Assembly (NCBI GenBank): GCA_040290255.1
Contig: PSMU01000002.1
Span: 32,001-96,000 of the forward strand
Origin: Nitrososphaerota archaeon
GTDB taxonomy: Archaea; Thermoproteota; Nitrososphaeria; PSMU01
Direction of reading: 5' to 3'
Length of the DNA: 64,000 nt
The notes under the pieces are model-generated. The model was not told the DNA's origin, did not search any database, and was given only the letters and a program-made list of their open reading frames with translations. Positions 1-64,000 of this stretch are shown one piece after another; position 1 is the stretch's first letter; every line of letters begins with the position of its first letter. Both the position numbers and the translations under genes were made by a program.

Positions 1-1459
1 TTAGGCCGAAGGCCCAGGCCCCTATCGTTTCGATCGTATTGAAGCCCAGGGCTCCCTTGGTGGCCTCAAGAAGGGGATCCACCTCGGGCAGGTACGTAAA
101 GACCCGCCTCGGCATATCGAGCAGGAAGTTCATGGGGAAGAAGATGAGGTTGAAGGTGATAAAAGAGAGGAGGAAGTGAAGCTTGCCCAGCCCCTCATTA
201 TACATGCGGCCCGTCCAGCGGGGCAGGTAGAAGTAGATGGCCCCAAAGAGGCCGAAGATGCCCGCCCCCGGCATAATGTAGTGAAAGTGGCTCACCACTT
301 GGAAGGTGCCCCTGAGCTGCTGGTCTAGGAAGACGGAGGAGTCGAAAACGCCCGTAATGCCCCCAACTATGAAGAGCGCCAGGGCGCCCAATGCGAAGAG
401 CATGGGGGTTCTGAACTTTATCGCCCCTCCCACCACCGTCAGGATCGTGCATATCACTATGAGGCCCGAGGGGATGGTGTTCATCTCCGTATTGATGGTG
501 AAGAACTCCCTCTCGAAGAGGTTTATGCCCGTCAGGAACATGTGGTGGCCGTAGATCGAGTAGCTGAAGGGTATGAGGCCCAGGCCTAGGGCAAAGAGGA
601 CGACGCGCTTCGCGTAGAAGGGCCTGCCGGAGAAGGCCTGCACTATTTCGGCCACGGCGCCCAGGGCGGGCAGGACCACCACGTAGACCTCGGGATGGCC
701 AAACCACCACCACATATGAGCCCATAGGACGGAGCTGCCGCCCGGGTTAAGGAAGTACAGCGTGCCCAGCGTCCTATCGGTTAACAGCATCAGCGTTCCG
801 GCAAAGATGGAGGGGACGGAGAAGATGAGAAGCACCTGAGTAAACAGCTGGAACCAGGTGAGCATAGGCACCTTCTGCCACGTCATGCCCGGCGCCCTCA
901 TCACGAGCACTGTCGCGATGAGGTTCACGGTGCCCATGGTGAGCGATATCCAGTCCATCAGCAGGCCCAGGGCGGCGAGGCTCTCACCAGGCCCCGGCAT
1001 GAACTGAAGGCTGTTGAGCGGCGCATAGTTGGTCCAGCCCGCGGCGCCCGCGCCTCCCGGCACGAAGAAGCCCGAGAGCAGCAGCAGGCCGCCAAAGGCG
1101 TACATCCAATAGCTGAAGGCGTTAAAGCGTGGGAAGGCTACGTCCTTGGCCCCTATTTGCAGCGGGATGAAATAGTTCGCGAAGGCAAGGCCCAAGGGCG
1201 TCAGGAAGAAGAGGACCATGATTAGGCCATGCATGGAGATGGCCTGATTATAGGTGCCCCCCGTGAGCAGCGTCGTGCCGGGGTAGGCCAGCTGCGTCCT
1301 GAAGATCATCGCCAAAAGCCCGCCCACGAGCAGGTACCAGAGCGCCGTGACGAAGTAGAGCATGCCCACGTCCTTGTGGTCCGTGGTGAAGAGCCACCTT
1401 GCTATCCAAGAAACGGCCTCGCCGTATCCCTCCCTCTCCGGCTCGCGTTGCTCGTGCAT
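1..1459 (-). CDS. coxA: Heme-copper (cytochrome c) oxidase subunit I, A1 type; runs off the left edge
   Basis: Not in the ORF track (no stop in window). Manual translation from ATG 1459: MHEQREPEREGYGEAVSWIARWLFTTDHKDVGMLY..., WWFGHPEVY, IYGHHMF, VSHFHY, DMPRRV. Confidence 0.95.
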   Translation of the reverse strand, partial: MHEQREPEREGYGEAVSWIARWLFTTDHKDVGMLYFVTALWYLLVGGLLAMIFRTQLAYPGTTLLTGGTYNQAISMHGLIMVLFFLTPLGLAFANYFIPLQIGAKDVAFPRFNAFSYWMYAFGGLLLLSGFFVPGGAGAAGWTNYAPLNSLQFMPGPGESLAALGLLMDWISLTMGTVNLIATVLVMRAPGMTWQKVPMLTWFQLFTQVLLIFSVPSIFAGTLMLLTDRTLGTLYFLNPGGSSVLWAHMWWWFGHPEVYVVVLPALGAVAEIVQAFSGRPFYAKRVVLFALGLGLIPFSYSIYGHHMFLTGINLFEREFFTINTEMNTIPSGLIVICTILTVVGGAIKFRTPMLFALGALALFIVGGITGVFDSSVFLDQQLRGTFQVVSHFHYIMPGAGIFGLFGAIYFYLPRWTGRMYNEGLGKLHFLLSFITFNLIFFPMNFLLDMPRRVFTYLPEVDPLLEATKGALGFNTIETIGAWAFGL

Positions 1460-1460
1460 G

Positions 1461-2120
1461 CTAGCTCCCATCCCCGCCCATCAGAAGCGCGAACTGCGCC
1501 TGGCTCACCACGCTCAGCCTGGCTATCATGGTCGCGTGGCCCGCGCCGCAGAGCTCAAAGCACTGAATGGTGAAGTTCTGGCCCACCAGCGATGCCGGCG
1601 CGATGAACCATACGGTATTGAACCTGCCCGGTATGGCGTCGGTCTTGAGCCTGAAGTAGGGGATGCCGAACTGATGATAAACGTCGGAGGAGGTCACGTT
1701 GAGGATGACGGGCACCCCGGCGGGCACGATGAGCAGGTTCTGAAGGGTTTGGCCGTTGGGGTAGGTGAAGTTGAAGTAGAACTGATGGCACGTTACGCGT
1801 ATGATCTCCGCCTTGGCCGAGGAAGGAGGCGTCTCATATATGACTATGGCGCTCACGGTCTCGAGCCCCACCGCCAAGAGCACTAAGCTCATGAGCACAA
1901 TGACGATTATGGGCCCCCTCCAGTTATTCCTGTCCTCCCGCATCTTCTCCTCGGGAGGGACATCTTTATCGCCCTTGGCCCTATACCTGAGCAGGACGTA
2001 AAGGAAGACCCCGAAGGTGGTGAGGCCCGCGATCCAGCCCAAGATGGCATACCATGCATAGACGGAATACCAGAGGTCTCGTGAAAACGGAAGCGCCTCT
2101 AGGGGGGCTTCCGCCTGCAT
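1461..2120 (-). CDS. coxB: Cytochrome c oxidase subunit II (CuA)
   Basis: Two TM helices, DVYHQF and the CFELCGAGHATM CuA motif; directly upstream of subunit I. Confidence 0.95.
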   Translation of the reverse strand: MQAEAPLEALPFSRDLWYSVYAWYAILGWIAGLTTFGVFLYVLLRYRAKGDKDVPPEEKMREDRNNWRGPIIVIVLMSLVLLAVGLETVSAIVIYETPPSSAKAEIIRVTCHQFYFNFTYPNGQTLQNLLIVPAGVPVILNVTSSDVYHQFGIPYFRLKTDAIPGRFNTVWFIAPASLVGQNFTIQCFELCGAGHATMIARLSVVSQAQFALLMGGDGS

Positions 2121-2129
2121 TATGGGGCG

Positions 2130-2984
2130 CTACAGCGCGATGCGTATAAGCTTTTGCCTAACGTATTCGAGGCCGGAGCCGCGCGAGCCCGGCGCCCACT
2201 GCCGGCGCGTCGAGGCCCTTGCCGCCCTCGCCAACTTCCAGAGCAGCACCCCGCCAAGCCCGGCCGCGCCCAAGAAGAGCGCCACTTCGGCCACATACAC
2301 GGCCGTAGGAGGCCTGGCGGCGCTGAGCCCCAGGTCCGAGGAGCGGTCGGAGAGGTAAAGCAGGCCGCTGTAGGAGGATATGCCGAGTTGGGCGAGCAGG
2401 GGATCGCCCGAGAGCGTGCCCACAAGCTCCAGGAGCAGGCCCAGGCTTCGGTCGAAGAAGGCTAAGAGCGTCGCGCTTCTTCCTCCAACTCCCGAGCTGG
2501 CCTCCAGGGCCATCGAGCTGTAGGAGCCTCCGCCCCCAGGGGGGCTGAGCGTGGCCCCATATAGGCTGAGGAGGCTAACATTGAGGCCGCTCTTCAGCAG
2601 CGAGGAGAGCTGGCTTGCGTTCCGGAGGACCGAGGGCGAGAGGAGGAAGATGGAAGGCCTTCCTTCCACGCTAAGCCCCCAGGGCGTAAGCCTGGCGGTG
2701 AAGCTCCTGGCCCGCGTTACGTTTATGCTTCCACCGGGCGATAGCGCTCGAAAGGTCGCGTCAACCCTTACAAGCTCTCCGCCCAGGGGAGTGTAGAGCA
2801 GGCGAAGCTGGGGCCTCGGCAGGGCCATGGACGCGGAGCCGTTCAGCTGCACCGTGGGCCCGGGCGAGGTCATATCGCTGTACACTACGTAGAAGGGCCG
2901 CCGCGGCTCCTGGCCCAGGGCCCCGCCCTGCGCAATTATCAGCAGGCTCAAGCATAGCAGAAGCCTCAGCAGCCCGCGCATCAT
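2130..2984 (-). CDS. Hypothetical secreted/membrane-anchored protein, probably co-transcribed with coxBA
   Basis: N-terminal signal-like segment, C-terminal TM helix, 9 bp gap to coxB. Confidence 0.6.
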   Translation of the reverse strand: MMRGLLRLLLCLSLLIIAQGGALGQEPRRPFYVVYSDMTSPGPTVQLNGSASMALPRPQLRLLYTPLGGELVRVDATFRALSPGGSINVTRARSFTARLTPWGLSVEGRPSIFLLSPSVLRNASQLSSLLKSGLNVSLLSLYGATLSPPGGGGSYSSMALEASSGVGGRSATLLAFFDRSLGLLLELVGTLSGDPLLAQLGISSYSGLLYLSDRSSDLGLSAARPPTAVYVAEVALFLGAAGLGGVLLWKLARAARASTRRQWAPGSRGSGLEYVRQKLIRIAL

Positions 2985-3094
2985 AAATTTCCGCGGGGCC
3001 TGGCCAACATAAGGCTTCCGCGCGTATTTCGAACTCGATATCGAGCTCGATAGCCAGCCTTAAGTGCTCGTTCCCCCCAAGGCCCTGGGGGCCC

Positions 3095-3412
3095 TTGCCC
3101 AGGCTGCGCGTCATCAAGGTGCTCGAGGGGGAACGCGAGGCCAAGACGATACCGCTCACGGAGCAGGATGTGAAGGGCTCCCCCTTGCTGAGGCGCATCA
3201 TAGAGGAGGGCGATCGCTACTTTAGGAAGATGGAGGATAGGCTGGGCGCGTGGTTCTCCCCGCCCACCATCTCCGTCGCGGAGAGCGACATCGAGCAGCT
3301 GGAGCAGCTTGGCCTACAGCGATGGCAGCTCGGCATGTCCAACATCCTCTGCCTCCACTATAATGACTGCTTTTATCTGGTGTGGATAGAGGGGCACGCG
3401 AAGTACAAGTAG
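3095..3412 (+). CDS. Hypothetical protein
   Basis: 105-aa ORF filling the intergenic space, protein-like composition, TTAAG element upstream. Confidence 0.55.
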   Translation: MPRLRVIKVLEGEREAKTIPLTEQDVKGSPLLRRIIEEGDRYFRKMEDRLGAWFSPPTISVAESDIEQLEQLGLQRWQLGMSNILCLHYNDCFYLVWIEGHAKYK

Positions 3413-3431
3413 GCTCGGCAACGCATATATC

Positions 3432-4277
3432 GTGGGCGCGCCGCATGATATTATGCCCAGGCCCGGCCTCAGCGTTGCGGCCGCGCTCGTCGCCTTGGGC
3501 CTAGGCTCCTCGCTTCTGGCCATGCTGTGGTGGTGGCTGGTGCAGCGCGAGCTGGCGCTTCTTGTCGGCGATATGGCCCAGCAGCTGAGGGCCCTGGCCC
3601 TGGCCTTCGCCTTTTCGTTCATGGCCTCGCTGGGCAGCCTTGCGCTGGGGCTCGCGCTATTGCGGCGCTACATCAGGGGGGCCAGGCACTCGTCGCCCGA
3701 GCTGAATGTGCTTGCCCTGGCGCTGGGGGATGGCGCATCCTCCAGGCTGGGCGCGCTCATGGCAGCTGTGTACGGATTCCTCTACGCCTACTTCACTGGC
3801 CTCATCGTGATAAGGCCGGGCATCGACTTCGCGGCCACATACGGCTATGCTGGCCCCACGTGGTTGGCCACGCCCTGCTGCGGGCCCTTCGGCTCCGTGC
3901 CCACCTTCATAATAGCCCTGCCGGCGCTGGACACCGGCTTTGTGCTGGTGCCCCTCAACCTGCTGCTGTTCGCGCTGCTGGCCTATCTGGTGAGCATAAA
4001 CGCTACATCGCTGGCCTATGCGCTGAGGGCGAGCAGGGGCGTCAAGGGGGGCTGGCTCGCTTCCCTAGGCGCGGCCCTGGGCCTCGCGGCCGGCTGCCCC
4101 AGCTGCGCCTCGCTCATGGCGACTTGGTTCCTAGGGAGCTTGGGCGGGACGCTGGCTGGCCTCGTGATCGGCCAGCTCTGGGCGCCGCTCATCCTTGCCT
4201 CGCTGCTCCCCCTCATCCTCTCTCCCTATCTCGCGGCCAGGGCCCTGCTGAAGAGCGGGGCCTGTAGGCTAGGCTAA
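3432..4277 (+). CDS. Polytopic membrane protein with PCCG and GCPSC motifs
   Basis: About 6 hydrophobic segments; Cys motifs ATPCCGP and AAGCPSCA. Confidence 0.7.
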   Translation: MGAPHDIMPRPGLSVAAALVALGLGSSLLAMLWWWLVQRELALLVGDMAQQLRALALAFAFSFMASLGSLALGLALLRRYIRGARHSSPELNVLALALGDGASSRLGALMAAVYGFLYAYFTGLIVIRPGIDFAATYGYAGPTWLATPCCGPFGSVPTFIIALPALDTGFVLVPLNLLLFALLAYLVSINATSLAYALRASRGVKGGWLASLGAALGLAAGCPSCASLMATWFLGSLGGTLAGLVIGQLWAPLILASLLPLILSPYLAARALLKSGACRLG

Positions 4278-4282
4278 GAGGC

Positions 4283-4289
4283 AAAAAAA
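4283..4289 (-). terminator. Oligo-T archaeal terminator of the TRAM gene
   Basis: A7 run on + (T7 on -) about 15 nt after the TRAM stop codon. Confidence 0.5.
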
Positions 4290-4304
4290 GAGAGTGGTTG
4301 TAAG

Positions 4305-4556
4305 CTAGGTGGATTGCGCTGCCTGGACGACCTCTCCCACCGCAAAGCGGGGGGCCACGTTGGTGATCTTGATGTGCACCTTCTGGCCTGGCTTCGTGTT
4401 GGGCACGAAGATGACGAAGCCCCTTATGCGGGCCACGCCATCCCCCCTCCTGCTGACTTCGACGATTTCAACGTCGTATTCTTGGTCCTTCTCCACCGGC
4501 TTGGGCCCAAAGAAGGAAGGGCCCCTTCGCATCCCGAACCTACCTTCGTCGCTCGT
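4305..4556 (-). CDS. Single TRAM-domain RNA-binding protein (archaeal cold-shock-type chaperone); start uncertain (ACG 4556 or ATG 4532)
   Basis: PKPVEKDQEYDVEIVEVSRRGDGVARIRGFVIFVPNTKPG is typical of stand-alone archaeal TRAM proteins. Confidence 0.9.
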   Translation of the reverse strand, partial: TSDEGRFGMRRGPSFFGPKPVEKDQEYDVEIVEVSRRGDGVARIRGFVIFVPNTKPGQKVHIKITNVAPRFAVGEVVQAAQST

Positions 4557-4636
4557 TCTCGTACACCTCGTCCGTTGACAGAGTACCACGCCCTCCCCTT
4601 ATAAACGTATTGGCCCCTTCACATGAGGGAAGAGGC

Positions 4637-5539
4637 ATGAGGGGCTACCTGGCCTGTGATATAGGGGCCTCGGCCCTGCGCGTGGGCTTCTTCGATGAAG
4701 AGGGAAGGCTCGTGCGCTGGCGAAGGCATAAGCTCCCACCCTCGCTGCGAAGAGGGGAGTTCGAGAGGCTCCTGCTGGGCGCGCTGAAGGACATCTTGGG
4801 GAAGGACGTGGCGCATGCCGTGGGGATAGGCTCCGTGGGGCCCCTAGATCAACAGAGGGGCGAGCTGCTGGGGCCGGTGAACCTCAAGGTGGGGAGGCTT
4901 AACCTGAGGGCGCTGATCGAGCGCGGGCTCGGCCTCGGCCTCTCGCTTCTGAACGACTGCAAGGCGGCCGCGCTGGGCGAGTTTCATTGGGCCTGGAGGG
5001 CGAGGGGATACAGGTTTCTGGTCTACGTAGGCATAGGCACGGGCATAGGAGGGGGGGTAATAGAGGACGGCAGGCTGCTGCTGGGAAGGAGGGGGAATGC
5101 CAGCGAGGTGGGGCACATGACGCTGGTCAGGGATGGCAGGCCCTGTGGCTGCGGCGGCAGGGGACACTGGGAGGCCTACTGCTCGGGCCTGAACCTCCCG
5201 CTCTACTTCGCGGAGTGGTCAGCGGGCGCAAGGGCCTATGCCGGCGCCCGAGAGCTCCTGCAGGCCGCGAAGCGAGGCGAGCCGAGCGCGCAGCGCTTTA
5301 TCGAGCACATCAAGGACCTCAACGCCTTGGCGCTCTCGAACCTCTGCAACCTCTACGACCCCGAGCTCATAGTGCTGGGAGGGGGCGTGATGAGGGGCAA
5401 TGCGCGCCTTTTGCTCAGGGGCCTTAGGGACAGGATGAGCGGCGTGCTGGCGGGGAGGGTGGGCATCAGGCCCAGCGCCCTGGGCGAGCTCGCCGTGCTC
5501 AGGGGCGCGATCGTGCCGCTGCTGAAAGGAAGCCAGTAG
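4637..5539 (+). CDS. ROK-family sugar kinase (glucokinase-like)
   Basis: DIGAS, LNDCKAAALGE, GTGIGGG, EVGH, CGCGGRGHWE motifs. Confidence 0.9.
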   Translation: MRGYLACDIGASALRVGFFDEEGRLVRWRRHKLPPSLRRGEFERLLLGALKDILGKDVAHAVGIGSVGPLDQQRGELLGPVNLKVGRLNLRALIERGLGLGLSLLNDCKAAALGEFHWAWRARGYRFLVYVGIGTGIGGGVIEDGRLLLGRRGNASEVGHMTLVRDGRPCGCGGRGHWEAYCSGLNLPLYFAEWSAGARAYAGARELLQAAKRGEPSAQRFIEHIKDLNALALSNLCNLYDPELIVLGGGVMRGNARLLLRGLRDRMSGVLAGRVGIRPSALGELAVLRGAIVPLLKGSQ

Positions 5540-5572
5540 AAGCATTATAAGAGCGGGCTGAGCCGCGGGCCC

Positions 5573-6346
5573 ATGGAGGGCTACTCTTACGTCATCATCG
5601 AGAAGGAGGGACGTGTGGCGACGGTGAGGCTGAACAGGCCTCACGTGCTAAACGCCCTAAGCCTGGAGCTGCTGGGCGAGATAGCGAGGGCGCTCAACTC
5701 GCTGGAGCGGGAGGGACAGATAGGGGCCGTAGTGCTGACGGGCGATGAAAGGGCCTTTTCATCGGGCGCCGACGTAAAGGAGCTGAGCCAGAGGGGCCTG
5801 AGGGAGCTGCTCACGGAGGGCAGGGAGCGCCACTGGGCGGCCATAAGGTCCTTCAGCAAGCCCCTGATAGCGGCGGTGAGCGGCTACTGCGTGGGAGGCG
5901 GGCTCGAGCTCGCCCTCTGCTGCGACCTGATCGTGGCCTCGGAGGAGGCGCTCTTTGGGCAGCCCGAGATAGGCCTGGGCCTCATGCCCGGCGCGGGGGG
6001 CACGCAGAGGCTCGTAAGGGCCATAGGGAGGAATAGGGCAATGGACCTCGCGCTCACGGGCAGGCTCATAGGGGCCAGGGAGGCGTACCAGATGGGGCTG
6101 GTGAGCAGGGTGGTTCCCAAGGAGCTCTATCTTGAGGAGGCAAAGAGGCTGGCCGCGCAGCTCGCAGCCTTTCCGTCCCTGGCGCTGCTCTTCGTAAGGC
6201 AGGCGGTTGACAGGGCACTCGACCTGCCGCTCGAGGCCGGGCTAGAGTATGAAAGGAGGGCCTTCTACCTGCTCATGGCGCTCGAGGAGGCCCGTGAGGG
6301 GCTCAGGGCCTTCTTGGAGAAGAGGGCGCCCCGCTTTCAGGCATGA
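5573..6346 (+). CDS. Enoyl-CoA hydratase (PaaF-like crotonase)
   Basis: AFSSGADVKE, GGGLELALCCD, FGQPEIGLGLMPGAGGTQRL. Confidence 0.9.
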   Translation: MEGYSYVIIEKEGRVATVRLNRPHVLNALSLELLGEIARALNSLEREGQIGAVVLTGDERAFSSGADVKELSQRGLRELLTEGRERHWAAIRSFSKPLIAAVSGYCVGGGLELALCCDLIVASEEALFGQPEIGLGLMPGAGGTQRLVRAIGRNRAMDLALTGRLIGAREAYQMGLVSRVVPKELYLEEAKRLAAQLAAFPSLALLFVRQAVDRALDLPLEAGLEYERRAFYLLMALEEAREGLRAFLEKRAPRFQA

Positions 6347-7143
6347 GCGCCGCTTATTCCCTCCTCCTCTACGAGCGGGAAGGGGGCATCGCCAAGATTA
6401 CGCTGAACAGGCCCGAGAGGCTCAACGCTCTGAACGAGCCCCTCCTCAAGGAGCTGAACCAGGCCCTGAGGCAGGCCTCGGAGGATAGGGAGGTGAGGTG
6501 CATCGTGCTCACTGGCGCGGGCCGCGGGTTTTGCGTGGGCGCGGACATACAGGAGCTGAGGCAGAAGTATGAGCGAGGCGAGGCGGTCTCGCTGGGCCAG
6601 AACCTGCGGCTGCTCTTTTCGCCCCTAATAGAGAGGATAAGGCGCGCTGAGAAGCCCGTGCTGGCCCTCATCAACGGCCCCTGCGCGGGCGCCGGGCTCA
6701 GCATGGCCCTGGCCTGCGACGTCAGGATAGCCTCCGAGGAGGCCAGGTTCGTGATCGCCTTCACGAGGATAGGTCTGGTGCCCGACAGCGGAGCCAGCCT
6801 CCTGCTGCCGCTTCACCTTGGCCTGGCCAGGTCTACGCACCTCATCTTCACCTCAGGGCAGTTGAGCGCGCGGGAGGCCCTGGAGCTGGGCCTCGTGGCA
6901 AGGGTGGTGCCTCCCGAGGCCTTGGCGCAGGAGGGCATGGATTATGCCAGGCAGTTGGCCAGCGGCCCCACGAAGGCGCTCGCCTATACCAAGCGCCTGC
7001 TCAACGCCGCCATCATGCCCCAGCTGGCCCAGCTCTTCGAGCTCGAGGCCCATTACCAGGAGCTTGCCTCAAGGACGGAGGACCATGCCGAGGGCCTAAG
7101 GGCCTTCTTCGAAAAGAGGGAGCCGCGCTTCAAGGGCTCGTGA
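6343..7143 (+). CDS. Enoyl-CoA hydratase/isomerase (PaaG-like)
   Basis: GFCVGADIQE, GAGLSMALACD, FTRIGLVPDSG; ATGA overlap with the upstream crotonase. Confidence 0.88.
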   Translation: MSAAYSLLLYEREGGIAKITLNRPERLNALNEPLLKELNQALRQASEDREVRCIVLTGAGRGFCVGADIQELRQKYERGEAVSLGQNLRLLFSPLIERIRRAEKPVLALINGPCAGAGLSMALACDVRIASEEARFVIAFTRIGLVPDSGASLLLPLHLGLARSTHLIFTSGQLSAREALELGLVARVVPPEALAQEGMDYARQLASGPTKALAYTKRLLNAAIMPQLAQLFELEAHYQELASRTEDHAEGLRAFFEKREPRFKGS

Positions 7144-7180
7144 GGCACAGCCTTTAATACTCGCCCTGAGCGTTCGGCAA

Positions 7181-7714
7181 GTGCTGCCCCTGCTGGGCCT
7201 GCTCCTCGAGCTGAGGCTGCTGAGGCCGCTGCCCGAAGCCGCGGCGGGTCTGCTGCTGCTCATAGTGGGCCTGGCCTTTGCCTTTGCGGGAGGCGCCCTG
7301 GTCAAGGGCCTCGTCTTCCTGGGCGCGGGGCTGGTGGGCAGCGCCGTAGCGGTGGCGCTGCTGTTGCCCTACCTTCCGGGCCTGCTGCTGATACCCGTAT
7401 GGGTCGTTGGCTTCCTGCTCGGGGGCCTCCTCTCGCTCCTCTTCCTTCCCTTGGGCGTTGGGCTGCTCTTAGGATATATGGCATACTGGCTCGCGGCCGC
7501 CCTGGGCCTCGGCATCTTCCTTTCTTTGCTCGTGGGAGGATTGCTCTTCCTGGCCGGCCTCTTCTCCACTCGACAGGTGCTGGGCCTCGTGACGGCCGCG
7601 GTGGGAGGGCTGCTCACCATGAACGCGCTCCTCCTGCTCTCTAGCCCCGCCTGGCTCGCCGCCCTCCTGGGCCTGGCGGTGGGAATAGGGGGGCTCTTGG
7701 CCCAGCTGCGCTAG
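7181..7714 (+). CDS. Very hydrophobic Gly/Leu-rich membrane protein (DUF4203-like)
   Basis: About 6 TM segments; TTTAATA box ~22 nt upstream. Confidence 0.65.
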   Translation: MLPLLGLLLELRLLRPLPEAAAGLLLLIVGLAFAFAGGALVKGLVFLGAGLVGSAVAVALLLPYLPGLLLIPVWVVGFLLGGLLSLLFLPLGVGLLLGYMAYWLAAALGLGIFLSLLVGGLLFLAGLFSTRQVLGLVTAAVGGLLTMNALLLLSSPAWLAALLGLAVGIGGLLAQLR

Positions 7715-8098
7715 TAGTCCCCCAGCACGCGGACCCTTATGATGACTCTCCTCTCATCCCGTTGGGCACCCCATGGCCTGCCGGTGTACTTCTTGGAGAG
7801 CAGGTCTATGCGCCGCTGAGCCTCCTCTCGTTGATAAAATCGGCGGCATGCCCCTTCAGCGTCACCTACTCACACGGGTTCTTCTCGCTGAGGACGCAGA
7901 GGGCCACCCTAGGATCCCTCCTGGCGTTCCTCTCCTTGACGCGGCCCACCCTCGTATTGGCAACACCGCGCCGTCCTCAGCGAGGTCCACCCAGACGGGC
8001 GTGGTATGGGGCCAGCCATTGCGCCCCAGCGGCGCGAGGAAGCCGAAATTCCTGTCCAGGAGAAGCCCTCTGGCCCTTTCGGAAATGCTGCTCGCCAT
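7711..8098 (-). pseudogene. Disrupted PPOX-class F420-dependent oxidoreductase
   Basis: Stitched frames give ...NFGFLAPLGRNGWPHTTPVWVD.../NTRVGRVKERNARRDPRVALCV...NPCE*VTLKG.../EAQRRIDLLSKKYTGRPW...RRVIIRV; two frameshifts plus an in-frame TAG at 7866-7868. Confidence 0.85.
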
Positions 8099-8180
8099 AT
8101 CCCTGCCTTGCCCGCCGGCTTAAGGGCTCAACTCTTGGCCAGCCGCCAAAACCCTTAAACGGCCGCGCGCTCTTAAAGCG

Positions 8181-9203
8181 ATGTTGCAGAGGCCCGTAGG
8201 AGGCTTTCCGAGGAGCAGGCCCAGGAGGCTTCGCGCAAGCGCCCTTCTCAGGAATCTGGTGGCTGAGAGCAGGCTCTTGCCAGGGCAGCTCATCATGCCG
8301 CTCTTCGTCAAGGAGGGGCTCACGGGCAGGCAGCCCATCCCCTCCATGCCGGGCCAGGAATGGTACTCCCCGGAGGAGCTGGTGAAGGAGGCATCCTCGC
8401 TCCTGGAGCTGGGCATAAGGGCCGTGCTGCTCTTCGGTGTGCCAAGAAGCAAGGACGCGCTGGGCTCTCAGGCATATGCCGAGGACGGCATCGTGCAGAG
8501 GGCGGTAAGGGCCCTGAAGAGGGAGCTGGGCGAGCAGCTCATCGTGATGACGGACGTGTGCCTGTGCCAGTATACGAGCACGGGCCACTGCGGGCTCGTG
8601 GTGGAGAAGGCAGGGAGGGCCATCGTGGATAATGATACCACGCTTCCCGTCCTGGCCAGGGTGGCCGTGAGCCATGCCCGCGCGGGCGCGGATGTGGTCT
8701 GCCCCTCCGACATGATGGACGGCAGGGTGGGCGCGATAAGGCAGGCCCTGGATGCGGAGGGCTTGCAAGGCGTGGCCATCATGGCCTACTCGGCCAAGTA
8801 CGCCTCTTGCCTCTATGGACCCTTCAGGGAGGCCGCGGGCTCCGCGCCCGTCTTCGGCGACCGCCGCTCCCACCAGATGGACATCAGGAACGCCCGGGAG
8901 GCGGTGAGGGAGGTGGCCCTGGACGTGGGCGAGGGGGCTGACATAGTAATGGTGAAGCCCGCGCTCTGGTACCTCGACGTCATAAGGCTCGTCAGGAGGA
9001 GCTGCCCCCTCCCTCTGGCCGCGTACAGCGTAAGCGGCGAGTATGCTATGATAAAGCTCGCCGCGGGCGCGGGGCTCCTGCAGGAGGACAGGGCCATCTA
9101 TGAAGCCCTTCACTCCATAAGGAGGGCGGGCGCCGACCTCATCATCACCTACTTCGCCAAGGACTACGCGAAGCTCTACCGCGCGGGCTTCTCGCCCTTC
9201 TAG
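8181..9203 (+). CDS. hemB: Porphobilinogen synthase (ALA dehydratase)
   Basis: [47 protein letters not shown]. Confidence 0.97.
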
Positions 9204-9207
9204 CGCG

Positions 9208-10137
9208 ATGAAGCTGAGGGTGGGCACGCGCGGCAGCGCCCTGAGCCTGGCCCAGACGGAGGAGGCGCTGCGCCTGCTGAGGGCCTCTCATCCCGATCTG
9301 GAGGTTGAAGTAAGGGTGTACAGGACGCATGGGGACCAGGACGTCAAGACGCCGCTCTACCTTATGCCCATGAAGGGCGTCTTCGAGAAGGCCATAGATG
9401 AGGCCCTGCTCAGGGGCGAAATAGACGTAGCCGTGCACAGCATGAAGGACTGCCCCACCGATCTCCCCGAAGGGATAGCCATCGCCGCCGTGCCCCCGAG
9501 GCGCTCCCCTCACGATGTGCTCATCTCAAGGCGAGAAGAGGGCCTGGCGGAGCTTCCTGAAGGCGCAAGGGTGGGCACCAGCAGCCCGAGGAGGGTGGCC
9601 TTTCTCCGCCACCTGAGGCGGGACCTGCGCATCGAGCCGATCAGGGGCAACGTGGACACCAGGCTTCGCAAGCTGAGCGACATGGGCTACGACGCGCTGG
9701 TGCTCGCCGAGGCGGGCCTGCAGAGGCTGAGCGCAAAGCCGCGGTATCAGGTGCTCGCCAAGGATGAGTTCGTGCCGGCCTGCGGGCAGGGGGCCCTGGC
9801 CGTCGTGTGCAGGTCGGATGATCATGGGATAAGGCGCCTTCTCGCTTCCATAGACCACGCGCCCTCCAGGTTTGAGGTGGAGGCGGAGAGGGCCGTGCTG
9901 AAGCACCTGCGGGCGGGCTGTAGGACGCCGCTCGGCATCAACTTCGAATACGGCGCAGGGTCGGCCCTGGGCCGGCTGATGATGGTCTCGCCCGACTACC
10001 GAGGCCGGGTCCTGGCCAAGGTGAGGGTGGAGGCCAGCAGCCCTGAGCGCGCGGCGATGGAGCTGGTGAGGGCCTTTGAGGGGCTGGGGGGCATGAAGCT
10101 CTTTGAGGCCTGGAAGGGCCTGGAGGGCGCTCCATGA
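9208..10137 (+). CDS. hemC: Hydroxymethylbilane synthase
   Basis: GTRGSALSLAQ, AVHSMKD, GTSSPRR, IRGNVDTRL, AGCRTP. Confidence 0.96.
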   Translation: MKLRVGTRGSALSLAQTEEALRLLRASHPDLEVEVRVYRTHGDQDVKTPLYLMPMKGVFEKAIDEALLRGEIDVAVHSMKDCPTDLPEGIAIAAVPPRRSPHDVLISRREEGLAELPEGARVGTSSPRRVAFLRHLRRDLRIEPIRGNVDTRLRKLSDMGYDALVLAEAGLQRLSAKPRYQVLAKDEFVPACGQGALAVVCRSDDHGIRRLLASIDHAPSRFEVEAERAVLKHLRAGCRTPLGINFEYGAGSALGRLMMVSPDYRGRVLAKVRVEASSPERAAMELVRAFEGLGGMKLFEAWKGLEGAP

Positions 10138-10844
10138 AGGTCGCCTTCACCGGCCTTCCGGACACTACGGCGCGGCTCTCCTCGGGCTTCAGGCGAGAGG
10201 ACGTGCTCTGCATCCCCCTCATCAGGCCGGCGAGGCTGCCCGCCTCGCTAAAGCTGCTCAGGGCCCTGGCGAAGGAGCTCTACCGCTTTGATGCGGTGGC
10301 CTTTACGAGCAAGACCGCCGTGCGGCTGGCCCTTAGGGCTGCGCCCCGGCTCAGGCGCTTCAAGGGCCGCATCATCGCGCTGGGCCCGGGCACTTCCTCG
10401 GAGCTGGCCAAGCATGGCATACTAAGCCCCCTGGTGCCCGAAACCCATAGCAGCGAGGCTCTGGTGAGCTTCGTGAAGGGGGTGGTGGGCTATGGAAGGG
10501 TTTTGGCGCTCTGTTCACGCCATTCACCCCTGGTAAAGGTCCGGCCTCAGGGCTGGACGGTGCTTCCGCTTTACACCCTCACGCTGGACTGGCGGGCCTG
10601 GGCCCGGCTCATGGCCTTGGCGGGCACGGGGGACTGTGCCATCGTGGTCACATCGGCGAGGGCGGCGCAGGCCCTCTTGCGCTTTCCACAGGCGCTGAGG
10701 CATGCCAAGATCTTGGCGATAAGCGAGAGGGTGGGCCAGGTGCTCAGGCGAGGAGGGCTGGCGCCGGCATGGGTGTATCAGGGGCGCGATATGGCGCTCT
10801 TCCCCCAGGCTTTAAAGGAGGCCCTGCTCTCCGAGAGAGCGTGA
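10134..10844 (+). CDS. hemD: Uroporphyrinogen-III synthase (divergent)
   Basis: FTSKTAV, ALGPGT and LPLY motifs; position between hemC and hemE. Confidence 0.8.
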   Translation: MKVAFTGLPDTTARLSSGFRREDVLCIPLIRPARLPASLKLLRALAKELYRFDAVAFTSKTAVRLALRAAPRLRRFKGRIIALGPGTSSELAKHGILSPLVPETHSSEALVSFVKGVVGYGRVLALCSRHSPLVKVRPQGWTVLPLYTLTLDWRAWARLMALAGTGDCAIVVTSARAAQALLRFPQALRHAKILAISERVGQVLRRGGLAPAWVYQGRDMALFPQALKEALLSERA

Positions 10845-11878
10845 ACGACCTGCTGCTGAGGGCGTGCAGGCTCGAGCGCACGGAGCGCACGCCCATCTGG
10901 CTGATGAGGCAGGCCGGCAGGTACCTCCCCTCCTACAGGCGCCTGAGGAGGCGCCACGACCTCTTGACGCTCTGCAGGAGCCCTGAGCTGGCCGCCAAGC
11001 TAACCTTGCTGCCCGTGGAGGAGCTGGGCGTGGATGCGGCCATCCTCTTTCACGACCTGTCGCTGCTGCTGGAGGCGATGGGGGCCCGGCTGCAGCTGAG
11101 GGAGGGCGTGGGGCCCATGATAGAGAACAGGGTACAGGGCCCAGGGCAGGTCGAGGCGCTCAGGGTCCCGGAGCCGGAGAAGGACATGGCCTATCTGCTG
11201 GAGGCCATCAGGAGGGCGAGGGCCCTGCTGAAGGGAAAGGTGCCCCTGATAGGCTTCGCCGGCGCGCCCTTCACGCTCGCCTGCTACCTTATCGAGGGCG
11301 CCCCCACCAGGGACTTTAGCCATGTCAGGAGGTTCATGTATGAGCAGCCGGCGGCCTGGCGCTCCCTGATGGAGAAGCTGGCGCAGGCTGCGGGCAGGCT
11401 GCTGAGGGCCCAGGTGGAGGCGGGTGCCCAGGCCGTGCAGCTCTTCGATACCTGGGCCGGCTGGCTGGGCAAGGAGGAGTATGAGGCGAAGGCGCTTCCC
11501 TATGCGGCTAAGGCCATCGAGGAGGTGCGCGACAGCGGCGCGCCCGTCATCTACTTCATGACGGGGGCAACACACCTGCTGGAGAAGGCAAGGCATACGG
11601 GCGCCCAGGTCCTGGGCATAGATTGGCGGCTCCCGCTCGATGAGGCCTGGGAGAGGGCAGGGTTTAATATGGCCCTGCAGGGAAACCTTGATCCGGCCGC
11701 GCTCTTCTGCTCGCCGCCCGAGCTCCGGCGCAGGGCGCTCGATGTGCTGCGAAGGGCGGCGGGAAGGCCGGGCCACATCTTCAACCTTGGCCACGGCATC
11801 CTTCCCGATACGCCCCCAGAGAGCGTGAAGCTCCTGGTAAGCCTGGTGAAGGCCCAGGGCCGCAGCGCCCGGAGCTAG
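10841..11878 (+). CDS. hemE: Uroporphyrinogen decarboxylase
   Basis: PIWLMRQAGRYLP, IGFAGAPFTLACY, QGNLDP, IFNLGHG; GTG start overlapping the hemD stop. Confidence 0.97.
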   Translation: MNDLLLRACRLERTERTPIWLMRQAGRYLPSYRRLRRRHDLLTLCRSPELAAKLTLLPVEELGVDAAILFHDLSLLLEAMGARLQLREGVGPMIENRVQGPGQVEALRVPEPEKDMAYLLEAIRRARALLKGKVPLIGFAGAPFTLACYLIEGAPTRDFSHVRRFMYEQPAAWRSLMEKLAQAAGRLLRAQVEAGAQAVQLFDTWAGWLGKEEYEAKALPYAAKAIEEVRDSGAPVIYFMTGATHLLEKARHTGAQVLGIDWRLPLDEAWERAGFNMALQGNLDPAALFCSPPELRRRALDVLRRAAGRPGHIFNLGHGILPDTPPESVKLLVSLVKAQGRSARS

Positions 11879-11906
11879 CTTTTATTAGGGGCCGCCAAGG
11901 GGCTCC

Positions 11907-12845
11907 ATGCCCGGCCATCTGGGCGTGCTGCTGATGGCCTACGGCTCTCCCTCAGGGCTTGAGGATGTGGCGAGATATTACGCCCATTTAAGGGCGGCAA
12001 GGGGGAGCCCCCCGCCCAGCCAGGAGGAGGTCGAGGAGCTCACGGAGCGGTATCGAAGGATAGGGGGCCGCTCTCCTTTGCTAGAGATGACGATCAGGCA
12101 GGCAAGGGCCCTCGAGAGGGAGCTTAGGGCCCGGGGAAGGGAGCTTAAGGTCTACTTGGGCATGAGGCACTCATCGCCCTTCATAGGCGAGGCCGTGAGG
12201 AGGGCCAGGGAGGAGGGGGTCAGCTTCCTGGTGGCAATCGCGCTGGCGCCCCACTACTCAAGGCTCAGCATCGGGGATTATGAGCAGGCGCTGAGGGAGG
12301 CCGCGCAAGGGCCGACAGGCCTTGAGTACGATATGGTGAGAAGCTATCACCTGCACCCGCTCTTCCTCGAGGCCTGGAGGGAAAGGGTTGAAGCCGCGCT
12401 AAAGCCCCTGGAGGAGGGTGAGAGGCGGGGACTACATACGCTCTTTACGGCGCACAGCCTTCCCGAGGCCATCTTGCGCTGGGGAGACCCGTATCCGGAC
12501 CAGGTGCTGGAGAGCGCGCGGGCCCTGGCGGGCCTGCTGGGGCTGCGAAGCTGGGAGGTGGCCTACCAGAGCGCCGGCGCCACGGGCGGCAGGTGGCTCG
12601 GCCCCCATTTGCTCGAGAGGGTGCGCGCTTTAGCCCGGGAGGGGCGCCGCACGCTGCTCGTGGTGCCCCTCGGCTTCGTGTCGGACCATCTCGAGGTCCT
12701 ATATGATATAGATCTGGAGGCGCGCGGCTTGGCCCAGAGCCTCAACGTCAAGCTTCTGAGGCCCGAGATGCTCAACGATTCCCCCACCTTCATCAGGGCC
12801 CTCGCGGACCTGGTGGAGGAGCGCCTGAGGGCGCGCCCGCGCTGA
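11907..12845 (+). CDS. hemH: Ferrochelatase (likely coproporphyrin ferrochelatase CpfC type)
   Basis: LLMAYGSP, IGGRSPL, FTAHSLP, YQSAG...WLGP, GFVSDHLEVLYDID. Confidence 0.95.
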   Translation: MPGHLGVLLMAYGSPSGLEDVARYYAHLRAARGSPPPSQEEVEELTERYRRIGGRSPLLEMTIRQARALERELRARGRELKVYLGMRHSSPFIGEAVRRAREEGVSFLVAIALAPHYSRLSIGDYEQALREAAQGPTGLEYDMVRSYHLHPLFLEAWRERVEAALKPLEEGERRGLHTLFTAHSLPEAILRWGDPYPDQVLESARALAGLLGLRSWEVAYQSAGATGGRWLGPHLLERVRALAREGRRTLLVVPLGFVSDHLEVLYDIDLEARGLAQSLNVKLLRPEMLNDSPTFIRALADLVEERLRARPR

Positions 12846-12849
12846 TGTC

Positions 12850-13527
12850 CTATGATTGACCCTCCAGCCCCGCGAGAAGCCTGGAGAGCTCCTCTGGCGA
12901 GGCCCTCACGCAGGTGAAGATGGGCGTGTCCCTGAGCGTATAGGGCCTGACCTTGGAGGACCTCAGGGCCATGACGAGGGCCACGTACTCCGGCAGCGAC
13001 TTCATCTCGTAGGCGACGATGAATTCATCGTCTCCAAGCCCATAGCTGTAGTACAGGAACTGCCTGATGCCCTTGAACTTAGAGGCTATCTCCACGTGCT
13101 CCTGCTCCATTAGCTGGCGGCGGACCTCGAAGGGCAGCTGGTACCACTCGGCCGTCTTTGAGAAGGGGTAGAGGGTCAGGTAGGGAAGGCCCGAGGGAGC
13201 GCCCGCGCTGATGCGGCCCGTATATGGCGAGGGCAGGGCGATGCCGAAGAAGAGGTGCCTGCAGGCTATGTGCTGGGCCAGGGAGGTGCCCCTCAGCGAG
13301 GCGAAGGCCCGCTGCAGCTGCTCCGGGCTATGGGCCCTCAGCCAGGCCATAAAGTCCACGCCCGCCTTCAGGCCCAGCGTGGAGTAAAGGTCGATGGCCA
13401 CATCGCCCTGCTTGAGGAACGCCTGCAGGGATGAAAGGCCCAGCTCATAGCGCGTCGCAGGTGGCAGGAGGAACCAGGAGCGGCGCAGGCCGTAGAAGGC
13501 AAAGGCGTTGTAGGGCCTCTCCTCCAT
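12850..13527 (-). CDS. chdC: Chlorite-dismutase-family protein, likely coproheme decarboxylase (ChdC/HemQ)
   Basis: YPFSKTAEWYQLP, QEH proximal His, YSYGLGDDEFIVAYE; convergent on hemH. Confidence 0.8.
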   Translation of the reverse strand: MEERPYNAFAFYGLRRSWFLLPPATRYELGLSSLQAFLKQGDVAIDLYSTLGLKAGVDFMAWLRAHSPEQLQRAFASLRGTSLAQHIACRHLFFGIALPSPYTGRISAGAPSGLPYLTLYPFSKTAEWYQLPFEVRRQLMEQEHVEIASKFKGIRQFLYYSYGLGDDEFIVAYEMKSLPEYVALVMALRSSKVRPYTLRDTPIFTCVRASPEELSRLLAGLEGQS

Positions 13528-13632
13528 TGCCCGGGGCAGGAGCTCAGGTTATTTCTGCTTTGCCCGCAGCTGCTGGCCTTATCCTCGCCCGGTACCAAAA
13601 ACTCTTATATGGCACGAAGCCGGTGGAACGGC

Positions 13633-13881
13633 ATGGCGCTCGTGGGGGTCGAGTGGATCGTCGTGGCCATCATCGTCATAGCGCTCCTGCTCTGGGGCCC
13701 CACGAAGCTCCCCGAGCTGGCCCGGGCGCTGGGGAGGGCCAGGAGGGAATATCAGAAGGCCAGCCAGGAGGAGGAAGAGGACAAGCTCTTGCAGCTGGCT
13801 AAGAGCCTCGGCATAGCCACCGAGGGAAAGACGAGGGAGCAGATAGCGCAGGAGGTCTCCGAGCGCCTCAAGAAGGCCTAG
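13633..13881 (+). CDS. tatA: Twin-arginine translocase TatA
   Basis: MALVGVEWIVVAIIVIALLLWGPTKLPELARALGRA. Confidence 0.93.
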   Translation: MALVGVEWIVVAIIVIALLLWGPTKLPELARALGRARREYQKASQEEEEDKLLQLAKSLGIATEGKTREQIAQEVSERLKKA

Positions 13882-13883
13882 GC

Positions 13884-14756
13884 TTGGGGGAGGGGGCGGA
13901 GGAAAGCGCCAAGCTGAGCTTTGCCGAGCACCTGCTGGAGCTGAGGAGCAGGGTCAAGGTGGTGCTCATATCGCTTCTTGTGAGCACGCTGGCCTTCCTG
14001 GCCTTTCCGGCGAATCCCTTGGACTTACTCAGCTATCAGGCCTGGCAGACGGGCCTTTACAAGCCCCTGGTCTCGCTCGTGCTCGACTGGATCCGGGAGA
14101 ACGTCACGCCTCAGGGCGTCTCCATCATAAGCCTGAGCGTGGGGGCGCCGCTGGAGGTCTACTTTCTCGCTTCCCTGCTCCTGGGCCTCGTGGCCAGCAG
14201 CCCCATCATCGCCTATGAGATATACAGGTATGTGGACCCCGCGCTTTATCCCCATGAGCGCAGGGCCCTCTATCCCTTTATCCTCTCCTTCACGGGGCTC
14301 TTCGTGGCCGGCGCGCTCTTCGGGCTGCAGTATATAGCGCGGTTTGTGCTCTGGACCGTGATCCCCTTCTCCCAGTTCGTCGGCTCCACGCCGCTCCTGT
14401 CCGTGAATGACTTCTACCTCACGGTCTTCCTCTCCGTGGCGCTGACGGGGCTCAGCTTTACCTTGCCCGCCTTCCTGGTCCTGCTGGTGAAGTTCGGCGT
14501 CCTGCGCACCAGGGCGATAACCTCCAACCGCAAGCTCTTTTACCCTATCCTGTACATCATCGTCGCGATAATCACGCCCGATGGAGGGCCGCTGGCGGAC
14601 ATAGCGCTCTTCCTGCCCGTGGCCGCGATGATGGAGGTCGCCCTCTTGGTGGCGAAGCGCTACGAGAGGGCTAGGCTAACGCCCTGCCCCTTCTGCCGAG
14701 CAGAAGTAGATGTAGGCACGCTCTTCTGCCCTCGATGCAGGAGGGCGCTCCTCTAG
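13884..14756 (+). CDS. tatC: Twin-arginine translocase TatC with C-terminal zinc ribbon
   Basis: FAEHLLELRSR, YVDPALYPHE, IITPDG; tail CPFC...CPRC. Confidence 0.93.
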   Translation: MGEGAEESAKLSFAEHLLELRSRVKVVLISLLVSTLAFLAFPANPLDLLSYQAWQTGLYKPLVSLVLDWIRENVTPQGVSIISLSVGAPLEVYFLASLLLGLVASSPIIAYEIYRYVDPALYPHERRALYPFILSFTGLFVAGALFGLQYIARFVLWTVIPFSQFVGSTPLLSVNDFYLTVFLSVALTGLSFTLPAFLVLLVKFGVLRTRAITSNRKLFYPILYIIVAIITPDGGPLADIALFLPVAAMMEVALLVAKRYERARLTPCPFCRAEVDVGTLFCPRCRRALL

Positions 14757-14811
14757 CCCTTGGGCCAAGGGTGCAAACGCTTTATAGGACTAGCTTGCAG
14801 CTCACCCGGCC

Positions 14812-15105
14812 TTGGCGCTCGACGCAATCGAGGGCATCATCGTGGCAACGCTGGCGCTCATGCTGCTGCTCTGGGGCCCTGAAAAGGTGGCCGAGCTCGT
14901 GAGGCTCGGGAACAGGCTGAGGAGGGAGGCGCAGAGGGCGGTCAATGAGCTCAGGGCCCTGGCGGAGGATAGCGTGAAACGCGCGGCCTTGGGCGACGAG
15001 GAGCTCATTCGCATGGCCAGAAGCCTGGGCCTACGGACCATGGGGAAGACGCGCGAGGAGATAGAGCAGGAGCTGAGGGCCAGGGCGCAGGCCAAGGCTA
15101 GCTAG
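14812..15105 (+). CDS. Second TatA/TatB-family subunit
   Basis: LLLWGPEKVAELVR; C-terminus (ARSLGLRTMGKTREEIEQE) paralogous to the first TatA. Confidence 0.8.
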   Translation: MALDAIEGIIVATLALMLLLWGPEKVAELVRLGNRLRREAQRAVNELRALAEDSVKRAALGDEELIRMARSLGLRTMGKTREEIEQELRARAQAKAS

Positions 15106-17518
15106 GCAGCCCCTCCTCTTCCTGCTCCCCGCCCCTTCTTCTTTTCATGAGCAGCGCGACTATGGCGCCGGCCGCGAGCGCGGGCCAGATGGCGAGATAG
15201 GGGAAGGAGAGGAGGCGCAGGACGAGCGGCTTTGGCGGCGGCGGGGGCAGCTGCAGCACGTAGAGGCTGGAGCTCACCGTTATAGGCCCCAGCGCGGGAT
15301 GGCTCACCGTCGCGTTAACCCTTACGGGGCCGGGCTGGGAGGGGATATATTGCACGGACGCGCCGCCGTCCTCCGCGAGCACCGAGGAGGAGGCGCTCAG
15401 GGAGCCCGAGCTCACGGCCCAGCTCACATTTGCCCCCTGAAGCGGCCAGCCCTGCAGGAGCACGCTCAGCCTTAGGGTCGAGGTGCCGTTGATGTAGAGC
15501 GTAGTGGGAGAGGCGGCGAGGCTCGCCTGAAGCGGCAAGGGCAGCACTATCAGGCTCGTGCTCGAGGAAGCGAGGCCTTGGGCTGAAGCGGTCAGCTCCG
15601 TCTCGCCCCTGCCCAGAGGCCTCAGCGGCACCAGCGCATAGTTTTCGCCCTGCGCTATGGTGATGTTCAACAGCCCGCCCACCAAGCTTGAGTTGGCCGG
15701 GCTGAGAAGAACGGGGATATCCTGCCGGGCCTTGGCGGGGTTGCCCTGATCATCCTGCAGCTGCACGGCCAGCAGCACAAGAGCGCCCTTCGGCACCATC
15801 AGCGCGGGCTGAGGCGCCGCATAGAGCGAAAGCTTTGAGGGCGAGGGGCTGAAGGTGCTCAGGAGCGTCCATGAAACGGCCGTGTGGTTGGCGAAGCTGG
15901 CCACAGCCGTGAAGTTCGCCTGGCCCGCCGTCACGCTTGTCGCCACCTCGACCAGCGCGAAGGACTGGCCCGCGGGGATGAGCACGGTCTGCGCGGCGCT
16001 CGCGACTTCCGCCCTAGAAGAGTAGAGCGAGATGGCCAGGCCCGGGGCCGGCGCCACGGCCGGCAGGCCCGAAGCATCTCGAAGCGCTATCTCCAGCGCC
16101 CTATAGCGCCCGCCGTTCGCGGGCAGGTCCGGGAGCACGGGCCTCAGCGCGATGCTGGAGGCCACGGGCCCAAAGGTGGAGATGGTGAGCTGGTCGGGCA
16201 CGAAGTTCTCAGCCGAGGCGGTGAGCTGCGTCGCGCCGGGCAGGAAGGTGGTGATGAGGTCCACGGGCTGCGATGCGCTGAAGTTCTTGGGTATGATGAC
16301 GCTGGCCCTAAGCGTCAGGATGGAGGCATCGGAGGAGGTCAGGTGGACCTCCACGTCCGTGGTGGCCACCGCAGGCTTGTCCTCCTTATCTAACAGCGCC
16401 ACTACGAGGGCATGGTAGGCCCTGTTGTCGGCCAGCAGGGGGTCGGGCGCCGAATACAGCTTCAGCCTGGTGGGCCTTGCGGAGGGGTTCACGGTTGTAA
16501 TGCTCAGCAGGGCGGACTTAAGGCCCATCGCCGAGGCGGCGATAACTGCGCTGCCGTTAAGCTGGGTCGTCTGGTAGGTAGCCACGGCGTACAGCTCTCC
16601 CCTCGGTATCGTGACGGTAGGCGGCACTCTGACCACGCTCATGTTCGATGAGGTGAGCGTGATGGCGATGTCCTGAGGAGCCCTGACGGGCCTGCCGCCC
16701 AGGTCCGTGAGCGCTATGATCAGCCTACCCGAGCAGGCCTGAGGGGCTAATGGAGGAAGACAGGCGGCCATCGTGGAGGGCTGCGCGCTCATGCTCAGCG
16801 CGTAGGGCGTGGCCCCCCTGACCGTGACCTGCACGGCGTCGGGGGCGAAGCCGGGCGATGTGGCCGTGATGAGCGCCGTGCCGGGCACGTAGCCCGTGGC
16901 ATAGGAGCCCAGCGCCCAGAAGCTGCCCCTCTGCACGGTGAGCTGGGCCTGTGAGAGCTGCACGACGGAGGGGTTGGAGGAGTTTAAGGTCACGGTGATG
17001 GAGGCCACCGCGGGGGCGGGGAGGCCCCTATCATCCAGCACCTCCACCAGCACGAAGCCCTGCATGCCGGGGCCGAGCAGCTCGGGGGATGCGCCGACCC
17101 TTATCTTGGAGGGGTAGCCGCTGGGCCTCGCGGTGGTAATCGATACGGAGCCCGAGGCCAGGCCGGGCGCCGAGGCCGTGACCTGCGTGGAGCCCGGCGT
17201 GGTGCTCGTGGTAAAGTTCACGAGCGTGAAGTAGCTGCCCAGCCTGATCGTGGCCGTGGGCTGAGGGCGCCCCACATACTCGGTGGCCGAGCTCAGGTAT
17301 ACGGTTACATCGCTGAGGGCCACGACGGGGTTGCCCGCCGCGTCGACCAGCTGCACCAGCAGCGCCGGATAGCTTCGGCCATCGGCGGGAAGCGTGGAGG
17401 GGAAGGAGGAGAGCTTGAGGCCCTGCGCGGGCCCCAGGGGCGCCGCCGCCCGGGCGGGCACCATCAGCGCGAGCGAAAGGACCAGGAGGGCCAGCGCTGC
17501 GCGCCGCTTGCTCCTCAC
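15098..17518 (-). CDS. Large surface protein with tandem Ig-like (invasin/Big-1-like) repeats and C-terminal membrane anchor
   Basis: Signal peptide from GTG 17518 (MRSKRRAALALLVL...), about 6 repeats of P..LPA[DN]G..Y..L.V.L.D..G.P, Pro linker, TM helix and KRRR tail. Confidence 0.8.
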   Translation of the reverse strand: MRSKRRAALALLVLSLALMVPARAAAPLGPAQGLKLSSFPSTLPADGRSYPALLVQLVDAAGNPVVALSDVTVYLSSATEYVGRPQPTATIRLGSYFTLVNFTTSTTPGSTQVTASAPGLASGSVSITTARPSGYPSKIRVGASPELLGPGMQGFVLVEVLDDRGLPAPAVASITVTLNSSNPSVVQLSQAQLTVQRGSFWALGSYATGYVPGTALITATSPGFAPDAVQVTVRGATPYALSMSAQPSTMAACLPPLAPQACSGRLIIALTDLGGRPVRAPQDIAITLTSSNMSVVRVPPTVTIPRGELYAVATYQTTQLNGSAVIAASAMGLKSALLSITTVNPSARPTRLKLYSAPDPLLADNRAYHALVVALLDKEDKPAVATTDVEVHLTSSDASILTLRASVIIPKNFSASQPVDLITTFLPGATQLTASAENFVPDQLTISTFGPVASSIALRPVLPDLPANGGRYRALEIALRDASGLPAVAPAPGLAISLYSSRAEVASAAQTVLIPAGQSFALVEVATSVTAGQANFTAVASFANHTAVSWTLLSTFSPSPSKLSLYAAPQPALMVPKGALVLLAVQLQDDQGNPAKARQDIPVLLSPANSSLVGGLLNITIAQGENYALVPLRPLGRGETELTASAQGLASSSTSLIVLPLPLQASLAASPTTLYINGTSTLRLSVLLQGWPLQGANVSWAVSSGSLSASSSVLAEDGGASVQYIPSQPGPVRVNATVSHPALGPITVSSSLYVLQLPPPPPKPLVLRLLSFPYLAIWPALAAGAIVALLMKRRRGGEQEEEGLPS

Positions 17519-17580
17519 TTCACCGCTGGCCCACACCTCTTCATTTAGCCCTTGTAGAAGCCCGGATACGTATCGGAGCT

Positions 17581-18756
17581 CTAGGTCCTGAGCGTAAGCG
17601 CCATGCCCAGGAACCACAGCAGGGCCGCGAGCAGCAGCGGCCCGCCCAGCCATGATAGCAGGGCCAGGCTATTTACATCATGGGCGAAGTAGCCGGCCAC
17701 TCTCCAGAGGGAGGCGATCGAAAAGAGGTAGACGGGGCCCCTGCTGAGGCCCCTATAGGGCACCCTTGCCGTGAGAAGAGGGGGAAGGAGTATGGGCACG
17801 TAGGCGATGATGGTCGTGCCCATGAACCCCAGGGCGAGTGAGTGTATGAAGGCATCCCTTAGGGCCAGGAGCCCCAGCGTGCCGTAGAGGAACCCCAGCG
17901 CCAGGCCCGCCAGCAGCCATGCGAGGGCCAGCGTAAAGGCGGTGGAGAAGTACTGGTACCTCACCCTATCCCTCTCCGCCATCCTGCCCTGCCTCTCATC
18001 CTTAAGCCTCCTGAAGCCCTGCACGGAATAAACCAGGCCGAGGCCCGAGCCGAGGAAGAGGGGGGAGGCATACCTCAGCGCCCTCGGCTCCAGGAGCGAA
18101 AGAAGCGTCAGGGCCAGGGCCGCGCCGTGAAGGCCAAAGCTCACCGCGGCCGCCCTTTTCCTTAGCACGGCCGCCCTGAACGGATCCCTGAAGTGTATCG
18201 TGCGGATGAAGATACCGTAGATCATGGTGGTGGGGAAGCCCAGGAGGGCCAGATAGAGCAGGCCATCGTTGCTAAAGGGGTCCTGTGAGGAGTAGGGCAG
18301 GAGGAGCAGGGCGGAGATGGGCAGGAGGAGCACGGCCAGGCTGATATAGGGCTCGGAGACGGCCAGCACGCCCGAGGGCTTGCCCAGCAGGGGCAGCAGG
18401 AGAAGGGAGAAGAGCAAGGCGCCCGCCGCAAGAAGCACGCCTCCCGCGGCTTCAGGCCCTGGCTCAAGCAGCCACAGGAGGTTTCCCACGAAGACAAGGC
18501 CCAAAGAGAGATAAGCCAGCTTCCGGCCTGCCAATCTCCTGTTCTTGAATCTCGGGACCAGGTTATAGGCCACGCCCATGATGAAGAGCGGAAGAGATCC
18601 GTAGAGCTGCACCCTTGCGTGCAGCAGCAGGAAGGGCGCGCCCGCGAAAAGGCCCGTGAGGGCGCCCAGCCACAGGATGCCCAGGAGAATTCCTATTAGG
18701 CCCAGGCAGAGCGCCAAGAGAGCGCCCAGCAGCGTCAGCCTGGCCCCCTCGAGCAC
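17581..18756 (-). CDS. Polytopic membrane protein, NnrS-like
   Basis: About 12 TM helices; HARVQLYG...FIMG and DAFIHSLALGFMG resemble NnrS His motifs. Confidence 0.6.
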   Translation of the reverse strand: MLEGARLTLLGALLALCLGLIGILLGILWLGALTGLFAGAPFLLLHARVQLYGSLPLFIMGVAYNLVPRFKNRRLAGRKLAYLSLGLVFVGNLLWLLEPGPEAAGGVLLAAGALLFSLLLLPLLGKPSGVLAVSEPYISLAVLLLPISALLLLPYSSQDPFSNDGLLYLALLGFPTTMIYGIFIRTIHFRDPFRAAVLRKRAAAVSFGLHGAALALTLLSLLEPRALRYASPLFLGSGLGLVYSVQGFRRLKDERQGRMAERDRVRYQYFSTAFTLALAWLLAGLALGFLYGTLGLLALRDAFIHSLALGFMGTTIIAYVPILLPPLLTARVPYRGLSRGPVYLFSIASLWRVAGYFAHDVNSLALLSWLGGPLLLAALLWFLGMALTLRT

Positions 18757-18806
18757 GGCGCCCGGAGGCTGAGCCGCTATATCAGGTTCACTACAAAGCC
18801 CGAAAG

Positions 18807-18892
18807 GGCCTAAGGCTCCCCGAGCATCGCCCCGATGGGCCCCGCGCCAGGCCTAACGCTCACCACAAGCCGCGTTTGTGTTACCTTAGGCC
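18807..18892 (+). other. Candidate structured RNA element (multi-helix junction)
   Basis: GGCCTAAGG/CCTTAGGCC terminal helix enclosing back-to-back hairpins CTC/GAG, CATCG/CGATG, GGCC/GGCC, and TAAC/GTTA plus ACAAGC/GTTTGT. Confidence 0.35.
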
Positions 18893-18898
18893 GTCAGG

Positions 18899-18905
18899 AA
18901 AAAAA
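18899..18905 (-). terminator. Oligo-T terminator after ftsZ
   Basis: T7 on the - strand 13 nt after the ftsZ stop. Confidence 0.5.
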
Positions 18906-18918
18906 GCAGAGACTTGCT

Positions 18919-19644
18919 CTAGGCCTTCGCGGCTCCTAGCTTGAGGGGCCCCAGCTGGAAGCGCGGCTGCTGCGCGGCTAGGAAGGTGCTCTCCACGCCT
19001 GTGAGGACGACCATGACCCTGACGTGGCCGTTCATGTTGGGCTCTGCTCTGGCGCCCCAGACGATCCTCACATGGGGCGGGAGCGACTTCATCACGAGCT
19101 CGCCCGCCTTGGTCACCTCCTCCAGCGTCACGTCCTCGCCGCCGGCGACATGCACCAGCACGCCCTTCGACTTCGTCACGTCCCTTATGTCAAGCAGCTG
19201 CCCCTTCAGCGCCGTGCGCACCGCGCTCTCCACCCTGTCCTGTCCATTCGCCCTCCCACGCCTATGGCTACAAGGCCCCTCTCCTGCATGATGGCCCTGA
19301 GGTCCGCGTACTCTATGTTGATGAGGCTGGCCGTGGCGATCGTCTCCGTTATGCCCTTGACGAACTGGCCAACGAGCTCGTTGGCCACGCCCAGGGCCTG
19401 CTGCAGGGGCAGGTCCCCGCCACCTTGGCCAGCTTGGTGTTGTCGATGGCCACCACGATGTCGCAGTAGCTGATGAGCTTCTCGAATCCCTTCTTCGCTA
19501 TGTCATACCTGTAGCGCTCGATGGGGAAGGGCAACGTGACCACGCCGACGGTGAGCGCGCCGGAGTTGTGCAGCTCCTTGGCAAGGACCAGCGAGCCTCC
19601 CCTGTGCCCGTGCCGCCTCCCAGGCCCGCGCAGATGAAGATGAA
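18919..19644 (-). pseudogene. ftsZ: FtsZ-family GTPase, 5'-truncated and triply frameshifted
   Basis: Stitched: FIFICAGLGGGTGT(G)GSLVLA...VVTLPF..E...VAIDN...INIEYADLRAIM...VLVHVAGG..VTLEEV...IVWGA...VRVMVVLTG; the track shows three fragments. Confidence 0.88.
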
Positions 19645-19679
19645 GTAGGGATTAATGGTTCATGGAGGGTTTCCTGCAG

Positions 19680-21404
19680 CTAGGCAAGGGCGATGCCCAG
19701 GAGCCTGGAGGCGATCAAGATGACCACGAGGCTCAGCGCGCTCAGCGCGAGTCCATGCTTGAAGCCGTCCGCAAGCGTGCCTCCCGACATCTTGCCGGCC
19801 ACGAGCCCCGCGAGCCAGCCGTCAAGGGTGGCCGCCGCCAGGAAGATGTCGACCGTTTGGGGCGAAACCTTGGGCAGCGAAGCGAGGGCGGCGAGCTCTC
19901 CGCTGACCGAATTGGCCAGCATATAGACCATCAGCAGGGCGGTGATGATCGTCATGAGGCCCGCCATGTACATGACGAAGAGGTAAGGCTTTAGCGAGGC
20001 CCTCTTATCCCGCTCCAGGTCGTTCATCTTCCTCGTGAAGTCGGCCATATCAGAAAAGCTCCTCACCGTGCCGCCGCCCACGTCGATCGTCTCCAGGATG
20101 AGCGTGCCCGCCGCCTTGACCATCCAGCTGTGCACGGCCGATACGAAGGTGTTCAGCACCTTGGAGAGCGGCAGCCCCCAGGAGATCTGCGCGCCCATCT
20201 TCTTCACATATTTGCTCAGCGCCCCATAGCCCCTCTTGGAGGCCCGCGCTATGCCCGCTTCGGGGGCGAGCCCCACCCTCCTCGCCTCGGCTAGGTCCTT
20301 TATAAAGTCGGGCAGCGCCTTCTCCATGCTCTCCCTCTCCCTCTCATAGCGCGCCGCGAGCAAGGCTGGGGGGAGCGAGAGCAGGATGAGCGCCAGGGCC
20401 ACCCTCAGGTACATGTACATGGGCATGGGCAGCAGCAGGAGGAGGATGCCAAGGGGCAGCGAGGCGATGAGGCCCCTGTAGGGCCTTGTGTCGACATAAG
20501 GCTGCTTGATATGTATTTGGTCCAGCAGCCAGATGAAGAGGGCCGAGAAGAGCGGTATGATGACGACGGAGAAGAGGAGAAGGCTCGAGATGCCCTGCGC
20601 GCTGTGCGTGAGCACGGCCTGCACCTCGAAGAGCACGAAGAGCGTCATGCCCAGCAGCGAGCTGAGCGATAGATAGGCCTCGGCGAAGATCCCCACGACC
20701 TCCGAGGCCCTCTTCACCTTGGACCCCCGGGCCTCAAAGATCTCCCTCTGCTTGTTCACCAAGTACGTCACATAGTCCCCGCCGGTGCGCAGCACGGTGG
20801 TGTAGCCATAGAGCACCTCCGAGAAGATCCGGCTCGGACTGTACCTCGCGGCCCTCTCCAGCGCGGTAAGCGGGTCGAGGCCCAAAACGTCGGTGTCCAC
20901 GAGGATCCTCTTTGCCTCCTTCGAGGCGGCCGGGAAGACCCTGTCCATCCTCGCTATTCGCCTCAGGGCAGCAATGGGCGAGACACCTCCCCCCGCGAGC
21001 ACCACCAAGAAGCCCATCACGTAGGCCAGCTCGTTCTCTATCGCGTAGGCCCGGGAGGCCTGGCTGAGCTTTGGAGCTAATAGCACCAACATGAAGCTGG
21101 GCGGCACGGCCACCAGCGAGAGCGCCAGCACCGGGAGGCCTAGGATGATGCCCAGCGCGGTCACCGCCGCGGCTATGGCGCCCACGAGAAGCGCTACGAA
21201 GAGCGCCAAGGACAGGAGCCCCTGCGGGGTAATCCTCAGGTTGGACTTCAGGATGTCCTCCTGCAGGTGGGGAAAGCTCCGGCTGAGCCTCAGCGCGGGC
21301 TTGGCTAAGAGCCTGTACGAGAGGGCCGAGAGCCTATCCAGCGCTCCCAGCGCCTGCGCTCCGGATTTTGTTCTCCTCTCCTGCCGCAGCTGCTGCAGGC
21401 TCAA
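19680..21404 (-). CDS. Type IV pilus platform protein (TadC/ArlJ-like, two T2SSF domains)
   Basis: Two helical repeats with ALERAARYSPS and GAQISWG.PL motifs; directly downstream of the secretion ATPase. Confidence 0.9.
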   Translation of the reverse strand: MSLQQLRQERRTKSGAQALGALDRLSALSYRLLAKPALRLSRSFPHLQEDILKSNLRITPQGLLSLALFVALLVGAIAAAVTALGIILGLPVLALSLVAVPPSFMLVLLAPKLSQASRAYAIENELAYVMGFLVVLAGGGVSPIAALRRIARMDRVFPAASKEAKRILVDTDVLGLDPLTALERAARYSPSRIFSEVLYGYTTVLRTGGDYVTYLVNKQREIFEARGSKVKRASEVVGIFAEAYLSLSSLLGMTLFVLFEVQAVLTHSAQGISSLLLFSVVIIPLFSALFIWLLDQIHIKQPYVDTRPYRGLIASLPLGILLLLLPMPMYMYLRVALALILLSLPPALLAARYERERESMEKALPDFIKDLAEARRVGLAPEAGIARASKRGYGALSKYVKKMGAQISWGLPLSKVLNTFVSAVHSWMVKAAGTLILETIDVGGGTVRSFSDMADFTRKMNDLERDKRASLKPYLFVMYMAGLMTIITALLMVYMLANSVSGELAALASLPKVSPQTVDIFLAAATLDGWLAGLVAGKMSGGTLADGFKHGLALSALSLVVILIASRLLGIALA

Positions 21405-23086
21405 GCGACGGCCTCAACCCTCTCGAAGCTGCCCAGCATCAGCTCCCTCTGCGCCCTTTGGTAGACCTCCTGGGGCCTATCGATGTACTCGGCCAGCAGC
21501 GAGGAGAGGTCCCTGAAGTTCCTTATGCCCTTGTTCTGGATCCACCTCAGGATGAGCGCCCTCCTCTCTATCTCCTGCACGAGCTCCTCCACCTTAACGC
21601 CCAGCTGCGCGGCCAGCCTCGGCAGCTTCTTGCTCGTGGTGGCCAGGGGCATCTCCTCATACCTATCGCCCACGGGATCCCAGCGGAAGACTTGCGTGTA
21701 GCTGCCCACGCCCAGCACCTCATCCACCGAGAGCACCCTCCTCACCATCCTGAACCCGCCGGCCTGCTGGGGCAGGGAGACCCTGCTCACCGTAACGACC
21801 AGGTCCAAGAAGGGTATGAAGGAGGGGGGCACGTCCATGGGCTTCGAGGTGAGCCTCTGAATGGCCGAGGCAGCATCATCGGCGTGGAGCGAGCAGAGCC
21901 CGCCGTGGCCCGTGCTGATGGCCTGAAAGAGCACATAGGCCTCCTCGCCCCTCACCTCGCCCACCACGATGATATCCGGCCTCATCCTCATCGCGGCCTT
22001 CACGAGGTCGAAGAGCCCTATCTCCTTCGCCCCTTCCTCCATCTTGGCATAGCTCTCCCTGCTCACCAGCGCGGTCCAGTTGGGATGGGCTATGTTGATC
22101 TCCTGCACCTCCTCGATGGTCACTATCTTATTGGTGAGCTTGGTGAGCGTGAGAAGGGCGTTGAGCATCGTCGTCTTGCCCGCGCCCGTGGAGCCCACGA
22201 CGATGGCCGTGGCCCTGTTCTGCATCATCAGCCAGAGGTAGGCGGCGAGCTTGTGGCTTACTACGTTCATGTTGAGCATGTCGATGATCGTTATGGGGTC
22301 CTCCCTGAACTTCCTTATCGTGAACGTCGCGCCATAGGGTGATACCTCCCTCTTGAAGGTGGCTATGAGCCTATGCCTGCCGGGCAGCGTGCCCTGGACC
22401 ACGGGGAAGGCCGTGGAGACGTGCTTGCCGGCCAGGTGGCAGAGCCTCGAGATCATGTCATCCAGCTGCGCCTCGTCGGTGAAGGAGATGTTCGTCTCCA
22501 AGTTCTCGTATCTCCTATGGTAGACGAAGAGCGGCCTGCTCAGCGCGTTGAGCGAAATATCTTCGATGAAGGGGTCGTGCATGATGCCCTCGAGGATGCC
22601 GAAGCCCGCCAGGTCCCTCTTCAGATAATACAGGATCTTCGACCAGGAGATGCTGCTGGCCCTTATGCCGTACTTGTAGGCTATCCTGCGCACCTGCTCG
22701 GCAAGGTATTTGGCCGGCTCGAGGGAATCCTTGGGGACGCTGAGCTCGCTCTCCAGCATGCCCAGCAGCCTGGAGAAGATGGCCGCCTCCTGCTCGCTGA
22801 GCGCGACCTCATCGAGATAATACCTGCGTATGCCCGTGGCGGGATCCTCGACGATGGCCGCATATGCAAAGGGCGGCACGAGCGCATACCTCTCCACCAC
22901 CTTCCAGGAGGGGGGGATTGGCAGGCCGGTGAAGGGGCCCGTGGGCTTCGCCGATGTGCTAATGGCCGCCTTGCCTGCGCCCTTCTTGCCGAAGAGGCCG
23001 CCTAATGCTACCTTAAGCAGCGCCAGCTTTACGCCGTTAAGGCGCCAGGCCCCTGCGGATTCCAGGCCATCTTGCGGGTGCCTCAT
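21401..23086 (-). CDS. Type II/IV secretion ATPase (ArlI/TadA/VirB11-like)
   Basis: TIRKF, Walker A GSTGAGKTT, TIEEVQE, RMRPDIIVVGEVRG, His box TGHGGLCSLHA. Confidence 0.95.
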   Translation of the reverse strand: MRHPQDGLESAGAWRLNGVKLALLKVALGGLFGKKGAGKAAISTSAKPTGPFTGLPIPPSWKVVERYALVPPFAYAAIVEDPATGIRRYYLDEVALSEQEAAIFSRLLGMLESELSVPKDSLEPAKYLAEQVRRIAYKYGIRASSISWSKILYYLKRDLAGFGILEGIMHDPFIEDISLNALSRPLFVYHRRYENLETNISFTDEAQLDDMISRLCHLAGKHVSTAFPVVQGTLPGRHRLIATFKREVSPYGATFTIRKFREDPITIIDMLNMNVVSHKLAAYLWLMMQNRATAIVVGSTGAGKTTMLNALLTLTKLTNKIVTIEEVQEINIAHPNWTALVSRESYAKMEEGAKEIGLFDLVKAAMRMRPDIIVVGEVRGEEAYVLFQAISTGHGGLCSLHADDAASAIQRLTSKPMDVPPSFIPFLDLVVTVSRVSLPQQAGGFRMVRRVLSVDEVLGVGSYTQVFRWDPVGDRYEEMPLATTSKKLPRLAAQLGVKVEELVQEIERRALILRWIQNKGIRNFRDLSSLLAEYIDRPQEVYQRAQRELMLGSFERVEAVA

Positions 23087-24159
23087 GGCCAGTAGAAGAG
23101 CGTTGAGAGGAACGGAATGCTTTGCCCGTAATTGCTCTGCGTGGGCGAGCAGGTGCCCGTGGAGCCCCTACAGCCGTGAGTGACTATAAAGGAGAAGGTT
23201 GTAGTGTTGGCGGTAATGCTGCCTAGAGATGTGGGTTGGGGGCTGGTTGTGCTTTCCCTGGTTGGGCTTTCCCAGACAAAGATGAGCCTCACCGGCTGGC
23301 CATAGTAGAGGGTCTGCGATGTGAAGGGATACAGGCGGCCGTTTGAGTCGTAGCTAGCTATATACCAGTAGGCGGTGGGCTGGTTGCCACAGCCGCTGAT
23401 GCAGGGCACAAATTCAACGAGGTAACTATACTTGTCAAGGGTTATAGGTTCCTGCTGCGGGTTTAAGTTAGTGACGTTAACGCCAAATGCTATAAAGGCC
23501 GGGCTTTTTAGGCTTTGCCAGAAGGTCCTTATCGAGAAGGCCGGTTTTCCCGCGCTCAGGCCTCCGCTGAGTTGCCAGCAGTCGCTGCCGCAGTTCGTCA
23601 CATTATACCATACGAACGAATTGAACTGGAGGTAAAGGTCGCCGAAGGCGCCTGAGGTAAGGGCCTGAAGCGCTAGGCTGGCCGGCGAGCCGGAGTAGGG
23701 ATAAGTGGCCACAAAGGCGGAACCCCTGGAGCTGAGCGCCCTTATTACGTACGTGCCCGAGCCCGGATAGCGCACCTTCGTATCGATCTTAGTGCTGTTA
23801 GCGCCGGCATTCACGAGAATGGGCAGGGGAGGGCTGGTGGCCGTGCCCGTGAGCACGCTAATGGCGCCGTTAGGAGCTATCAGGAAGACGGCCGTGATGT
23901 TGACGGCCACGCTGCCCATGTTAGAGATGACGAAGCTTATGTTGCCGTTGTCAAGGCCCGTGGTGAGCTGGGCCTGCTCCAGCAACCTATTCTGCTGGAA
24001 GTTATAGCGCTCGCTCAGCGCCTTCGTGTAGAGCTGGTTGTTCAGGTTCACGTAGAGGAAGTACGTGGTGCCCACGGTGAAGAGCATGGCGAAGAGGATT
24101 ATCGCGGCCATGATGCCGGCGATCGCCTTCCTGGCATGAGGAGCGATCACTGGCCTCAC
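23083..24159 (-). CDS. Large minor pilin/adhesin with class III signal peptide
   Basis: ARKA|IAGIMAAIILFAML, pilin-like SNMGSVAVNITAV, Ser/Thr/Asn-rich C-terminal domain with Cys pairs. Confidence 0.8.
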   Translation of the reverse strand: MRPVIAPHARKAIAGIMAAIILFAMLFTVGTTYFLYVNLNNQLYTKALSERYNFQQNRLLEQAQLTTGLDNGNISFVISNMGSVAVNITAVFLIAPNGAISVLTGTATSPPLPILVNAGANSTKIDTKVRYPGSGTYVIRALSSRGSAFVATYPYSGSPASLALQALTSGAFGDLYLQFNSFVWYNVTNCGSDCWQLSGGLSAGKPAFSIRTFWQSLKSPAFIAFGVNVTNLNPQQEPITLDKYSYLVEFVPCISGCGNQPTAYWYIASYDSNGRLYPFTSQTLYYGQPVRLIFVWESPTRESTTSPQPTSLGSITANTTTFSFIVTHGCRGSTGTCSPTQSNYGQSIPFLSTLFYWP

Positions 24160-24746
24160 CTCGCCTGAGCATACTGCGCGGCATTACCGTACAGGGCCAT
24201 CACGCTAAAGGTGTAGGCCGAGCCGGTAGAGAACTTCAGCTGCGTGGGCGTGGAGCGTATAAGGCATACGGGCAGCGTCAGCGTGAGCTTGGCCAGGCTG
24301 CCCTTGGGAAAGGAGGCCTGTTGGGGGCTGGGGCTCAGCGGGTTGTAAAGCTGGGGCGATTCCAGGAGCGCGGCGCTTGAGTTGGTGCAGCTGGTGCCCC
24401 CGATGCTGATGGAGACGGTGGTAGCGTTGTAGAGCGCGAAGAGCGTTCCGTTGTAGATCTGGACCGATGTGGGCATGAGCGCTATGTTTCCCGTGTTGTA
24501 GAGCCAGAGCGTGACGCTCTTCGAGTCGGAGGAGTAGTTCACATAGGCGATGACGAACCTCTCCGCCAGGTAGTTCACGGTGCTCCCGAAGGCCGTGCCC
24601 AGGAGCTGCTCCGCCACGCCCGATTGGGCATTTACGTAGGAGAAGACGGCAAAGCCCGCGATGAGCGTTATCGATAGGGCGATGAGCGAGGCCATGACTT
24701 CCGAGATCCCGGGCCTATGGTGGGCTCGGTGCCTAGGGCGAGGCAC
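24156..24746 (-). CDS. Archaeal type IV pilin
   Basis: RPG|ISEVMASLIALSITL, ERF, LYNTGN, YGN; GTG 24746 lies 21 nt from a TATA box. Confidence 0.85.
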   Translation of the reverse strand: MPRPRHRAHHRPGISEVMASLIALSITLIAGFAVFSYVNAQSGVAEQLLGTAFGSTVNYLAERFVIAYVNYSSDSKSVTLWLYNTGNIALMPTSVQIYNGTLFALYNATTVSISIGGTSCTNSSAALLESPQLYNPLSPSPQQASFPKGSLAKLTLTLPVCLIRSTPTQLKFSTGSAYTFSVMALYGNAAQYAQAR

Positions 24747-24766
24747 GGGCGCGAGGCCCTTTCCGC

Positions 24767-24784
24767 TTAAATATCGCTTATGAA
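24767..24784 (-). promoter_or_regulatory. Promoter of the pilus operon with shared TTCATAA element
   Basis: Minus strand TTCATAAGCGATATTTAA; same TTCATAA-to-TATA spacing as at 25761 and 29531. Confidence 0.55.
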
Positions 24785-24832
24785 GCGGGGGTATAGAGCT
24801 GCCGTTCATCTGCGCAGGCTTTTAACCGCGCC

Positions 24833-25261
24833 TTGGCAGGCCACGCCGTGGGCTCGCCTGGGGGCGAGAGGCAGGTGCCCAAGTTCCTGGCCAGCATAGA
24901 TTTCGGCTCGCTCAATCGCCGCCTCTGGCGCCTGCTGATGGTTTTTGTGCTGCTCAACTTCGCGGATGTTGCGATAACGCTCCTAGCGCTGCGCTCGGGC
25001 CACTTTGTGGAGCTCAACCCCCTCGCCTCCCAGCTCTTCAGCCGGCGCATGCCGGGCTTCCTGCTGGCGCTGCTGCTGAAGTACATGCCCTTGGCGCCGA
25101 TGCTCTACGCGTGCAGCCTGGATCCCGAGCACGATGGCCGACAACGGCAGGTGAGGGCGATTAAGCTGGGCACGTTCGCGGCCCTCTTCGCGGCGAACTC
25201 TTACTTGATGGGGCTGCTGGCCTTCAACGCATATAACCTGCTGAGCCTGCAGTTCTCATAA
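24833..25261 (+). CDS. Small membrane protein (DUF5658-like)
   Basis: LLNFADVAIT...G.FVELNPL motif, 3-4 TM helices. Confidence 0.7.
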   Translation: MAGHAVGSPGGERQVPKFLASIDFGSLNRRLWRLLMVFVLLNFADVAITLLALRSGHFVELNPLASQLFSRRMPGFLLALLLKYMPLAPMLYACSLDPEHDGRQRQVRAIKLGTFAALFAANSYLMGLLAFNAYNLLSLQFS

Positions 25262-25277
25262 AAAAAGAAAGGTCGGC

Positions 25278-25739
25278 TTATCGGAAGGTGCCTGAGAAGG
25301 GCACCTGAGCGCCGTTGCTCAAGGATACGATGCCGCTGAACTGGGAGCCGGGCGTTGGTGGAGGGTTGAGGGAACCGCTCAGCTGGATATAGAGCTGCCC
25401 TCCTGCCGGCACCGTGCAGGTCGCTGGATCAGCATCAGCAGTAACGCCGCCCAGCGTCACAGCTATGACTGATACGTTAGATGTTCCGCTGTTCCTTAGC
25501 AGGAGATATGAGCCACTGGGGGCAGTAGCACACGTCGCATCCAACGAGCGACCAGAGCTGAAGTCGGCCGCGCGAAGCACTGCCTGCACCACGGTGACCT
25601 GGGGCGTGCTGGTGAAGCCGCTGAAGAGCCCGAAGACGAAGCCCGCTATCGCGACGGCAGCTATCAGGGTGATGGCGATGAGGATGACCGTGGCGATGAC
25701 CGGCGATACGGCCCTTCTCTTGCTCATCCTTGGCCGCAT
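25278..25739 (-). CDS. Major archaeal type IV pilin (Pilin_N/DUF1628-like)
   Basis: KRRA|VSPVIATVILIAITLIAAV, LRNSGT; own promoter and oligo-T terminator (25260-25270). Confidence 0.92.
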   Translation of the reverse strand: MRPRMSKRRAVSPVIATVILIAITLIAAVAIAGFVFGLFSGFTSTPQVTVVQAVLRAADFSSGRSLDATCATAPSGSYLLLRNSGTSNVSVIAVTLGGVTADADPATCTVPAGGQLYIQLSGSLNPPPTPGSQFSGIVSLSNGAQVPFSGTFR

Positions 25740-25760
25740 TGCGCGCTTGGCCGGCGCATT

Positions 25761-25790
25761 TTATTTAATCGTTATGAACCACTGCTCCAC
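25761..25790 (-). promoter_or_regulatory. Conserved promoter box, copy 1 (major pilin)
   Basis: 24/30 nt identical to 29531-29560; includes TTAAATAA TATA 22 nt from the ATG. Confidence 0.7.
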
Positions 25791-25853
25791 TTCAGAAATA
25801 TAAATGGATTCATAGTCCATAAAGTCTATTAAAATAGTTCGGAGCCCGAGCTC

Positions 25854-26351
25854 ATGGCCGAGGAGAAGGAGGGAGCGCTGTCAGGCCTTATAAGCGAGCT
25901 GGAGGAGCTGCAGAGCGAGTTCTCCCAGCTCTCCGAGCTTGCGGAGCTCGAGAGGAGCTATGCGCTGAGGGTGGTGGAGGCCCTTAAGGCGATACAGACC
26001 GAGGTGGACGTAGCTATAAGGCTCGATCCTGAGGCGCTGCGGGGGTATAAGGGGTCCGTGCGTGAAGTGTATCTGCTGCCCGAGGCCGTGCTCATGCTGG
26101 CCTATGAAGGAGGAGGAAGCGAGAGCAGGCCCCTCTCCAAGTTCCCCAGCGAGGTGGTGCTCTCCGTGCTTCAGGCAGCGGCGCCCGAGCTCAGGAAGCA
26201 GATCTCACAGAGGAGGAGGCAGGTGGGGGCCCGCGTGCACCTGTTCGAGAGGATCCTGAAGGGCCTGAAGAGGGCCGAGGCGCTCCTGGCCCATGAGGAG
26301 GCCGAGGAGGAGGGGACCGATGCCGTGCGCGCCGCGCTGGAGAGCGCGTAG
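25854..26351 (+). CDS. Hypothetical coiled-coil protein
   Basis: Glu/Leu heptad-rich termini; TATA-like TATTAAAA upstream. Confidence 0.75.
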   Translation: MAEEKEGALSGLISELEELQSEFSQLSELAELERSYALRVVEALKAIQTEVDVAIRLDPEALRGYKGSVREVYLLPEAVLMLAYEGGGSESRPLSKFPSEVVLSVLQAAAPELRKQISQRRRQVGARVHLFERILKGLKRAEALLAHEEAEEEGTDAVRAALESA

Positions 26352-26353
26352 CC

Positions 26354-26812
26354 ATGCAGCAGGAGCAGGCGGGCAGCGGGCTGCTGAAGTTCTATTCTAG
26401 GGAGGCGCTCAAGGCCTATCTGAGAAAGCTGATGGAGAGCTACAGGGCGGGCATAGAGGCCTATGCGGAGCAGCTGGGCCCCCTCTTCAGGGATGAGGCC
26501 CAGGCCAAGCAGGCGCGCGCGGCGTCAAGGGGATGGATGAGGCTGGGCCCCCTTCTCTACAACGCCAGCGAGACCGATAGGGCCGTTGCCGAGGTGATGC
26601 TGCAGCTGATGGAGGAGCTCAAGGCTAAGCTGGCCAGGACCGAGGAGGCGCTCAGGGCCCTGGAGGACCCCGCGAACACCGCCCTTCCGGAGAGGGGGCA
26701 CTTCCTGCTCTGTATGAGACAGGGCGTGCCCGAGAGGCTCATCCTGGATATGCGGGAGAGGCAGGTGGAGCCCTTCGCCTTTGCCGCGAGCTTTAGGCTC
26801 GTCGAGGCCTAG
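26354..26812 (+). CDS. Hypothetical protein with coiled-coil segments
   Basis: 2 bp after the previous ORF; helical charged composition. Confidence 0.75.
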   Translation: MQQEQAGSGLLKFYSREALKAYLRKLMESYRAGIEAYAEQLGPLFRDEAQAKQARAASRGWMRLGPLLYNASETDRAVAEVMLQLMEELKAKLARTEEALRALEDPANTALPERGHFLLCMRQGVPERLILDMRERQVEPFAFAASFRLVEA

Positions 26813-28494
26813 AAGAGCGAGGAGAGCTGGAAGTAGGACTTCACGAAGTACTTCATCAGCTGGTAGGGCTCCTGTAGGGGACAGTTAATCAAGAAGTAGT
26901 TCTCAAGCCTCCTGCTCGCGATGCCGATGCCCAGCAGCAGCAGGCCCATCTTGCCCGCCTTCTTGAGCGAGGCCTCGAGCCTCTGCTCTATGCCCTCATA
27001 GCCCACCGCATACCCATCGGAGGCTACGACCAAGATGCGCGCTTCAGCCGGCCTTGCGGCCAGGGCCCTTGAGCAGACCTCTATGGCATCGGGCAGGAGC
27101 GTGGAGCTGCCCTGCGTAAGCCCGCCTATCCTGGCCCTGCTCTCCAGGTCATATTCTTCATCGAAGTCCTTCAGCACGAGCAGGCTGCTGTTGAAGGCAT
27201 AGAGCGCCCAGCGGTCGCTCGAGGGCATCACATCCTGGGCCACCTCCGCCAGGCAGGTGGCGATGCCCCTCACCTCCTGCGCCAAAGGGGCGAGGCTCTT
27301 GCTCGCGTCCAGCAGGATGGCCCAGGCCTCGTCCTTCCTCAGGGGCTCCTGCCACGTAAAGAATTCCTTCTTGGGCTTTTGCGAGGCCAGGGCCTGCACG
27401 GCCCTCTGCAGGTCCACATGCCCCTCCTCCACCACCTCCCTCTCCTCGAGCGCGCTCCTGATCTGCTTCAGCTGCTCCCTGATCGTCCTTATGGGCCCCG
27501 CCAGCGAGGACCTTGTCCGCAAATACATGGCATAATCGCTCCTGGGGAAGCTGAGCCCCTGCAGCCTCGTGGGCAGCAGAAGCGGGCTATACCGGCGCCT
27601 TATGGCCTCCCTCCTCTCCTGCCTAGCTTGCAGCGTCAAGAAGAACTCCCGGGCCTCCAGCTCCTGCCTCGTGGCCTCCTCCTGGCCTGGAGGGATGAGG
27701 CGTAGGGCGTCGTAGGCGGAGAGCAGCAGGGCATGCCCGTTCTTGTCCTTCTCGACCAGCTTATCCTCGAAGAGCGTGCAGGGCCCATGCTCCTCCGTAT
27801 GAGGAAGAAAGGGCACCTCCCTGAGCCTTCCCCTCTTGCCCAGCGCATTATACACGAGCTGCGCCGCCTGCTGAAGGCATGAGGGCACATCCTCATCCTC
27901 CAGGCTCAGCTGTACAAGCCTCCTCACCGCTTCGGCCAGCCCCCGCACCTCCCCGTCCGGCTTAGCCCCCTGGGAGGGCGAAAGCACGCCCCAGAGTTCG
28001 AGAAGGAGAGAGAGCGCAAAGGCATGGGGCTCATCGAGCTCCTGCAGGTCCCTGGCCCTCAGGCCCGCTATGTAATTGGCGTAGGCGATGTCCTCCAGGA
28101 TGCCTCCCCATCTCGTCGTCCCCAGCAGCGTGACCCTGTAATCCTCGACGAGCGAGGCGCAGAAGGTGGCCGCGTTGGGCTCCTTTCCCCTGGCCCACCT
28201 TACATAGAGCGAGAAGTCGGAGAAGGCGGCGTGCAGCGAGAGGTGATAAAGCGAGGCCTTGAAGAGGCGCCAGATCTGGGGCCAGGAGGCCTCATCGGCG
28301 TCAAAATACAGCCCGTGCAGCGCGTACAGGTCCGAGCCCTCGTCCTTCGGAAGGGGCAGGAGCAGCACGAAGCCCCTCTTATCCTGGCCCAGCCTCGGAT
28401 ATGTGAGCTGCTCATCCAGCACGACGCGCAGGGCCTGATGGTCCTTGCCCGCGATCGCGCTGGCGGTGGACCAGCAGAACTCCAGAGGGTTCAA
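26809..28494 (-). CDS. vWA (MIDAS) domain protein, NorD/CbbO/CobT-like partner
   Basis: ILLDASKS (DxSxS), GSSTLL, VASDG; N-terminal HLSLH...VED segment; overlaps the AAA gene stop. Confidence 0.88.
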   Translation of the reverse strand: MNPLEFCWSTASAIAGKDHQALRVVLDEQLTYPRLGQDKRGFVLLLPLPKDEGSDLYALHGLYFDADEASWPQIWRLFKASLYHLSLHAAFSDFSLYVRWARGKEPNAATFCASLVEDYRVTLLGTTRWGGILEDIAYANYIAGLRARDLQELDEPHAFALSLLLELWGVLSPSQGAKPDGEVRGLAEAVRRLVQLSLEDEDVPSCLQQAAQLVYNALGKRGRLREVPFLPHTEEHGPCTLFEDKLVEKDKNGHALLLSAYDALRLIPPGQEEATRQELEAREFFLTLQARQERREAIRRRYSPLLLPTRLQGLSFPRSDYAMYLRTRSSLAGPIRTIREQLKQIRSALEEREVVEEGHVDLQRAVQALASQKPKKEFFTWQEPLRKDEAWAILLDASKSLAPLAQEVRGIATCLAEVAQDVMPSSDRWALYAFNSSLLVLKDFDEEYDLESRARIGGLTQGSSTLLPDAIEVCSRALAARPAEARILVVASDGYAVGYEGIEQRLEASLKKAGKMGLLLLGIGIASRRLENYFLINCPLQEPYQLMKYFVKSYFQLSSLF

Positions 28495-29510
28495 GCCTTA
28501 CGGACCCTTTTCTCCTCGCCGAAGGCCATCTGCACGAGCGTGCGCACCACGGCCTGCACATCGGGGTCATCGGATATGAGCGAGATGATCGTCTCCTCCG
28601 CCGCCTGCAAGGGGCTCAACCCATCGTAGACCAACGTGGCCCAGTTTATGAGGTCGGCCACGCTGGGCGCATAGGGCAGCTCGCCCGCCTTGTACCTCCT
28701 CCTGATCTCAGCCGCGACCCTCACCATCCTCTCCGAGACCTCCCCGGGCACCCTTCCCCTCGAGCTGACGAGCTCTATCTCCTTCTGCGAAATCCTGGAG
28801 CCGGAGCTCAGGTAATCGAAGTCTATCCAGACGCTCATCCTCCTCCTGAAGGCGGCGTTGAGCGGCTTGGTGCCCACGAACTCAAGGCTATAGGGGTTCA
28901 TGCTGATGATCATGTAGCCATAGGGGTGCCTGGGTATGATCTCGTTATCCTTCTCGGTCAGCACCAAGTGCCCCCTGGTGTCGAGCACGGGGTTAAGGCG
29001 GGTCGCTATGTCCTGCTTCATCATATTCGCCTCATCCAAGTAAAGTATCCCGCCATGCCTGCACCAGGAGACGATCTGGCCATCGACCCAGTTCTCCTTG
29101 CCCAGGCCCAGGAATCTGCCGAAGAGGTCATAGACTGAGGTCTGAAGGCTGCAGTTGATCTCCCAAAGGGGGAGGCCAGCGAGCTCGGCCACCAGATAGA
29201 CCACATGCGTCTTGCCCGTGCCGCTGGGGCCCACGAGCGCGCACTGCTTGAAGTAGTAGAGCGCCCTCATCACCCTCTCCACATACCTCTCGCCCTCATC
29301 CACGAACTCGGGCACGTTCTTGGGGATCAGGCTCGCGAACTTCTCGGGCACCGTATAGCCCTCGGAGAGGTCGTACTTCGTTACTCCGTACTTGCTGAGC
29401 AGCTGCAGCTGCCTGCTCTTCGCAAGCACGGAGAAGCGAACGGAAAGGCTGGCGCTCGGCCCCTTCAGCTGAACGGACTTCACGGTTGGGGTCTCTCGGC
29501 CGGCCGCCAC
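28491..29510 (-). CDS. MoxR-class AAA+ ATPase (CbbQ/NirQ/NorQ/GvpN subfamily)
   Basis: GPSGTGKT, WVDG, LYLDEAN, SMNP, LNAAFRRR; start GTG 29510 or TTG 29516. Confidence 0.92.
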   Translation of the reverse strand: MAAGRETPTVKSVQLKGPSASLSVRFSVLAKSRQLQLLSKYGVTKYDLSEGYTVPEKFASLIPKNVPEFVDEGERYVERVMRALYYFKQCALVGPSGTGKTHVVYLVAELAGLPLWEINCSLQTSVYDLFGRFLGLGKENWVDGQIVSWCRHGGILYLDEANMMKQDIATRLNPVLDTRGHLVLTEKDNEIIPRHPYGYMIISMNPYSLEFVGTKPLNAAFRRRMSVWIDFDYLSSGSRISQKEIELVSSRGRVPGEVSERMVRVAAEIRRRYKAGELPYAPSVADLINWATLVYDGLSPLQAAEETIISLISDDPDVQAVVRTLVQMAFGEEKRVRKA

Positions 29511-29530
29511 GAGCAATTGGCCATGTCTTA

Positions 29531-29560
29531 TTAGTTAATGGTTATGAATTCCTGCTCCAT
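29531..29560 (-). promoter_or_regulatory. Conserved promoter box, copy 2 (AAA/vWA operon)
   Basis: 24/30 nt identical to 25761-25790. Confidence 0.7.
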
Positions 29561-29609
29561 GGGAGGGCAAGAGGGGAGCTTTTTTAAGGCGAAGCTGGAG
29601 AGTCGCGGC

Positions 29610-29990
29610 GTGCCCGAGGTATCCGTCAGCCTAAAGACCCTCGAGGCGGCGGTGCTCGGAAGCGAGGCGCCCCCGCCCTCGGTGAGCTATCGCGTCAACG
29701 TGAAGATGAGCGAGGAGGAGCGGAACCCCGGCTACCTTAGGGTGAGGTTCAGCTTTGAGCTGGAAGCGGAGCCCCCCATCGCGAAGCTGCAGGTCTCGGG
29801 CACGGCGCAGGTGACGGGCAAGGAGGAGGAGCTGCTGCCGCTCCTATCACAGAGCGCGAAGGAGGGCGCGCCTCCTCTCTTCATGCTCATCTACCAGAAG
29901 GTCTACCCCGTGATGTACCTGCTCGCGGGCGCGCTGAAGATCCCTTATCCCGCGCCCGGCCTCCTGAAGATAGGGCAGGGCGGCGCCTAG
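29610..29990 (+). CDS. Hypothetical protein, SecB-like fold suspected
   Basis: Four amphipathic strands then the helix IYQKVYPVMYLLAGALKIPYP; GTG 29610 downstream of TTTTTAA. Confidence 0.6.
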   Translation: MPEVSVSLKTLEAAVLGSEAPPPSVSYRVNVKMSEEERNPGYLRVRFSFELEAEPPIAKLQVSGTAQVTGKEEELLPLLSQSAKEGAPPLFMLIYQKVYPVMYLLAGALKIPYPAPGLLKIGQGGA

Positions 29991-29991
29991 C

Positions 29992-30423
29992 TTACCTTAC
30001 CAGGTGCACGTCCTTGACCAGCCAGGCGCTGGGGGCGCTTAGCCCCATCGTGTCTAGGAGCAGGTACAGCAGCGGATAGATGCTCCTGTAGATCTCCAGC
30101 GCGATCTTCCCCAGCTCCTCCTCGCCCAGCTCCTCCAGCGAGAGGACCTCCGCGCCATCGCAGCCGAGGAAGGCATCGCCCTCCAGCTCCGCCCTTTGCA
30201 TCGTGGGCATCGTTTCAATTACGAGCCTGAACTGCAGCTGCGCTCCCCCCTTCAGCCTCCTCACCTCCTTCAGCTCGGCCTGCAGGTCAAAGTTAAGGCC
30301 CTGCTGCTCGCTTCTCATGGCCAGCCTGGCTACCTTGAGCCTCCTTATGCTGGCCTCTATGCTCAGCTGAAGCTGCTGGCCCCGCTTCACGGCCTCGAGC
30401 TGGGGAGCAACAGGAGGCGCCAT
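29992..30423 (-). CDS. Hypothetical protein, paralogue of 29610-29990 (SecB-like)
   Basis: Same architecture; IYRSIYPLLYLLLDTMGLSAP. Confidence 0.6.
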   Translation of the reverse strand: MAPPVAPQLEAVKRGQQLQLSIEASIRRLKVARLAMRSEQQGLNFDLQAELKEVRRLKGGAQLQFRLVIETMPTMQRAELEGDAFLGCDGAEVLSLEELGEEELGKIALEIYRSIYPLLYLLLDTMGLSAPSAWLVKDVHLVR

Positions 30424-30425
30424 GG

Positions 30426-30749
30426 CTATCCACCCATGAGCGAGGTCCTTCGCCTCCAGTAAGGAGGCGCCCTGGAGGCGGCCCGGGGCCTGTAGCCCAT
30501 GGGCAGCCTGGCCAGGCCCCTATGGGAGCTGAGGGGCATCAGGGCCCTCCCGAGCATCCTGCTGATGGGCCTCCTCATCCACACCACGAGCCAGGCATCG
30601 AAAAGGGCGTAGAGGATCCCGAACTCCACGCCCAGCTGGTGAAGGCCTATGAAGTAAGCCGCGAGTATGCTTCCTATGTCCACTAAGGAGGCGACCATGT
30701 TTTCATACACCTCTTGATCCACGCGCAGCGTGAGGGAGCCTCGTTTCAA
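30426..30749 (-). CDS. Small membrane protein
   Basis: Two hydrophobic segments; 2 bp upstream of the SecB-like gene. Confidence 0.55.
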   Translation of the reverse strand: MKRGSLTLRVDQEVYENMVASLVDIGSILAAYFIGLHQLGVEFGILYALFDAWLVVWMRRPISRMLGRALMPLSSHRGLARLPMGYRPRAASRAPPYWRRRTSLMGG

Positions 30750-30803
30750 GGCCTTATATAGTGCGTAGGTGCCGGGCTATAGACCAGGGATCCATGTTCA
30801 GGG

Positions 30804-31133
30804 CTAAAAGTAGGACCTCTTAGCATAGCCCTTGAGCAGCGCGTGGCCTGGCTGCTCAAACACGGGTTCCTGGGGCTCAGGGGCCAGGGCGCTCTCCACT
30901 TCATCGAAGAGGCGCAGCAGGGCATGGCCCTTGCTCGTGAGCGTGAGATATGTGCCCGAGGCCGTGCGCTCCAGCGCAACTAAGCCCTTATGCTGCAACA
31001 GCAGCAGCGCCTCCTTGAAGACGTTCCAGGAGAGGTTCGCCTTGAACATGACGCGGGTGCGCCTTGCCCTCCCCTCCTCCGCGATGGCCCTGAGTATGTC
31101 CACGAGCACCTCGAGCTTTGAGCGCCTGATCAC
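30804..31133 (-). CDS. Archaeal winged-helix transcriptional regulator (HTH_45-like)
   Basis: RRSKLEVLVDILRAI...RTRVMFKANLSW...YLTLTSKG. Confidence 0.88.
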   Translation of the reverse strand: MIRRSKLEVLVDILRAIAEEGRARRTRVMFKANLSWNVFKEALLLLQHKGLVALERTASGTYLTLTSKGHALLRLFDEVESALAPEPQEPVFEQPGHALLKGYAKRSYF

Positions 31134-31256
31134 TTCTAACGTATAATTAGCGCTATGGGATATAAGGCGGGCAGGAAAAAATGGCGGGCGCATCGATCGA
31201 TCCCTTAGGCGTTCACCAGGACAAGCCTCGCGAGGTTTAGATTGCCACCAGCTTCC

Positions 31257-31287
31257 TGCAAACGCGTTTGCAAGGCGACCGCCTTGC
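31257..31287. repeat. Perfect 16-bp palindrome overlapping an 8-bp inverted repeat
   Basis: TGCAAACGCGTTTGCA (31257-31272) and GCAAGGCG-AC-CGCCTTGC (31270-31287). Confidence 0.8.
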
Positions 31288-31307
31288 TCCATGAAAAGCC
31301 TTCTGCG

Positions 31308-31994
31308 CTAGGGGACCGCCGCGGCCTCCGCCTCAGCCCAGAACCTTATCGCGCTCAGCACCAAAGGCAGCCTCCTGCTCCCCACCAGCTCCAGCAGCAG
31401 CCTAGCTACGGCGTCGGGCGTGGCCAGCCTGGAGGCCTCCTGCTTGGCCCGAGGCGAAAGCTCATACCTCCTCTCTACCTTCCTGGCGAAGCCCTCCATC
31501 TCCAGCGCTCTTAGCGCCCTCTTCACCGCCTTCGGCTCGGCGCGGAAGCCCAACTGCCTGAGCGCCCTTCCGTTCACGCTGTAGCCGAGAAGGAGCAGCA
31601 CGCCCAGCCATGCCGCCAGCTCCTGGGAGCTCCTTATCTCATGTGAGGGGCGGGGAGCCCGCCTCATCTCCGGGGTCCTGGACACACTCAGCCTCCTCAC
31701 CACGGCCTCCACATCGCTCCTGGCCAGCCTCTCCTTTCGTTTCATCCTCTCGAGCAGCATGGATAAGGCCTTTTCCTGCTTGGGCCCCGGCAGCTTGTAG
31801 AGCGGGAAGGCCTTGCGCCAGCTGAGCCCCAGCCTCTCCAGCTCCTCCCTGACGTTGGGCGCGAGCCTGAGCAGCAGCCTCTTATGGGTCACCGTGGAGA
31901 GGGGGATGCCCAGCTCCCTGGCTATCCTCCTCAGCGTCCAGCCCCTCTCCCAGAGCCTCTGGACGAGGCTGGCCTCCCTGAGCGCCTGGCTCAG
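31308..31994 (-). CDS. ParB/Spo0J-type HTH protein lacking the N-terminal NTPase domain, with a possible C-terminal wHTH
   Basis: Frame extends upstream of the track start: GWTLRRIARELGIPLSTVTHKRLLLRLAPNVREELERLGLSW resembles the ParB HTH; probable CTG start at 31994. Confidence 0.65.
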   Translation of the reverse strand: MSQALREASLVQRLWERGWTLRRIARELGIPLSTVTHKRLLLRLAPNVREELERLGLSWRKAFPLYKLPGPKQEKALSMLLERMKRKERLARSDVEAVVRRLSVSRTPEMRRAPRPSHEIRSSQELAAWLGVLLLLGYSVNGRALRQLGFRAEPKAVKRALRALEMEGFARKVERRYELSPRAKQEASRLATPDAVARLLLELVGSRRLPLVLSAIRFWAEAEAAAVP

Positions 31995-32002
31995 CGACGC
32001 GG

Positions 32003-33157
32003 CTACATCACCTCCCCCGCAACGCCCTTCGCGCTATGCCCAGTCGCATGAAGCCTCGGGGCTGTGGGCTCTCCCTCGCTGAACAGCCAGCGCGCTCGGA
32101 CCGCATCCCAGCTCAGCGTGCCCATGCTTAGGTCCTTCGCGATGTGAAGGCCTTCCCGCCTCGCGTAGGAGGCGAGCTGTTCCGCCAGGGAGGGAGGGAG
32201 CTCATAGGGCCCCAGGGCCAGAAGCAGGGGGGCGCCGCAGGCAGTGCAGGCCACGCGGCAGAGCAGCAGCTCGGGCAGCACCTCCTGCTTCTCGAGCAGG
32301 CCCTCTTCCCTGGGCCGAAGCAGCACGAGGCTCGAGAGCCTGGGATCCGTGAGCCGAGGCGCCCTGAAGAAAACGTTCGCCCCACAGGCCCCGCAGCGCG
32401 CGGCATAGGCCTTGCCCACGAGCACAACGCCCCCCTGCTCCCTTTGCTCCTGCTCGGCCTCCGAGGGCAGGGCGGGGCCCCCCTGCGACTCCTCGAGCTC
32501 CTCACGCGTTAAGTTCCTGGCCCAGGCTGGCAGCACCTGCTCTAGGGCCTGTAGGGGCATGTTCGCGGCCACCTCCTGCAACCTCTTCGCGCTCAGCTGG
32601 TTGGCGGCCGCAAAGGCGGCCAGCACGGGCCAGGCCTCCCTCTCCCTCCTCAGGATGACCTCCAGATGGCTGAAGTTGAAGGTGAAGCCGCTGGCCTTCT
32701 CTATGGCATGCAAGAGCGCGAAGAGCCCGGCCGCCTCGAGCGCCTCCATCATCCTCTTCTTCGCCTCTATATCTCGAATGCCATGCCTCTGCGCGAAGGC
32801 CGTCAGGAACCCCTCGCCCTGCGTTCTGACCACCCTCCTGAAGAGCAGCAGCTGTTCGAGCGCCGTAAAGTTCCTCCTCTGCTGGCTCGTCCACGCTATA
32901 TCCAAGACCTGCTGTGGGTTGAGCTGTAGCTCCACCAGCCTGATGCTCTTGAGCCCCAGCCTCCGGCAGGCCTCCAGCCTCCTGCCCCCATCCACGATCC
33001 AGTAGCCCCCTCCCTCCCTCCTCACCGCCTTCACGGGCTCCTGCTGGCCCACGCGCCTGATGCTATCCATCAAATCGCCCACTTCATCATATCTTATCCT
33101 CACATGTACCAAAGGATGGACTTCGCAGAGCTCCAGCGGCACCTCCTGTGGCTGCAC
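32003..33157 (-). CDS. ParB/Srx N-terminal domain protein with C-terminal CxxC pairs
   Basis: LMDSIRRVGQQEPV...YWIVDGGRRLEACRRLG; CGAC...CTAC. Confidence 0.85.
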   Translation of the reverse strand: MQPQEVPLELCEVHPLVHVRIRYDEVGDLMDSIRRVGQQEPVKAVRREGGGYWIVDGGRRLEACRRLGLKSIRLVELQLNPQQVLDIAWTSQQRRNFTALEQLLLFRRVVRTQGEGFLTAFAQRHGIRDIEAKKRMMEALEAAGLFALLHAIEKASGFTFNFSHLEVILRREREAWPVLAAFAAANQLSAKRLQEVAANMPLQALEQVLPAWARNLTREELEESQGGPALPSEAEQEQREQGGVVLVGKAYAARCGACGANVFFRAPRLTDPRLSSLVLLRPREEGLLEKQEVLPELLLCRVACTACGAPLLLALGPYELPPSLAEQLASYARREGLHIAKDLSMGTLSWDAVRARWLFSEGEPTAPRLHATGHSAKGVAGEVM

Positions 33158-33158
33158 T

Positions 33159-34367
33159 TCAGTTCTCCTCTAGGCTCAGCGCCAGCCTATAGAGCTCCGA
33201 CCAGCGCGCTCCCGTCCTCTCCTCGAGCTCCTGGGGCACCAGCAGCCCCTTTAGCCCCGTGTAGCCCCTGGAGCCCCTGGTGAGGCCCAGCTCCACGGCA
33301 AGCGTGTAAAGCTCCAGCCTCTGGGCCATGGGCAGCGAGCGGAAGAGCTCCATATCCGCGGCGATGAGCGCGGCGGCCACCTGCTTTTCGCTTGCGATGG
33401 GAAGCGCGGGGCTCAGGTAGGAGCTGGCCCTCCTCTCCAGCTCCCTCAGCAGGCCCGCCTTCTCCAGCAGGAGGCGCGATGCCGCCAGGTTCTGGGGCGA
33501 GAGGCGCCTCCTCGCGCTGGCCAGGAGCTGCTGATGGCCAAGGCTGATGCTCAGCTCCTTTCCACAGTAGGCCAAGAGCCTCAGCACGTATGAAAACTCG
33601 CTGGGCCTTAGAGTGACGGTTATGCGCGGGGCCCAAGCAGCCTCGGCATCCTCCTGCTCCGTCGCCAGCAGCAGGGCTCCTTCGCTTCCCGTGGCGCTGA
33701 GCAGCTTCGTGGCGCTCATCAGCCTCCCCTTGACCAGGCAATCCCTGAGCAAAGGGGCCCAGCGCGCGATGACTATGCCCCGCGTGCCGCTCACCATCAG
33801 CTGCGCCTCCCTGGGCTCGCCATCCACGTACAACCTGATGCCGCTCTTCGATTTGGAGCGAATAAGGAGGCGGAGCGCGGGCAGCCTCAAGTTGAGCAGG
33901 CCCAGCCTTCTTGCTACGGGATGAAACTGGGCCTTCGCGAGGACCTCCAGCACCTCAAGCTTGCTGAGCCCCGCCTCTAAGCCCTGCAGGTAGAAGGCCA
34001 GCACCGTGGCCTGATAGGGAAGGAGCCTGAGCCCTCGCTCATTCGCCCTCCTGTAGAGCGCCCAGGCCCTGTACTCCAGCAGCTCCCGCTCGAGAAGGGC
34101 GCAGTGGCTCGTCAGGAGCGCGCAGAGCGCGCTGATGCTTTCGTTGGGCCCCTCAGCGCCCAGCGCCCTCAGCGCCACGTACTCCCTTCTCCCCACCCCC
34201 CTGCCGAGGATCGCCTCCATCTCCCTTCTGGAGAGCCTTGAGCCGGGCGGAAGGCCTGGGCAGCCCGGGAGATGCGCATCCGCCATCTGTCCAGGCGCGC
34301 CGTAATCGGGGGCTTCAAGGGCCCTGTCTAGGCCAACCTTATCTTGAAGCCCCCTGCGCGCCGCCAT
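33159..34367 (-). CDS. Hypothetical protein, possibly a divergent TFIIB/cyclin-fold protein
   Basis: First gene of the ParB operon; AWALYRRANERGL...ATVLAFYL and PSEFSYVLRL...KQVAAALIA loosely resemble TFB repeats. Confidence 0.45.
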   Translation of the reverse strand: MAARRGLQDKVGLDRALEAPDYGAPGQMADAHLPGCPGLPPGSRLSRREMEAILGRGVGRREYVALRALGAEGPNESISALCALLTSHCALLERELLEYRAWALYRRANERGLRLLPYQATVLAFYLQGLEAGLSKLEVLEVLAKAQFHPVARRLGLLNLRLPALRLLIRSKSKSGIRLYVDGEPREAQLMVSGTRGIVIARWAPLLRDCLVKGRLMSATKLLSATGSEGALLLATEQEDAEAAWAPRITVTLRPSEFSYVLRLLAYCGKELSISLGHQQLLASARRRLSPQNLAASRLLLEKAGLLRELERRASSYLSPALPIASEKQVAAALIAADMELFRSLPMAQRLELYTLAVELGLTRGSRGYTGLKGLLVPQELEERTGARWSELYRLALSLEEN

Positions 34368-34464
34368 CCTAGGGCATTTTGCCAGAAAAGGATTTAAGCT
34401 TTTTCCGTATTTTTACCTACAGAGCCCAGGAAAACTTAACTTTTCCCGCGCGCCGCTGGCGCAG

Positions 34465-35646
34465 TTGGAGCCCGTGATCATAGATGCGGTGCGCACGCCC
34501 ATAGGCAAGTACGGCGGCGCGCTCAGCTCCGTTAGGCCCGATGACCTGGCCGCGCTGGTGTTAAAAGCGCTGGTGGAGAGAAATCACGTCCCGCCGGAGC
34601 TGATAGATGACGTGATCATGGGCTGCGGAAACCAGGCCGGCGAGGATAACAGGAACGTGGCCAGGATGGCGGTGCTGCTGGCCGGCCTTCCTCCCAGCGT
34701 TCCCGGAGTTACCGTGAATAGGCTCTGCTCCTCAGGCCTAGACGCCGTGAACATCGCTTCATGGAGGATAAGGGCCGGCGAGGCGCAGCTCATCATAGCC
34801 GGAGGGGTTGAGAGCATGAGCCGCGCCCCCTTTGTCTTGGCCAAGCCCGAGGTACCCTTCCAGAGGGAGCTGAGGGTCCATGATACCACGTTGGGCTGGA
34901 GGTTCGTGAACCCCAAGCTGCTCCAGCGCTATAGGCCCCTGAGCATGGGCGAGACCGCGGAGGTATTGGCCGAAAGGTACGGCATCACGAGGCGGGAGCA
35001 GGATGAGTATGCCCTGGAGAGCCACAGAAGGGCCGCGCGTGCCACGAGATCCGGCCGCTTCATGAAGGAGATCCTGCCCGTGCCCGTCGATGGAGGGTTT
35101 GTGAAGGAGGATGAGGGCATAAGGTACGATACGAGCCTAGAGAAGCTGGCGAAGCTCAGGCCGGCCTTTAAAGAGGGGGGCACGGTCACCGCGGGCAACT
35201 CCTCGCAGATCAGCGACGGCGCGGCGGCGCTGCTGATAGCTTCGCGCGAGATGGCGGACAGGCTGGGCCTCAGGCCCATGGCCCGCATCGTGGCTTCTGG
35301 CATAGCCGGCGTGCACCCGGACCTTATGGGCCTAGGCCCCATTCCCGCAACCAGGCAGGCGCTGGAGAGGGCGAAGCTGGGCCTCGAGCACATGGAGCTG
35401 ATAGAGCTGAACGAGGCCTTCGCCGCGCAGGTGCTGGCCTGCCTCAGGGAGATGCCCATGGACATGAACAAGTTGAACCCCAACGGAGGGGCCATAGCCC
35501 TGGGCCATCCCATAGGCTGCAGCGGCGCGAGGATCCTCACCACGCTTCTCTATGAGATGCGAGAGCGACGGGCAGCGTTGGGCCTTGCCGCGCTGTGCGT
35601 TGGCGTGGGTCAGGGAGAGGCCATCATCGTGGAGAGGGAGGGGTAG
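34465..35646 (+). CDS. Thiolase (PaaJ/PcaF-like acetyl-CoA C-acyltransferase)
   Basis: NQAGEDNRNVAR, NRLCSSG, ELNEAFAAQ, GHPIGCSG, LCVGVGQG. Confidence 0.95.
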   Translation: MEPVIIDAVRTPIGKYGGALSSVRPDDLAALVLKALVERNHVPPELIDDVIMGCGNQAGEDNRNVARMAVLLAGLPPSVPGVTVNRLCSSGLDAVNIASWRIRAGEAQLIIAGGVESMSRAPFVLAKPEVPFQRELRVHDTTLGWRFVNPKLLQRYRPLSMGETAEVLAERYGITRREQDEYALESHRRAARATRSGRFMKEILPVPVDGGFVKEDEGIRYDTSLEKLAKLRPAFKEGGTVTAGNSSQISDGAAALLIASREMADRLGLRPMARIVASGIAGVHPDLMGLGPIPATRQALERAKLGLEHMELIELNEAFAAQVLACLREMPMDMNKLNPNGGAIALGHPIGCSGARILTTLLYEMRERRAALGLAALCVGVGQGEAIIVEREG

Positions 35647-35739
35647 AGGGATTAGGGCGCTAAGGAGGACAAAAGCCACCATCTATTCATAAAAAAAGGA
35701 ACAAGTTCTCATAAACACAATCGAGTATAGATTTCTGGC

Positions 35740-35886
35740 ATGGATTCCGAAACCAGGCTCAAGCTGGCCGTGGTGGCGGTCAGCCTGGGCGTAGCTGCGG
35801 CAACGGCGCTGGCAACCACGCTGGGCGTAGCGCCCACTGCCACCGTGCTCGGGGCAGAGGCCGCGAACTACGGCGTTACGATTTAA
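35740..35886 (+). CDS. Small hydrophobic peptide (48 aa), candidate secreted signalling-peptide precursor
   Basis: Below the track cutoff; ATG...TAA gives MDSETRLKLAVVAVSLGVAAATALATTLGVAPTATVLGAEAANYGVTI, behind an AT-rich promoter-like region. Confidence 0.6.
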   Translation: MDSETRLKLAVVAVSLGVAAATALATTLGVAPTATVLGAEAANYGVTI

Positions 35887-35910
35887 GGCTGCTCTCACCT
35901 CAGCTTCAAG

Positions 35911-37020
35911 TTAGCGGGCCGTTATTTCTTTCTGCAAGAGCTGCACCGCTCTTACAGCTATATCGGAATCAAAGAGCCACCTGCCCGAGCTGGCGTCGAA
36001 CATATGCGATGGGAAAAGGTATGCCGTAGCCGTATTGCGATCTATAAATGCGATCCTTAGTTTAGCCGCGACTTCGGGCGGCAGGCGCTCGCTGAGCCAG
36101 GTGGCCGCCTCTATGAACTGATATTGGGGTATGACTGCCTCGGAGTATAGGAACGTCCTATCATCGTTGTAGAAGATGGCCCAAGAAAAGGGCAGGGACG
36201 TCAGCGCCCCCAGCGCCGAAACATACTCTGAGTATGTTAAATTCTCCAGCCAGATCTTCGGGTACAAGACCCTGTGCGCAGGCGTGATGGCTGGCTCGCC
36301 CGTCCATAAGACGTTATACCCGCTCAGAAGCCTCCTTCCCACCAGATGCGCCTTATAATGATAAAGGACGGTCTTAAGCGTGAGCTTCTTATCGATCTCG
36401 GCGGCGAGGCCCATGAACTCCTCCGCAGGGTTCTTCTGTATTGCCCTGGCCATCTTCACATCGAGCGCATCGAACAGCGATGGCTGCAAATCCTCAGCCA
36501 GGATGGGTTGGCCCACGCTGTCCAATTCCTTCCAGTTGATGCTCCATGTCCTGTGCTGAAAGTCAAAGAACTCGGGCCGGAAGGGTAACGGCACCCTCGC
36601 CGATGTGACGTAGGCCTTGTAGGCCTCGACCAGCTCCATCTCCTTAAGCTTGTTCATGAACTCTAGAAAGGCAGAGGTTTTGTCCGCCGGCAAGTAGAAG
36701 TACGCGATCAGGCTCTTATCGAAGAGCGTCCTCGCGAAGAAGGAGCAATAGGCCACTTCGGCCAGCAGCTTTCCAAAGCTCATTTCGTGGCCATGCAGCA
36801 CCTTCGAGAGCCGCAGGATGGAGATGACGGGCCTCAGCCCGAACTTGGCATAATTTATCACAGGCACGCATCTGAAGCCCATATTGTTTAGCTTGCCGAC
36901 CCAATAGCGCACCGTCTCCGGATGGTGCCCCACCTCGCGTGCTATTGCGCTGATGTTACGGGGGCCAAGGATCTGTAGATACTCAACCAGCTTGCGGGGG
37001 TCTACCACCTTCTTGGGCAA
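35911..37020 (-). CDS. Tandem (double) Lrp/AsnC-like winged-helix regulator
   Basis: HTH1 GPRNISAIAREVGHHPETVRYW...INYAKFGL; HTH2 FDALDVKMARAIQKN...KTVLYHY; each followed by a RAM-like alpha/beta segment. Confidence 0.8.
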   Translation of the reverse strand: MPKKVVDPRKLVEYLQILGPRNISAIAREVGHHPETVRYWVGKLNNMGFRCVPVINYAKFGLRPVISILRLSKVLHGHEMSFGKLLAEVAYCSFFARTLFDKSLIAYFYLPADKTSAFLEFMNKLKEMELVEAYKAYVTSARVPLPFRPEFFDFQHRTWSINWKELDSVGQPILAEDLQPSLFDALDVKMARAIQKNPAEEFMGLAAEIDKKLTLKTVLYHYKAHLVGRRLLSGYNVLWTGEPAITPAHRVLYPKIWLENLTYSEYVSALGALTSLPFSWAIFYNDDRTFLYSEAVIPQYQFIEAATWLSERLPPEVAAKLRIAFIDRNTATAYLFPSHMFDASSGRWLFDSDIAVRAVQLLQKEITAR

Positions 37021-37136
37021 GCTCGCTCGTGCCTTTCGCCCCCGCCCACCTTCATTATTTAAGTTTCGAGGTGGCCACGATTTATCACATCGCTCCAGAG
37101 CTGTAGTTTATATCCTCCTTCCGCCCGCGGGGCCCT

Positions 37137-37556
37137 ATGGAGGAGCAGGTCAAGGAGGCTATTATAGCCTATCTTGAGGCGGCGAAGGAGAAGGACTTCT
37201 CGCGCCTCTCCTCGCTAAAGGCCGCGGAGTTCACCAAATTCGGCGAGGTTTCGCCCTATCACAGGCTCGAGCTTCCCGAGGCCAATGCCCTGGAACAGCT
37301 GCAGTTCGCCTCGCTCGCGGACCTCACCTATGAGATAGAGGACCTGAGGGTTCAGGTTTACGGCGACATAGCCCTGGCCTCCTTCCTGCTGAGCCTCAAG
37401 GGGGTGCTGGTGGACGATTACAGCTTCACGGGGGCCCTTCACCGCTCGCTGATCAGGGCCACGATGGTGCTCAGGCGTGAGCGGGGGCGATGGCTACATC
37501 TGCACCACCACCTCTCCTCCCTGCCCGAGGGCGAGCGGCGGGGCCAGCGCAAATGA
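37137..37556 (+). CDS. NTF2/SnoaL-like (DUF4440) protein
   Basis: DLRVQVYGDIALA...RATMVLRRERGRWLHLHHHLS. Confidence 0.85.
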   Translation: MEEQVKEAIIAYLEAAKEKDFSRLSSLKAAEFTKFGEVSPYHRLELPEANALEQLQFASLADLTYEIEDLRVQVYGDIALASFLLSLKGVLVDDYSFTGALHRSLIRATMVLRRERGRWLHLHHHLSSLPEGERRGQRK

Positions 37557-37563
37557 TGGGCAG

Positions 37564-38028
37564 CTAAATCAGGCCCTTAAAGTCTTCGGGGAAGAGTAAA
37601 GGCCTTGGCAGGGTCTTGAACCACCTTGCCTCCAACACCCCGCTTCCCCTCCTTATCCTAGCCCCCTCGGGCACCTTCGCTTCATAGATCAGGAAGTGCT
37701 TGGTAACGCGTCTCCTGCCCGCCCTAAAGCGTAGCCTCACAAGCTTTGCCAGCCTGAGCTCAGAAAGCCTTAGGCCCACCTCCTCCAGGGCCTCCCTTCT
37801 GGCTGCCTGCTCGGGCGGCTCGCCTGGCTCCAGGGCCCCGCCCACCATCAGCCACCTATCCCTTCTTCCCTCCTTATCCTCCCTGATGAGCAGAAGGCTC
37901 TCCCCTCTCCATATGAGCAGGCCCACGCCCAGGATGCGAGGGCCCTGCTTCAGGCGCTCCAGCGCTGCCTCATCGACAACAAGCGTCCTCTCCTCTATCA
38001 GATAGGGCTCACGCCGCCCTGGCTTCAA
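37564..38028 (-). CDS. NUDIX hydrolase
   Basis: GGALEPGEPPEQAARREALEEVGL Nudix box. Confidence 0.92.
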   Translation of the reverse strand: MKPGRREPYLIEERTLVVDEAALERLKQGPRILGVGLLIWRGESLLLIREDKEGRRDRWLMVGGALEPGEPPEQAARREALEEVGLRLSELRLAKLVRLRFRAGRRRVTKHFLIYEAKVPEGARIRRGSGVLEARWFKTLPRPLLFPEDFKGLI

Positions 38029-39058
38029 GCTTTAGCTGGCCGGAGAGGATGCCCAGGCTCCTGTCCGTCTTGGCCATGGAGGCGGCCCCATCGCCGAGGT
38101 TCAGCATGGCCCTTATCGCATCTATGTTCTCCGGCGCCACGATGGCCTCCTGATGAATGGCCATAAAGAAGAAGAGCCTCCTTCCCTCGACGTGGAGCGA
38201 ATCGCCCCAGATCACGGCTTCATAGAGGTCTCCCCTCTCCCTGCCCAGCTCCCTGGCATAATCGATCAGGTGCGCCGTGGACTTAAAGCCCTCGGAAGAG
38301 CTCACCACGAGCAGGCGCGGGCTCGAGGCCAGCCGCTCGGCCACCTGCTGGGCCGAGGCCTCCCGCTTCAGGTCAACCATTATGCTGTGGGCGTGCATGT
38401 GTGTGGTGGGCACCTTAAGGGCCATCGTCACTATGTTGAGGTTCTGGAGCACCGTGCGCACGTCCTGCGCATGATGTGAGGGGATCGAGACCGGGTCGGG
38501 AACGATGGCATCGATGGGCCCCTTGGATGTTTCGTGCGGGTCCGCGGCCCTGCGCGCGAGGACCGCCACCGCCCTCTCGATGCCGAAGGCGCCATCTATG
38601 GCGTGAAGCGCCCTGCAGAGGGCCGTGGTATTGCAGGAGACGACCCTCACGAACCTGGCCCCGCGCGCCCTTTCGTAATTGCACTGGGCCACGAAGGAGA
38701 GGTCGGCCACCTCGGGCTCCTCGCCGCCCTGAAAGACCGCCCTGACGCCCTTGCTCTCATAGAGCCTCCTGTTCTCCGCGCCTATCCCCTCGGGCGATGC
38801 GTCCAGACATACATCCACCTGCCCCAGCAAATCCTCCAGCGTGCCGGCCACGGCCATGCCCCTCTTCTCGAAGGCCCTGGCCCCCTCCTCGTTCACCGCG
38901 TAAAGGCGAATGCCCCTCTGCAGCGCCAGCCTTGCCCTGTAGTCGGGCGTCTCCTTGACCACGCCCACCAGCGCCATATCATCCTGCCTGAGGACCGCGT
39001 TGGCCAGCCTCCTGCCTATCGTGCCGTAGCCCACTACGCCCACCCTCACGCGCGCCAC
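38009..39058 (-). CDS. gap: Archaeal (type II) glyceraldehyde-3-phosphate dehydrogenase
   Basis: GYGTIGRR, FQGGE, RVVSCNTT, RRAADP, HQEAIVAPENIDAIRAM. Confidence 0.96.
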   Translation of the reverse strand: MARVRVGVVGYGTIGRRLANAVLRQDDMALVGVVKETPDYRARLALQRGIRLYAVNEEGARAFEKRGMAVAGTLEDLLGQVDVCLDASPEGIGAENRRLYESKGVRAVFQGGEEPEVADLSFVAQCNYERARGARFVRVVSCNTTALCRALHAIDGAFGIERAVAVLARRAADPHETSKGPIDAIVPDPVSIPSHHAQDVRTVLQNLNIVTMALKVPTTHMHAHSIMVDLKREASAQQVAERLASSPRLLVVSSSEGFKSTAHLIDYARELGRERGDLYEAVIWGDSLHVEGRRLFFFMAIHQEAIVAPENIDAIRAMLNLGDGAASMAKTDRSLGILSGQLKLEARAA

Positions 39059-39207
39059 GCGGGCTCAGCCCTGCGCGGGACTTTTAAGCTTTGGCCGCTC
39101 AGCTGGGCGCGGTTAGCTGCAAAGGCGTGTATAAAGGTGCGGTTTGCTTTCCGCGTTATACTGCGCGGCGAGAGCGGCTTTTATACATCCTCTAGCATAA
39201 CCGCGCC

Positions 39208-39921
39208 GTGGGCATCAAGGTCGAGGAGCTGGAGGAGAGGCTGAGGGCCGTGAAGCTCCTGAGGGCGCTGAAACAGGCGAGGACCTATCGCGAGCTCTCC
39301 GAGGCCCTGGGCCTCCCCATCCCCGTGCTCTACAGGTATGTGAGCGGGAGGGTGCTGCCCAGCCTCGAGAGGGCGAGGAGCGTGGAGGGCCTGCTCAGGT
39401 CCACCGAGCCCCTGGACGTGGCGCTGAAGAGGGAACTCAGGCTGGAGAACGGCTTCGTGGACAACACGCGCCTGCTCTCGAGCGTGCTGCTGCTGGAGCA
39501 GCTGGCGGAGGAGAAGGCCAAGGCCTGGAGGGGTCTGAACATCAACAAGGTCCTCACGCTGGCCGTGGACGGCGTCGCCATAGCCACCCTCTTCGCGCTC
39601 AAGCTGGGGGCCCAGCTCGTGGTGGCGAAGGACATGAAGGAGCCCGGCGTCAGGAGGTTCTACACGGAGGAGGTGGTCTTCAGCAGCGGCGTGCGCAAGT
39701 TCCTCCATGTGCCCTATCACCTCCTGGCGAAGGGGGATAGGGTGCTCATCGTCGACGATATGGTAAAGAGGGGCAGCCAGCTCGAGGCCCTGCTCAGGAT
39801 CGTGGAGAGGGCGAGGGCTAAGGTGGTGAAGTGCTTCATCCTGCTCGCCGTGGGCGATGGCTACAGGGAGCTGGAGAGGAGGCTGGGGCTCGATGTGGAG
39901 GCCTTCCTTCACATAGAGTAG
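39208..39921 (+). CDS. HTH plus phosphoribosyltransferase-domain protein (PurR-like regulator)
   Basis: TYRELSEALGLPIPVLYRYVSGRVLPS; PRPP loop VLIVDDMVKRG. Confidence 0.85.
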   Translation: MGIKVEELEERLRAVKLLRALKQARTYRELSEALGLPIPVLYRYVSGRVLPSLERARSVEGLLRSTEPLDVALKRELRLENGFVDNTRLLSSVLLLEQLAEEKAKAWRGLNINKVLTLAVDGVAIATLFALKLGAQLVVAKDMKEPGVRRFYTEEVVFSSGVRKFLHVPYHLLAKGDRVLIVDDMVKRGSQLEALLRIVERARAKVVKCFILLAVGDGYRELERRLGLDVEAFLHIE

Positions 39922-39970
39922 CGAGGGCTGGAAAGTCTTATAAGAAGGCCCTAGGGAGGCGCCTTTTGGG

Positions 39971-40966
39971 ATGGCAGCCATAAGCACAGCGCCTCCCCGG
40001 CTGCCCTCGAGGGCGCAGGTGGCCCTGCTCAAGCTCAGGCTCACCATGCTGGGCACGTTTGCGGCCGTGGTGGCCATAGCCACGCTCCTGATCGAGGCCG
40101 TTTTGCTGACGCTGGGCCTCCCGGCCCTGAGCGTTTACTTGATCCTCCCACTCGTCGTGGTGATAAACCTCCTGCAGTGGCTCTTCGGGCCCTACATCAT
40201 CAACGCCGTCTACAGGGTTAGGCCGCTCGCGCAGGACGAGGAGCCCTGGCTTCATGAAGCGGTGCAGAGGTACAGCAGGGCCTGCGGCCTCTCAAGAACC
40301 CCAAAGCTTATGCTCGCCCAGATCGACATCCCCAACGCCTTCGCCTATGGCAGCCCGCTCTCGGGCCCCATGGTGGCCGTGACCAGCGGCATCCTCAGGG
40401 GCATGCCGGCCGAGGAGCTGGAGGCCGTCATAGGGCATGAGCTGGGACACCTGAAGCACCGCGACGTGGCCTTCATGCTCATGGTGAGCCTGATACCCGC
40501 CGTCATCTACTACCTGGGCTACATGCTGTATATGTCCGCCTGGTTCAGGGCGGGCTACGGCCGGCAGGGCTCGCCGCTGCTGGTGGCGGCCGTGGGCATG
40601 GGGCTTATGGTGATAAGCTTCTTCTTCAACCTGTTCGTCTTCTTCTTGAGCAGGCTGCGCGAGACCTATGCCGATGCCAACGCCGCCATGGTGGTGCCCG
40701 ACGGTGCGAGGAAGCTCCAGAGGGCCCTGGCGAGGATCCTGCTCCTCTCCGGCAGGATCAAGAAGGACCAGGCCCTGCAGCACAGCCAGCTGAAGCTCTT
40801 CTTCATCTCCGACCCCGCGCAGGGCGTCAGGGGGTATGAGGACGTGGATGAGCTCGTGGAGAGGCTGAAGGCATCTAAGGAGAGCCTGCTGGTGGAGCTC
40901 TTCAGCACCCACCCATCTCCAGGCAGGAGGCTCCGCTACCTCGACGCGTTCATACCCCCGGCCTAG
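39971..40966 (+). CDS. htpX: Membrane zinc metalloprotease HtpX (M48)
   Basis: PNAFAYG, HELGH, SRLRETYAD, FSTHP. Confidence 0.95.
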   Translation: MAAISTAPPRLPSRAQVALLKLRLTMLGTFAAVVAIATLLIEAVLLTLGLPALSVYLILPLVVVINLLQWLFGPYIINAVYRVRPLAQDEEPWLHEAVQRYSRACGLSRTPKLMLAQIDIPNAFAYGSPLSGPMVAVTSGILRGMPAEELEAVIGHELGHLKHRDVAFMLMVSLIPAVIYYLGYMLYMSAWFRAGYGRQGSPLLVAAVGMGLMVISFFFNLFVFFLSRLRETYADANAAMVVPDGARKLQRALARILLLSGRIKKDQALQHSQLKLFFISDPAQGVRGYEDVDELVERLKASKESLLVELFSTHPSPGRRLRYLDAFIPPA

Positions 40967-41002
40967 GGAGAAGCTTTTTAGAGGGCCCGTAGCGAGCAGG
41001 GC

Positions 41003-42160
41003 GTGATAGCGCAGTCCTCGCTCGGCTACATCAACAAGATCTTCGCGAACGTGATGGAGGTGAAGGGGGCGGAGCTCGATGCTTTGCTCCACGACCTTAG
41101 GGCGGCGGGTGTCATAATCCCCTCGGGCGAGGGGAGGTCCAAGGGGGCGCTCAGCATAGCCTGCAGCGAGATGGCCAAGATGCAAGGAGGGAAGCTCATC
41201 CTAGATCGCTCCGACATAGGCTTCCCGGGCAGGAGCCTGAGGGAGGCGGCGGAGGTGCTGCGGAGGAGGTATGGCTACGTCACGCTGCTCATCGTCTCCG
41301 GAAGCGGGAGGTCCATGATGCCGCTGCTCGACGCGCAGTCCCTGGCCTCGTATCTGGCCGAGCATGACGAGGCAAAGCGCTACTTCATGATCGACGCGAT
41401 CACCTCCGATCCCGAGAGCCCCATAGCGAAGCTGGCCAGCGGCTACGGCAACGTGCTCACGCTGAAGGGCAGGGAGGTGGGCGATGAGCCCATAGAGCCC
41501 TCGCAGTTTCGCTCCGTCGGCATCCTCGAGGACGTATTTACGCTGGGCAGCTCGCTGCTCCTGCAGGGCGTGGCCAGGGCCCTTCATGAAGGGGCGCCCT
41601 CGCAAAGGGCGCTCGAGTACGTGGAGAAGCTGGGCTCCGAGATCGTGCGCACGCTGGAGGAGGCGGTGCGCTCCGAGTTCTTCTCCCAGGTGCTCTATAA
41701 GGCCGAGCAGAGGCACGTGGTCTTCCTGGGAGGCCTGGGCAGCGCCCAGGAGGTGGCGAGGATGACGGCGATAAGGATAGGACATGTGAAGAGGGCCGTG
41801 GGGGATTACGTCTTCGTGGCGGGGGAGACCTCGACGCCCCCGCCCAGGGTGGGCGACCTGCTCTTGGTCATCTCTAGGAGCGGGGAGACCGAGGTGGTGA
41901 GCTCCTGGTGCGAGAACTTCAAGCAGCTAGGGGGCTATGTGGCCGCGCTCGTGGGGAGGAAGGAGAGCACCATAGGCTCGCTGGCGGATACGGCCTTCGA
42001 GATACCTGAGACGGCCGAGCCCGGCGCGCCCAGCGACTTTTACCTGAAGGCCGCCTTCGTGCTCAGCCCGCTGCCCATCTACCTGGTGGAGAGGATGGAG
42101 CAGAGGGGCCTGAGGCTGCCCGAGTACATAATAAGGTGGCACCACAGCGTGACCGCTTAA
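41003..42160 (+). CDS. Tandem SIS-domain protein (HxlB/PHI-like)
   Basis: Two SIS halves: GEGRS/IVSGSGRS and GLGSA/VISRSGET. Confidence 0.75.
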   Translation: MIAQSSLGYINKIFANVMEVKGAELDALLHDLRAAGVIIPSGEGRSKGALSIACSEMAKMQGGKLILDRSDIGFPGRSLREAAEVLRRRYGYVTLLIVSGSGRSMMPLLDAQSLASYLAEHDEAKRYFMIDAITSDPESPIAKLASGYGNVLTLKGREVGDEPIEPSQFRSVGILEDVFTLGSSLLLQGVARALHEGAPSQRALEYVEKLGSEIVRTLEEAVRSEFFSQVLYKAEQRHVVFLGGLGSAQEVARMTAIRIGHVKRAVGDYVFVAGETSTPPPRVGDLLLVISRSGETEVVSSWCENFKQLGGYVAALVGRKESTIGSLADTAFEIPETAEPGAPSDFYLKAAFVLSPLPIYLVERMEQRGLRLPEYIIRWHHSVTA

Positions 42161-42163
42161 GCG

Positions 42164-43201
42164 CTACTCCACGGAGACCTTCAGCGGCCTCCTCAGCTCC
42201 TCATAGTACTCCCTCATCCAGGGCAGCAGGTCCCTGCCCAGGAGGCTCAGGAACTTATCCTCGTCGGGGCTGGAGCTGTGTATGTAGATGCGCTCGAAGC
42301 CCAGCTTCATCAGCTCCGCCAGGCTCTTCACGATCGCATCGGCATCCGTGCAGATGAGCCACGTCTTCTCTATCTTCCTTATCTCCTGCTCGGTCACGAG
42401 CTTCTCCAGCTCCCTGGGGTCGGAGACCTTCTCCCTCTTCTGCCGGGGCACGGCCGAGGTGGCCCAGTAGAGCGCGGACTGAAGGGCCCTATCATAGTCC
42501 ACGTCATACGAGACCTTGAACTCCAGGCAGCGCGTGAGGGCCTTGGGGTCCCTGCCGGCGTTCGCCGCCGCCCGCTCCATCGCCTCGAAGAGCTCCCTCA
42601 CGTCCTTCTCGAGCCCCCTCGGGTTCGTGAGCATGCCGTCCGCATACAGGCCGGCCAGCTGGGCCACCCTCCTGTCCGATGTGGCCACGTAGAGCTTGAC
42701 CGGGGCCTTCGGCTTCGTGTAGAGCTTGGCGTTGAGCAGCCTGTAGTACTTGCCCTCGAAGGTGACGAAGTCATCCTCCCAGAGCAGCCTTATGATCCTC
42801 AGCGCCTCCGCAAGGCGCTCCACCTTCTCCCTGTAGCCCGGCCAGCTGAAGCCCAGCGGCACTTCGTTCATGGCATGGCCCGTGCCCACCGTGAGGAAGA
42901 CGCGGCGCGGGAAAAGGTAGCCCATCGTAGCGAAGGCCTGGGCCACGATGGCCGGATGATAACGAAAGAGGGGCGTCGTCACCGCCGTGCCCACCTCCAG
43001 CCTCTTGCTCTTCTCCGCGATCAGGCTGGCGAGGATCCAGGGGAAGCCGGCATGGCCGCCCTTATCCCTCCACGGATGAAAGTGATCGCTCACGACCACT
43101 ATATCGAAGCCGGCCACCTCGGCCCTCATCGCCCTCTTGAGCAGCGTCTCGGGGTCGAACTGCTCCTGCGCGGCCCAGTAGCCGAGGCGGAGCTTGGGCA
43201 C
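42164..43201 (-). CDS. F420-dependent LLM-class oxidoreductase, glucose-6-phosphate dehydrogenase (Fgd)-like
   Basis: GYWAAQEQF, SDHFHPW, TPLFRYHPAIVAQAFAT, VGTGHAMNE. Confidence 0.82.
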   Translation of the reverse strand: MPKLRLGYWAAQEQFDPETLLKRAMRAEVAGFDIVVVSDHFHPWRDKGGHAGFPWILASLIAEKSKRLEVGTAVTTPLFRYHPAIVAQAFATMGYLFPRRVFLTVGTGHAMNEVPLGFSWPGYREKVERLAEALRIIRLLWEDDFVTFEGKYYRLLNAKLYTKPKAPVKLYVATSDRRVAQLAGLYADGMLTNPRGLEKDVRELFEAMERAAANAGRDPKALTRCLEFKVSYDVDYDRALQSALYWATSAVPRQKREKVSDPRELEKLVTEQEIRKIEKTWLICTDADAIVKSLAELMKLGFERIYIHSSSPDEDKFLSLLGRDLLPWMREYYEELRRPLKVSVE

Positions 43202-43251
43202 GCCGTCGCGCGGCCCCCATAGTATATAGGCCTTTGTGTGGGCGAAGCGCG

Positions 43252-43899
43252 CTAGGGGAAGCCCAGCACGAGGCAGGGCGCTCCGTCCAGGCCCTCGGCG
43301 AGCAGGGGAGCGACGATGAGCCTTCGGTAGCGTTTGGGCTTATCGGCCAGGTCCATGTCCTCCACGATCAGGAACCTGCGCCCGCCCAGCAGAACCCTGT
43401 GCGCCCTCCTGCCCTCTTCCCTATGTAGGGGGGAGCTGATGCTGATGGCATCGATCCCAAGGCCCCTGAGCCTGGGATAAAAGCCCGCCAGGTACTCCGC
43501 CGCGGCGGCCGAGAGGCAGGGGCCCCTGCCCGCATATACCTCGGGCCTCTCGCTCCTGAACCTCTGGAAGCCGGTGCGCAGCATGAGGAAGGAAGCGCCC
43601 GCCCATTCGCGCTCGCGGTGCTGCAGCTCTTCCCGGCTTATCAGCTCCCCCTCACGCTTAGGGATGTCCAGCAGCACGGCGCGCTCGAAGAGCAGCTCTT
43701 CAACATGGAAATCGGAGAGCGAGCAGCCCTTTTCGTCGAAGTGAAGGGGCGCATCCGCATGGGTGCCCACGTGTCCTCCCATCACCAGCAGGGAGGCATT
43801 GGAGCTGGCCCCCTCGCCCATAGCGCGCAGCCTTGCCACGATGAAGGGCGCCATGCCGGGATAGACGGGGCTCCGCATAGAGAGGCGATGTGAGAGCAA
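43252..43899 (-). CDS. Cyclase-family (KynB-like) metal-dependent hydrolase
   Basis: HVGTHADAPLHF, LRTG, GIDAIS, H...IVED, DGAP; TTG start 7 nt after the gnd stop. Confidence 0.88.
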   Translation of the reverse strand: MLSHRLSMRSPVYPGMAPFIVARLRAMGEGASSNASLLVMGGHVGTHADAPLHFDEKGCSLSDFHVEELLFERAVLLDIPKREGELISREELQHREREWAGASFLMLRTGFQRFRSERPEVYAGRGPCLSAAAAEYLAGFYPRLRGLGIDAISISSPLHREEGRRAHRVLLGGRRFLIVEDMDLADKPKRYRRLIVAPLLAEGLDGAPCLVLGFP

Positions 43900-43906
43900 A
43901 AGGGGC

Positions 43907-45304
43907 CTACTGCCCTTCCGCCCAGGGCCCATGGTGCACCCCCGGCCTATCGATCCTTTCAAAGCCATGGCCGCCGAAGAGGTCCCTCATGCCCTGCAGT
44001 AGGTTCGCGGGCAAAGTCTTGCTGGCGAGCGCATCGAAGTGGTCGAGGGCTGAGGAGAGCGCGGGCATGGGCAGCGCCGCCTCCTTGGCCCTAGATAGCA
44101 CCTTCCTAGCCCCTTCATGCCAGGCCCTGGCCCTTCTCTCGACGCCCGGCACGAGCAGCGCGTGCTGTTTGGCATCGAGCTCGCCGGCCAGCTTGAGCAG
44201 CTCATCCAGCAGCGAGGAGCGCACCACGCTGCCCGCATGCCATGCCAGCAGCACGTGCTCCAGCCTGAAGCCATAGGCATGGGCCTTCGCCGCCCTCCTG
44301 AGCAGCTCCAGGCCCTCGACGTACGCCATGAGGAACCCGAAGTTGAGCGCCTGCTCCATCTCGCCATCCTGCGGCATGGGGCCCGCGGTCAGAAGTTTAT
44401 ACCGAGGCGCCAGCAGCTCGCGCAGCTCCTTGAGGCTGGAGAGCACCCTCGCCTCCACGGCGCTGCAGATCATGGGCGCGGGCCAGCCGAGCTCCAGCGC
44501 CTCCTGGGCGCACCAGCGCCCCGTGCCCTTCTGCTCGGCCTTATCCATGATGAGCTCCACGAGCGGCAGGCGCGTGTCCTCATCCCTGTAGGATAACACC
44601 TGTAGGGCCGTGTCGAGCAGAAACGACGCGGCGGGCCCATTGGCGCAGGCGCGCAGGAACCCCCTTATCTCCTCCACCTCCCTGGCCAGCAGCCTGCGCT
44701 GCACATCGTACAGCTCGGCCAGGACCTGCATCATCGCGTATTCGATGCCGTTATGCACCATCTTTACATAATGGCCCGCGCCCCCCGCCCCAAGGTAGGC
44801 CAGCGCTGGGCCCCGAGGCCCTCGGGCCGCGGCCGCCTCCAGCAGGGGCCTGAGCCTCTCGAAGCCCTCGCTGTCCCCGCCCGCCATGATGCTGAGCCCC
44901 CTCCTTGCGCCCGCCGGCCCCCCGCTCACGCCCACGCCGCAGAAAATGTAGCCCTTGGCTCTCGCATGCTCCGCGCGCCGCTCCGTATCGCGGAAGTGGG
45001 AGTTGCCGAGGTCGGCCACGACATCCCCCGGCTCGAGGAAGCGCTCTAGGTGGGAGAGCACCTCACCCACGGGAGGCCCCGGCGCCACCATCAGCAGGAC
45101 CTTCCTGGGGCTCTTCAGCTCCAGCGCCAGCTCCCTTATCCCCTCAAAACCCTTTACGGGCAGGCCCTCGGCCCTGGCCAGCAGCTCCTCCGTCCTCTCC
45201 TTCGTCCTGTTATACACAGCGACGGAGAAGCCCTTCTCCGCCAGGTTCAGGGCCAGGTTCTGGCCCATGCGGCCCAGCCCTATGATGGCCACATCGTAGC
45301 CCAT
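43907..45304 (-). CDS. gnd: 6-phosphogluconate dehydrogenase, decarboxylating (long form)
   Basis: IGLGRMG, YNRT, GVSGG, KMVHNGIEY, QKGTGRW, RDLFGGHGFERID. Confidence 0.95.
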   Translation of the reverse strand: MGYDVAIIGLGRMGQNLALNLAEKGFSVAVYNRTKERTEELLARAEGLPVKGFEGIRELALELKSPRKVLLMVAPGPPVGEVLSHLERFLEPGDVVADLGNSHFRDTERRAEHARAKGYIFCGVGVSGGPAGARRGLSIMAGGDSEGFERLRPLLEAAAARGPRGPALAYLGAGGAGHYVKMVHNGIEYAMMQVLAELYDVQRRLLAREVEEIRGFLRACANGPAASFLLDTALQVLSYRDEDTRLPLVELIMDKAEQKGTGRWCAQEALELGWPAPMICSAVEARVLSSLKELRELLAPRYKLLTAGPMPQDGEMEQALNFGFLMAYVEGLELLRRAAKAHAYGFRLEHVLLAWHAGSVVRSSLLDELLKLAGELDAKQHALLVPGVERRARAWHEGARKVLSRAKEAALPMPALSSALDHFDALASKTLPANLLQGMRDLFGGHGFERIDRPGVHHGPWAEGQ

Positions 45305-45341
45305 GGCAGGCCCTCGCGTGGCTAGCTTAAAGGGGTGAACG

Positions 45342-46514
45342 CTATGCCTCCCTGGCGGCCAGCTCCGCGCCCCTCACCATGTTGGTGAGCTTGGCCATGT
45401 AGACCTCCCAGGGCATCCTCCTGCCGCCGCAGTCGGGGTTCACCCAGAGCCTCTCGGCATCAAAGTACCTTAGCGCGAAGAGGATCCTGTCGCGGACCAG
45501 CTCGGGGCTTTCGATGACGAAGCCCTTCCAGGTACCCCGGGCCTCGCTCTTGTGCACGTCGAGCACGCCGAGGCCTATCTGCCCCCTGTAGCCATATTCG
45601 GAGAACTCCTTGAGCAGCAGATAGCCCCTCCTCGCCTCCCGATCCACGCCCAGCTGGAGCCCATCCACGTTGGCCAAGGCTATGACGAGCATATCTATAT
45701 CCTTCAGGCGCGGCGCGTATTGTGCAAGAAGGGGATAATCGCTATAACAGACGTGCAGGCTGAAGCGGCAGCGCACCCCTGCCGTGAGCCTGTTCATCGC
45801 CTCCACGAAGGTCTCCATCTCCCACGGATGGGTCGTCGCGGCCGGCTCATCGATCTGAATCCAGTCAACGCCCATCCTCACCATCGTCTGAACCTCGGGC
45901 CTGTACACCTTATCGATCAGGTCGAAGAGGAACTCCTCCCGGGCGGCCCTCTTGACCTGGGGCGTCGAGATGGGGATGCCGAGCCTCTGCCTCTGCCTCG
46001 CCTCATAGTAGCCCAGGTAGGACCAGTCCATGAGAGTATAGGGGCCCGTAATGGGCACCTTCAAGGGGAGGCGCGCGAACCTCTTCGCCAGGCTCAGCTC
46101 CTCCAAGTAAATGCCGCCATAATAGGAAGGGGCGTTGACCGCCGCGGCCCTGCGATAGTAGGCGTAATCGAAGGAGTTCACGCTGCCCAGGAACCTAAAG
46201 CCGCCGAGCCTCCTCACCACGTGCTCATACATCTCCACGCGCAGCTGCTCGCCCGTGTAGGCCACATCTAGGCCCGCTACCTCAAAGAACCTCAGCGCAT
46301 AGCGCACCGACCATTCCAACACGCCCCTCCTCTTCTGCTCCGAATCGGGCGCCCTGAGCAGGCCTATGAGCTGCTCATAGCCCTCGACACCCAGCCTTCG
46401 CCCCCAGTACCTCGCCTCCTCGATATCCTTCTCCTCGAGCTGGTCGCCCCTATAGGCCTTGAGCCTCCAGGAGGGCTTCTTCAGGCTCCCTATCTCCTGC
46501 GCCCTGAACTTCAC
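45342..46514 (-). CDS. Cobalamin-independent methionine synthase, catalytic half (split MetE)
   Basis: EIGSLKKP, KVPITGPYT, IQIDEPA, LHVC, NPDCG. Confidence 0.88.
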   Translation of the reverse strand: MKFRAQEIGSLKKPSWRLKAYRGDQLEEKDIEEARYWGRRLGVEGYEQLIGLLRAPDSEQKRRGVLEWSVRYALRFFEVAGLDVAYTGEQLRVEMYEHVVRRLGGFRFLGSVNSFDYAYYRRAAAVNAPSYYGGIYLEELSLAKRFARLPLKVPITGPYTLMDWSYLGYYEARQRQRLGIPISTPQVKRAAREEFLFDLIDKVYRPEVQTMVRMGVDWIQIDEPAATTHPWEMETFVEAMNRLTAGVRCRFSLHVCYSDYPLLAQYAPRLKDIDMLVIALANVDGLQLGVDREARRGYLLLKEFSEYGYRGQIGLGVLDVHKSEARGTWKGFVIESPELVRDRILFALRYFDAERLWVNPDCGGRRMPWEVYMAKLTNMVRGAELAAREA

Positions 46515-47470
46515 GACAGACGAAGCAGCTCGTCGGCCGTGGCCCTTAAAACCTTTAGCTTCTCCTTTGCCAGCTCGTAGGGCACGAAGCGCAGGTCCGC
46601 GCTGGGCATCACGTAGAGCTCCTCCGCGCCCAGCTCCCTAATCCTGGGGCCCAAGAAGCGGGCCAGCTGTGCTCCGTCCTCGAGCAGGGAGGTGTCCACG
46701 TCGGCGACACCTAGGCCCATGTAGCGCCTGCTCCTCAGCATGCTCAGCGCCTCGAGCGGCGTCCTGGTCAGGTCCACCTTAAAGAGCCACTCTTCGGGCA
46801 TGATGCGGGCCAGGGAGGGCAGGAGCTGAGAGGCATCCACCATATCGAAGCCCACCAGCAGCCTGAAGCCCTCCAACCTCTTCAGCGCATCCCTCCACAC
46901 CTCCAGCTGGCGCTCGGAGGGGGAGGCCAGCGCCATATACGGCTCATTGAGGCAGACCAGCTCGAGCCCGCGCAGGGAGGGCGAGGAGAGCAGCGAGCTG
47001 AGCGCCGAGCAATAAGCGAGCATGAGCCCTCCGGCGTCCACCGCACCCTCCCTTATGCTGCAGGCGGCAAATGTGAAGGGGCCCGGCACCTCCAGCACGT
47101 ATCTCTCCTGCACCAGCCTCGAGTGCGTGTAGCGGGGAAGGATGCCCGGCTTGGGCTTGGGCAGCGAGCTGACGAGCGGCGCCCTGAAGAACGTATTGGT
47201 CTCCAGCCACCGCGTGAGGGGGCCGGGCGCCACATTCCTCATAGAAAGCAGAAGAGGCCTGAAGGGGTCCTTCCATTTAAGCTGGCCATCGCTGATGTAG
47301 GCGAAGCCGTAGCCCTTCTGCAGCGAGATGAACTCCTCGGCCTGGGCAAGGAAGGCCAGCTCCAGCTCCCGCCGGGGGACGCGGGCCGTGCCCAGCTCCG
47401 CCGCCCTCGTGAGCCGCACCAGCTCCTCCGCCCTCGGGCAGAGGCCCGGGGCCATCGCCTTGGCCTTCAT
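46511..47470 (-). CDS. Split-MetE N-terminal-like subunit
   Basis: SDGQLKWKDPFRP, TRWLETNTFFR, PGPFTF, NEP; overlaps the catalytic half. Confidence 0.8.
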   Translation of the reverse strand: MKAKAMAPGLCPRAEELVRLTRAAELGTARVPRRELELAFLAQAEEFISLQKGYGFAYISDGQLKWKDPFRPLLLSMRNVAPGPLTRWLETNTFFRAPLVSSLPKPKPGILPRYTHSRLVQERYVLEVPGPFTFAACSIREGAVDAGGLMLAYCSALSSLLSSPSLRGLELVCLNEPYMALASPSERQLEVWRDALKRLEGFRLLVGFDMVDASQLLPSLARIMPEEWLFKVDLTRTPLEALSMLRSRRYMGLGVADVDTSLLEDGAQLARFLGPRIRELGAEELYVMPSADLRFVPYELAKEKLKVLRATADELLRLS

Positions 47471-48486
47471 GGCCTTAGGAGCACCCTGCCTATGGCCTCC
47501 TTGTTCTTCAGCGCCCGGTGTGCCTTCTCGGCCTCCTCTAGCGGCAGGGTCGCATGTACGATGGGCATGACCCTACCCCTGGCGTGAAGGGAGAGCGCGG
47601 CAGCAAGCTCGGCCCTCGTGCAGCCCACCGAGCCCAGGATGGCGTTTTCGCGCAGGATCAGCAACCCCAGCCCGAGCTGGGCCGGCGTGGGCTCCACGTT
47701 CCCCACCTGCACGATCCTCCCTCCCCAGCGAAGGGCCCTCAGGCTCTCCTCCAGCGTGGGCCTGCCGACGGCTTCGAGCACAAGGTCAACGCCCTCGCCC
47801 CCGGTGAGCTCCTTGACGCGTTGGGAAAAGCGGCCCTGCTCCGCCACGATCACCTCATTGGCCCCCGCCCTCCTTATCGCCTCCTCCTTCCAGGGGGAGC
47901 TCGTCACCGCTATGACCCTCGCTCCATAGCTCCTTGCAAGCTGTACGGCATGAATCCCCACGCCTCCTCCCGCGCCCGTGACCAGCACCGCCTCCCCCCT
48001 CCTCAGCCTTCCCCTCGCCTTAAGCGCATGCACCAGCATGCCCGTTACGCAGGCCGCGATGGTGGCCGCCTCCCAGGAGACCTTGGCCGGAAGCTTGACC
48101 AGGCCGTTGACGTGCGCTTTTATCCTCTCAGCATAGGAGCCATCCAGCTCCTCGCCGTAGGTCCTCTTGTTCCTGCAGAGGTTCTCCTCGCCCGCCGCGC
48201 ACCTGTCACAGCTAAGGCAGGGGACATAGATAAGCGAGGCCACCCTGTCGCCTTCCCTGAACTCCTTCACGCCGGGCCCCACGGCCTCGACCACCCCGGC
48301 GATTTCATGTCCCAGCACCACGCCGGGCTTGGCCCGGGGGAAGAAGCCCTCGGCCGTGAGCACGTCCCTGTAGCAGACCCCCGTATAGATTGGCCTGAGC
48401 ACTACTTCTCCCGGTCCCGGCTCCGGGTTGGGGAGCTGGGCCAGCTCAAGCCCCTTATTCCCGGGGCCCAGCCGCACCGCCTTCAC
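47467..48486 (-). CDS. Zinc-dependent medium-chain dehydrogenase/reductase
   Basis: GVCYRD, GHE, CLSCDRC...C, VTGAGGGVG. Confidence 0.92.
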   Translation of the reverse strand: MKAVRLGPGNKGLELAQLPNPEPGPGEVVLRPIYTGVCYRDVLTAEGFFPRAKPGVVLGHEIAGVVEAVGPGVKEFREGDRVASLIYVPCLSCDRCAAGEENLCRNKRTYGEELDGSYAERIKAHVNGLVKLPAKVSWEAATIAACVTGMLVHALKARGRLRRGEAVLVTGAGGGVGIHAVQLARSYGARVIAVTSSPWKEEAIRRAGANEVIVAEQGRFSQRVKELTGGEGVDLVLEAVGRPTLEESLRALRWGGRIVQVGNVEPTPAQLGLGLLILRENAILGSVGCTRAELAAALSLHARGRVMPIVHATLPLEEAEKAHRALKNKEAIGRVLLRP

Positions 48487-48560
48487 GCGCGCGTAGCCCC
48501 CCTGTGGCCTAAAATGCTTATCCGAGGCAACCATTTAAATCTCGTCCGCCGCATCAGGGC

Positions 48561-49814
48561 GTGGCGCTTGAGGCGCTGACGCTGGAGGACCTGGAGCTCG
48601 AAGGCAAGACGATCTTCGTCAGGGCCGACCTCAATAGCCCCGTGGATCCCAAGAGCGGCAAGCTGCTGGACGTCAGCCGGCTGCAGGAGGCGGCGCTTAC
48701 GCTGAGGGCCCTGGCCAGGTACTCGAAGGTGGTGGTGGCCTCCCATCAGGGCAGGGTGGGGCGAAGCGACTACATCTCCATGGAGCAGCATGCAAAGGAG
48801 CTCTCCAGGCTCCTAGGAAGGCCCGTGGCCTTCGTCATGGATGTGATGGGCGAAGCGGCCCAGCGCCGCATAGCCGCGTTGAGCCCGGGCGAGATCCTGC
48901 TGTTGGACAACCTCCGCTTCGTGGCCGAGGAGAATATGGAGTTCAGCTTCGAGGAGGCCAAGAAGACGGTGCTCGTGAGGAGGCTCGCGCCGCTCTTCGA
49001 TGCAGTGGTGCTCGATGCCTTCCCCACCGCGCATAGGGCGCATCCCTCGATCATAGGCTTCAGCGAGCTACTGCCCACGGCCGCGGGAAGGCTCGTGGTG
49101 AAGGAGCTGAAGGCCCTATCGAGGCTCGAGAATGTAACCAAGGGCCCCTTCGTGGCCCTGCTCGGAGGGGCAAAGGTGGGCGATAGGCTGGAGGCGATAG
49201 AGCAGTTCGTGACCAGCGGCAGGGTCGAAAAGGTGCTCGTGGCGGGGCTCCTGGCCAGCCTCTTCCTCAAGGCGAAGGGCACGATTAAGTACCCGCTTGG
49301 GATTGAGAAGGAGGAAGAGGCCTGCGGAAAGGTCCGGCGGCTCCTGGAAGAACACCCGGAGCTCTTTGAGCTGCCCTCCGACGTGGCCGTGGACAGGGGA
49401 GGGGAAAGGGTGGAGGTGCCCGTGAGCGAGGTAAGAGAAGGGGAGCGCATCTATGACCTGGGCAGCGCCACGATAGCCAGGTATGCCCGATACATCCTAG
49501 GAGCGGGGACCGTCTTCGTGAGCGGTCCTCCGGGGCTCTTCGAGAGGGAGGAGTTCAGCGAGGGCACGAGAAGGCTTCTGGAGGCCGTCGCCTCTTCATA
49601 CGCGACCACGGTGGTGAGCGGGGGCCACCTGAACGCGGCCCTGCAGAAGTATGGCATAAGGGACTCCATCGATCTCGTCAGCACGGCGGGTGGGGCGCTG
49701 GTGCTGTACCTCGCCGGCAGGAGGCTGCCCATGCTCGAGGCCCTGCAGAGGGCCTATAAGAGATGGCGCGAGCAGCACGTGGCCCCGAGGGCCCCCGGCC
49801 AGGCCTCGCCATAA
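48561..49814 (+). CDS. pgk: Phosphoglycerate kinase
   Basis: RADLNSP, SHQGR, LDNLRF, DAFPTAHR, LGGAKV, STAGGA. Confidence 0.96.
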   Translation: MALEALTLEDLELEGKTIFVRADLNSPVDPKSGKLLDVSRLQEAALTLRALARYSKVVVASHQGRVGRSDYISMEQHAKELSRLLGRPVAFVMDVMGEAAQRRIAALSPGEILLLDNLRFVAEENMEFSFEEAKKTVLVRRLAPLFDAVVLDAFPTAHRAHPSIIGFSELLPTAAGRLVVKELKALSRLENVTKGPFVALLGGAKVGDRLEAIEQFVTSGRVEKVLVAGLLASLFLKAKGTIKYPLGIEKEEEACGKVRRLLEEHPELFELPSDVAVDRGGERVEVPVSEVREGERIYDLGSATIARYARYILGAGTVFVSGPPGLFEREEFSEGTRRLLEAVASSYATTVVSGGHLNAALQKYGIRDSIDLVSTAGGALVLYLAGRRLPMLEALQRAYKRWREQHVAPRAPGQASP

Positions 49815-49944
49815 CGTCACGAAGCTATTTTGCTCTAGGCGCTCCAAACGACGCAGCAGGGGGGCCAAGGCCTGCGCCCGGAACTCTTATAAGAAGGCAG
49901 GGCGCCGGGCTACAGGCTCCTGCCACCGGGCACCCGCTTGAGTC

Positions 49945-50673
49945 GTGATAGCGGGACGACGAGCGGGAGCCACAGGGCAAAATTTGAGCCTAGAGGACAC
50001 GAGGAGGGCGCTGCAGGCCCTGGCCCAGGAGGTTATAGCCTGCGAGCGATGTCCTAGGCTAAGGCAGTATTGTATGCAGATAGCCCGTGAGAAGGTGAGG
50101 CGCTTCAGGGACTGGGAGTACTGGGGCAGGCCCGTGCCGGGCTTTGGAGACCCCGCCGCGAAGATCCTAGTGATAGGGCTTGCGCCCGCCGCGCACGGCG
50201 GGAATCGGACGGGGCGCATGTTTACAGGCGACAGCTCGGGGGACTGGCTCATCAGGGCGCTTTACGAGCAGGGGTTCGCCAACCAACCCTTTTCCTCGCA
50301 TAGAGATGACGGCCTTGAGCTAAGGGGTGTATACATCACCGCGATCGTGCGCTGCGCGCCGCCCAACAACAGGCCGACGCGCGAGGAGATCGAGAACTGC
50401 AGCCCTTACCTGCTCGCTGAGCTCGAGATCCTGAGGGATGTAAAGGTGGTCATAGCGCTGGGGCGCATCGCCTTTGAGAATTACCTCAGGAGGGTCGTCC
50501 GAAGCCGGGCCGGGTATGCATTTCGCCATGGCGCGGCGTACAGGCTCCCTAACGGCGTACACCTTATCGCCTCATACCATCCCAGCAGGCAGAACACCCA
50601 GACGGGCAGGCTAACGTGGGCCGCCTGGTCCGGCATCTTTCGACTGGCAAGGGAGCTTGCCTCTCGGCCCTAG
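49945..50673 (+). CDS. Family 5 uracil-DNA glycosylase (UdgB-like)
   Basis: CERCPRL, GLAPAAHGGNRTGRMFTGD, RCAPP, YHPSRQNT. Confidence 0.92.
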   Translation: MIAGRRAGATGQNLSLEDTRRALQALAQEVIACERCPRLRQYCMQIAREKVRRFRDWEYWGRPVPGFGDPAAKILVIGLAPAAHGGNRTGRMFTGDSSGDWLIRALYEQGFANQPFSSHRDDGLELRGVYITAIVRCAPPNNRPTREEIENCSPYLLAELEILRDVKVVIALGRIAFENYLRRVVRSRAGYAFRHGAAYRLPNGVHLIASYHPSRQNTQTGRLTWAAWSGIFRLARELASRP

Positions 50674-50733
50674 GGAAGCGACTTAATGCGGGAGCCCATC
50701 TTCCTCAGCCCTTGGCGCGGTTCCCGCTGAAGG

Positions 50734-51186
50734 CTAGGATTGCCCCCTATGTCCATGGGACATGAGCCTGTGCACCTGCATCATGCAGGCATCCATGACC
50801 ACCGCGATCCCGGCCTCTTCGCAGAGGCGCGCGGCCTCACCGTTCTCCAGGCCCAGCTGAGCCCAGAAGACGAAGGGCCTGCCATATCTTCTCTTCAGCT
50901 CCACGGCCTCCTCGGCCACCCTCGGTAACTCCTCGCTGGGCCTGAAGACATCTACCACCTCCACCTCCTTTGCCACCTCGGGAGGAAGGCCCAGCAACGA
51001 GGGATAGGCCTTTTCCCCCAGGATCTCCTGCGCGCTGGGGTTGATGGGGATTATCCTGTAACCTTTCTCCTTGAGATAGGCGGGGACGGTGTGCGCATCC
51101 TTCTCGGGGTTTCTCGAGGCGCCCACCACCGCGATGACCCTGTACCTGTTCAGCACCTCCCTCGGGTCCACCGTTGCGTATGTCAT
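50734..51186 (-). CDS. CoA-binding protein (YccU-like)
   Basis: IAVVGAS, PINP, VDVFRP, WAQLG, VMDAC. Confidence 0.92.
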   Translation of the reverse strand: MTYATVDPREVLNRYRVIAVVGASRNPEKDAHTVPAYLKEKGYRIIPINPSAQEILGEKAYPSLLGLPPEVAKEVEVVDVFRPSEELPRVAEEAVELKRRYGRPFVFWAQLGLENGEAARLCEEAGIAVVMDACMMQVHRLMSHGHRGQS

Positions 51187-51253
51187 GCTGCCTTAAGCGC
51201 CAGGAACGATTTAAGCTTAAGTGCGACCACTTGAAGCGGCCGCCGAAGGGGCC

Positions 51254-51430
51254 ATGGCCGAAAAGCTGCTCAAGTTCATCCGGGTCTCCAGCAGGACCTA
51301 TGAGAGGCTCAAGAGAATGGGCAGGAAGGGCGAAACGTTTAACGACATAATCGAGAGGCTGCTCGACTTCTGGGAGGAGCAGGCCGACAGGACATCGAGC
51401 ATCAAAAGGGAAAAGGCTCGCACCGTATAG
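51254..51430 (+). CDS. Small antitoxin-like/RHH DNA-binding protein with no adjacent toxin
   Basis: IRVSSRTYERLKRMGRKGETFNDIIERLLD. Confidence 0.7.
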   Translation: MAEKLLKFIRVSSRTYERLKRMGRKGETFNDIIERLLDFWEEQADRTSSIKREKARTV

Positions 51431-51439
51431 AGGGCTAGG

Positions 51440-52390
51440 CTAAATGGGATAAGCGCCGCAGAACCTGCAGTGCACGGACGACCTCCTGGCTCGGGCGCGG
51501 CATGCCGGACAAAGCTTGCTTCCCCTTCCCATATTCGCTGGAGGGCCGTAGGCCTTTCTGAAGTGTCGATAATATACCAGCTGCTCCGCATCCCTGAGCC
51601 TAACCGCGTCCTGCTCCGCATAGTGCTTGCTAAGCTTGCCATAAAGCCCCACGTCGATGCCTGAGGCGAGCTCCTCGGCCAGAAGGTCTATGCCCGAGCC
51701 GGCGCTGATATGCAGCTTTGGCCTCCAGGCCAGCTCAGGGGTTATCAGATCCTCAAAGGCCTTCCGTAGGATCCACTTGCCCCATATCCCGCTCCCCTCC
51801 TTCCTGACCTTAAGCGAAGGGTCTATCCCCATGGCGAGCCGCTTGAGCTCCTCGTGGAGATACGGAAGCCGGGCCCTGAGCCCAAGGCTTTGCGCCAGGG
51901 GTATCGAGGAGAACCTCATCCCCCTCCACGTCCTCCTGAGGGCGCTTATCAGCCGCCGCCTGTCCAGCTCGAGGTAAAAGGAGTAGCCGGCGAAGAGCTC
52001 ATCGCCGCCGTCGCCCGTCATCAGCGAGGATAAGCCCAGCTCCTTTGCCTTCAGCAGCGCCAGGTAAACGGCCGTGCCTCCCCGGACCTCCATGGTATCA
52101 AAGGTCTTCAACTCCCTTATTACATGCCCGGCCGCCGCTTCATATTCATCAAGGCCAGGTCTTATAATATGATGCCGAAGCCCGAAGAGCTTCGCTGCCC
52201 TGCGCGCATACATCAGGTCGGGCGAATTCCCTACTGAAACCGTGAGCGCGAGCGGGTCTGAGTAGCGGGAGGCCAGGCAGGCCAGTATCGAAGTGTCCAG
52301 CCCGCCGGAGAGGAGGAGCCCATCGGCTAGGTTTGCCCGCACGGCCTCGCTCAACTTCCCCCTGAGCAGCTCTATCAGCTTGGCCAGCAT
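51440..52390 (-). CDS. Asparagine-synthase C-terminal-domain protein with zinc ribbon
   Basis: LLSGGLDTS PP-loop, TGDGGDELFAGY, GKWILRKAF; CPAC...CRFC; no glutaminase domain. Confidence 0.88.
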   Translation of the reverse strand: MLAKLIELLRGKLSEAVRANLADGLLLSGGLDTSILACLASRYSDPLALTVSVGNSPDLMYARRAAKLFGLRHHIIRPGLDEYEAAAGHVIRELKTFDTMEVRGGTAVYLALLKAKELGLSSLMTGDGGDELFAGYSFYLELDRRRLISALRRTWRGMRFSSIPLAQSLGLRARLPYLHEELKRLAMGIDPSLKVRKEGSGIWGKWILRKAFEDLITPELAWRPKLHISAGSGIDLLAEELASGIDVGLYGKLSKHYAEQDAVRLRDAEQLVYYRHFRKAYGPPANMGRGSKLCPACRARARRSSVHCRFCGAYPI

Positions 52391-52489
52391 GGCCAAGCCA
52401 AAAGGGGTGGGGCGCCGTATTTAAAGATGGATGGCTCATCCATCCTGGCCATCTCGAGGCGCTGCTAGCGGCAAAAAAGCAAAAATTGG

Positions 52490-54067
52490 CTACTCGGGAG
52501 GTATCTCCTTGAACACGAGCTCTATGGGCACCCCCTTCCTCTTGGCCGAAAGATATCCCGCTATGTAGACCGCGGCCCCCAGGGCGTAGATGAGCAGGTA
52601 GGTGATGCCGCTGCGCGCATCGAGGGGCAAGTTGCCGACGGCGATCGAGAGGTAGGTGGAAAAGATAAGGTAGAGGGCCGTGGCGACGCCCAGCCACGTG
52701 AGAAGCGGAATGCCCAGAATCCTTCTCTTGATGAGTATGACCCTCTCATACATATCCCGCCTGATGTAGGGGAAGAGGGCCGCGGCGATGGACGGAATTA
52801 TGAAGCCGAATGTGAAGATGGGGAAGGTCGTCACATCTATGCCGGCATCGGGGAAGAAGTCCAAAATGGCCGCGGCCAGGGTCCCGCCGGCTATGACGAT
52901 GAGCGAGGCGATGAGCGGGGTATGCAGCCTCTCGCTCACGCTGGCCAGCCTCTCGGGCAGGATCCTGTCGAAGGCCCACGTGAAGATGTAGCGCGTCTGT
53001 GAAATCAGGTTGGGGGGGTTGCTGCCGTAGTTGGGCAACCATAGGGCCAGAAACATCAGTATCAGCAATAGGGGGCTTTTGTAGACGACGAAGGCCAAGA
53101 AGGGCCAGAAGCTACCTACGCCGCTAAAGGGCAGCGAGCCCTGGCTGTCCAAATTGCTCCAGGCCTCTAGGAAGGACTGGCCAAAGGCGTGAAAGGCCAG
53201 GACCGTGAAGGCGACGTAGTAAATGAAGACCCAGATGAGCGCGCCTATTATGGCGATGAACATGGACCTCCTGACGGACTTCATCTCGCCCGCCCAGGCG
53301 TTCGGCAGCGTGTACCACGTGTAGGAGAACCAGGCGAAGGGCAGCGCCGCAAAGGTGGCGGGCCAGAGCCCCGGCGACTCCAGGCTGCCCTGGGAGAGGA
53401 TTCCCTCGTAGCTGGTGTAATTCCCTGAGGCGGCGAAGGCGTCGTATGCCGCCCTGAAGGACTCAGGCGTTATCGCGGCCAAGGCCCCGAAAAAGACCGC
53501 GGTGGCCACCATTGAAGCAATGCCCGTCCAGAGCACGAAACCCCACGCATATTTGGGTCGGAGGAGCGAGATGATGCCCGTGGGGATAATCGTCGTCAGC
53601 ATCGTCATCGCAAAGGAGGGCACGGGCTCGGTGAGGTAGGAGCCTAGCTGTGCGAGGCCGGGATTGTTATACAGAATGCCCATCGAGGCCAGCGTCGAGC
53701 CTATGTACTTGGTGCCTAGAAAGGAGAAGATTCCGAAGTTGAGTATCCATGCCGCCACGAGCCCAAAGTGATTCACGAACGCGATGAAGGGGTGCAGGGC
53801 CCTGCTCACGAAGATATAGTCCGCGCCCGAGCGTGGGAGGGATATGCCTATGATGACCGCCAGGCTGGCTAGAGTCAGCGAGGGCAAGAAGGCGATGAGC
53901 CAAGCGACGGGCCAGTTCGCGCCGGGGGCCGTATATAATAGTGAGACGAAGAGGATGGGCACTCCTCCCGTTACAAGTCCGAAGACGGCGAAGAAGGAGG
54001 ACCAGGGCCCCACCTCCCTGACGAGTCCCGTGGCTTCCCTGACGAAGACGAGCCTCTTTTCCGCCAT
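52490..54067 (-). CDS. APC-family amino acid/amine permease
   Basis: FVREATGLVRE, PRSGADY, WAFDRILP, FKEIPPE C-terminus; about 12 TM helices. Confidence 0.92.
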   Translation of the reverse strand: MAEKRLVFVREATGLVREVGPWSSFFAVFGLVTGGVPILFVSLLYTAPGANWPVAWLIAFLPSLTLASLAVIIGISLPRSGADYIFVSRALHPFIAFVNHFGLVAAWILNFGIFSFLGTKYIGSTLASMGILYNNPGLAQLGSYLTEPVPSFAMTMLTTIIPTGIISLLRPKYAWGFVLWTGIASMVATAVFFGALAAITPESFRAAYDAFAASGNYTSYEGILSQGSLESPGLWPATFAALPFAWFSYTWYTLPNAWAGEMKSVRRSMFIAIIGALIWVFIYYVAFTVLAFHAFGQSFLEAWSNLDSQGSLPFSGVGSFWPFLAFVVYKSPLLLILMFLALWLPNYGSNPPNLISQTRYIFTWAFDRILPERLASVSERLHTPLIASLIVIAGGTLAAAILDFFPDAGIDVTTFPIFTFGFIIPSIAAALFPYIRRDMYERVILIKRRILGIPLLTWLGVATALYLIFSTYLSIAVGNLPLDARSGITYLLIYALGAAVYIAGYLSAKRKGVPIELVFKEIPPE

Positions 54068-54211
54068 TTTCACAAGATTATCAGCTTATGTTTTTAGCCT
54101 TTAGCTCTTCGCCGTTGCTATCCGGCACTCTGTAAGCACGTGGGCCACCAGAGGCTAGGGGTGGCGCCTGCTCAGCGCCAATCTTATATGTTTCGGAAAC
54201 GCTAAGCTTAC

Positions 54212-55219
54212 GTGGCCCCCTCGGCTTCTTACGTGGTCATCAACATGACGCCCCTTCCCTCAGCCTTAATCAGGCCGCTGCTCGCTGCCTATGCCCATGA
54301 TCTCAGCATAGAGGTGGTGGATGTGCATGGCAAGGACAGAGGCTATGTCCTCTCGCAGCTCGAAAGGGCGGATGTGGTCATAGGCGATTACACCTTCAGC
54401 ATGAAAATCGACCGCGAAATGCTCGACAGGATGGCCAGAGTTAGGCTCATAGCTCAGCCCAGCACGGGCTACGACCACATAGATGTCGAGTACGCCGCAA
54501 AGAGGGGCATACCTGTGGCCAACATAGGAGCTGCCAACGCCGCCAGCGTGGCGGAGCACACCATCTTGCTCGCGCTGGCCCTGCTGAAGAGGCTGGGTCA
54601 AGCGCATGCGAGGACCGCGGGCGGCCGCTGGGCCCAGCAGGAGTTCATGGACCTGGGCGTATATGAGCTACAGGGAAAGACCTGGGGCATCCTGGGCTTC
54701 GGCAGGATAGGGCGTGAGGTAGCTAAAAGGCTGGCCGGCTGGGGCGTGAGGCTGCTCTACTACGATAAGGTGAGGGCTCCGGAGGAGCTCGAGAGGCAGC
54801 TGGGCGCGGCGCCGAGCGACCTGGCGGGCCTGCTTAGGCAGGCAGACGTAGTGAGCGTTCACCTCCCCCTGAGCCTGGAGACCTCTAGGCTGCTGGGCGA
54901 GAGGGAGCTCAGGATGATGAAGCCCACGGCCGTGCTCGTGAACACCTCGCGCGGCGAGATCGTGGATGAGCAGGCGCTGGCGAGGGCGTTAGAGCAGAGG
55001 TGGATCTTGGGCGCGGCCGTAGATGTCTTCTCCAGCGAGCCCCCTCCTTCGGATCATCCGCTCATCAGGCTCGCCGCCATGGGCGCGAACGTGCTGCTGA
55101 CGCCCCACATAGCCGGCGCCACGGCCGAGGCCAGGCAGCGCATCATACAAGTGACCGTGGAGAACGTGGTCCGCGCCCTAAAGGGAGAGAGGCCCCTGAA
55201 CGTGGTGAACCTGTCCTGA
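54212..55219 (+). CDS. D-isomer-specific 2-hydroxyacid dehydrogenase
   Basis: TGYDHID, GFGRIG, NTSRG, DVFSSEP, TPHIAG. Confidence 0.93.
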   Translation: MAPSASYVVINMTPLPSALIRPLLAAYAHDLSIEVVDVHGKDRGYVLSQLERADVVIGDYTFSMKIDREMLDRMARVRLIAQPSTGYDHIDVEYAAKRGIPVANIGAANAASVAEHTILLALALLKRLGQAHARTAGGRWAQQEFMDLGVYELQGKTWGILGFGRIGREVAKRLAGWGVRLLYYDKVRAPEELERQLGAAPSDLAGLLRQADVVSVHLPLSLETSRLLGERELRMMKPTAVLVNTSRGEIVDEQALARALEQRWILGAAVDVFSSEPPPSDHPLIRLAAMGANVLLTPHIAGATAEARQRIIQVTVENVVRALKGERPLNVVNLS

Positions 55220-56898
55220 GCGCCCCGACCTGCGCGCAGGCCATTGTGGCGACGCTGGAGGCGCTGGGGGTAAAGAGGGTATATGGCCTGATAGGCACCT
55301 CGGTCCTAGAGCTCTTCGATGCCCTCTACGAGAGGAGGAACGCCATTAGGCTCATCACCACCAGGCACGAGCAGGTCGCGGCCAGCATGGCCGATGCGGA
55401 GGGCAGGCTCACGGGCTTCCCGGGGACGGCCATAGTGCATGCCGGCCCGGGCTTCCTGAATACGCTCATCTCCGTGGCCAACGCGTACAAGGACAGCTCG
55501 CCCCTGGTGCTCATCGCGGGAGGCGTGAGGAGGAGGCTCAGGGGCCTCGACTCCTGGCTGGAGGTGGACCAGGCCTCCATCATGGCGCCCTTAGCAAAGT
55601 CCGTGCACACAATAACAAACGCCCAGGAAGCGGGGCGCATCCTCGAGGGGGCCTACGAGCAGGCCATGGCGCCTCCCCGGGGCCCCGTCTTCGTGGAGGT
55701 GCCCGAGGATGTGCAGAGGGAGAGCTATGTGGGGGCGCTGGGCGCGAGCGCTATATCAGCTCCCGCGGCACCCGTGGCATCGCCTCAGGACGTCGAGCGC
55801 GCCGCGCGGCAGCTGCAAGCGGCCACAAGGCCCTTGATAATAGCCGGGGGAGGCATCAACTGCGAGGAGGGCGCGCGCCTGCTGGAGCTCTTCGTCGAAC
55901 GCCATCTTATCCCCGTCGCATCCACCGGCAACGGCAGGGGGGCGCTACGCGAGGACCACGAACTCTGCTTGGGAAGAGTGGGCTTCGGCGGGGGCAATCC
56001 CGTGGCCGATTATGCGCTCGCGCGGGCCGACGTGCTTCTCGCTTTGGGGGCCGGCATCTCCGACGTTACTACCTATGCGCACACCAACATGCCCCGAGGA
56101 AGGATAATCTCGGTGAACCTGGACCCTCGCTGCGAGCAGAAGCCGCCGCCCTGCGACCTCCACCTTTTCGCGGATGCGCCCTCCTTTCTAAGGGCCCTTT
56201 ACGAGCTCATGGGCAGCTCATCTTACAGGGCGCCGGCCGAGTGGCTCAGCGAGCTTAGCGAGCGGCGGGAGCTATGGGGCGCGATGCTGGAGCAGGCGCT
56301 CGCCAAGCGAAGCGGCGCTTACGTCAACGCCAATAAATTCTTCGCCGCGCTCGACGAAAGGAGCCCTAGCGATGTAATAGTGAGCGCGGGGCAGGGCCTG
56401 CACATCCTCTACAGCTACGCGTACCAGAGGATACGCGGGCCCCGCTCCTTCCTGGCGGCCACAAATATGGGCTCTATGGGCTTCGCGCTGCCCGCCGCCC
56501 TGGCCGCCAAGCTGGTTTACCCCGCAAGGGAGGTCCTGGCCGTGGTGGGAGATGGGGAGCTGATGATGACGCTGCAGGACTTGGAAACGGCCGTGAGGGA
56601 GAAGCTGGGCATCAGGCTCATCGTGGTCAACGACAACGCCTACGGCGTGCTCTATGCCCGCCAGAGGGTGCAGAAGGGCGGAAGGATTCACGGCACCAGG
56701 TATGGAAATCCCGACTTCGTGCAGCTCGCGCAGGCGTTTGGGCTCAAGGGCATAAGGGTAAGCGCGGATGACCAGATCGCGGCCGCCATAGACGAGATGT
56801 TCGCTCACGAGGGGCCCGTGCTGGTGGAGCTCGTCGTGGACCCCGATGAGCTGCCGCCCACGAACCTGCAGGCCAATTTGGCCATGGGCATGGCCTGA
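55216..56898 (+). CDS. TPP-dependent enzyme (acetolactate-synthase/decarboxylase-like)
   Basis: RHEQ, GPGFLN, GSMGFALP, GDG...ND; probable CTG start overlapping the upstream TGA. Confidence 0.9.
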   Translation: MSAPTCAQAIVATLEALGVKRVYGLIGTSVLELFDALYERRNAIRLITTRHEQVAASMADAEGRLTGFPGTAIVHAGPGFLNTLISVANAYKDSSPLVLIAGGVRRRLRGLDSWLEVDQASIMAPLAKSVHTITNAQEAGRILEGAYEQAMAPPRGPVFVEVPEDVQRESYVGALGASAISAPAAPVASPQDVERAARQLQAATRPLIIAGGGINCEEGARLLELFVERHLIPVASTGNGRGALREDHELCLGRVGFGGGNPVADYALARADVLLALGAGISDVTTYAHTNMPRGRIISVNLDPRCEQKPPPCDLHLFADAPSFLRALYELMGSSSYRAPAEWLSELSERRELWGAMLEQALAKRSGAYVNANKFFAALDERSPSDVIVSAGQGLHILYSYAYQRIRGPRSFLAATNMGSMGFALPAALAAKLVYPAREVLAVVGDGELMMTLQDLETAVREKLGIRLIVVNDNAYGVLYARQRVQKGGRIHGTRYGNPDFVQLAQAFGLKGIRVSADDQIAAAIDEMFAHEGPVLVELVVDPDELPPTNLQANLAMGMA

Positions 56899-56903
56899 TG
56901 CGG

Positions 56904-58271
56904 CTAGATGGCCTCCACGATCGGCAGCCTGAGCTCGAACTGCTTGAGCAGCGCGATGACCTGCTTGAAGGCTTCGAGGGCCGCGTTCACATCCTCCTGA
57001 CTATGTAGCACGGACACGGTCCATTGCTCATCCGGGCCCGTGGCCTCTGGTATTACGCCCTGGTTTAGCATGCCAAGATAGTAGGCCCACCATTTGCCCA
57101 CATCGCACCTCAGAAAATCCCTCCAGTTCTCGACGGGCCCCTCGGTGAAGAAGATGTTGCCGCTGATGCCCATCCACTGCACCACCGCCTTGAGGCCCGC
57201 ATCCTTCAGGATGTCCTGATATCCCTTGGCCAGCTCCTCGCCCAGCCTAGAGGCTTGGGCAAGCGCTGCCTCCGTCAATATCTCCCTGAGCGTGACGAGG
57301 CCTGCCGTGACGGAGAGGGGGTTGGCGTTGAAGGTGCCCGCATGTGAGACGACGCCGGGCACCAGCGCTTCCATCACATCCCTCCTGCCCCCCACGGCCG
57401 ATAGAGGCAGCCCACCCGCCAGGGCCTTTCCCAGCGCCACTAGGTCCGCCCTGACGCCGAACCTGGCCTGCGCGCCTCCGTAGAACTTGCCGCAGGTCTT
57501 CACCTCATCGAAGATCAGCAGCGAGCCGTATTCGTCACAGAGGCGCCTTAAGCCCTCCAGGAAGCCAGGCTTTGGAGGCACGAAGCCCATGTTCATCGGT
57601 ATGGGCTCCAGTATGATGGCTGCGACTTCATTTCCCTCCCGCCTCATGAGCTCCTCCACGGCCTCCAGGTCGTTGAAGGGGGCCACTAGGACCTGCCTTA
57701 CGACCGCCTCGGGGATGCCCTGGGAAGCCGCCACGGGCCTAGGCCTGCGCGCATGGCCGGCCTTGGCCGCCTGGGGCTTTACGCTGACCAGCAGCGCGTC
57801 ATGGGAACCGTGGTAGCAGCCCTCAAACTTCAGCAGCTTGCTCCTGCCGGTAAACGCCCTGGCCAGCCGCACGGCATGCTGCGTCGCCTCTAGGCCGGTG
57901 GAGGAAAACTTAACCATGTCCAGGCGAAAGCGCGCGCAGACGAGCTTGGCCAGTTCCTTCGTGGCCTCGAACTCGAAGCCCAGCAGGGCACCATCCGCTA
58001 CCCTCTCGGCCAGGGCCTGCACCAGGCGAGGATGGGCATGGCCCGAGACCAGCGCGCCAAAGGCCATGTTGAAGTCCACATACTCATTGCCATCCGCATC
58101 CCAGATCCGGCTCCCCCTGGCCTTTGAGCAGTACAGCGGGTAGGGCTCTATGTGCCTATAGTTGCTGTGCACGCCATAGGGCGTTAGGAGCCTGGCCTCG
58201 TTAAAGAGCTGCCGGGAGCGGCGCGTCCTCTCTTCATAGGCTCCCTTCATCTTATCGACGAGCCTTTCCAT
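56904..58271 (-). CDS. Class III PLP aminotransferase, GSA-aminomutase-like
   Basis: DADGNEYVD, FEGCYHG, LIFDEV, GKALAGG, GTFNANP. Confidence 0.88.
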   Translation of the reverse strand: MERLVDKMKGAYEERTRRSRQLFNEARLLTPYGVHSNYRHIEPYPLYCSKARGSRIWDADGNEYVDFNMAFGALVSGHAHPRLVQALAERVADGALLGFEFEATKELAKLVCARFRLDMVKFSSTGLEATQHAVRLARAFTGRSKLLKFEGCYHGSHDALLVSVKPQAAKAGHARRPRPVAASQGIPEAVVRQVLVAPFNDLEAVEELMRREGNEVAAIILEPIPMNMGFVPPKPGFLEGLRRLCDEYGSLLIFDEVKTCGKFYGGAQARFGVRADLVALGKALAGGLPLSAVGGRRDVMEALVPGVVSHAGTFNANPLSVTAGLVTLREILTEAALAQASRLGEELAKGYQDILKDAGLKAVVQWMGISGNIFFTEGPVENWRDFLRCDVGKWWAYYLGMLNQGVIPEATGPDEQWTVSVLHSQEDVNAALEAFKQVIALLKQFELRLPIVEAI

Positions 58272-58357
58272 CGGATGGGTAGGGGAGGAGGACGATATAA
58301 AACTGCGGCGCGGCGCGCCTCAAAATTAGGCTTAAATATCGATTCACATCGTTCGCC

Positions 58358-60274
58358 CTGAAGAAGTCGAGGACGAAGCTCTTCGTCCTAGTCGTACTGC
58401 TGCTTCTCTCCAGCTCGATACCGCTGTCGCTGCTGCAGCTGGCCGCCCGAGGTCAGGCAAAGCCCCACTTCCCGCCCTTCTCCTCGGCCGCGCTGCACTC
58501 GGGCTTCGTGAGGGTCAATGCGCCGGAGGATTACGTTGACCTGTGGGGCCTGGAGGCTGGCCTGAGCTACCTTCCCGGCCCTGATGCAGCGGGAGCCCTG
58601 AACTTGGACCAGAACAGGAGGCCTCAGAACGAGCCCGCGGTCGCCGTCAACCCTTCGGACAACAGCAAGTACGTGGGCAGCGCCAACGATTACAACCTTG
58701 GGGCGCCCATCGGCACAGGCACTTATGCGCATATAGCGGGCTCCGCCACGCAGCTGGGTCCCCAGTTCGTGGTGACGGGCTTCCCTCCCTTCTCCCTTCT
58801 CACGGGCACGGGCCCCTCCTCGCCCCTGGCGAGCCCCTATCGCTTTCTAATAGAGGTGCCGTTCGGCACGGGCGACCCCTCCCTGGCCTATGGCAAATCT
58901 AGGGTCCTCCCCGGTAGGCCTCCCGTCGTGTACCTGGCCTCGTTGGGCTTCAGCTTCAGCTTCTGCGAGAACGGCGTCTTCGTCTACGCTTCCTACAATA
59001 ACGGCCTGACCTGGACCAGGCCCATACCGCCAGGCCTCGGAGGGCCGCGGTATGTGGTCGTGTACGAGGATAACGCGCTGAACTGTAGCGTCTTCCACGA
59101 TAAGGAGTGGATCACCGTGGACAATACCGGCGGCCCTCATGACGGCAGGGTCTACGCGACATGGACGCGGTTCGAGTTCGGCAACGGCGTCTACAAGAGG
59201 AGCCCCATAATGCTCGCCTGGTCGGACGATGATGGGCAGACGTGGAAGGGGCCCTTTGAGATCAGCGGCTTTTCGCCCCAGCTCTGCCCCGAGCAGGTGA
59301 CGGGCCCGCCTGGCGCGTGCGACGAAGATCAGTTCTCCGTCCCCGTGGTAGCCAGCGACGGTACCCTTTATGTGCAGTTCTTCAACCAGCAGGCGAAGGG
59401 CGCGGCCGCGCAGGGCTTCAGGGATCAGATCCTCGTGGTGCACGTAGACCCCGATAAGCTCGAGCAGGGCATGGCAGGGGCTATAGAGGGGCCCTACAGG
59501 GCGGTCTTTCCGGTCTACGATGGGCTGAACGATTACCCTATCCAGGCGGCGGGCACGGGCAGCAGGCAGACGCTCTGCAACTCCAACTTCAGGGTTAACT
59601 CCGCCGGCAACCTAGCCATCGGCCCAGCTGGCACAGGGGGCGCGCCTCCCAACGTGCAGCCCCTCTACATCGTCTTTTCGGACAACCGTCAGCACAAGGA
59701 TGAGTTCCCCTTCCCCACGCGCGTGGTCCAGACTTCGGGAGCCCCCCGGCCTGCTTTCGAGTGCCCGGCCGGAAAACAGACAAATGTAGACATCTTCCTG
59801 GTCAAATCCATCGATGGTGGCAAGACCTGGACGGAGCCCATAAGGGTGAACCAAGATGCTAAGGGGAATAATGTGGACCAGTGGTTCCCCTGGGTCACCG
59901 TGGACTCGAGCGGCGCCGTCTATGTCATTTACTATGATAGGCGGGACAGCGCTAACTTCCTACAGGGTAAGAGGGCGAATGGCATCGTTACCAGTACGCT
60001 AATTTCAAGGCCGAATCACTTGGCAGAGGTCTTCCTGGCCAAGTCCACGGACGGCGGGCAGAGCTGGACGGAGTCTCTCCTTTCCCAAACGCCCAGCAAC
60101 CTGGACGATGCCTTCTTTGGTAGGGGCGTGTTCATAGGCGATTACATCAACGTGGCCGTGAGCGGTGGGCTCGTCTATGGCCTCTGGACGGGCGTTGCTG
60201 CCAGCGTGAGCGGAAATGTCTTCAAAAGCCTCCGAACGGACAGCGACATATTCATCTTCGTCGGTCCGGCCTAG
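58358..60274 (+). CDS. Secreted BNR/Asp-box (sialidase-like beta-propeller) protein
   Basis: Asp boxes SYNNGLTW, SDDDGQTW, SIDGGKTW, STDGGQSW; DKEW, IGDY; signal peptide present only if started at CTG 58358. Confidence 0.85.
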   Translation: MKKSRTKLFVLVVLLLLSSSIPLSLLQLAARGQAKPHFPPFSSAALHSGFVRVNAPEDYVDLWGLEAGLSYLPGPDAAGALNLDQNRRPQNEPAVAVNPSDNSKYVGSANDYNLGAPIGTGTYAHIAGSATQLGPQFVVTGFPPFSLLTGTGPSSPLASPYRFLIEVPFGTGDPSLAYGKSRVLPGRPPVVYLASLGFSFSFCENGVFVYASYNNGLTWTRPIPPGLGGPRYVVVYEDNALNCSVFHDKEWITVDNTGGPHDGRVYATWTRFEFGNGVYKRSPIMLAWSDDDGQTWKGPFEISGFSPQLCPEQVTGPPGACDEDQFSVPVVASDGTLYVQFFNQQAKGAAAQGFRDQILVVHVDPDKLEQGMAGAIEGPYRAVFPVYDGLNDYPIQAAGTGSRQTLCNSNFRVNSAGNLAIGPAGTGGAPPNVQPLYIVFSDNRQHKDEFPFPTRVVQTSGAPRPAFECPAGKQTNVDIFLVKSIDGGKTWTEPIRVNQDAKGNNVDQWFPWVTVDSSGAVYVIYYDRRDSANFLQGKRANGIVTSTLISRPNHLAEVFLAKSTDGGQSWTESLLSQTPSNLDDAFFGRGVFIGDYINVAVSGGLVYGLWTGVAASVSGNVFKSLRTDSDIFIFVGPA

Positions 60275-60390
60275 TTTTTTGCGAGACCTGCCTTATTGCT
60301 TTCTATCCCATCCCGCATGCTTGGGCGCGCACAGGCCATGGCTTGCCCTGGGGTTAAGGCTTTAATGAATTACCTCCGGAGCCCTGGCGG

Positions 60391-61341
60391 ATGGGCCATA
60401 GGCTACGGCTCTTCTTCACGACGGATGTGCATGCCTCCGAGGTCTGCTATCTCAAGTTCCTCAACGCGGCCCAGTTCTATAAGGCCCAGGTGCTGATCCT
60501 GGGCGGTGATATAACCGGCAAGATGGTCGTGCCCATCATAAAGCAGGGCGAGCATGGGTACATGGCCGAGCTGCACGGCAGCCTTCAGGTGGTTCAGCAG
60601 GACAGCCTTCAGAAGCTCGTGCAGACGATAAGGAACTCGGGCTACTATCCCTTCGTGCTGGATGCGGAGGAATTCGAGAGGCTGAGGGAGGATAGGTCAA
60701 GGGTTGATGCGCTCTTCAAACAGCTCATGGTGGATACCGTCAGGAGGTGGGTGCGCCTGGCCGAGGAGAGGTTGAAGGACAAGGGCGTGAAGGTCTACAT
60801 ATCGCCGGGCAACGATGACATCTTCGAGATAGATGAAGTCCTCTCGAGCTCGGACTTCGTCATAAACCCTGAGGAGAAGGTGGTGGAGCTGGATGGGTAC
60901 GAGATGATCACCTGGGGCTTCGTGAACCCCACGCCCTGGAGGAGCCCCCGGGAGCTCCCCGAGGAGGAGCTGTACAGGAGGATAGAGGCGATGGCTTCTC
61001 AGGTGAGGGATATGCGGCGCTGCATCTACAATCTGCACTGTCCGCCCTATGATACGCCCCTGGATGTGGCGGTAAGGCTGGACGAGCAGCTGAGGCCCGT
61101 CATCAGGGGAGGGGAGCCGGAGATGGTCCACGTGGGCTCCTTGGCCGTGAGGCGCTCGATAGAGCAGCACCAGCCCCTCCTGGGCCTTCACGGCCACATC
61201 CATGAGAGCAGGGGCGCCTGCAAGATAGGCCGCACGCTCTGCCTGAACCCTGGCAGCGAGTACGGCGAGGGGCTCCTCAGGGGGGCCCTTGTGGAGCTCG
61301 AGGAGAACAAGGTCAGGTTTTACCTGCTGACGCAGGGCTAA
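60391..61341 (+). CDS. Calcineurin-like (Icc-related) metallophosphoesterase
   Basis: TDVH, GGD, GNDD, LHCPP, GHIHE, NPGS. Confidence 0.9.
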   Translation: MGHRLRLFFTTDVHASEVCYLKFLNAAQFYKAQVLILGGDITGKMVVPIIKQGEHGYMAELHGSLQVVQQDSLQKLVQTIRNSGYYPFVLDAEEFERLREDRSRVDALFKQLMVDTVRRWVRLAEERLKDKGVKVYISPGNDDIFEIDEVLSSSDFVINPEEKVVELDGYEMITWGFVNPTPWRSPRELPEEELYRRIEAMASQVRDMRRCIYNLHCPPYDTPLDVAVRLDEQLRPVIRGGEPEMVHVGSLAVRRSIEQHQPLLGLHGHIHESRGACKIGRTLCLNPGSEYGEGLLRGALVELEENKVRFYLLTQG

Positions 61342-61371
61342 GCCTTAATAGCGCCCGCGCCAGCCCGCGGC

Positions 61372-62343
61372 ATGAGGGGAAGGCGAAGCCTTCAGCCCGC
61401 GGACGCATTAAAATCCCCCAGGTTCGCCGGCATCACCACCTTCGCCAGGCTGCCCCACTCGAGGGACCTGAGCGAAGTCGACGCGGCCTTTCTGGGGATC
61501 CCGTTCGACGACGCGACCACCTTTCGCTCGGGCGCCAGGTTTGGGCCCAAGGCCGTGCGCGAGGCCTCGTTGCTGTTGAGGCCCTATAATGCCGCGCTCA
61601 AGGTCGCCCCCTTCGCCGTGCTCAACGTGCTCGATTACGGCGATATTGATGTCGTACCGGGCTATATAGAGGATACATACGCGAGGGTGGAGGAGCAGAT
61701 GGCTACCATAGCCGCCCGAGGCATTCGGCCCCTCATCTGTGGCGGCGACCATTCGATCACGCTGCCCGTACTAAGGGCGCTCTACAAGCGCCTCGGGAGG
61801 CTCAGCCTCGTGCACATCGATGCGCATGCGGACTGCTGGGATGAGTACTTCGGCCGCAAGTACAACCACGGCACGGTCTTCAGGAGGGCCCTGGAGGAGG
61901 GGCTCGTGGAGCCTTCGAGCTCCGTGCACGTGGGCATAAGGGGCCCCATCTACTCCGAGGGCGATTATGAGGAGGTCAAGAAGATGGGCTACCGCCTCAT
62001 CACCATGGAGGAGGTGAGGGGCAAGGGGCTTAATGAAGCCCTGCGCCAGATCCTCAGCATAGCCCAGGGCCCCGTCTACGTCAGCTTCGATATAGATGCC
62101 TGCGACCCCTCCGTGGCGCCGGGCACCGGCACGCCCGAAGTGGCCGGCTTCCTGGCCCATGAGGCCCTGAGCCTGGTGCGCTCGCTGTCCCCCCTCGAGA
62201 TCGTGGGCTTTGACCTCGTGGAGGTCTCACCTCCCTACGATGTGGCCGGCATAACGGCCCTGCTCGCCTCCAACCTCCTCTACGAAGCCCTAAGCGCCAT
62301 GGCCCTCAACGCCCTGAGGGGCAGAGGCAATGCTAAGCCTTAA
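61372..62343 (+). CDS. Ureohydrolase (agmatinase/guanidinobutyrase family)
   Basis: GARFGP, GGDHS, DAHAD, HGT, SFDIDACDP, APGTGTP, EVSP. Confidence 0.93.
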   Translation: MRGRRSLQPADALKSPRFAGITTFARLPHSRDLSEVDAAFLGIPFDDATTFRSGARFGPKAVREASLLLRPYNAALKVAPFAVLNVLDYGDIDVVPGYIEDTYARVEEQMATIAARGIRPLICGGDHSITLPVLRALYKRLGRLSLVHIDAHADCWDEYFGRKYNHGTVFRRALEEGLVEPSSSVHVGIRGPIYSEGDYEEVKKMGYRLITMEEVRGKGLNEALRQILSIAQGPVYVSFDIDACDPSVAPGTGTPEVAGFLAHEALSLVRSLSPLEIVGFDLVEVSPPYDVAGITALLASNLLYEALSAMALNALRGRGNAKP

Positions 62344-62372
62344 AGCTCCGCGGCCCTGAGCTGAAAAGGGGC

Positions 62373-63431
62373 TTGGCGAAGATCACGCTATACAGGGAGT
62401 ACGATGGCACCGTGCACGAGCTCGAGCTACCTTTGAGCAGCAAGGCGGAGATAGGTGCCTTGGCCCAGGAGCTGGGGGTGCCCAGCTATGTCGACCTCAC
62501 GAACCCGGTGGTGCAGATGGCTCTCGCCTCCCTTTGGGCTTCGCTGAACGTCCCGAGGCTCTTTAACGGCCCTGGTGATGCCAATTACGCCGATAGGCCC
62601 CTCAGCCCTCTTCTCTTCGGAGGTGCCGCCGTGAAGCTGCTGTGTCCCTCGGCCAACGCACCCCAGAGCCCGCTCAATAGGCCCATCAAGGACATAGACT
62701 TCGTCGTAGGCAAGGGCGAGGGCAACAGGTTCGTGCACATCCTGCTCAATCTCTCGAGGGCGCTGGGCACCAGGTACCACTTCTTCGCGACGAAGGGCGA
62801 TGCGATGTTCAATGCCCTCAGGGCGGGCTCCCGCTATAGGCTCAGGGCCCTTCTGGGGGTGCAGAATGAGGAACCTCTCCTGACCGTGACGGATATCTTC
62901 GTCGAGAGGGTCGAGATGAGGCACGCAATTCGCCTCCCCCAGGAGCTCTTTGCGGCTGGCCCTGGCCTAAGGTACACTATAGGGCCCGAGCTGCTCATCC
63001 TCACCAAGGCCCAGTTCATCACGGACCTTGACAGGAAGGACTTGCCGCAGCTGGAGGCGGCGGGCCAGGGCTTTAGGGTCCTGCATTATCCGCACTATAG
63101 GCAGGATAAGGTGCTGGTGGGCATGGAGGAGAAGGACCTCCTGGACATCTGCGCGCTCATCGTAGATGGGGAGGCCGGCGGCATCCCGCCGGATCCCGAG
63201 AGGTTCTCCAGGCTCGTGGGCAAGGATGAGAAGTTAAACCTTACGGTTAGGCTGAACTTGGAGAACATCCTTCGCAATGCGGAGAGGCTGAGGGCCAAGG
63301 GCCTGAGCGAGGGCCAGCTCTCAAAGCTGGAGGCCGGCGTGCAGGCGCTCCTGCGCGCACTGCCGCCCGTGGACAAGAAATGGAGCAAACCTTGGTGGAA
63401 CGTGGACGTCGAGACGCCTGTTATCTCCTAG
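62373..63431 (+). CDS. Uncharacterised protein with a nucleotidyltransferase-like motif
   Basis: LFGGAAV...RPIKDIDFVV (GG plus DxD), later DIF, LTKAQ and KDLLD. Confidence 0.7.
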   Translation: MAKITLYREYDGTVHELELPLSSKAEIGALAQELGVPSYVDLTNPVVQMALASLWASLNVPRLFNGPGDANYADRPLSPLLFGGAAVKLLCPSANAPQSPLNRPIKDIDFVVGKGEGNRFVHILLNLSRALGTRYHFFATKGDAMFNALRAGSRYRLRALLGVQNEEPLLTVTDIFVERVEMRHAIRLPQELFAAGPGLRYTIGPELLILTKAQFITDLDRKDLPQLEAAGQGFRVLHYPHYRQDKVLVGMEEKDLLDICALIVDGEAGGIPPDPERFSRLVGKDEKLNLTVRLNLENILRNAERLRAKGLSEGQLSKLEAGVQALLRALPPVDKKWSKPWWNVDVETPVIS

Positions 63432-64000
63432 CCCTGTAGCTGCCTTATGCAGGCGATGAGCCGCTCAACCGCGCGCTCGGCCGTGGCCTCATCCAGTATC
63501 AAGGGCGGCTGAAGCCTCAGCACATTTCTGAAGAGCCCGCCCACGCCCACTAGGTATCCGTTGCTTCTCATCAGCTCCTTCACCCTCTCGGCCGCCTCAG
63601 GATGGGGCTCTTTCGTGCGCCGGTCCTTTACGAGCTCCACCCCTATCATAAGCCCCTTTCCCCTCACATCGCCCACGTAGGAAAGCCCAGCTTGGGCCTC
63701 CCTTAGCCTGGCCATCATGAACGAGCCTATCCTTTCGGCGCGCTCCCAAAGCCTCTCCCTCTTTATCACGCGCAGCGAGGCTATGGCCGCCGCGCAGGCC
63801 ACGGGGTTGGCGAAGAAGGTGTTGAAGTGATCGCCGGGCTCTAGGGCGTCATCTATATTCTGCGTCACCGCTATCGCGCCCAGTGGCAGCCCGCCTCCCA
63901 AGGCCTTGGCCATGGCCATCGCATCTGGCTCCACGTCCCAGAGCTGGCAGGCAAAGGGCCTGCCGGTCCTGCCGAAGCCGGTCTGCACCTCATCCGCGAT
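63428..64000 (-). CDS. Class III PLP aminotransferase (GabT/ArgD/AGXT2-like), 5' part outside the window
   Basis: IADEVQTGFGRTG, MAKALGGG, GDVRGKGLMIGVELV, LRLQPPL. Confidence 0.92.
   Translation of the reverse strand: MADEVQTGFGRTGRPFACQLWDVEPDAMAMAKALGGGLPLGAIAVTQNIDDALEPGDHFNTFFANPVACAAAIASLRVIKRERLWERAERIGSFMMARLREAQAGLSYVGDVRGKGLMIGVELVKDRRTKEPHPEAAERVKELMRSNGYLVGVGGLFRNVLRLQPPLILDEATAERAVERLIACIRQLQG

What the first reader, a model, noticed from the sequence alone, without database searches (positions are those of the whole stretch)
35690..37020. Unannotated 48-aa peptide paired with a tandem Lrp/AsnC-like regulator: candidate archaeal peptide-signalling (quorum-sensing-like) cassette
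Seen: a small ORF missed by the track (35740-35886, MDSETRLKLAVVAVSLGVAAATALATTLGVAPTATVLG-AEAANYGVTI). It has a charged N-terminus, a long hydrophobic signal-like core with an LGVA duplication, and a short more polar tail. It sits behind an unusually AT-rich upstream region (35690-35735) and ends 24 bp from the stop of a convergent 369-aa protein with two wHTH plus alpha/beta modules. The cassette reads as less GC-rich than its neighbours. Known: Gram-positive RRNPP systems (Rgg/SHP, PlcR/PapR) use this layout of a short hydrophobic precursor beside its receptor-regulator, and Lrp RAM domains bind amino-acid ligands. Inference: the C-terminal ~10 aa are released and sensed by the double-Lrp protein, giving an archaeal analogue on a different receptor fold. 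I know of no characterised archaeal example.
Basis: partly seen in the sequence, partly recalled or inferred. Interest (0 to 1): 0.82.

Follow-up and report, generated by a model that had tools for sequence, protein, structure and literature searches.

The report
Micro-peptide gene paired with tandem-Lrp regulator
A real 48-codon gene sits tail-to-tail with a double Lrp-type regulator, and this pairing recurs across many archaea of the same phylum, which makes it a good candidate for a peptide-and-receptor signalling module that nobody seems to have described.

Summary
The ORF at 35740-35886 (+) and the convergent 369-aa ORF at 35911-37020 (-) exist, 24 nt apart, behind a stretch of 28% GC. 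The small ORF is a real gene. Pairwise pN is below pS in 39 of 39 comparisons among relatives. GC3 is gene-like. A profile of it hits whole genomes only beside this regulator family: 28 of 31 hits, the other 3 at contig ends.

The 369-aa protein is a single-chain tandem Lrp/AsnC fold (AF2 pLDDT 95.6; NirDL Z 17.2; profile hits to Lrp regulators at 1e-10).

Of 46 full-length regulators in the same class, 27 have the convergent peptide, 7 have a different small hydrophobic peptide upstream, and 12 have none. Elsewhere in the phylum the partner ORF shrinks to 10-25 codons with no hydrophobic part, or grows to six tandem decapeptide repeats behind a signal-like start. What persists is a Pro/Gly/aliphatic C-terminal core.

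In the window's own subfamily the peptide is 85-96% identical across three relatives, and 10 of the 15 changes lie in the last 11 residues.

Release, export and binding are not shown. A complex prediction gave only weak support. The most likely reading is that the peptide is the regulator's cognate ligand. I found no published description.

The parts
35687..35739 (+). AT-rich promoter-like spacer in front of the peptide gene. It holds TTCATAAAAAAAGG (35687-35700) and CATAAACACAATCGA (35710-35724). The second lies 16-30 nt before the ATG, which would give a leaderless or near-leaderless mRNA.
   Evidence: The sequence is and the GC of 0.283. The block CATA(T)AAACA(A)CACAATCGA is shared with the upstream region of the peptide gene in L026, a different family. 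The role as a promoter is inferred.
35740..35886 (+). 48-codon micro-protein gene. It encodes a charged N-terminus (MDSETRLK), a hydrophobic helix of about 22 residues ending in LGVAP, and a variable C-terminal tail (TATVLGAEAANYGVTI).
   Evidence: Searches give the ORF and its composition. The family profile hits it at E 1.9e-11. Close relatives are 85-96% identical. dN/dS against L026 is 0.36.
35887..35910 (.). 24-nt spacer between the two convergent stop codons.
   Evidence: In relatives the same gap runs from about -4 to 229 nt.
35922..35933 (+). T-rich run TTATTTCTTTCT, 36-47 nt after the peptide stop and inside the 3' end of the regulator gene. It is a possible oligo-T terminator for the peptide transcript.
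   Evidence: The sequence is. The function is inferred only.
35911..37020 (-). 369-aa single-chain tandem Lrp/AsnC-type protein. Its layout is wHTH-1 (about 8-46), RAM-like domain 1 (about 49-144), wHTH-2 (about 185-227) and RAM-like domain 2 (about 232-326). Each half ends in an FD-x5-W hairpin.
37021..37070 (-). Promoter-like region of the regulator gene. CTTAAATAATG on the minus strand (37053-37063) lies 33-43 nt before the TTG start.
   Evidence: The sequence is. The function is inferred.

Best explanation
The 48-codon ORF is a real gene. It belongs to an unnamed family of micro-proteins (10 to about 106 aa) that, in Thermoproteota, are found only directly beside a single-chain tandem Lrp/AsnC-type protein. 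The usual arrangement is tail-to-tail.

The part of the micro-protein that persists across lineages is the C-terminal 10-15 residues, which are rich in Pro, Gly and aliphatic residues and are often acidic. In the window's class the motif is P-L-[GD]-x-x-I-G-G followed by 3-5 variable residues.

Most likely the peptide is the cognate ligand of the neighbouring regulator. In the window's lineage I infer the following steps. The gene is transcribed from its own promoter. The peptide enters the membrane through its N-terminal hydrophobic helix. Its C-terminal part is released outside the cell. That part is taken up again, for example by an Opp/Dpp-type transporter, and is bound by the tandem-Lrp protein. 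Binding then alters the regulator's DNA binding.

Shown here: the gene is real, the linkage is strict and old, and the regulator has the tandem Lrp fold. Inferred: binding, export, cleavage, re-uptake and any dependence on cell density.
For: 1) The gene is real. GC3 is 0.76 in frame against 0.58 and 0.64 in the antisense frames. pN is below pS in 39 of 39 pairs of related peptide ORFs. dN/dS is 0.05-0.62 in the 31 pairs that were not saturated.

2) The linkage is strict. A profile built from 16 peptides hit one site per locus, always next to the regulator, and picked up 10 further loci at E<1e-3. Nothing better than E 0.28 appeared elsewhere. Searched against 301 whole genomes of the class, the peptide profile gave 31 hits in 25 genomes. 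Comparing coordinates, 28 of those hits are convergent with a regulator hit and 3 lie at contig ends. 24 of the 25 genomes have the regulator.

3) The pairing is clade-wide. Of 46 full-length regulators, 27 have the convergent peptide, 7 (one starred clade) have another small hydrophobic peptide upstream on the same strand, and 12 have none. Peptide subtypes follow regulator clades.

4) The core is C-terminal. In other classes the convergent ORF is 10-25 codons with no hydrophobic part (f43, f23 and f29 groups). In L070 it is a signal-like start followed by six GGPIGIPVPL-type repeats. A strict Pro/Gly-tail rule is met at the convergent site in 12 of 52 loci, against 18 of 3468 small ORFs elsewhere in the same loci.

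5) The tail diversifies. In 93 distinct 40-mers, positions 37, 39 and 40 carry 2.3-2.8 bits of entropy, while M1, T2, K6, G10, P30 and L31 are invariant. Among the window's three closest relatives, 10 of the 15 changes fall in the last 11 residues. The relative that is 88% identical is on record from a 1653-nt contig, the same length as the contig of the regulator that is only 58-62% identical.

6) The regulator looks like a regulator. The family profile matches Lrp/AsnC regulators in the PDB with both halves (E 1.5e-10 and 8.4e-5). There are up to 5 matches per genome.

7) Complex prediction gave weak support: score 0.44, best of 3 controls 0.01. That mark was reached by 58 of 80 solved complexes and 2 of 110 mismatched pairs. 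At 0.60 or under it was reached by only 7 of those 80 and by both mismatches. The runs agree in at least 75% of contacts and the partner's pLDDT is at least 68. My own alignments were used, so these counts hold only roughly.

8) The machinery is present, which is permissive only. The genome has 3 Peptidase_M50 and 5 SBP_bac_5 matches over cut-off.
Against: There is no direct evidence of transcription, translation, export, cleavage or binding.

The hydrophobic helix is far better conserved than an ordinary signal peptide. In the 40-mer clade G10, M11, A13, G16, A17, S18, V20, A22, L24 and G25 are nearly invariant. In the window's subfamily the first 37 residues change at only 3 positions. This suggests the helix has a specific job of its own.

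The n-region carries as many acidic as basic residues, which is unusual for a Sec signal.

The leaderless 10-15-aa forms have no obvious route out of the cell.

12 of the 46 class-level regulators, and 27 of the 52 phylum-level loci I looked at, show no recognisable partner ORF.

The window's own tail lacks the GG and most of the Pro found in the consensus.

I found no shared operator motif and no inverted repeat near either promoter.

The complex score is in the range where passes are 'more often wrong than right unless the guess was likely beforehand'.
Confidence: 0.5

Rival explanations
1. The peptide is a permanent small membrane protein, anchored by its N-terminal helix and never released. 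It works with the regulator in some other way. It could be the regulator's main target gene, or it could tether or inhibit the regulator at the membrane through its short conserved cytoplasmic N-terminus.
For: One helix face is highly conserved, with small residues at 3-4 spacing (G10, A13, A17, V20, L24), as expected for specific helix packing. The N-terminal motif [DE]-x-K-[IVL]-[KR] recurs across subfamilies. The first 37 residues are almost invariant in the window's subfamily, while the regulator has drifted to about 60% identity.
Against: Lineages in which the partner ORF has no hydrophobic segment at all keep only the C-terminal core. The L070 precursor repeats that core six times behind a signal-like start. 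Both point to the C-terminal part as the functional unit.
Confidence: 0.22
2. The tandem Lrp-like protein is not a transcription factor. It is a peptide-handling protein, either an enzyme or a chaperone, in the way that NirDL/AhbAB are Lrp-fold enzymes. On this reading the micro-protein is its substrate, for example a precursor of a modified peptide or a cofactor.
For: The best structural match by far is the siroheme decarboxylase NirDL (Z 17.2, rmsd 4.7 A, 295 residues aligned; the next entry scores 8.8). His221 and His225 are nearly invariant in the second 'recognition' helix. The split into a conserved 'leader' and a variable 'core' resembles modified-peptide precursors.
Against: By sequence the family profile finds Lrp/AsnC regulators and no NirDL or AhbAB chain at E<=1. 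The window protein has no NirdL-like_HTH match, and one homologue has only a sub-threshold one. No modifying enzyme or tetrapyrrole gene recurs beside the pair. The recurring neighbours are NadE in two families and otherwise vary. Several paralogous pairs per genome fit regulators better than a housekeeping enzyme.
Confidence: 0.1
3. The coupling works mainly at the RNA level. Convergent transcription of the small gene runs into the 3' end of the regulator gene and controls it by antisense or by transcriptional interference. The peptide itself is secondary.
For: The stop-to-stop gaps are very short, from about -4 to 130 nt in most loci. In the window there is no T-run after the regulator stop on its own strand, so the transcripts probably overlap.
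Against: The amino-acid sequence is under purifying selection. Protein motifs are kept while synonymous sites are saturated. In one clade the small gene lies upstream on the same strand, where no antisense overlap is possible.
Confidence: 0.08
4. The 48-codon ORF is a chance open frame in GC-rich DNA and no gene at all.
For: Ala/Val/Leu/Gly-rich open frames are common in DNA of 63% GC. Two antisense ORFs overlap it.
Against: all speak against it. They show family-wide conservation, pN below pS, strict position next to the regulator, and relatives that are 85-96% identical.
Confidence: 0.02

Closest known systems
Rgg/SHP quorum sensing of streptococci, especially group III (RRNPP family)
   Same: A very short precursor gene lies next to its cytoplasmic HTH receptor. 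In group III the two genes are convergent and overlap at their ends. Mature SHPs are acidic-then-aliphatic peptides ending in GG (DIIIIVGG, DILIIVGG, ETIIIIGGG), which resembles the [DE]-x-I-G-G core found here. Leaderless variants exist there too. I read passages of the review PMC13361665.
   Different: The receptor here is a tandem Lrp/AsnC fold, not HTH-XRE plus TPR. The host is an archaeon. In the window's class the peptide carries a longer, highly conserved helix and 3-5 residues after the GG. Export, Eep-type processing and Opp import are not shown.
Lrp/AsnC (feast/famine) transcription regulators, e.g. ST1022 of Sulfolobus tokodaii, LrpA and PH1519 of Pyrococcus
   Same: Both halves have the same domain pair, a wHTH plus a RAM alpha/beta sandwich. 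Profile E-values are 1.5e-10 and 8.4e-5, and VIA Z is 7-8.3 over about 140-150 residues.
   Different: Two units are fused in one chain. Each carries an extra FD-x5-W hairpin. The first HTH of the window protein falls below Pfam's cut-off. The known ligands of this family are free amino acids, not a gene-encoded peptide (this last point is recalled).
Siroheme decarboxylase NirDL / AhbAB
   Same: NirDL is the only solved single-chain tandem Lrp-like architecture. It matches the whole model (Z 17.2, 295 of 309 residues aligned; Foldseek E 6e-11).
   Different: Identity is 13%. There is no sequence-level match. There is no heme or d1 gene context. Copy number is several per genome, each with its own micro-ORF.
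Phr/Rap of Bacillus and AimP/AimR (arbitrium) of phages (recalled, not checked in a paper here)
   Same: In these systems a precursor of about 40 aa has an N-terminal signal sequence, and the active peptide comes from its C-terminal end. The precursor gene lies adjacent to its cytoplasmic receptor.
   Different: The receptor fold is different (TPR). The gene order is different. The peptides are not homologous.

Membership tests
Lrp/AsnC (FFRP) family | N-terminal winged helix-turn-helix of the AsnC type | tested here: met
   The window protein itself is weak (PF13404, E 0.0032, 17.7 bits against a cut-off of 27). Homologues pass the cut-off for HTH-2 (38.3, 46.4 and 39.2 bits). The family profile aligns both HTHs to solved Lrp proteins. 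The AF2 model shows two three-helix wHTH units.
Lrp/AsnC (FFRP) family | C-terminal RAM (beta-alpha-beta-beta-alpha-beta) effector domain | tested here: met
   The profile alignment runs through the RAM domain of LrpA and PH0061. VIA-align gives Z 7.5 with rmsd 2.1 A over 73 residues to the RAM-only protein DM1 for residues 62-140, and Z 7-8.3 to full Lrp chains for residues 180-340.
Lrp/AsnC (FFRP) family | Sequence-specific DNA binding and regulation by a small effector | not testable with these tools
   I found no operator motif. This needs EMSA or ChIP.
NirDL/AhbAB siroheme decarboxylase | Two Lrp-like units forming one pseudo-dimer | tested here: met
   Z 17.2, rmsd 4.7 A, 295 residues aligned to 4ch7.
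NirDL/AhbAB siroheme decarboxylase | Sequence membership (NirdL-like HTH, PF22451) | tested here: not met
   The window protein has no PF22451 hit. One of the 4 homologues scanned has E 0.0074, at 16.3 bits against a cut-off of 27. No NirDL or AhbAB chain is among the 38 PDB sequences matched by the family profile at E<=1.
NirDL/AhbAB siroheme decarboxylase | Genomic association with heme or heme d1 biosynthesis genes | tested here: not met
   The neighbours in the window are a thiolase, a SnoaL-like protein, a NUDIX protein and others. The recurring neighbours elsewhere are NadE, TackOD1 and an aminotransferase.
RRNPP / Rgg-SHP peptide signalling | Receptor made of an HTH plus a TPR-type repeat domain | tested here: not met
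   The model is a tandem wHTH+RAM protein with no helical repeat domain.
RRNPP / Rgg-SHP peptide signalling | A short precursor-peptide gene directly beside the receptor gene, conserved across relatives | tested here: met
   34 of 46 class-level loci and 25 of 52 phylum-level loci have it. 28 of 31 whole-genome peptide hits are adjacent to the regulator.
RRNPP / Rgg-SHP peptide signalling | The mature peptide binds the receptor | tested here: inconclusive
   Complex prediction gave weak support: 0.44 against a best control of 0.01. The mark was reached by 58 of 80 solved complexes and 2 of 110 mismatched pairs. At 0.60 or under it was reached by only 7 of those 80 and by both mismatches. The runs agree in at least 75% of contacts and the partner's pLDDT is at least 68.
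RRNPP / Rgg-SHP peptide signalling | Export, proteolytic maturation and re-import of the peptide; autoinduction | not testable with these tools
   Only permissive evidence is available: the genome has 3 Peptidase_M50 and 5 SBP_bac_5 matches over cut-off.
Sec-type signal peptide or signal anchor | A charged n-region followed by a hydrophobic stretch of 15 residues or more | tested here: inconclusive
   The hydrophobic stretch is present (KD maximum 2.04 over 19 residues). However, the n-region MDSETRLK has two acidic and two basic residues. No signal-peptide predictor was available.

The most novel reading that the evidence does not exclude
This is the first gene-encoded peptide signalling system of Archaea. 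A family of micro-peptides, some signal-anchored, some leaderless and one multi-copy, would each be read by a dedicated single-chain tandem Lrp/AsnC receptor. The peptide tails and the receptors would diversify together into separate 'pherotypes'. The system would be spread through many Thermoproteota lineages, with up to five pairs per genome. That would make the amino-acid-sensing RAM fold an independently evolved pheromone receptor, analogous to the RRNPP proteins of Firmicutes.
Probability: 0.3. Interest if true: 0.92.

Novelty: new variant of a known kind. Interest (0 to 1): 0.8.

Why it matters
Very little is known about cell-to-cell communication in archaea; the abstract of PMC12240190, seen in the listing, says as much. 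My searches of the held library found no archaeal system built on a gene-encoded peptide and a cytoplasmic receptor.

This finding provides a concrete module that can be tested. It has two genes, one very small, and it recurs in 114 of 401 sampled Thermoproteota genomes at the level of the regulator. Several of those genomes are single-contig assemblies.

If the peptide is the ligand, three things follow. The Lrp/RAM fold gains a new class of effector. Micro-ORFs of 10-15 codons gain a function in archaea. And a route opens to synthetic control of gene expression in these organisms.

Even if the signalling reading fails, this is a strictly linked micro-protein and regulator pair that annotation pipelines mostly leave unnamed or uncalled.

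Tried and rejected
1. Fetching DNA of the closest relatives. The search for related loci with the protein and then with alignment A1, in both metagenome contigs and genome contigs, returned nothing. The pairing in the nearest relatives therefore rests on matching contig lengths (1653 nt) for P0003 and P0274. That is suggestive, not proven.

2. Expression. The look-up of sequencing runs listed 5 DNA holders labelled soil metagenome, in 2 studies, and no RNA holder.

3. Known families for the peptide. Pfam and NCBIfam scans of all 25 aligned peptides gave nothing below E 0.05. The ESM Atlas gave no usable lead: the best score was 0.85, a holin cluster scored 0.81, and the 40-mer gave nothing.

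4. RNA gene instead of ORF. The best Rfam match has E 0.4, at 24.5 bits against a gathering score of 100. Rejected.

5. Operator search. The conserved upstream 12-mer occurs once in the window, which is no more than chance. No inverted repeats of 8 nt or more lie near either promoter. A TTTCC-N3-GGAAA palindrome about 90 nt upstream of the f6 peptides was not pursued.

6. Siroheme decarboxylase. Considered because of the fold and rejected as a family assignment. The own genome has three Lrp-like ORFs of about 170 aa with sub-threshold NirdL_HTH matches.

7. Tiny partner ORFs next to the 12 class-level regulators that lack a peptide. None was seen.

8. The motif counts use motifs that I wrote after seeing the sequences. 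They show that each motif occurs only at its expected site. They are not an independent test.

9. Peptide assignments made by eye rather than by score: L056 (profile E 1.2), L070, L071, L076-L078 and L088-L093.

10. The 40 phylum-level loci were picked by me to span families, out of about 145 matches. They are not a random sample.

11. Rows left out of the tree: L015, L020 and L045 (no complete ORF), L044 (312 aa, apparently broken), and re-fetched duplicates (L002, L029, L030, L033-L036, L038-L043, L046-L048).

12. Supplementary files of papers were not consulted.
Full report
WHAT IS THERE. One search lists a 48-codon ORF at 35740-35886 (+) with the translation MDSETRLKLAVVAVSLGVAAATALATTLGVAPTATVLGAEAANYGVTI. 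It also lists a convergent 369-codon ORF at 35911-37020 (-). The two stop codons are 24 nt apart. The 46 nt before the small ORF have 28% GC, against 63% for the window. The regulator gene has 55% GC, against 61-69% in the flanks. The small ORF itself has 66%. The window is G000:C4:32001-96000 of a 1.21-Mb, 9-contig genome that is 91% complete. Names that sources attach to related peptides (Conexivisphaerales, Nitrososphaeria) suggest a Nitrososphaeria-class archaeon. That is an inference.

THE SMALL ORF IS A GENE. GC by codon position is 0.67/0.55/0.76, like the neighbouring genes (GC3 0.73-0.82). The two overlapping antisense ORFs have GC3 of 0.58 and 0.64. When I scanned the flanks of homologues of the 369-aa protein in related genomes, nearly every locus showed a small hydrophobic ORF in the same place.

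A profile built from 16 of these peptides hit exactly one site per locus. It found 10 more loci at E<1e-3 and nothing better than E 0.28 elsewhere. The window's ORF scored E 1.9e-11.

In 39 pairwise codon comparisons within six groups, pN was below pS every time. dN/dS was 0.05-0.62 in the 31 pairs whose synonymous sites were not saturated.

A profile search of 5.8 billion proteins found 191 relatives. All are 'hypothetical' and none has a Pfam domain. The window's peptide alone found three clusters at 96, 88 and 85% identity. No Rfam family explains the region.

THE 369-AA PROTEIN. Pfam gives only a weak AsnC-type HTH at residues 9-39. A search of 1.84 billion cluster representatives found 254 relatives, mostly 360-400 aa.

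The profile of 104 of them (A2) matches solved Lrp/AsnC regulators with both halves. The second half matches ST1022 at E 1.5e-10 and LrpA at 2.1e-9. The first half matches PH1519 at 8.4e-5. Homologues pass Pfam's cut-off for the second HTH.

The AF2 model is confident (pLDDT 95.6, pTM 0.92). It shows wHTH, RAM, wHTH, RAM. Its best structural match is the tandem Lrp-like enzyme NirDL (Foldseek E 6e-11; VIA Z 17.2, rmsd 4.7 A, 295 residues aligned, with the next entry at 8.8). Single Lrp chains follow at Z 7-8.3.

By sequence the family is nearer to regulators than to NirDL/AhbAB, which do not appear at E<=1. There is no tetrapyrrole gene context. DNA binding remains inferred.

HOW TIGHT AND HOW OLD THE PAIRING IS. 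The regulator family is found in 37 of 301 sampled genomes of the class. It is present in families f2 (9/9), f6 (7/8), f5 (6/10), f3 (7/14), f8 (2/2) and f13 (2/3), and was not found in f4 (0/181) or f12 (0/39).

Of 46 full-length regulators collected:
- 27 have the convergent peptide, with stop-to-stop gaps of 6-229 nt;
- 7, forming one starred clade, have a different 61-72-aa peptide 47-141 nt upstream on the same strand, with a signal-like start and a C-terminal GGGDE[IV]D-P-x-x-[YW]-P-[GA];
- 12, in five clades, have none.

Peptide subtypes follow regulator clades.

The converse test is the stronger one. The peptide profile, searched against the same 301 whole genomes, gave 31 hits in 25 genomes. 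By comparing coordinates, 28 of those hits lie tail-to-tail with a regulator hit. The other three lie within about 150 nt of a contig end. Only one peptide-positive genome (G032, 77% complete, peptide at a contig start) lacks a detected regulator. So the peptide gene does not occur on its own.

WHICH PART OF THE PEPTIDE MATTERS. Within the class the consensus is M-x3-4-K-[IV]-[KR], then about 20 hydrophobic residues ending in G, then P-L-[GD]-x-x-I-G-G, then 3-5 residues. In 93 distinct 40-mers of the commonest clade, the helix and the P-L...G-G block are nearly invariant. Positions 37, 39 and 40 are the most variable, at 2.3-2.8 bits.

At phylum level the regulator family is in 114 of 401 sampled genomes. 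I examined 52 loci: the 12 best, plus 40 that I chose to span families. All 12 best, plus 13 others, have a convergent micro-ORF. In several families that ORF has no hydrophobic segment at all:
- f43: M-x-G-P-x-x-G-x-[DE]-P-x, 10-13 codons, in 6 of 6 loci;
- f23: ...GPPVGPIPVW or MSFLGPPVGPYPVL;
- f29: ...GIPIGAPIPID, in 4 of 4 loci.

In L070 the ORF encodes about 106 aa, with a signal-like start followed by six tandem GGPIGIPVPL-type decapeptides.

A strict rule (at least 2 Pro, and at least 5 Pro+Gly, in the last 12 residues) is met at the convergent site in 12 of 52 loci. It is met by 18 of 3468 other small ORFs in the same loci.

So the element that persists is the C-terminal Pro/Gly/aliphatic core. 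The hydrophobic N-terminus comes and goes between lineages.

In the window's own subfamily, 10 of the 15 differences among three relatives lie in the last 11 residues. The 88%-identical relative is recorded on a 1653-nt contig. That is the same length as the contig of the regulator that is only 58-62% identical.

MECHANISM. The facts that need explaining are these:
- strict adjacency;
- separate promoters (conserved TATA-like blocks about 25-35 nt before the ATG, shared between the window and L026);
- a conserved C-terminal core with a rapidly varying tip;
- an optional N-terminal export or anchor segment;
- one multi-copy precursor;
- several paralogous pairs per genome.

Together these fit a dedicated ligand and receptor pair best. 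The layout and even the chemistry recall streptococcal Rgg/SHP. Group III shp genes are convergent with and overlap rgg, and mature SHPs are DIIIIVGG, DILIIVGG and ETIIIIGGG (passages of PMC13361665).

A complex prediction gave weak support. The score was 0.44 against a best control of 0.01. That mark was reached by 58 of 80 solved complexes and 2 of 110 mismatched pairs. At 0.60 or under it was reached by only 7 of the 80 and by both mismatches. The runs agree in at least 75% of contacts and the partner's pLDDT is at least 68. My own alignments were used, so the counts are rough.

The genome has site-2-type proteases and five Opp/Dpp-type binding proteins. This is permissive only.

Several points count against a simple signal-peptide model:
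- the helix is very highly conserved, with a small-residue face;
- the n-region has no net charge;
- the leaderless forms have no evident export route;
- a quarter of the class-level regulators have no partner;
- no operator was found.

I put the ligand reading at about 0.5, of which extracellular signalling is about 0.3. The rivals are a permanent small membrane partner at about 0.22, an enzyme or chaperone acting on the peptide at about 0.1, RNA-level coupling at about 0.08, and a chance ORF at about 0.02.

NOVELTY. Neither Pfam nor NCBIfam has a family for the peptide. Searches of the held library for archaeal peptide signalling, for tandem or fused Lrp proteins, and for small ORFs beside Lrp regulators returned nothing relevant. 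Subscription journals and supplements were not covered. The receptor superfamily and the general logic are known. The pairing, the peptide family and the host domain are new.

LIMITS. DNA of the nearest relatives could not be fetched. Several peptide assignments outside the class are by eye.

Noticed in passing
L070:217-576 (+): An ORF of about 106 aa with a signal-like N-terminus and six tandem decapeptide repeats (GGPIGIPVPL type). It lies convergent with, and about 97 nt from, a tandem-Lrp gene, and looks like a multi-copy peptide precursor.
   Followed up: partly
One search matches in G425, G334, G305, G362, G383 (TGA), G376 and G529 (TAA), G534:C1 (TGA), G633 (TGA+TAG): Regulator matches that carry one in-frame stop, recurring within genus g72. 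They could be two adjacent unfused Lrp genes (the pre-fusion state), pseudogenes, or recoding.
   Followed up: no
L004:115-1380, L010:2613-3386, L012:2799-3581 and relatives: An NAD synthase gene (NadE, PF02540, E about 1e-72 to 1e-74) sits directly upstream of the regulator on the same strand in families f2 and f6, but not in the window.
   Followed up: partly
L023, L025, L027, L044 (genus g30): In this regulator clade the place of the peptide is taken by a convergent protein of about 300 aa, with an ArsR-like HTH followed by several membrane helices.
   Followed up: no
window 32003-34367 (-): A 384-aa protein with a weak ParB N-terminal domain (E 1.4e-4) is followed by a 402-aa protein with no Pfam match, in a stretch of 64-70% GC.
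   Followed up: no
L005:58-1023 and its orthologues in L007-L009: A protein with a TackOD1 output domain (PF18551, E 1.8e-33) lies just beyond the peptide gene in family f5.
   Followed up: no
L011-L014, about 90 nt upstream of the peptide ATG: A conserved palindrome TTTCC-N3-GGAAA in the four f6 loci. It could be an operator or the terminator of the upstream gene.
   Followed up: no
window 35911-37020 against the flanks: The regulator gene has about 8-10 points lower GC than its neighbours, and its protein sits on a long branch (1.75) in the family tree. It could be a transferred or fast-evolving copy.
   Followed up: no
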